Source: Fistulifera solaris
Taxonomy: Eukaryota
NCBI GenBank assembly: GCA_030295235.1
Contig: AP026120.1
Location: 62,001-84,973 of the forward strand
DNA length: 22,973 nt
Direction: 5' to 3'
Shown: in pieces, positions 1 to 22,973 of the stretch
How the letters are laid out: each line of letters starts with the position of its first letter
Position numbering within the stretch: the stretch's first letter is position 1
The notes under the pieces: model-generated
Database searches by the model: none
What the model was told of the DNA's origin: nothing
What the model saw: only the letters and a program-made list of their open reading frames with translations
Program-made: the position numbers and the translations under genes

Positions 1-1585
1 ACACTTAAAATAATAGTTTTTTCTGAGTTTATAGGATAATATAATTTTCCTACTAAAATATTTTCGAAGTATAAAACCTTTATTAGTCTAATATAATAAA
101 AAGTAGAAACCACACTAAATACAATACTAGCTAAAGCTGGTAAATAATAAGAATTAATAATTAAAGGCAAAAATACACCCAATTTAGCTAAAAATCCAAC
201 AAGAGGTGGAATTCCTGCAATAGAGAACATAGTTAGAGATAATGCTAAAGAAAGAGGTATATTTGATTTTCTTAGTAATGCGAGATCACCTAATTCTTTA
301 TTGTATTTAGTCGTAATATTTTTTCTTTTTAATCTTAAAAACAATAGAATCGACCACACGCATAAACTAGAAATCATATAAATTATCATATAAACTAATG
401 CCATTTGAACTCCAGTAAAAGTGTCGGAACCCATTGCAATTAATATGTAACCCATGTGACTAGTAGAACTATACGCTAATAAAGTTTTTAATTTTCGTTG
501 CTTTAATCCTCCAAACGAACCAACGAAAATACTAAAAACTCCAATAGATAAGAAATAAAAGTCCCACCATTCTTTTATCTCAAAGAAAGCCATGTGACAA
601 AGTCTGATTAGAACTACCAGTATACTTAATTTAGTAATTACTGCAAAGAATATCGTTGAACTAGTAGGAGATCCTTCATAAACATCTAACGACCATAAAT
701 GAAACGGAGCTGCTGCTAATTTGATAAATAAACTAAATAAAATTAAAGTTAAACCTATTTCAACAAAATTAAAATAGTCGATGGTATAACCAAACAATAA
801 ATCGTCAAAAGTCAAATCGTAAACTTCAATAAGTCTAGCGTAACTTGCTCTAAAGCTAAATGAAAAAAGCCACGACTCAAAGAAAAAACTTGGTAAATAG
901 CCTATTCCAGGAAACCATTGTACCATAACATAATCATAAATAGAAGCATTATACATTCGATAAAAATCAAAAAAATTTATAGATCCAGTAAAGCCGTAAA
1001 TAAATGAACTTCCTAATAAAAAAAAAGGCAGACGAAACGGCACCAGTAATAAAATATTTTATACCACTTTCAACCGAATAACTTGATGTTTTTTTTGAAA
1101 GAAGCTAAAACATATAAAGCAAGACTAGATAATTCGATTGCTAAATAAGTAAGCAATAAATCATTACTACTACACATGATCAGTAAACCTAAAACAGAAA
1201 ATAAAATAATAATTAAATATTCAAATGATGTTAACTTTTGCTCTTTTAAAGAATCGGCAACAAATAGAAAATAAAGCCCTGAAAAAAAGCATAACCAAAA
1301 GCGTGTAAAAGATGCAAGAGAGTCATAGATTACAGCGTTACTAAATGACAAAATATCCATGAAATACGATGCTGAAGTAAGATCATCGTTTAGAATTAAA
1401 TAGCATGCCATAAAAAGTGTTAAAGCCATACACTCACTAACCGCCTTTTGTAACATTAGCCCATTTGAATTATAAGTGATCAAAGTAATCACTATTAATA
1501 TATAAATAATACTAAGAGTAATAAAATACTCAGGAAATACAGTAAAAGACTGTAAAGAAACTACATTATATAAATTATTTACCAT
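1..1585 (-). CDS. nad2: NADH dehydrogenase subunit 2, 3' end outside the window, two apparent homopolymer frameshifts (~1090 and ~1020)
   Basis: ORF track 1070..1597 gives the N-terminal half (FEYLIIILFSVLGLLIMCSSNDLLLTYLAIELSSLALYVLAS). After shifting frame at the T-run ~1089-1097 and A-run ~1018-1026 I read ESGIKYFITGAVSS...KLAAAPFHLWSLDVYEGSP...KTLLAYSSTSHMGY...FSIAGIPPLVGFLAK, all Nad2 motifs. Likely ATG at 1585-1583. Confidence 0.95.
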
Positions 1586-2189
1586 CAAATTTGTCAAAGA
1601 AGAAACTCGAATTTCGAGATAATTGTTTAGAAATAGACTGTTCTAATATTTGGCTTTTATTAAAATTATTTGTTAAATAAACAACTCCAATTAAAACAAG
1701 TAATAATGTAAAACCAGCAATTAAAAAATGTAAAACAAAGTAAGAATATAAAACGTGACCATAAACTTCGACGTCGGATACAGAATCAACCATGTCATAC
1801 CAGTTTTGATATTTATTAAAGTAAAAAGAATTTGCTAAAAAATTAGTATTAAAATGATCAGAAACTAAATTTAACAAAGGAATAAGGAAGAAAATGAAAA
1901 AACAAAACCAATAGGAATATATTTTAAAGCATTCTTTGATAAATTGATTGATTTTGTATCTAACATCATAATAGCAAATAAAAATAAAACAGCTATTGCA
2001 CCAACATAAATCACAATGAAAAGTAGAGCTAAGAACTCACATTCTAACAAAAATAGTAAGAACGATGAAAAAATAAAACACCCAACAAGGAATAGTAAAG
2101 AAAAAACGGGATGTTTTGGAAACAATAACCATAAAAGCACAAAAAACTAAAAGAGAGGAAAATATTATAAACAATGTATTAGAATTCAT
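1575..2189 (-). CDS. nad6: NADH dehydrogenase subunit 6, frameshifted at ~2117 and ~1885
   Basis: ATG at 2189 (MNSNTLFIIFSSLLVFCAFMVIVS), then HPVFSLLFL...EFLALLFIVIYVGAIAVLFLFAIMML and YGHVLYSYFVLHFLIAGFTLLLVLIGVVYLT. TAA at 1577-1575 overlaps the nad2 start by 11 nt. Confidence 0.93.
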
Positions 2190-2289
2190 TTAATAAAATA
2201 TATAATTTATAGATTATAGAAGAAAAAAGATTGAAATTTTTTTATAAAATGTTACAAATTTTTTATTAGTATACATTTTTACGAGAATT

Positions 2290-2380
2290 AAACAATTAAA
2301 ATTTTTTAAATGATTCCCTACAAATAGTATTTGAAAAAAATTTTAATAAACACTTGAGTTCAAAACGAGTTCAGGTTAAA
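2290..2380 (-). rRNA. rrn5: Probable divergent mitochondrial 5S rRNA, ends uncertain
   Basis: The minus strand reads AACCTGAACTCGTTTTGAACTCAAGTG, similar to 5S helix III/loop C (CCUGACCCCAUGCCGAACUCAGAAGUG in E. coli). It is followed by a 13-bp stem (2295-2307/2335-2347) enclosing ATACT-ATTTGT-AGGGAA, a loop-E-like motif. It lies just downstream of rns. Confidence 0.55.
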
Positions 2381-2381
2381 G

Positions 2382-2430
2382 ATATGAAAATAGGGATTGA
2401 ACCTATAAAATCACCTAATTGATTTTCATA
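2382..2430 (-). ncRNA. tRNA-like element lacking an anticodon arm (t-element-like)
   Basis: Minus strand: TATGAAA (acceptor 5') ATCA-ATTAGG-TGAT (hairpin with GG in loop) TTT ATAGG-TTCAATC-CCTAT (T-arm) TTTCATA (acceptor 3') T. All stems pair perfectly. Confidence 0.75.
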
Positions 2431-2431
2431 T

Positions 2432-3915
2432 TTTTCCAGCTACACGTTCCCGTACAGCTACCTTGTTACGACTTCATCCAAATCGCTAATTTTTCAATCG
2501 GTTAGAACAAAGTCAAACCTTCAAGTAAAACTAACTTTCTGCATGTGACGGGCGGTTTGTACAAGGCTAATTGACATATTCACCGCAACATTCTGATTTG
2601 CGATTACTAGTGATTCCAACTTCATGTAAACGAGTTGCAGCTTACAATCCGAACTGGGAAAACTTTTAGGAGATTAACAAAAATTTAATTTTAGTTACTT
2701 TTTGTAATTTTCATTGTAGCACGTGTGTAGCCCAATTCATAAGGGTCACATTGACTTGGCTTAATTCTTCCTTCCTTCAACTTATAATTGACTGTAACTT
2801 TAAAGCTTTTTCTAAAATATTTTAGAAAAGTAAATAATTAAAGTCAAGAGTTGCGTTCGTTAAGGGAACTAACCAAACATCTCACGACACGAACTGACGA
2901 CAGTCGTGCAACACCTGTAATATTTCATTTTTTTAATTATCAGCAATAAATAAAAATAAAAATTTAATATTATGTCAAGAATTGGTAAGGTTTTGCGCGG
3001 ATTATCGCATTAAACCACATGCTCCACCACTAGTATTAGCCCCCGTCAATTTCTTTGAGTTCCAACCTTGCGATCGTACTCCTCAGGCGGAGTGTTTATA
3101 GCGTTAGCTTAAAAATCTAAATAAATTTTAATTTTTACATTAAATTTCAACACTCATAATTTACAGGTATGGACTACCAGGGTCTCTAATCCTGTTTGCT
3201 ACCCATACTTTCGTCCCTCAACGTCAGTTTTTACCAAAAAGTCGCCTTCGCTAATGGTATTCCTTTATATATTTACAGATTTTACCCTTTCGTATAAAAT
3301 TCTACTTTTCTGTATAAAACTCAAGCAAAGCAGTATTACAAGCTGTTTTAAAGTTGGGCTTTAAATTTTAACAAGTAACTTACTTTACCGTCTACGGACT
3401 CTTTACGCCCAGTCATGATGAATAACGCTTGCCCTTCCCGTATTACCGCGACTGCTGGCACGAGTATTAGCCAGGACTAATTCTTAAGTAATGTCATTAT
3501 CATTCTTAATAAAGAAGTTTACAATCAAAAAAACCGTCTTTCGTTCATTTAGTATTGCTGGATCAGACTTTCGTCCATTGTCCAATATTCCTCACTGCTG
3601 GCCGAAAACTCAGCCTGGACCTTATTTCAGTTCCAGTGTGGTTGATCATCCTCTAAGACCAACTAAAGATCAAAGGCTTGGTAAGCTATTAAATTTACCA
3701 ACTACCTAATCTTACGCAGACCCATCTTTTAGCAGAAATACAAAATAACATCGTAAAACTTTTAAAATATTCATGATTTATGATTTTGTCATGAACTAAA
3801 AGGTAGCAGTCTGCGCTTTCCTCACCCGTTCGCCACGAAAATAATTCCGTTAGACTTGCATGTGTAAAGCATACTAGTAGCGTTCATTCTGAGCCAGAAT
3901 AAAACTCATATTATA
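2432..3915 (-). rRNA. rns: Mitochondrial small-subunit rRNA
   Basis: Reverse complements of universal SSU motifs: GAGTTTTATTCTGGCTCAG near 3890-3907, GTGCCAGCAGTCGCGGTAATAC near 3440-3461, GTACAAACCGCCCGTCAC near 2546-2563, AAGTCGTAACAAGGTAGC near 2457-2474 and the terminal helix ending ~2435. Ends approximate. Confidence 0.97.
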
Positions 3916-4014
3916 ATAACATAAAATATTTATATAAAATTAAGTTAATTTGAATTTAAATCTAATTTTGAATTATGAAATAATGTATAAAAATTTCACA
4001 AAGTTAAAAAATTT

Positions 4015-4608
4015 AAGTAATTTAATTTTAGTACTTGTCAGCTAAAAATTTTACAATTCTTACACTTCAAGCCTATCTATGTAATAGTCTTTTACATTTA
4101 TATAAAAACTGATTTTAAGGTTAATTTCTCGCTTAGATGCTTTCAGCGATTATTTATTACGAATTTAGCTACTCGACAGTGCTATTGGTATAACAATCGA
4201 TTCACCAGAGATTCGCTTTCTCCGGTCCTCTCGTACTAGGATTTAGTCCTTTCAGTTTTCAACACCTACGGTAGATAGGGACCAAACTGTCTCACGACGT
4301 TCTAAACTCAGATCATGTACCGCTTTCATTGGCGAACAGCCAAACCCTTGGAACCACTTACAGCTCCAGGATGCGATAATCCAACATCGAGGTGCCAAAC
4401 CATTCCGTCGATAGGGTCTCTAGAGAATGATTAGCCTGTTATCCCCGGCGTACCTTTTATTCATTGAGCGATAACCGTTTCCACTTAGAATTATCGGATC
4501 ACTATAACCGACTTTCGTCCCTGTTTGATTTGTCAATCTTACAGTCAAGCAAGTATATACTATTGCGCTTTAAAATTGGTATATATCAATTTAAACTTAC
4601 CTTTGTAT

Positions 4609-4653
<45 letters not shown>

Positions 4654-4822
4654 ATTATACACTGTTTTAAATAAATTAGTAATAAAAAATTTTAAGAGTG
4701 GTATTTCAAAGATCGTTTAAGTAATTTGCTTGCGCAAAGACTCATTTATTCAATAGAAACTATTAAATAAATATCAACTCCCACTTATGCTGCACATAAA
4801 AATTTTTATGACAATATATAAC

Positions 4823-4855
<33 letters not shown>

Positions 4856-6765
4856 CCGCAGGTACTCCGCATCTTCACGGAAAATTCAATTTCACTGAGA
4901 TTATGTTGGAGACAGTAGGACAGTCGTTACGCCATTCATGCAGGACACCAATTAAATGCCAAGGAATTTCGCTACCTTAGGACCGTCAGAGTTACAGCCG
5001 CCGTTTACTGGGAGTTAGGATCGAAGCGTAATTACTTCTTTCTTTAATCTTGCAGCACTGGGCAGGCGTCAGTCTCAATACATCTTTTTACAAATTAGCA
5101 GAGACCTGTGTTTTTAATAAACAGTCGCTGTCCTCGATTCTGTGACAACTTTACAAGGTTGCCCTAATAAAGTTACTCCTTCTTCCGAAGTTACGGAGTC
5201 ATTTTGCCGAGTTCCTTCAACATAATTATCTCAAGCGTCTTAATTTACTAAATTTGTCCACCTGTGTCGGTTTAAGTACGGTTTTTAAAATTTAAAGCTA
5301 TTTCTTGAAAATAATATAAAACTTTTATTTTTACCATAAAATAAAAATAATATTTTTATTTTGTCACTATAAATTAATAAAAAAATTTCATTTTTTACCC
5401 ATCGATTAGAACTTTCGTTTTTCTCTTAGAGACCGATTAACTTTTACCAAAACGGATTAGCCTTGTTTTGGAAACCTAGGACTTAAGACGACAATGTTTC
5501 GCACATTGTTTATCGTTACTCATATCAACATTTTCACTCCTGAATTTTCTAAATTATGTTGTCCATAATTTTTCACAAACATACAGGACGTTCTGCTACC
5601 ATTAAACAATTTTTTTTGTTTAATCTACGGTTTCGGTAAATAGTTTAAGTCCCTTTACATTTTCAATGCAAAAAAACTCGACCAATAAGCTGTTACGCTT
5701 TCTTTTGAGGCTGGCTGCTTCTAATCCTACCTATCGGTTGTCATCATTCTTTCACATTTTTTTCACTTAACTATTTTTAAGGACCTTAACCTTTAGTCTG
5801 GGCTGTTTCCCTCTCGACTATAGATCTTAGCATCTATAGTCTGTCTGCTTAAAGTCTTTTAAATTGTATTCGAAGTTTTAATAAACTCAGTAAGATTTTA
5901 CTCCCCATTGCTTATCAAGAGCTCTACCCCAAATTAAAGAAATTTTAAACGCTCTACTTAAATAGATTTCGCAGAAAACCAGCTATCTCTAAGTTTGATT
6001 GGCCTTTCACCCCTAACCACAAGTCATCCCAGTATTTTTCCACATACACGGGTTCGGTCCTCCAATAAGTATTACTACTTGAAATTCAACCAGCTCATGG
6101 TTAGATCACTTAGTTTCGGGTCTTATTTTAGAAACTTAAAAACATTTTAAAATTCAATTTCTTTTCGCCTACGTAGATATTTTACTTAAGCTCGCTACTA
6201 AAATAAACTTGTTGATCCATTATACAAAAGGTACGTTGTCACTTTATAAAGCTACAACTGTTTGTTTGCATTAAAATTCATTATCTTTTCAATTTTACAA
6301 AATCTTTTTCACCTTTCCTTCACAGTACTTTTCACTATCAAACATCAAAAATTTTAGACTTTGAGGGTGGTCCCCCAATATTCAATCAATACACGACTTG
6401 TATCAATTTACTTTAATCAAAAGTTAAAATTAAATAGAATTTTACAGGGTTTTTACCTTCTCTGACTTTTTTAAAAAATTAAATTCTAAATTATAACTTT
6501 TTAGTCTAAGTCGCACATTCGCTCTCCACTACTAATGCTATCTCGGTTGATTTCTTTCTTAGTTACTGAGATGATTCAGTTCACTAAGTTGAATTATGTT
6601 AATTATAAAATTAACACAAGTTTAAATTAAACAAAACTTGGTTTTCCATAATGGGAAATTGTAGTTCTCAGCAAAATATTTTACTCGCTACAAAATTTTG
6701 TTGTTAAACACCCACTTTTATTTTTTTGATGTATAGGAATTCCTTTAATGCATTATAAAACTTTT
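4015..6765 (-). rRNA. rnl: Mitochondrial large-subunit rRNA, no intron visible
   Basis: Sarcin-ricin loop AGTACGAGAGGACCG (~4223-4237), peptidyl-transferase motifs (GGCACCTCGATGT, GGGATAACAGGCT) and the 5'-domain AGTACTGTGAAGGAAAGGTGAAA. Length ~2.75 kb. Ends approximate. Confidence 0.97.
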
Positions 6766-6771
6766 TAACTA

Positions 6772-6846
6772 GGCGAATAATAGGATTTGAACCTATGACC
6801 TCTAGAACCACAATCTAGCACTCTAACCAACTGAGTTATACCCGCC
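6772..6846 (-). tRNA. trnH: tRNA-His (GUG), with encoded G-1
   Basis: G-GCGGGTA...CTAGA-TTGTGGT-TCTAG...ATAGG-TTCAAAT-CCTAT-TATTCGC-C cloverleaf. Confidence 0.95.
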
Positions 6847-7094
6847 AAATTGAATTTGAAAACTTTTTTCAAATTCAACTATCTTAGCTTTATTTATATT
6901 TGGTAAAACGAAATATGAACTTTTCAATGTAACTACAGACTCAAAACCCTCTAATAAAAAAGTTCTATGAATCTTTATAAAATAAATTCGCAAAGCTGAA
7001 CATTTATTTTTGGACAAAAAAAGGTTACAATTCGACAAATTATTATATTTAGCTCTTCATTTTTAGTATTTTTCAATTAATTCTAAGTTTTGTT

Positions 7095-9126
7095 TTATTT
7101 AATACTTTTTTCCTTAGGAGTTGGCTCGTATAGAATAAAAAATGCTGAAACAAAAACTAAAATAAATACTATTCGATCATTAAATAATGAAAACTGTACG
7201 AATGCCTCTCGGAAACCTAAAAGAAAAGTTACTCCCATTAGAATTAAAAAAGTATAATGGTAAATAAATCCTGTTTGCATCTTATGTAAACTAGAACCAA
7301 TTTTTAAAGCAACGCTAGATAAACCGGTAGGACCCAGAATTTCAAAAATACCTCTATCAACAAATTTATAGCTAGTTGAATAACCAAATTTAAAGAAAAA
7401 CTGCGCTAAATATTCGTTATAAATTTTATCAAAATACCATTTTCGATTTAAAAAATTATAAATTTTTTTACCAACAAAAGAAGTTTTTAGTTTGAATAAT
7501 AAATCTGATCTAAATGAATATAAAAAATAAGCTGATAAAACTCCTAATAAACTTAATTTTACAGGTAAAGTTTTATAAAAGGTTGGTATAAATTCAGCGT
7601 CAAATAAATTCATATTAACAGCATTAACATAAATAGCGCTTCCAAAAAACGGAGTTCCAACACCTACGATCATATCTTTAGTATAATATCCTACTAACAT
7701 ACTAGGTATTGATAAACTAGCCAATGCTATACAAATATTCAAGCCTGAATCAGCGGCATAAGAAATTACTTTTTTATAACCGTTAGGCTTCGATAAAAAA
7801 AGTTAGATAGGCTAGTCTAGTGGAATAAAAAGCTGTAAAGAAAGCTCCAACAGTTCCTAAAAAATAACTAAAATAACCAGGCAAACTATATTTACCATAA
7901 GCTACTTCTAAAATTAAATCTTTAGAATAAAAACCGGTTAAAAAAGGAAAACCAATTAATGCTAAAGAACCAATTGTCATCATAGCATAAGTGAAGGGTA
8001 GAAGAGATTTTAAACCACCCATTTTTCGCATATCTTGTTCATCCGCAACAGCATGGATGACTGACCCCGCTCCTAAAAAAAAGCAATGCCTTAAAAAATG
8101 CGTGATTAGATAAATGAAAAAAACCTACTGAATAATTCGATAAACCACATGCAAAAACCATGTAACCTAATTGGCTACAAGTAGAATAAGCTATAACACG
8201 CTTTAAGTCATTTTGCAATAAACCAGTTGTAGACGCAAAAAATGCAGTAAGTGCACCAACTATAGTAATTATTTCTAAAACATTAGGAATAAATTCATAT
8301 AGAAAAGAACTTCGAACAATTAAGAACACACCTGCAGTAACCATCGTAGCAGCATGAATTAACGCAGATACAGGAGTTGGCCCTTCCATGGCATCAGGTA
8401 ACCAAGTATGTAGACCTAACTGAGCTGACTTACCAACAGCTCCTAAAAATAAGAAAACTCCAATAGCTGTTAATAAATTTACATCTAAATTTAAAAAATT
8501 AATAACTTTATCTTTAAAAAACGGAGTTAGAACAGCAACACTTGCATAATCAATCGACTTATAATTAACGAAAATCAAAAAAATTCCCATTAACAAACTA
8601 AAATCTCCGATACGATTTATCAACATTGCTTTTATAGCAGCCTTATTCGCTTGAATTCTAGTAAACCAAAAATTAATTAATAAGTATGAGCACAAACCAA
8701 CACCTTCCCAACCAACAAACATTTGCACAAAATTATCAGCTGTTACTAAAATAAGCATAAAGAAAGTGAATAAAGATAAGTAAGACATGAAACGAGAAAT
8801 ATGAGGATCATGTGACATATATTCGGTAGAATATAAATGAACCAAAAATGAGATAAAAGTAACAACTACACACATAGAGGCAGTCAAACTATCGAACATA
8901 AAACCCCAATCAATATTTAAAACTTCCGAACTAATCCAAGTAGTTAATTTTATATAAACAAAACAACCTGAAAACGCAACTTCATAAAACACAAAAAGTG
9001 ATAATAAAAAGATAAAAATAAACAACTTGTTGTTATTATAGCAGAACCCCAAGATCCTAAATATCTACCGAATAATCCAGCAAGACAAGAACCGATAATA
9101 GATAAAAATACTAATAGTAAATACAT
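7095..9126 (-). CDS. nad5: NADH dehydrogenase subunit 5, three homopolymer frameshifts (~9008, ~8078, ~7797)
   Basis: ATG at 9126 ([24 protein letters not shown]). ORF fragments contain [58 protein letters not shown] and [10 protein letters not shown]. The fragments join by single-base corrections in A/T runs. Confidence 0.96.
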
Positions 9127-9142
9127 TTTTAATAATTAAACT

Positions 9143-9232
9143 TAGAAAAGGTGGGATTCGAACCCACGATATAGAGAATTTCTATATAGAAATTTAGCAG
9201 ATTTCCGCTATAAACCACTCAGCCACTTTTCC
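9143..9232 (-). tRNA. trnS: tRNA-Ser (GCU), long variable arm
   Basis: GGAAAAG...GAAAT-CTGCTAA-ATTTC, long variable arm, GTGGG-TTCGAAT-CCCAC-CTTTTCT-A. Confidence 0.95.
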
Positions 9233-9256
9233 GATAAAATAAACATTTCTTTAAAA

Positions 9257-10539
9257 TTAAGACTTATGCCGAACTAATGCTGCCTCAATTTTACCAACTA
9301 CTGGAATAATAACTAAGAAGAACATGAAGTAATAAACAGTAGCTACTTGAGAAACAAGTTTATAAGTATCTGTTACTGGTTTTTGACCAGCAATAACTAA
9401 AATAACGAAATCAGCAAGGAATAACCAAAAAAAAAATTTAAAAATAGGTCGATATGTTGTATTCCGAATTTCTGATGAATTAATGAAAGGTATTAAAAAT
9501 AGCACAGCAATTGAACCAAACATAGCAATAATTCCTCCGGTTTTATGTGGAATACCTCGTAAAATTGCATAATAAGCTAAAAAATACCACTCTGGAACAA
9601 CATGTCGTGGAGTTTCAAAAGGATCAGCTGGAATACAATTATCTGGATGGTTTAACACATTAGGGAAATAGAAAACAAAGGTAGCAAAAAAAACTAAAAA
9701 ACAAGATAAAGCAAATAAATCTTTAGAAGCATAATAAGGATAAAATGGAACATCATCTACTCCAGTATCAGATCCTATAGGACTATTTGAACCTACTTTG
9801 TGAAGTAATGCTAAATGAATTAAAGTAAATCCAGCAATAAAGAATGGTAGTAAAAAATGAATAACAAAAAATCGATTCAGAGTTGGATTCTTAATAGTAT
9901 AACCTCCCCATAACCATTCAACAATAGCACTACCAACAACTGGAATAACAGTAACCATACTTGTAATTACAGTTGCACCCCAAAAACTCATTTGACCCCA
10001 TGGTAAAACATAACCGGTGAAAGCAGTTCCCATCATTAAAAAGAATAAAATAACTCCAGAAACCCAAAGCCATTCACGTGGCTCCATATAAGAACCATAA
10101 TATAAACCTCTACAAATATGAGAATAAACAACTATAAAAAACATAGAAGCACCATTCGCATGTACGTAACGAATTAACCAACCATTTTTTATATCTCTCA
10201 TTATATACTCAACACTACTAAACGCTAAATCAACATTTGGAGCGTAGTGCATTGATAAAAAAATACCAGAAACCATTTGAATAACTAGACAAATACCAGC
10301 TAGAGAACCAAAACTCCAAGCATAAGTTAATGTAATTGGAGTTGGATAATGGATTATATGACTATCGATTAGTGCAAAAAATATGCTTTATTTAACCGTG
10401 GTAGATTAACGGGCAACAACGACTTAAGGCTAATTTGAAGTTGTAATAAAAGACTTGACAACGAAAAACTAGGTCGAACTATACCACTTGGTAGATTAAT
10501 TAACGGACTTGATGTAATACGATTATGTGAACTATTCAT
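9257..10539 (-). CDS. cob: Apocytochrome b with an apparent N-terminal extension, one homopolymer frameshift (~10376-10381)
   Basis: ORF 9257..10276 has HANGASMFF, GYVLPWGQMSFWGATVIT and PEWYFL. The frame extends upstream as DSHIIHYPTPITLTYAWSFGSLAG. One added T joins it to a frame opening at ATG 10539, 3 nt after trnM. Confidence 0.93.
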
Positions 10540-10542
10540 AAA

Positions 10543-10613
10543 TGTAAGAGATAAGAGTTGAACTTATATTTTCAGGGCATGAGCCTGACTGGTTACCGTT
10601 ACCACACCCTTAC
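10543..10613 (-). tRNA. trnM: tRNA-Met (CAU), probably elongator
   Basis: GTAAGGG...TCAGG-CTCATGC-CCTGA...ATAAG-TTCAACT-CTTAT-CTCTTAC-A. Paired G1-C72 and no run of three G-C pairs in the anticodon stem argue against the initiator. Confidence 0.9.
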
Positions 10614-10707
10614 AAAAGGAAAAAATGCATAGTGAGAATAGGATTATGCCAACAAGAAATTGAAAAAATTCCAAGTATAGCAAAACCTACAAACTCAACT
10701 ATTTAAA

Positions 10708-12399
<1,692 letters not shown>

Positions 12400-12409
12400 T
12401 TATTCGATC

Positions 12410-15400
12410 CTTCTTTTTTTCTCTATAAGGGTTAAATTTTATTTATATTTATGTTCATATTAGTTCTAACTTTGCATTTACTAATTTATTTCATTTTTTT
12501 AATTTTTATAAAATACTTGATTTTTCTAGATAGCTTTAACAATCTAACAAAGTTTAAGTTCCTTTTATAAATGGTAGTTAATGAAATTTATCTTTTTTAC
12601 CCCCTTTTCAATCCCTACCCTTTCTTTTTCCTCTATAAGGGTTAAATTTTATTTGTATTTTTATTCATCTTAATTTTAGCTTTGCAGAGATTAGCTTATC
12701 TCATTTTTTTAATTTACTAAAAGGAAAGTTTAGGTTTTGATTTTTATTAAAATTTTAATCATTTTGGAAATTTTGAATTATGTTTTTCTGTTTTGACCAA
12801 TTCTTTTATTTATTTGCATTTTAGTCTATTTTAGGTATTTTCCAATTTTTTGGCCTAATGTTGATTGGTTTTTCTTTTTCTTCTATAAGAATTGAATTTT
12901 ATTTGTATTTTATTCATCTCAATTTTAGCTTTACAATTCTTAGCTTATTTTATTTTTTAACATGGCGTAGGATAAAACCCACATTTTGATTTTTGCCGCG
13001 ATTTGAGCCTTTAATTTATTGACTCAAATCCTGTAGATTTCATAATTTTTGAATTCTTCTTTTTCCTTATTTTCATTTCCAATTTTGATATATTATTTAG
13101 CCAAAAAATTAAATTGAATTATGTTAACTTAATAGAAATAAGCATGAAATTGAAACATAGATGAGAATGTAATGGTTAAATAAAGATGTAAAAAATTAAT
13201 ACTTTATGCATTTAATATATGTATATTATATATATTTATGTTAATATCCTATGTTTTTATATTAAAGTTATTATATAACAACAGGAACAACTTCTAAAAT
13301 AAGTGTGGGTTATAAATAATTTGATCTTTTCTTCTTAAAACTTTTTTACTCAGTCGTTTCTTTTTTTATAGTATAGGAATATTAAATTTTAGTCATTTTA
13401 ATTTTAACTTTACACTTATTATCCTATATAATACCCTTTTTTGTAAATGATTTTATGTATTGGGGATTCTTATGATTTAAACCTCTATAATTGATCTAGC
13501 TCTAACTTGTTAGCTTCTTTTTGTAGTGTACTTCCCTATATTCCCCCTTTTTCAATTCCTACCCCTTCTTTTTCCTCTATAAGGGTTAAATTTTATTTGT
13601 ATTTTTATTCATCTTAATTTTAGCTTTGCAGAGATTAGCTTATCTCATTTTTTTAATTTACTAAAAGGAAAGTTTAGATTTTGATTTTTATTAAAATTTT
13701 AATCATTTTAGAAATTTTGAATTATGTTTTTCTGTTTTGACCAATTCTTTTATTCATTTGCATTTTAGTCTATTTTAGGTATTTTCCAATTTTTTGGCCT
13801 AATGTTGATTGGTTCTTCTTTTTCTTCTATAAGAATTGAATTTTATTTGTATTTTATTCATCTCAATTTTAGCTTTACAATTCTTAGCTTATTTTATTTT
13901 TTAACATGGCGTAGGATAAAACCCACATTTTGATTTTTGCCGCGATTTGAGCCTTTAATTTACTGACTCAAATCCTGTAGATTTCATAAATTTTGAATTC
14001 TTTTTTTCCTTATTTTCATTTCCAATTTTGATATATTATTTAGCCAAAAAATTAAATTGAATTATGTTAACTTAATAGAAATAAGCATGAAATTGAAACA
14101 TAGATGAGAATGTAATAATTAAATAAAGATGTAAAAATTAATACTTTATACATTTAATATATATATATATTTATGTTAATACCCTATGTTTTTATATTAA
14201 AGTTATTATATAACAATTTTAGTCATTTTAATTTTAACTTTACACTTATTATTCTATATAATACCCTTTTTGGTAAATTACTTTATGTATTGGGATTCCT
14301 ATGATTTAAACCTCTAGAATTGATCTAGCTCTAACTTGTTAGCTTCTTTTTGTAGTGTACTCCCTATATTCCCCCTTTTTCAATTCCTACCCCTTCTTTT
14401 TCCTCTATGAGGGTTAAATTTTATTTGTATTTTTATTCATCTTAATTTTAGCTTTGCAGAGATTAGCTTATCTCATTTTTTTAATTTACTAAAAGGAAAG
14501 TTTAGATTTTGATTTTTATTAAAATTTTAATCATTTTGGAAATTTTGAATTATGTTTTTCTGTTTTGACCAATTCTTTTATTTATTTGTATTTTAGGCTA
14601 TTTTATAGGTATTTTCCACTTTTTTAGCCTAATGCCGATTGGTTCTTCTTTTTCTTCTATAAGGATTGGATTTTATTTGTATTTTATTCATCTCAACTTT
14701 AGCTTTACAATTCTTAGCTTATTTTCTTTTTTAACATGGCATTTAGGATAAAACCCACATTTTGATTTTTGCCATGATTTGAGCCTTTAATTTATTGACT
14801 CAAATCCTGTAGATTTCATAATTTTTGAATTCTTTTTTTCCTTATTTTCATTTCCAATTTTGATATAGTATTTAGCCAAAAATTAAATTGAATTATGTTA
14901 ACTTAATAGAAATAAGCATGAAATTGAAACATAGATGAGAATGTAATAATTAAATAAAGATGTAAAAAATTAATACTTTATGCATTTAATATATGTATAT
15001 TATATATATTTATGTTAATATCCTATGTTTTTATATTAAAGTTATTATATAACAACAGGAACAACTTCTAAAATAAGTGTGGGTTATAAATAATTTGATC
15101 TTTTCTTCTTAAAACTTTTTTACTCAGTCGTTTCTTTTTTTATAGTATAGGAATATTAAATTTTAGTCATTTTAATTTTAACTTTACACTTATTATCCTA
15201 TATAATACCCTTTTTGTAAATGATTTTATGTATTGGGATTCTTATGATTTAAACCTCTATAATTGATCTAGCTCTAACTTGTTAGCTTCTTTTTGTAGTG
15301 TACTTCCCTATATTCCCCCTTTTTCAATTCCTACCCCCTTCTTTTTCCTCTATAAGGGTTAAATTTTATTTGTATTTTTATTCATCTTAATTTTAGCTTT

Positions 15401-15920
15401 GCAGAGATTAGCTTATCTCATTTTTTAATTTACTAAAAGGAAAGTTTAGATTTTGATTTTTATTAAAATTTTAATCATTTTGGAAATTTTGAATTATGTT
15501 TTTCTGTTTTGACCAATTCTCTTATTTATTTGCGTTTTAGTCTATTTTAGGTATTTTCCACTTTTTTGGCCTAATGTTGATTAGTTCTTCTTTTTCTTCT
15601 ATAAGAATTGAATTTTATTTGTATTTTATTCATTTCAATTTTAGCTTTACAATTCTTAGCTTATCTTATTTTTTAACATGGCGTAGGATAAAACCCACAT
15701 TTTGATTTTTGCCGCGATTTGAGCTTTTAATTTATTGACTCAAATCCTGTAGATTTCATAATTTTTGAATTCTTTCTTTTCCTTATTTTCATTTCCAATT
15801 TTGATAATAGTATTTAGCCAAAAATTAAATTGAATTATGTTAACTTAATAGAAATAAGCATGAAATTGAAACATAGATGAGAATGTAATGGTTAAATAAA
15901 GATGTAGAAAATTAATACTT
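12410..15920 (+). repeat. Direct tandem array of long units (periods ~944, 828, 945 bp, last unit truncated), preceded by a degenerate partial copy
   Basis: The marker CTCTAT(A/G)AGGGTTAAATTTTATTT recurs at 12421 (degenerate context), 12631, 13575, 14403 and 15348, with near-identical sequence between the last four. Confidence 0.97.
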
Positions 15921-16011
15921 ATAGGTTAAAATCTAGATGAACAAAGATAAAATTCAACATCTTAAAAACATATAAAAATTGATAAATAGTTGAATTTTGA
16001 ACCTTTGTACA

Positions 16012-18438
16012 AAAGGCTCAAATCATGACAAAAATCAAAATGTGGGTTTTATCCTACGCCATGTTAAAAAATAAGATAAGCTAAGAATTGTAAAGCTAAA
16101 ATTGAAATGAATAAAATACAAATAAAATTCAATTCTTATAGAAGAAAAAGAAGAACTAATCAACATTAGGCTAAAAAAGTGGAAAATACCTAAAATAGAC
16201 TAAAACGCAAATAAATAAGAGAATTGGTCAAAACAGAAAAACATAATTCAAAATTTCCAAAATGATTAAAATTTTAATAAAAATCAAAATCTAAACTTTC
16301 CTTTTAGTAAATTAAAAAAATGAGATAAGCTAATCTCTGCAAAGCTAAAATTAAGATGAATAAAAATACAAATAAAATTTAACCCTTATAGAGGAAAAAG
16401 AAGGGGGGTAGGAATTGAAAAAGGGGGAATATAGGGAAGTACACTACAAAAAGAAGCTAACAAGTTAGAGCTAGATCAATTCTAGAGGTTTAAATCATAG
16501 GAATCTCAATACATAAAGTCATTTACCAAAAGGGTATTATATAGGATAATAAGTGTAAAGTTAAAATTAAAATGACTAAAATTGTTATATAATAACTTTA
16601 ATATAAAAACATAGGGTATTAACATAAATATATATATTAAATGTATAAAGTATTAATTTTTACATCTTTATTTAACCATTACATTCTCATCTATGTTTCA
16701 ATTTCATGCTTATTTTTATTAAGTTAACATAATTCAATTTAATTTTTGGCTAAATAATATATCAAAATTGGAAATGAAAATAAGGAAAAGAAGAATTCAA
16801 AATTTATGAAATCTACAGGATTTGAGTCAATAAATTAAAGGCTCAAATCATGGCAAAAATCAAAATGTGGGTTTTAGCCTAATGTCATGTTAAAAAGAAA
16901 ATAAGCTAAGAATTGTAAAGCTAAAGTTGAGATGAATAAAATACAAATAAAATCCAATCCTTATAGAAGAAAAAGAAGAACCAATCGGCATTAGGCCAAA
17001 AAGTGGAAAATACCTAAAATAGACTAAAATGCAAATGAATAAAAGAATTGGTCAAAACAGAAAAACATAATTCAAAATTTCCAAAATGATTAAAATTTTA
17101 ATAAAAATCAAAATCTAAACTTTCCTTTTAGTAAATTAAAAAAAATGAGATAAGCTAATCTCTGCAAAGCTAAAATTAAGATGAATAAAAATACAAATAA
17201 AATTTAACCCTTATAGAGGAAAAAGAAGGGGTAGGAATTGAAAAGGGGGAATCTAAGGAAAAGAGTACACTACAAAAAGAAGCTAACAAGTTAGAGCTAG
17301 ATCAATTATAGAGGTTTAAATCATAGGAATCTCAATACATAAAGTCATTTACCAAAAGGGTATTATATAGGATAATAAGTGTAAAGTTAAAATTAAAATG
17401 ACTAAAATTTAATATTCTTATACTATACAAAAGAAACGACTGAGTAAAAAGTTTTAAGAAGAAAAGATCAAATTATTTATAATCCACACTTATTTTAGAA
17501 GTTGTTCCTGTTGTTATATAATAACTTTAATATAAAAACATAGGGTATTAACATAAATATATATATTAAATGTATAAAGTATTAATTTTTACATCTTTAT
17601 TTAACCATTACATTCTCATCTATGTTTCAATTTCATGCTTATTTTTATTAAGTTAACATAATTCAATTTAATTTTTGGCTAAATAATATATCAAAATTGG
17701 AAATGAAAATAAGGAAAAGAAGAATTCAAAATTTATGAAATCTACAGGATTTGAGTCAATAAATTAAAGGCTCAAATCATGGCAAAAATCAAAATGTGGG
17801 TTTTAGCCTAATGCCATGTTAAAAAGAAAATAAGCTAAGAATTGTAAAGCTAAAGTTGAGATGAATAAAATTCAAATAAATAAAAGAATTGGTCAAAACA
17901 GAAAAACATAATTCAAAATTTCCAAAATGATTAAAATTTTAATAAAAATCAAAATCTAAACTTTCCTTTTAGTAAATTAAAAAAATGAGATAAGCTAATC
18001 TCTGCAAAGCTAAAATTAAGATGAATAAAAATACAAATAAAATTTAACCCTTATAGAGGAAAAAGAAGGGGTAGGAATTTAAAAAGGGGGAATATAGGGA
18101 GTACACTACAAAAAGAAGCTAACAAGTTAGAGCTAGATCAATTATAGAGGTTTAAATCATAGGAATCTCAATACATAAAGTCATTTACCAAAAGGGTATT
18201 ATATAGGATAATAAATGTAAAGTTAAAATTAAAATGACTAAAATTTAATATTTTTATAATATAAAAAAAGAAACGACTGAGTAAAAAAGTTTTAAGAAGA
18301 AAAGATCAAATTATTTATAGCCCACACTTATTTTAGAGTTGTTCCTGTTGTTATATAATAGCTTTAATATAAAAACATATGGTATTAACATAAATAAAAT
18401 ATATATATATATATATTAAATGTATAAAGTATTAATTT
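16012..18438 (-). repeat. Same repeat units in inverted orientation, about 3 units (periods ~825 and 840 bp)
   Basis: The reverse-complement marker AACCCTTATAGAGG occurs at 16381, 17206 and 18046. The T-rich + strand switches to A-rich across ~15920-16010. Confidence 0.97.
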
Positions 18439-18466
18439 AGAATTTTATTTAAACAAATCTATTAAA

Positions 18467-19655
18467 ATGCCAATTAAAAATAAAGAAAGAGAACTAGTTA
18501 CTTCTTCTGAAAATTTGAAAAATTTACCTGATGAGAATCTGCTTTTTCTCCAAGTTCTAATTTACAAATTAATGAAGAAAATCCAATAGATGTCTATACT
18601 TTGTCAACTAGAAATGATCTTAATTTTAGTTCTTTGTTTAAAAGTCAGACCAATGGTACTGTCGATTTAACTGATGCTATATTTCCAAATTCTGCGCGAC
18701 AAGTACGTTACAAATCTGAAGATGTGGATATTGAAAATTTAAAGACCCACACATTTGAATTGTACCAGTTAAATTTAAAAAAAAGAAGGACAAAGTAACC
18801 AACTTGCTTTTCGTGATTTTACCGAAATTGAAAATTCATCTGAATTTAAGGATTCAGAACTTTTAGCCAAATATAATGCCTTAACTACAGAAGAACCTTA
18901 TCGCACATCATATATTAATTCTCACATTGACGTTTCTTTAATGAGTAATGAAGCTTTTTAACATTAGCAGAGCAATCTAGAATGTTGATAACCAGAATTT
19001 TAGCATTTGTAAAAGTCGATGACTTATCTTTTACATCATTACTACGCTATCTTCGAGTGCTAGCAGATCCAACCTCTATTAACGAACTCGATATCTTTGT
19101 TGATTCAAAGAGTATTTTAAAAAGCTCTTCTTAGTTGTTATAATTTATTTTTATATAGTTCGACTTTCGTAGCTTGTACATTATTTCAAGATAATAATGT
19201 GGATCCTAACCGATTAAAATATGCGGCGATTGCAATGACTTTAATTAAAATACTTCATAATACTAACTTATCAGTAGGTATCGCGAAAACAGAAACTAAT
19301 TACTTTTTAAAACTGTGCGAGAATCATTACAATTAAAATATTACATTCCTAAACTATCAGAGTATATGTTACCCAAGTTACCAGAGTTTTTAAAAACTAG
19401 TTTTAAAAAATGTCGCCTTTTGTAAAACGATCTTGTTTATTTGTTATACAATCGACTAGTCTTGCGATTTGTGGTTATGTGATTAATGAAAATTCAGGCA
19501 ATCTTTTAACGATTTCACAAAATAATACTCATCAGTTAAATCTAAGCTTTACTCAAAGTCGGAATGATTGGTTTGATAAATTTTTAGAAATTTTATTTTT
19601 AGTTTTTCTAATATCTAATGTTTATTTAAATTTGTTAATTCTACACAAATCATAA
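18467..19655 (+). CDS. Hypothetical ORFan A, ~390 aa if about six single-base frameshifts are corrected; may be more than one ORF
   Basis: ATG at 18467 (MPIKNKERELVTSSENL). Successive overlapping open frames (ORF-track pieces 18601..18798 and 19410..19655 plus start-less stretches) switch mostly at A/T runs (~18535, 18780, 18957, 19120, 19308, 19407). Composition is more complex than the flanking repeat. Confidence 0.55.
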
Positions 19656-19656
19656 A

Positions 19657-20410
19657 ATGTCAACTAAAACAATTTTAAAGCCATTCTTTGAGCCAATAGA
19701 AATAATAATCAAAGAATTTTATCTACTTATACTAAATCTTACTCCTTCTTATGCAGTTATAACAAGGTTAATATTTATGAGTATTTTAGTTTCAAAAATT
19801 ATTCTTGTTGTGCCAGGTTCTTCTCTAAAAATTCCTGTTCTTTATAATGCAGCGAGTCTTTATTTAAATGAAATAACAGAAATCTGGTCGGAATTTAAAT
19901 CTTTCTTTTATTCTTTAATAACTTATTTTCAACAAAATTCTGCGTTATATCAAGAAAAAGTTTGCTTGTAGTTGAAAATACTATGTATAAAGAATTATTA
20001 GATTCTTTAAAATTAGAAAATCATACACTAAATTTGGAATTGCGAACTATACAAGAAGCGAATGCGCAATACAAAGCTGAAAATTCATTGTTGTTGCAAG
20101 AATTATCTAGGTCAAAGACTATTAATCAATTCGATAACATTATAAGAATAGCGGGTTCTATTATCGGCGTTGCGAACATTTTTACAAATTGTCTAAATTT
20201 GGGTACAATGTTCTACAATTTTATAATTCCTTCAAAAAATTAGCTGAAGTTAGCTTATCAGTTCAAGATAAAGAATTATTAAAGGACACTCATAATTATG
20301 CAATGAAATCTGTTGAGTCTAAAATATTAGATCAAGCAGCTAATACTAAACAGTATAATATTTTTGACGGTGCAAAGAGTTTATTTGATATTAGTCGTGA
20401 AGGTGGCTAA
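19657..20410 (+). CDS. Hypothetical ORFan B, ~250 aa after two homopolymer corrections; hydrophobic segment plus coiled-coil-like region
   Basis: Three overlapping ORF-track pieces (19657..19971, 19962..20243, 20189..20410) join at the A-runs ~19955-19959 and ~20235-20239. The ATG lies 1 nt after the ORFan A stop (TAA-A-ATG). Confidence 0.65.
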
Positions 20411-20510
20411 TTTAATTTCAAGAATAATAGAATAAATCTCTGATAGTGTACTTATTTTAGATATTGTACTAAAAAGATTGCAATTGTAAAGGGTACAAAA
20501 CTAGTTATAT

Positions 20511-20582
20511 CATCCCTAATGGGATTTGAACCCATGTTATTGACGTGAAAGGTCAGCGTCCTAACCACTAGACGATAGGGAC
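20511..20582 (-). tRNA. trnE: tRNA-Glu (UUC)
   Basis: GTCCCTA TCGTCTAGTGGTTAGGAC G CTGAC-CTTTCAC-GTCAA...ATGGG-TTCAAAT-CCCAT-TAGGGAT-G. Confidence 0.95.
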
Positions 20583-20615
20583 TTTATTTATAAATAAAAA
20601 TGTATTTTTGGAAAA

Positions 20616-20688
20616 TAAACAATAACGGACTCGAACCGCTAACCTTTTCGTTGTAAGCGAAACACTCTACCAATTGAGTTAATTGTTC
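20616..20688 (-). tRNA. trnV: tRNA-Val (UAC)
   Basis: GAACAAT TAACTCAATTGGTAGAGT G TTTCG-CTTACAA-CGAAA...AGCGG-TTCGAGT-CCGTT-ATTGTTT-A. Confidence 0.95.
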
Positions 20689-20701
20689 TTAAAATTTTTA
20701 A

Positions 20702-22302
20702 CTAAAAAGTTTGTAGCTTTTGCCCTTAGGATTTTTGAGCAATTCGCTAAAACAAGTGATTTGTGACTATATTCATCTTTACCTCCACTAAAAAGTCATC
20801 TAACCAATATTTTAACTTTGTTAATTTTATTTTTGAACGTCTCTGTTTAAAATTAGAGTTGTTGTTCAAGATTACAAAACTTTCATTTTAATACCTAAAT
20901 AAAAGTTTAAATTTGTTAAAGTTTGAGTTGCTTGGTAGTGAAAATAAATATAATTTTTAAAATTTAAAAGCTTTTGGAATTAAAAATAATTAAATTATTA
21001 TCTTTATTGTTTAAAAATGTAACTTGAGTTCTTAAAGATTTTAAAACTCTTCTTAAAATTTGCCAGTTACTTTTGCTGATTTTCGAAAAATAAGTTTTGT
21101 AGTTCTTTTCACAAATCCTTCGGTATTTATAAAAGTTTCTTCATTCTCGTAAAATATAGTAGAAGGTAAATGAAGATAATGACTTAAATTTTTAGAGTTT
21201 GAAAATAATTCGTTGTATAACTCTAAGTTTTTATCGTTACTCTGATTTAAAAATAACGAGTTTTGAGTATTTGTATTTGAATATTTCAGCAGCTTTAACT
21301 CAGTTATTTTTTTAAATTTGAAACATTATTCAGTGAAACATTTAAAAATAGACAGAACTAAAATTACTTAAATCTTTACTATTTAGTGCGCCAAAGTTAT
21401 ACATTGATTGGCTTCCTACTTCAGAAAGTGAAGGACTTAATACATTTATTCCATTCCAAACTTTGTTAAAAACTTGAGCGTATTTTAGTAGATTTAATAA
21501 GTTTTCTGTATTATTTTTATTTCCGTTTCTTTTAACAACTCATAGTTGTAAATTATAACTGGATTTTTGCTGATTTAAACTCTTGGCAAGCCAAATTATT
21601 TCCTTCTAAAATTGTTTTTAATACCGATGTATTTGATCCTAATGAAGATACGGGAAATGTTAAATCAATTAATGAACCTATGATTAAACATTTAAAGTTA
21701 CCTTTAAAGAATCTTTGTCTTAGGTTTAAATTTAAGTAATATCCTTCATATCTTGGGTTACAAGAGATTAACAAACATAATGAAGAGTTTGCTAATCCAG
21801 CTTTACTTGTACTTGAATTAAGCTGAAGACTAGCTTCTAAATCATTATTGTTATTAATATTTTCAGCTCGCTTAATTTTAATGAAAGATTTTTTGCTCTA
21901 AAATATTTAGCAAACTTAGTACTTCAATGCTTAAATTTTCAAAACAATAAGAAAAAATTATTTTTACTCTGTTGAGTTTTACAATATTCAAAGACATATA
22001 ATGTTTCTACTAATTGTTTTAAAATGTTAAACCAAGACTTATTGTTTAAATCTTGATTTTATTTCCATCAGCTTCCCAAATTCCAAATATTCCGTCAAAA
22101 ATTGACGGCCTTTATCAGTTAGCCATGTGTTTTGAGAGTGTATATTAAAATCTGGTTCAATCTGAACAACTTGATCTTTACTTATATACGCTCTTGTATT
22201 TGATCCAAATCCGTCTGTTGGATCAATACTTTCTAACTTTTCAATATCCCATCCTCTTAGTTCAAAAGGAAAACTTTTAAGAGTTAAAGCACCGATTTGT
22301 AA
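20702..22302 (-). CDS. nad11b: NADH dehydrogenase subunit 11, C-terminal part (molybdopterin-fold domain), multiple frameshifts, start codon unclear
   Basis: Reads LQIGALTLKSFPFELRGWDIEKLESIDPTDGFGSNTR...WLTDKGRQ, then LCLLISCNPRYEGYYLNLNLRQR...LPSTIFYENEETFINTEGFVKRT...SLVLANCSKILR. These match divergent NuoG/Nad11 C-terminal motifs. Both ends approximate. Confidence 0.85.
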
Positions 22303-22306
22303 TTAG

Positions 22307-22457
22307 TTATTTTGTTCGTAATTGTTTATAAATATATATAATATACAACATTGCCAAGCTAAATAGTATAAAAGAAGAGTAGAAAGCTTTTACTTTTATC
22401 TAAAACAGATACACTCATTAAAATAATAAAGATGATCCATAATAATAACAGTTTCAT
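22307..22457 (-). CDS. Possible ~49-aa two-helix membrane micro-ORF, needs one T removed at ~22370-22373
   Basis: MKLLLLWIIFIILMSVSVLDKSKSFLLF(F)ILFSLAMLYIIYIYKQLRTK*. The span is 151 nt (50 codons + 1) and fills the nad11a-nad11b gap almost exactly. Confidence 0.4.
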
Positions 22458-22471
22458 GGATGTTTTTAGTT

Positions 22472-22973
22472 TTAATATCGTTTAGATGTTAATGATCCAA
22501 CAGGACATAGATCGATAACGTTTCCTGATAATTCAGAAGATAAAACTAAATCCACGTAAGTACCAATTTCACTCTGTGTTCCACGTCTAAACATACCAAG
22601 TTCTTCAACTCCAGCTATTTCTTTAGCAAATCTTACACATCTAGTACAGTGAATACACCGGGTCATTACTGTTTTAACAATAGGCCCTAAATCTTTATCA
22701 CTTACTATCCGTTTAAATTTATAAAATCGTCTCTTAGTAAAACCAAAGAATAAAGATTGATCTTGTAAATCACAATCTCCTCCTGATCACAAATAGGACA
22801 ATCTAATGGGTGGTTTAATAATAGAAATTCTAAAATATTTTCTCGGGCTTTTTAATTAAAACACTATCATGATAAACACTTGTATTATATAAAGCCGCAC
22901 TAGCGTTTGTAGCACAGGATACAACAGGTTTCATAGAATTCTTTAATTCTACTAGACAAACTCTACAATTTCA
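22472..22973 (-). CDS. nad11a: NADH dehydrogenase subunit 11, N-terminal Fe-S part, 5' end outside the window, frameshifted
   Basis: [49 protein letters not shown] and [11 protein letters not shown] are the Fe-S cysteine motifs of NuoG. Stop at 22474-22472. Confidence 0.95.

What the first reader, a model, noticed from the sequence alone, without database searches (positions are those of the whole stretch)
2382..2430. 49-nt anticodon-less tRNA mimic placed exactly between rns and the 5S-like RNA
Seen: a perfect 7-8 bp acceptor stem (TATGAAA/TTTCATA), a 4-bp hairpin with GG in its loop (ATCA-ATTAGG-TGAT), a 3-nt linker and a canonical T-arm (ATAGG-TTCAATC-CCTAT). The anticodon arm is absent. 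It starts within ~5 nt of the terminal SSU helix, which has no anti-Shine-Dalgarno tail. Known: RNase P/PRORP and RNase Z recognise the acceptor stem, T-arm and D/T elbow rather than the anticodon, and plant mitochondrial t-elements and mascRNA exploit this. Inference: a tRNA reduced to a processing signal whose excision creates the rns 3' end and the 5S 5' end. Perfect pairing argues for selection rather than decay. tRNA scanners would probably miss it, and I know of no description in diatoms but cannot search.
Basis: partly seen in the sequence, partly recalled or inferred. Interest (0 to 1): 0.8.

Follow-up and report, generated by a model that had tools for sequence, protein, structure and literature searches.

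The report
Relic tRNA between diatom rRNA genes
A 49-base leftover of a tRNA gene, stripped of its anticodon arm but keeping the parts that tRNA-cutting enzymes recognise, sits between the small-subunit rRNA and a 5S-like RNA in a diatom mitochondrial genome and probably marks where the two RNAs are cut apart.

Summary
On the minus strand, 2430..2382 holds a perfect 7-bp outer stem, a 4-bp hairpin with GG in its loop, a U linker and a canonical T-arm. It starts 6 nt after rns helix 45 and is followed by a 5S-like RNA. Independent contigs give the same sequence, so it is not an assembly loss.

Thermodynamics alone is unremarkable. The comparative evidence is strong. Among 111 distinct stramenopile mitochondrial rns 3' ends, 43 carry an intact tRNA(CAU) at exactly this site. 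One rns-tree clade, which holds the window, carries degenerate versions. Their acceptor stem and T-arm are 73-93% conserved with compensatory changes, while the middle is scrambled (12-52 nt). A covariance model built without the window ranks this element first in the window.

The hairpin that the published "permuted 5S" covariance model takes as the 5S 5' hairpin is this T-arm.

Best reading (about 0.6): a tRNA relic kept as an RNase P / RNase Z cleavage signal, like plant mitochondrial t-elements. Cleavage itself is untested, because no usable RNA-end data were available. It is a new variant of a known kind, and my searches found no description of it in diatoms.

The parts
2431..3915 (-). 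rns (mitochondrial SSU rRNA). Helix 45 is at about 2460..2437, followed by the tail G+AAAAA (2436..2431) with no anti-Shine-Dalgarno sequence. The predicted mature 3' end is at 2431.
   Evidence: Rfam SSU_rRNA_bacteria scores 1018.7 bits over 2424-3915. The alignment of the 3' end is and the sequence. The 3' end is inferred from the element's boundary and has not been mapped.
2424..2430 (-). Acceptor-like stem, 5' strand (UAUGAAA).
   Evidence: It pairs 7 of 7 with 2383-2389. It is homologous to AAUGAAA of the intact post-rns tRNA(CAU) in relatives. Pair 1 is changed on both sides.
2410..2423 (-). D-arm remnant: a 4-bp hairpin, AUCA-AUUAGG-UGAU, with GG at element positions 16-17.
   Evidence: Sequence. 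22 of 24 related elements keep a GG within the first 26 nt after the acceptor strand, most of them at positions 15-20.
2407..2409 (-). U linker that stands in for the anticodon arm and variable loop.
   Evidence: the model alignment shows the deletion. The relative X4 has one U fewer.
2390..2406 (-). T-arm: AUAGG-UUCAAUC-CCUAU.
   Evidence: The Rfam mtPerm-5S model aligns its 5' hairpin to this stretch.
2382..2389 (-). Acceptor-like stem, 3' strand (UUUCAUA, 2389..2383) plus the discriminator-position U (2382). RNase Z is predicted to cut after 2382.
   Evidence: The cleavage is inferred.
2295..2381 (-). 5S-like RNA (rrn5-like). It has a loop-C-type hairpin at 2375..2351 and a loop-E-type domain closed by a 13-bp helix (2347..2335 with 2307..2295). 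The 3' end is approximate.
   Evidence: Rfam mtPerm-5S scores 19.5 bits, E 1.3, below the gathering score of 39. The stretch is conserved in X4 down to 2258. The same core follows rns in 28 distinct relatives. The closing helix beats shuffles in 18 of 19 relatives. The gene order rns->rrn5->nad6 matches that listed for Phaeodactylum in the supplementary table of PMC4267664.
1575..2189 (-). nad6, the next gene downstream. Its reading frame is disturbed in the window.
   Evidence: Weak Pfam Oxidored_q3 hit, E 2.7e-4. In relatives, nad6-like ORFs follow the tRNA or the 5S-like RNA.

Best explanation
The element is the relic of a tRNA(CAU) gene that stood directly behind rns in the ancestor. It still stands there, intact, in many other diatom-like mitochondria. 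In the raphid-pennate lineage that holds the window, the decoding parts were lost; in the window the whole anticodon arm and variable loop are reduced to UUU. The acceptor stem, the GG of the D-loop and the T-arm were kept. Those are the parts that RNase P (RNA-based or PRORP) and RNase Z recognise.

Inferred mechanism: on the rnl-rns-(element)-5S-like precursor, RNase P cuts 5' of U2430 and so makes the rns 3' end at 2431. RNase Z cuts after U2382 and so makes the 5' end of the 5S-like RNA at 2381. The 49-nt piece is released.

Shown: the tRNA origin, the positional homology, and the differential conservation with compensatory changes. Inferred: the two cleavages and the fate of the excised piece.
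For: 1. Homology of place and sequence. 111 are distinct with at least 230 nt downstream. Of these, 43 have an ARAGORN tRNA-Met(CAU) starting 8-13 nt after GCUGGAA, with acceptor AAUGAAA/UUUCAUU. The window has UAUGAAA/UUUCAUA at the same offset.

2. Degenerate series. 31 distinct sequences keep acceptor plus T-arm but have no CAU tRNA call; two of these, L060 and L062, are doubtful (see the full report). 20 of the 31 are followed by the 5S-like core. Three more with the core (L019, L025, L072) are found by model R1. Total lengths run from 43 to 84 nt.

3. Constraint (24 elements without the window). Mean pairwise identity is 0.93 in both acceptor strands, 0.84 in the T-loop and 0.73-0.81 in the T-stem. 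It is 0.40 in the middle (0.32 expected at random) and 0.29 at the discriminator.

4. Covariation. 95.8% of cells are paired. 7 of 12 pairs have both-side changes, in 15 cells. 0 of 500 shuffles reach this. Slid controls give 49-71% paired. Examples: AGUAAAA/UUUUACU and UAUGAAA/UUUCAUA.

5. Model R1, built without the window, ranks the element first in the window (30.4 bits). Rfam calls one relative's element tRNA above threshold (L086, 31.9 bits) and three just below.

6. rns tree (70 rows, FastTree). All 16 elements followed by the 5S-like RNA, the 2 reduced forms and 3 others lie in one clade (support 97). Anticodon-degenerate forms without a 5S-like RNA arose at least 2-3 more times among lineages with an intact tRNA, and each time kept acceptor and T-arm.

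7. A genome with the relic still has a tRNA with the same body elsewhere (L015 contig, tRNA no. 21). So decoding was taken over by another copy.

8. Literature. [quoted passage not shown] RNase Z faces the acceptor stem and T domain, and other elements are largely dispensable (PMC3790967, passages). Plant t-elements work this way (PMC1920247, passages).
Against: - No RNA ends were seen. All four runs laid were contigs.
- The fold of the single sequence is not better than shuffles (z -1.44), and its MFE does not form the D-like hairpin.
- The covariation set was chosen by requiring at least 6 of 7 acceptor pairs and at least 4 of 5 T pairs. The percentage paired is therefore inflated; only the both-side changes and the contrast with the middle carry weight.
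- The forms followed by the 5S-like RNA are one clade, so part of the conservation is shared ancestry.
- The signal is not indispensable. In the window's nearest relative on the tree (L032; L067 is similar) the element is a 30-nt stem-hairpin with 5-nt linkers and no C56. L057 keeps only the outer hairpin. L123 keeps little.
- The D-like hairpin abuts the acceptor stem without the usual two linker bases.
- Which RNase P and RNase Z act in diatom mitochondria is not known to me. A review table lists both RNP RNase P and PRORP for stramenopiles (PMC9181182).
Confidence: 0.6

Rival explanations
1. The 3' half of the element belongs to the mature 5S-like rRNA. The T-arm hairpin would be the 5' hairpin of a 'permuted alpha domain', and UUUCAUAU would be the 5' strand of 5S helix II, as modelled for raphid pennate diatoms by Valach et al. 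2014. The upstream strand would then pair only by chance or only in the precursor. A variant of this reading: the whole tRNA-like module stays fused to the 5S-like RNA.
For: - Rfam mtPerm-5S aligns its 5' hairpin to 2406..2390 and its helix II to the acceptor 3' strand. This holds in the window (19.5 bits) and in relative L033 (24.6 bits, E 0.018 on 201 nt).
- A brown-alga-type locus (L005, 123 bits) has a 5' hairpin with a similar stem (AGAGG/CCUCU) at the corresponding place.
- In most relatives from the window's clade the element directly precedes the 5S-like RNA.
- The diatom 5S termini were never mapped (PMC4267664, section 18).
Against: - The acceptor 3' strand covaries with the upstream strand.
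- Its best complement in the downstream segment equals shuffles (5.2 vs 5.23 of 7). This is a weak test, because the segment was cut short in some rows.
- The strand that the 5S model gives to helix II (2348..2341) is instead part of a 13-bp helix with the 3' tail. That helix is supported in 18 of 19 relatives.
- The spacer between the element and the loop-C core varies from 2 to 25 nt.
- The same acceptor plus T-arm relic is kept in lineages with no 5S-like RNA behind it.
- Both Rfam scores are below the gathering score of 39.
Confidence: 0.15
2. The excised tRNA-like RNA has a function of its own that is not decoding. It could be a stable CCA-tailed small RNA, a regulator, or a ribosome-associated RNA. 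Processing would then be only a by-product.
For: - Acceptor stem, D-loop GG and T-arm are kept, which is what a stable L-shaped RNA needs.
- Eustigmatophyte mitochondria hold conserved tRNA-like loci (tRNA-X1 to X3). Their anticodon arm is variable or missing and their function is unclear (PMC13449250, passages).
Against: - The middle varies from 12 to 52 nt with near-random identity.
- Some close relatives lose the T-arm or the tRNA shape altogether.
- The position, glued to the rns 3' end, is constant. That fits a cis signal better than a free gene.
Confidence: 0.12
3. It is a neutral pseudogene: a decaying tRNA copy with no present role, whose stems survive by chance or by recent origin.
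For: - The single-sequence fold is not significant.
- Reduced or lost forms exist in relatives (L032, L057, L123).
- The element changes faster than its neighbours between the window and X4: 3 substitutions and 1 deletion in 49 nt. The next 124 nt show 2 substitutions and 1 indel, plus the window's own extra base at 2285. The 170 nt of rns show none.
Against: - There is a large contrast between the stems and T-loop (0.73-0.93 identity) and the middle (0.40) across a clade whose rns end branches reach about 0.2 changes per site.
- Both-side compensatory changes occur in 7 of 12 pairs.
- All changes in X4 are fold-compatible.
- Acceptor and T-arm were retained again after each independent loss of the anticodon.
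Confidence: 0.08

Closest known systems
Plant mitochondrial t-elements (Forner et al. 2007, PMC1920247, passages read; Hanic-Joyce et al. 1990 known only from that paper's citation)
   Same: Both are tRNA-like structures with non-canonical cloverleaves and the GGTTCRANYCC T-arm motif. Both lie at transcript ends and are proposed, and in plants shown in vitro, to direct RNase P and RNase Z cuts. Some plant examples also lack the D and anticodon domains (ccmC; PMC3858429).
   Different: Here the element lies between two rRNA genes, not at mRNA ends. It is in a stramenopile. It has a traceable intact orthologue, tRNA(CAU), at the same site in relatives. Its cleavage has not been tested.
tRNA punctuation of mitochondrial polycistronic transcripts (as summarised in PMC9181182 and PMC3790967, passages)
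   Same: A tRNA-shaped unit between two genes supplies both flanking RNA ends. Relatives with the intact tRNA(CAU) behind rns are ordinary cases of this.
   Different: In the window the punctuating unit can no longer be a tRNA, because it has no anticodon arm. Only the signal function could remain.
Permuted mitochondrial 5S rRNA, Rfam RF02547 (Valach et al. 2014, PMC4267664; passages, sections 17-18 and the supplementary table were read; Supplementary Figure S2 could not be read)
   Same: The model's 5' hairpin falls on the element's T-arm. The downstream loop-C and loop-E motifs are shared. The gene order rns->rrn5(-like)->nad6 or trnM is as listed there for raphid pennate diatoms.
   Different: In diatoms the hairpin has a canonical 7-nt T-loop and is enclosed by a covarying acceptor stem. 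It is also homologous to the T-arm of a real tRNA in relatives. The brown-alga-type locus L005 has a 4-nt loop and no acceptor flanks. The scores here are below the family threshold.
tRNA-X1/X2/X3 loci of Vischeria (eustigmatophyte) mitochondria (PMC13449250, passages read)
   Same: Both are ochrophyte mitochondrial tRNA derivatives. Both have a highly variable or missing anticodon arm while the other parts are conserved, and both are judged to be under selection and non-decoding.
   Different: The Vischeria loci derive from trnK(uuu), lie at other sites, and have no proposed link to rRNA processing. No sequence comparison was made here.
mascRNA from MALAT1 and the tRNA in the mammalian mitoribosome central protuberance
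   Same: mascRNA is a tRNA-like module cut out by RNase P and RNase Z to make a neighbour's end. The mitoribosome case is a tRNA gene next to rRNA genes that serves a ribosomal, non-decoding role.
   Different: These are different organisms and compartments. No evidence here shows CCA addition or incorporation into the ribosome.

Membership tests
Canonical tRNA (Rfam RF00005 / ARAGORN) | A cloverleaf with an anticodon arm, and a score at or above the family threshold. | tested here: not met
   There is no anticodon arm. Rfam scores 15.6 bits against a gathering score of 29. ARAGORN makes no call.
Canonical tRNA (Rfam RF00005 / ARAGORN) | A 7-bp acceptor stem, a T-arm with the T-loop consensus, and GG in the D-loop. 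| tested here: met
   Read from the sequence; model alignment.
Post-rns tRNA(CAU)-derived elements of diatom-type mitochondria (family defined here, model R1) | Starts a few nt after rns helix 45, has acceptor AAUGAAA/UUUCAUU-type strands plus a T-arm, and matches a model built without the window. | tested here: met
   30.4 bits, rough E 0.006, and top hit of the window. Same offset as in relatives.
Plant-type t-element (functional class) | A tRNA-like fold containing the GGTTCRANYCC motif. | tested here: met
   GGTTCAATCCC at 2403..2393 on the minus strand. The motif is the one used by Forner et al..
Plant-type t-element (functional class) | The element's ends coincide with mapped ends of the flanking RNAs. 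| not testable with these tools
   Only contigs were available.
Plant-type t-element (functional class) | Cleaved by RNase P and RNase Z. | not testable with these tools
   This needs an enzyme assay.
Permuted mt-5S rRNA (RF02547), alpha-domain hairpin | A score at or above the gathering threshold of 39 bits. | tested here: not met
   19.5 bits in the window and 24.6 bits in L033. No hit at E<=1 in the 20 relatives searched together.
Permuted mt-5S rRNA (RF02547), alpha-domain hairpin | The strand after the hairpin forms helix II with a strand 3' of helix III. | tested here: not met
   No excess complementarity (a weak test). The proposed partner strand pairs with the 3' tail instead. The acceptor strands covary with each other.

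The most novel reading that the evidence does not exclude
The tRNA relic may not be discarded. Its T-arm (or the whole L-shaped module) may stay attached to, or assemble with, the reduced 5S-like RNA, which has no helix I or II of its own. It would then stand in for the missing alpha domain in the central protuberance of the diatom mitoribosome. That would be a tRNA/5S chimera, parallel to the tRNA in mammalian mitoribosomes. By extension, the 'permuted' 5' hairpin of brown-algal mitochondrial 5S rRNA could itself descend from the T-arm of a tRNA that once stood between rns and rrn5.
Probability: 0.12. Interest if true: 0.85.

Novelty: new variant of a known kind. Interest (0 to 1): 0.6.

Why it matters
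1. It gives a natural series at one genomic site: intact tRNA, then tRNA with a drifting anticodon arm, then a 43-84-nt relic, then a bare hairpin. The series shows which parts of a tRNA are kept when only the processing role could remain. Those parts are the acceptor stem, the D-loop GG and the T-arm, which matches what enzyme studies report for PRORP and RNase Z.

2. It offers a testable account of how the 3' end of the mitochondrial SSU rRNA and the 5' end of the 5S-like RNA are made in diatoms.

3. It questions a published structural model. What was drawn as the permuted alpha-domain hairpin and helix II of diatom 'rrn5-like' RNAs is, by origin and covariation, the T-arm and acceptor strand of a tRNA relic. 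The 5S-like RNA of these diatoms may therefore be only two hairpins.

4. Annotation pipelines miss the element and may place the rrn5 boundary wrongly.

Tried and rejected
- **RNA evidence.** In the one RNA run laid (X19), all but one of the contigs listed covered only the near-universal SSU stretch 2434-2479. The exception, a 202-nt contig at depth 3.54, matches 2424-2600 and then diverges after the acceptor 5' strand. This says nothing about RNA ends. X1 is 'RNA?' only as a guess.
- **5S-motif scan of genome contigs.** It found 13 loci, of which only 1 (L005) was mitochondrial. I switched to an rns 3'-end pattern.
- **MAFFT alignment A1.** It misplaced the window's 5' acceptor strand. The window and L018 were therefore left out of A2, which also made R1 independent of the window.
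- **RNAalifold on the 5S-like alignment (A3).** It predicted no pairs. Per-sequence duplex folding was used instead.
- **Helix II test.** It cut the downstream segment short in some rows, including the window, so it is only weak evidence.
- **Rfam on the 69-nt stretch alone.** It gave no tRNA hit. The best hit there, a plastid ycf2 5'UTR family on the plus strand (18.8 bits), just mirrors the T-arm.
- **Consensus scans around the element.** One promoter-like site was found, fewer than in shuffles, and no terminator-like site.
- **Assembly loss of an anticodon arm.** Rejected.
- **Conventional 5S helix I.** I considered a helix between the D-like hairpin region and the 3' tail (CAAUUA/UAAUUG). 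I dropped it because it would leave about 40 nt between helices I and II.

Full report
**What is there.** The window is part of a mitochondrial genome, with its genes on the minus strand. The order is cox1, trnM, cob, trnS, nad5, trnH, rnl, rns, the element, a 5S-like stretch, nad6, nad2. The best named matches of its cox1 are raphid pennate diatoms: Amphora coffeiformis at 88%, then Haslea, Navicula, Pleurosigma, Halamphora and Pseudo-nitzschia.

On the minus strand the element reads as follows:
- UAUGAAA (2430..2424)
- AUCA-AUUAGG-UGAU (2423..2410)
- UUU (2409..2407)
- AUAGG-UUCAAUC-CCUAU (2406..2390)
- UUUCAUA (2389..2383)
- U (2382)

Only G+AAAAA separates it from the element, and there is no anti-Shine-Dalgarno tail.

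**Is it real and more than chance?** ARAGORN does not call it (6 tRNAs elsewhere in the window). Rfam tRNA gives 15.6 bits, E 5.1. The single-sequence fold is unremarkable: -8.9 kcal/mol, z -1.44, and 19 of 200 shuffles fold as well. The MFE keeps the outer stem but not the D-like hairpin. So the one sequence alone proves little.

It is not an assembly artefact. Contigs of two runs (X1, 3863 nt; X2, 2624 nt) are identical through it. Both show one surplus homopolymer base in the window at 2285, outside the element. The window does contain indel errors of this kind, and nad5, nad2 and nad6 are frame-broken.

A related organism (X4, 29651-nt contig) carries a 48-nt version. Its differences are A2>G (G.U with U47), T-loop A57>G, T-loop C60>U, and one U fewer in the linker. 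All are compatible with the fold. rns 2431-2600 is identical in X4. The 5S-like stretch 2258-2381 differs by 2 substitutions and 1 insertion.

**Relatives.** A pattern from the rns 3' end was chosen because the window and a brown-alga-type locus share it. With L005 and the window that makes 126 sequences. 111 of them are distinct and have at least 230 nt downstream.

Classification by ARAGORN plus simple rules:

| State of the post-rns site | 5S-like core follows | No 5S-like core |
|---|---|---|
| Canonical tRNA-Met(CAU) starting 8-13 nt after GCUGGAA | 0 | 43 |
| Acceptor stem plus T-arm at the same place, no CAU tRNA call | 20 (window included) | 11 |
| Other | 8 | 29 |

- The 43 canonical tRNAs have acceptor AAUGAAA/UUUCAUU. 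They are usually followed by nad6.
- Two of the 11 degenerate forms without a 5S-like core are doubtful. L062 is a real tRNA-Asn further downstream. L060 has a different acceptor stem.
- Of the 8 'other' rows with the 5S-like core, three were missed by my rule but are found by the covariance model (L025 58.5 bits, L072 55.5, L019 25.3). Four are further reduced: L032 and L067 are a 30-nt stem-hairpin, L057 is an acceptor hairpin only, and L123 keeps little. One (L005) is brown-alga-type.

The degenerate elements are 43 to 84 nt long. The window's D-like hairpin resembles the D-arm of the intact tRNA. The window's version looks like that tRNA with positions 26-48 replaced by UUU.

**Constraint.** The test set is 24 degenerate elements (alignment A2). 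The window was left out because MAFFT misaligned it in A1. Mean pairwise identity by region:

| Region | Mean pairwise identity |
|---|---|
| Acceptor strands | 0.93 and 0.93 |
| T-loop | 0.84 |
| T-stem strands | 0.73 and 0.81 |
| Middle (12-52 nt long) | 0.40 (0.32 expected at random for its composition) |
| Discriminator | 0.29 |

A GG lies within the first 26 nt after the acceptor strand in 22 of the 24, mostly at positions 15-20. In the window it is at positions 16-17.

On the acceptor plus T-stem structure, 95.8% of cells pair. 7 of 12 pairs show changes on both sides, in 15 cells. 0 of 500 shuffles reach this, and slid controls give 49-71% paired.

Caveat: these rows were picked by requiring at least 6 of 7 and at least 4 of 5 pairs. 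The percentage paired is therefore biased. The compensatory changes and the contrast with the middle are the informative part.

A covariance model built from A2 (R1) puts the window's element first in the whole window, at 30.4 bits and rough E 0.006. The real trnV (26.6) and trnQ (26.1) come next. No second element of this kind is seen in the window. Rfam itself calls one relative's element tRNA above threshold (L086, 31.9 bits) and three just below.

**Phylogeny.** The tree uses 550 nt of rns from 70 loci (FastTree, local support only, midpoint root). One clade with support 97 holds all 16 degenerate-plus-5S-like rows, both reduced rows, and three 'other' rows. Those three still give R1 hits (L051 40.5, L082 31.5, L060 25.0 bits). 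The window groups with L019 and L032 (support 99).

The tRNA-sized forms with an altered anticodon arm and no 5S-like RNA need at least 3 changes on the tree. They sit nested among lineages with the intact tRNA. One of the three groups (L031) I assigned by eye, so a cautious count is two to three. The decoding part was therefore lost several times, and each time the acceptor stem and T-arm were kept.

In one genome with the relic (the 41-kb contig of L015), a tRNA(CAU) with nearly the same body but another acceptor stem lies behind nad6. In a genome with the intact post-rns tRNA, that tRNA is the only match to this body on the mitochondrial contig. So the decoding job appears to have moved to another copy.

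**The 5S question.** Valach et al. 2014 (PMC4267664) list rns->rrn5->nad6 for Phaeodactylum and rns->rrn5-like->trnM for four other raphid pennate diatoms. They model these with a 'permuted alpha domain', a roughly 15-nt 5' hairpin, and state that diatom termini could not be mapped. I read passages, sections 17 and 18, and the supplementary spreadsheet. Supplementary Figure S2 is a PDF that I could not read.

The Rfam model of that family aligns its 5' hairpin to the element's T-arm and its helix II 5' strand to the acceptor 3' strand. This holds in the window (19.5 bits) and in L033 (24.6 bits). Both scores are below the gathering score of 39.

Four results speak against that assignment:
- The acceptor strands covary with each other.
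- The strand that the 5S model pairs with the acceptor 3' strand (2348..2341) is part of a 13-bp helix, 2347..2335 with 2307..2295. The equivalent duplex beats shuffles in 18 of 19 relatives (mean z -3.9), and the helix sequences differ between lineages.
- The spacer between the element and the loop-C core varies from 2 to 25 nt.
- The relic is kept in lineages where no 5S-like RNA follows.

The 5S-like RNA itself looks genuine as a conserved RNA. It has loop-C-type and loop-E-type motifs, it is conserved in X4, and it is present behind rns in 28 distinct relatives. It seems to consist of two hairpins without helices I and II.

**Mechanism.** The parts retained match published enzyme requirements:
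- For PRORP the acceptor stem is essential and the anticodon domain dispensable. [quoted passage not shown]
- RNase Z faces the stacked acceptor stem and T domain, and the rest is largely dispensable (PMC3790967, passages).
- Plant mitochondrial t-elements are cut by both enzymes and coincide with RNA ends (PMC1920247, passages).
- A review table lists both RNP RNase P and PRORP for stramenopiles (PMC9181182).

I therefore infer an RNase P cut 5' of 2430 and an RNase Z cut 3' of 2382. These cuts would give the rns 3' end at 2431 and the 5S-like 5' end at 2381. This step is inferred, not shown.

Points against: no RNA-end data exist. Close relatives have strongly reduced forms, so the signal cannot be indispensable. 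The D-like hairpin joins the acceptor stem without the usual linker.

**Novelty.** Searches of the held library found no description of this element in diatoms:
- rrn5 + diatom + mitochondrial genome
- diatom + mitochondrial + tRNA-like
- Phaeodactylum + mitochondrial + rrn5 + rns + tRNA
- diatom + mitochondrial genome + tRNA punctuation
- diatom/mitochondrial with tRNA pseudogene, remnant, degenerate or truncated

The library lacks most subscription journals. The closest precedents are plant t-elements and the eustigmatophyte tRNA-X loci (PMC13449250).

My verdict is a new variant of a known kind, with a side result that bears on the published permuted-5S model for diatoms.

Noticed in passing
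window 12400-18400: A large non-coding repeat region. It holds two families of long tandem units with start-to-start spacing of about 825-945 nt and 3-5 copies at 63-100% identity. TRF, whose longest period is 500, reports nothing.
   Followed up: partly
window 2285; nad5 7095-9052; nad2 3-1597; nad6 1575-2189: The window carries indel errors. One surplus homopolymer base at 2285 is contradicted by the contigs of three runs. nad5 and nad2 are each split into two ORFs, and the nad6 frame is garbled in the middle.
   Followed up: partly
window 10542-10614 (-): The CAU tRNA that follows the 5S-like RNA in most relatives and in the brown-alga-type locus has the anticodon stem-loop GGCUCAUGCC. In the window it lies between cox1 and cob instead. 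The 5S-like RNA is followed directly by nad6, as listed for Phaeodactylum.
   Followed up: partly
window 2295-2375 and the 19 sequences of alignment A3: The 5S-like RNA of these diatoms appears to be only two hairpins: a loop-C-type hairpin and a loop-E-type domain closed by a 12-15-bp helix. No helix I or II is evident.
   Followed up: partly
L048, L105, L106, L098, L040 (post-rns tRNA-sized elements): Several relatives' degenerate post-rns tRNAs have anticodon loops that ARAGORN reads as UCA or UUA, which are complementary to stop codons. Close relatives of the same group show other triplets, or none. I read this as drift. A changed decoding role was not excluded.
   Followed up: no
L062 596-693 (-) and downstream: In another stramenopile-type lineage a normal tRNA-Asn(GUU) lies between rns and a stretch with a loop-C-like 5S motif. 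So a tRNA between rns and a 5S-like RNA may not be limited to diatoms.
   Followed up: no
L005 691-796 (-): The 5' hairpin of a high-scoring permuted 5S (123 bits) has the stem AGAGG/CCUCU. This is the same stem sequence as the T-stem of several diatom relics, but with a 4-nt loop and no acceptor flanks. The two could be homologous or it could be coincidence.
   Followed up: no

Follow-up and report, generated by a model that had tools for sequence, protein, structure and literature searches.

A two-orientation tandem-repeat region in raphid-diatom mitochondrial DNA, probably derived from a direct array by one inversion at short inverted microhomology

The question raised by this locus is whether a segment of some 2.5 kb, framed by a short inverted repeat within a large tandem array, is a reversible switch placed before the genes that follow it, or the trace left by a single rearrangement of a formerly direct array. 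The window, that is, the whole stretch of 22,973 nt analysed here, is raphid-diatom mitochondrial DNA with 28.2% GC, in which ARAGORN, Rfam and Pfam place rnl, rns, six tRNAs, cox1, cob, nad5, nad6 and nad11 on the minus strand, the rnl and rns being of bacterial type (Rfam) and accompanied by respiratory genes (Pfam). Its cox1 (10708-12192, minus strand, next to trnQ; Pfam COX1 match) is 84-88% identical to named Amphora, Haslea and Navicula sequences, raphid pennate diatoms being the closest. One contig matched this cox1 at 95% identity and is absent from the 80 loci of a metagenome-contig search, in which the best segment identity was 87% and many contigs were GC-rich and bacterial; in the 41 of those 80 loci that measured at least 5 kb and were compared with themselves, no comparable repeat region was found. 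Thirteen metagenome sequencing runs share words with the window, the highest share being 0.47 of the sampled words.

A gene-free block lies between trnQ(UUG) (12202-12273, minus strand; ARAGORN, Rfam tRNA), the left boundary gene, and nad11, and two lineage-specific ORFs, orf386 and orf251, together with trnE and trnV, separate the array from nad11. The right boundary genes trnE, trnV and nad11 (20511-22973, minus strand) converge on orf251, the nad11 being present as frameshifted pieces at about 21.5-22.9 kb. The non-coding repeat region itself occupies 12393-18438, and its units, of 0.83-0.94 kb, run in one direction up to 15920 and in the opposite direction from 16012 to 18438. At the left edge there is a degenerate sub-monomer (12393-12505, plus strand; repeat family D6), 77% identical to the sub-monomer at 12603-12715, followed by the left arm (12592-15920, plus strand), which comprises four direct blocks of 944, 828, 944 and 613 nt when the register is taken from 12592, or, in the register of the 12-mer discussed below, a partial L0 and the units L1 (13205-14146), L2 (14147-14978) and L3 (14979-15920). 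A centre of 91 nt (15921-16011, minus strand), with a 10-bp inverted repeat inside it (15949-15958 and 15989-15998), has no 12-mer in common with the units on either strand. The right arm (16012-18438, minus strand) then carries the reverse-complemented blocks of about 423, 826, 836 and 343 nt, with R3 partial and followed by R2 and R1, the last lacking about 90 nt near 17880. Differences in indels between units are unreliable, the window being an error-rich long-read assembly. Tandem Repeats Finder, whose longest period is 500, returned no rows for these units; no Rfam match was obtained at E<=1 in 12274-18470, and the ORFs within 12274-18466 have 30-43 aa and none is longer. Compared with their shuffles, three sub-monomers folded no better, with z values between -1.3 and +0.4, and the same is true of the centre and of the right junction.

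The short inverted repeat is real, and it lies where the original prediction put it: AAATTAATACTT forms the final bases of the left arm and marks the left breakpoint (15909-15920, plus strand), and its exact reverse complement AAGTATTAATTT marks the right breakpoint (18427-18438, plus strand), 28 nt ahead of the ATG of orf386 at 18467, as also claimed. In the whole window the 12-mer has four forward copies (13193, 14135, 14967 and 15909) and three reversed ones (16648, 17577 and 18427), spaced 942, 832 and 942 nt on the left and 929 and 850 nt on the right; all are inside the array, and beyond it there is a single copy with one mismatch, at 9254. If imperfection is allowed, the inverted match may be as long as 15/16 nt, the difference being one homopolymer T. 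That the 12-mer is inverted carries no weight of its own, since every word of the unit stands in opposite orientations in the two arms. Nor is it unusual in this AT-rich window for 12 nt to match the unit in inverted orientation, which happens at chance level: there are 26 such loci, comprising 53 positions, among the 16,786 positions outside the array, about one per 650 nt, from which about 0.2 would be expected per 130-nt flank, so that no special site is needed. With up to two mismatches the 12-mer occurs 29 times, against 30.4 expected. What does go beyond chance is the phase, in that the point at which the left arm stops and the outer end of the right arm share the same 12 nt of a unit of about 940 nt, an agreement with a chance of about 25/940, roughly 3%, were both ends independent. 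On the left the final block (15308-15920, 613 nt) and on the right the outermost one (about 343 nt), less the overlap of 12, add up to a full block of 944 nt.

That the palindrome arose from one clean inversion in a direct array had been proposed beforehand, and the flip carried out in silico leaves precisely a single, in-phase direct array. When 15921-18426 is reverse-complemented, the inverted BLAST matches fall from 41 (11,244 aligned nt) to 0 and the direct ones rise from 38 to 74, the 12-mer then standing at 13193, 14135, 14967, 15909, 16759 and 17688, with a reversed copy only at 18427. In control flips with the breakpoints moved by 150-300 nt, four out of six retain 6-13 inverted matches. 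This count is silent on the position of the left breakpoint inside the centre and of either breakpoint within the 12-mer, since 0 is likewise reached when 16012-18426 or 15921-18438 is flipped; the placement of the breakpoints is therefore based on the continuity of phase and on the orientation of the centre. As all the inverted matches disappear and an in-phase direct array is restored, a single inversion at short inverted microhomology is well supported. A larger inversion taking in the ORFs was considered and rejected, because the continuity of phase at 15920 would fail.

Two further observations concern the relationship between the parts. The reverse complement of the centre aligns with sub-monomer B with a score of 31, while the present left and right junctions reach 12-25 against the five sub-monomer copies tested; on the minus strand the centre thus resembles a degenerate sub-monomer and is probably the decayed remnant of the array's former right edge, and since this resemblance is on the opposite strand the centre belongs to the flipped block. 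The original prediction had seen a degenerate monomer running on across the old junction; the half of it contributed by the centre stands, but its continuation is weakly supported, as the joined sequence scores 36 against 31 for the centre half, and 40 of 1000 random joins of 49-mers from the window reach 36. In addition, 17 polymorphic sites of the unit are common to both arms and 2 are fixed differences, and these shared variants make the arms pieces of one array rather than arrays that evolved separately.

The reading that we prefer, with a probability of about 0.65, is that a direct array underwent one inversion of about 2.5 kb (15921-18426) at inverted microhomology, without a dedicated recombinase, and that the result is now fixed. 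Ancestrally, about 6.4 units of 0.83-0.94 kb would have followed one another in the same direction, as one array with decayed edges, and an intramolecular inversion would then have turned over the 2.7 distal units and, with them, what had been the array's right flank (15921-16011), all of which now lies on the minus strand. Both breakpoints would have fallen in the inverted microhomology, 12 bp long and imperfectly 15/16 bp, that the unit has with this flank, and the event could have been a recombination between short repeats or a template switch during replication or repair, neither of which implies a dedicated recombinase. What the window shows would then most probably be a fixed, historical orientation.

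As for the genes before which the segment lies, they had been described as ORFans, a description that has to be abandoned, given that two longer genes, orf386 and orf251, are present instead of small orphan ORFs, each broken by single-base assembly indels of the kind expected of an unpolished long-read assembly. In orf386 (18467-19655, plus strand; lineage-specific) the residues 1-380 of P0122, a protein of 386 aa (NCBI/JGI), are encoded letter for letter in seven exact runs covering 1.13 kb, with a change of frame at each of the six joins; the stop codon of the gene is probably close to 19620, a late shift being what keeps the frame open to 19655. The lineage-specific orf251 (19657-20410, plus strand) is spread over three frames (19657-19971, 19962-20243 and 20189-20410), and its relative P0121, of 251 aa, is intact and 85% identical over the first 103 residues. 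Neither gene has a Pfam family or a usable Atlas match; a search for relatives with the 104-aa piece of orf251 gave 0 loci in metagenome contigs and 0 in viral contigs, and one with P0122 gave 0 in genome contigs and 0 in viral contigs. There is in this a practical warning, namely that homopolymer errors of the assembly account both for the apparently orphan ORFs of the window and for the broken state of its nad5, nad6 and nad11.

If the segment were a reversible switch, it would turn over at the 12-mers, altering the sequence upstream of orf386 and orf251 and with it their expression. The exactness of the inverted repeat, the closeness of its right copy to the ATG, the fact that the window has no plus-strand genes apart from orf386 and orf251, and the presence of the 12-mer in every unit, which, as was rightly pointed out, makes several flips formally possible, all speak for it. 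Bacterial invertible switches, such as fim and hin, are site-specific systems in which short inverted repeats bound the segment, and the likeness to them is that here too a segment so bounded stands directly upstream of genes; the differences are that in this case no recombinase gene was found, the repeat is an ordinary word of the tandem unit, and the genome is that of an organelle. Indeed, none of the 18 proteins scanned against Pfam belongs to a recombinase family, which bears out the original prediction on this point; such an enzyme could be encoded in the nucleus. The frequency of the 12-mer is no higher than that of chance microhomology. Moreover, the roughly 2.4 kb of 95-98% inverted homology between the arms would out-compete a 12-mer as a substrate for recombination, and crossovers within the arms never alter the sequence adjoining the ORF. 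The junctions are without a local hairpin or a known RNA, and we know of no promoter in diatom mitochondria. On the absence of a recombinase family, the chance-level frequency and the unaltered sequence beside the ORFs, a promoter switch is exceedingly improbable; the microhomology-mediated repair that had been offered as an equally plausible alternative is the better reading.

The preferred single inversion has also to be compared with explanations that start from the arms themselves. Homologous recombination between them would invert the centre and move units from one arm to the other, giving a mixture of isomers, none of which would differ at the outer junctions or in what precedes the ORFs; plastid genomes are an established case of such isomerisation by way of large inverted repeats (cited in PMC4226036). 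Between the arms, as many as 1901 nt align at 94.8%, with stretches of 98-99%, and the 17 shared polymorphisms against 2 fixed, together with the likeness of the innermost units, are what an exchange between arms would give. However, the near-identity expected under frequent flip-flop is not what is found: the arms, with their 94.8% over 1901 nt, lack the identity that is maintained in inverted repeats with frequent recombination, and copies within an arm, which reach 100%, are closer to each other (L1 and L3 differ at 0/346 sites, the tails of R1 and R2 at 0/173), while the shared variants could equally be older than the inversion. A population of such isomers is thus unlikely; it is compatible with the single inversion, and both may hold. 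One distinctive variant type is common to the innermost units, L3 and R3 (0/197 and 5/206 substitutions), and a second to the next ones, L2 and R2, a mirror pattern which would also fit either conversion from arm to arm or a fold-back duplication, in which the right arm would be a mirror copy of the left produced by strand switching at a replication fork. Besides this symmetry beside the centre, 308 nt of the inner ends pair at 98% across a spacer of 283 nt, as a fold-back would leave them. Nevertheless, if the right arm were a mirror copy, its outer end would have no reason to lie at precisely the phase at which the left arm stops; the long and short forms of the unit are not mirrored, L3 being long and R3 short, L2 short and R2 long; the tails of L2 and R2 are among the most different (6/173); and the decayed sub-monomer of the centre is oriented with the right arm, so that a fold-back is very unlikely. 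Finally, the palindrome could be a product of the assembly, from chimeric or fold-back long reads or from a wrong join within repeats, and the many homopolymer indels of the window (T8 for T7 in nad5, the changes of frame in orf386), typical of unpolished nanopore data, would agree with that, as would the double-length mitochondrial contig, a probable misassembly, reported in the available text of the Fistulifera solaris preprint (bioRxiv 10.1101/2021.11.10.468027). Yet both arms run into unique, gene-bearing DNA, they differ in length, in unit composition and in substitutions (57 mismatches in 1901 nt) as a self-folded read would not, and both junctions are clean and in phase; the same layout of four plus four blocks also appears in that preprint, which is not independent evidence if the window is that very assembly. 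An artefact is accordingly highly improbable.

A functional reading can be added to the preferred inversion, although we hold it to be quite unlikely: the units would contain a start of transcription or replication firing outwards, the inversion would have created a bidirectional region, and the 12-16-nt microhomology would be due not to chance but to two opposed copies of one start element. If so, the left arm would drive the long set of minus-strand genes from trnQ-cox1, and the flipped right arm would drive orf386-orf251, both transcription units converging near 20.45 kb. The microhomology contains TATAAGTA / TATAAAGTA, which we take to resemble the core of the yeast mitochondrial promoter; TATAAGTA occurs 4 times against 2.96 expected, and TATAAAGTA 4 times against 1.47, all four in array units, and neither this promoter-like motif nor the 12-mer is enriched outside the array. 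By analogy only, the repeat region may be a start zone for replication and/or transcription, as has been proposed for other algae.

Tandem arrays in two orientations are already known, both in Fistulifera solaris and in cryptophytes and haptophytes. For Fistulifera solaris, the available text of the preprint describes, between ORF251 and trnQ(UUG), a repeat region of eight blocks measuring 345-943 bp, half of them in each orientation, in mitochondrial contigs of about 28% GC obtained from nanopore data (bioRxiv 10.1101/2021.11.10.468027). The window shows the same four plus four blocks, orf251 and trnQ(UUG), the correspondence of the blocks being taken from that description, as well as the same GC content and homopolymer errors of the nanopore type, and it probably comes from that species or a very close relative; in the portion of the preprint that is accessible, the function of the repeats is called unknown, no breakpoints, microhomology or origin by inversion are given, and orf386, between the array and ORF251, is passed over in silence. 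One large tandem-repeat region, free of genes and specific to the species, is typical of diatom mitochondrial genomes in general, and that of the window is in the usual position; in Asterionella formosa, too, it is placed between trnQ and nad11, and it has been suggested that the region coincides with an origin of replication (PMC7800273). As far as the available descriptions go, the regions of Asterionella formosa, Phaeodactylum, Thalassiosira and Synedra are direct arrays or double-hairpin elements, whereas the sub-monomers of the window have no significant fold, and the accessible text of four other sources (PMC13672107, PMC9551565, PMC4226036 and PMC11767216) mentions no inverted arrays in diatoms.

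The closest parallels in form come from other algae. In the cryptophytes Rhodomonas salina, Storeatula and Teleaulax (PMC5910586), and likewise in the haptophyte Phaeocystis globosa (PMC8283788), the available parts of the reports describe tandem arrays arranged, as in the window, as large inverted repeats around an inversion point, for which microhomology and repeat-mediated rearrangement are invoked. In Phaeocystis globosa, according to the same partial text, the genes are transcribed away from the palindrome on both strands and the palindrome falls together with a turn of the cumulative GC skew (PMC8283788), and the minimum of the cumulative skew of the window, at about 16 kb, similarly falls at the array. 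These palindromes belong to unrelated lineages, with unrelated sequences, and have cores described as hairpin-forming, while the centre of the window, 91 nt and unique, has no significant fold. In relation to these systems the present analysis makes a modest addition at the level of bases, in that the layout can be derived from a direct array by one inversion whose breakpoints share 12 bp; the exact junctions are now available for tests of isomerisation, and the locus would offer a concrete example of microhomology-mediated rearrangement shaping the control regions of algal mitochondria.

The repeat region is composed of two arms in opposite orientation: a left arm of direct units (L0, which is partial, L1, L2 and L3), placed at ~12592-15920 on the plus strand by repeat search and alignment, with a decayed sub-monomer at its left edge (12393-12505), and a right arm of reverse-complemented units (R3, partial, R2 and R1) at 16012-18438 on the minus strand. 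Between them lies a center (15921-16011) that has not a single 12-mer in common with any unit. The repeat structure itself is real. The unit measures 832-942 nt; counted in the family D1 register, which begins at 12592, the left arm divides into blocks of 944, 828, 944 and 613 nt and the right arm into blocks of ~423, 826, 836 and 343 nt. The left arm closes with the 12-mer AAATTAATACTT at 15909-15920 and the right arm with its exact reverse complement at 18427-18438, positions at which the original prediction had placed them; in the whole window the 12-mer has four forward copies (13193, 14135, 14967, 15909) and three reversed ones (16648, 17577, 18427), with no further exact copy.

Two inverted arms will trivially share inverted 12-mers; what is informative is the phase at which they end. 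The end of the left arm and the outer start of the right arm fall within the same 12 nt of a unit of ~940 nt, and 613 + 343 - 12 gives one full 944 block; were the ends independent, the chance of their coinciding so closely would be, as an arithmetic estimate, ~3%. When the inverted segment (15921-18426) is flipped in silico, the inverted BLAST matches fall from 41 (11,244 nt) to 0, the direct matches rise from 38 to 74, and the 12-mer comes to lie at regular unit spacing with a single reversed copy left, at 18427. Control flips with breakpoints moved by 150-300 nt leave 6-13 inverted matches, but none remains when either 16012-18426 or 15921-18438 is flipped, and the match count therefore cannot position the breakpoints inside the center or inside the 12-mer. 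In summary, the origin of the palindrome by a single inversion within a direct array, as had been proposed, finds its evidence in the loss of inverted matches and in the phase continuity, and we consider it well supported, with a probability of about 0.65, the remaining confidence being split among its rivals.

The center is part of the flipped block: when reverse-complemented, 15921-15975 scores 31 in alignment to sub-monomer B, compared with 12-25 for the present left and right junctions (five sub-monomer copies tested). From this orientation it follows that the un-flipped array would have carried decayed sub-monomers of the same orientation at both edges, that is, at 12393-12505 and at the old right edge; such decayed edge sub-monomers are common in tandem arrays. 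The degenerate monomer that the flip had been expected to restore stands as regards the half of the center resembling sub-monomer B, and its continuation across the old junction into 18427+ is weakly supported, since 3 of 1000 shuffles, and as many as 40 of 1000 control joins of the center half to random window 49-mers, reach the joined score of 36. Inside the center there is a 10-bp perfect inverted repeat (15949-15958 and 15989-15998, with a 30-nt spacer), and the fold of the center with it is no better than those of shuffles (z = -1.27).

By alignment the units are mosaics, with three variant types in mid-unit (L0 and L1; L2, R1 and R2; L3 and R3). The innermost units, L3 and R3, differ at 0/197 and 5/206 sites, and identical copies are found within arms (L1 and L3, 0/346; the tails of R1 and R2, 0/173). 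The same two bases segregate in both arms at 17 sites, only 2 sites are fixed between arms, and 103 are polymorphic in the left arm only, a number raised by the start of L0, which is for the most part non-homologous. The shared polymorphisms make both arms pieces of one variant pool; either the inversion happened recently compared with the diversification of the units, or the arms are still exchanging sequence. The main argument for a fold-back origin, or for conversion from arm to arm, is the mirror-like sharing of variants beside the center, whereas no mirror order is seen in unit length (long or short form) or in the tails. R1 is without ~90 nt (17870-17885), the gap being flanked by two short direct repeats, and a block of ~113 nt is present in L1, L3, R1 and R2 (13275-13390, 15047-15160, 18245-18350 and 17400-17515, respectively) and missing from L2 and R3; therefore small deletions at microhomologies have also reshaped the array. 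Each unit holds an ATG-initiated ORF of 43 aa (12858-12989, 13802-13933 and 15574-15705 on the plus strand, 16035-16166 on the minus), very hydrophobic, of low complexity and with the same sequence in L3 and R3; these ORFs are probably spurious.

The right junction does lie 28 nt ahead of an ATG at 18467, and it had been proposed that the segment flips at the 12-mers like a promoter switch, a reading that finds no support. Outside the array, 53 of the 16,786 positions in the window (26 loci) show an exact inverted 12-mer match to the units, or ~1 locus per 650 nt, which gives a flank of ~130 nt a ~1-in-5 chance of one, so the 12-mer site requires no special explanation. The 18 proteins scanned against Pfam include no recombinase family, in agreement with the original prediction, and the arms themselves offer ~2.4 kb of inverted homology (95-98%), where a crossover would flip the center and leave the 18438 junction unchanged. 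The repeat region contains only ORFs of 30-43 aa, no Rfam matches and no significant local folds.

The ORFs downstream, formerly taken for small orphans, are instead fragments of larger genes. The one that starts at 18467 is the N-terminus of P0122, a database protein of 386 aa (NCBI/JGI contig, 40,042 bp), whose residues 1-380 are encoded letter for letter in seven exact runs covering 1.13 kb, with a frame shift at every join (6/6). For the ORF at 19657-19971, a search of 1.84 billion representative proteins gave a single relative, P0121 (251 aa; 85% identical over residues 1-103), which extends through the following two ORFs of the window. Thus, orf386 and orf251 (18467-20410, plus strand) are two real genes specific to this lineage, disrupted here by indels of one base each. 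No Pfam family matches either of them, and orf386 has no hit in Atlas. Conserved genes are likewise split into at least two frames (nad5, 7095-9052; nad6, 1575-2140; nad11, ~21500-22973) by single-base length errors within homopolymer runs, those of nad5 being located in T-runs one base too long, for example T8 where T7 is required. The window is therefore an error-rich, unpolished long-read assembly, in which small ORFs and indel differences are untrustworthy.

The window (22,973 nt, 28.2% GC) comes from the mitochondrial genome of a raphid pennate diatom. The minus strand encodes full-length, bacterial-type rnl (4012-6767) and rns (2424-3915), all six tRNA genes, cox1, cob, nad5, nad6, a nad2/4-type gene and nad11; orf386 and orf251, the sole plus-strand genes, face trnE, trnV and nad11, with the point of convergence near 20.45 kb. 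The cox1 product shares 84-88% identity with named proteins of Amphora, Haslea and Navicula; with a metagenome protein its identity is 95%.

Inverted tandem arrays are described around an inversion point in cryptophytes, where each of the three genomes tabulated as having an inverted repeat region carries genes on both strands (PMC5910586), and in Phaeocystis globosa, whose palindrome is reported at a GC-skew turn with divergent transcription units (PMC8283788). Similarly, the cumulative GC skew of the window has its minimum at ~16 kb (about 15500-16500, the palindrome center), because the arms are inverted in composition. The AT skew changes sign in the same interval. This combined pattern, although a consequence of the inverted arms, is one that others have interpreted as an origin of replication. 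Diatom mitochondrial genomes typically have one large, gene-free, species-specific repeat region, which in Asterionella formosa is bounded by trnQ and nad11 and has been suggested to coincide with a replication origin (PMC7800273). For Fistulifera solaris, the preprint text reports a region of eight blocks (345-943 bp) bounded by ORF251 and trnQ(UUG), with four blocks in tandem one way and four in the complementary orientation; the nanopore contigs have ~28% GC, and the preprint gives the block function as unknown and the layout as then unique among diatoms (bioRxiv 10.1101/2021.11.10.468027). By that text, the window agrees in block layout, flanks, nanopore-type errors and GC, which assigns it to that species or a very close relative; the two-orientation layout is already in print, and to it the present analysis makes a small addition, namely breakpoints at base resolution and block lengths that add up exactly.
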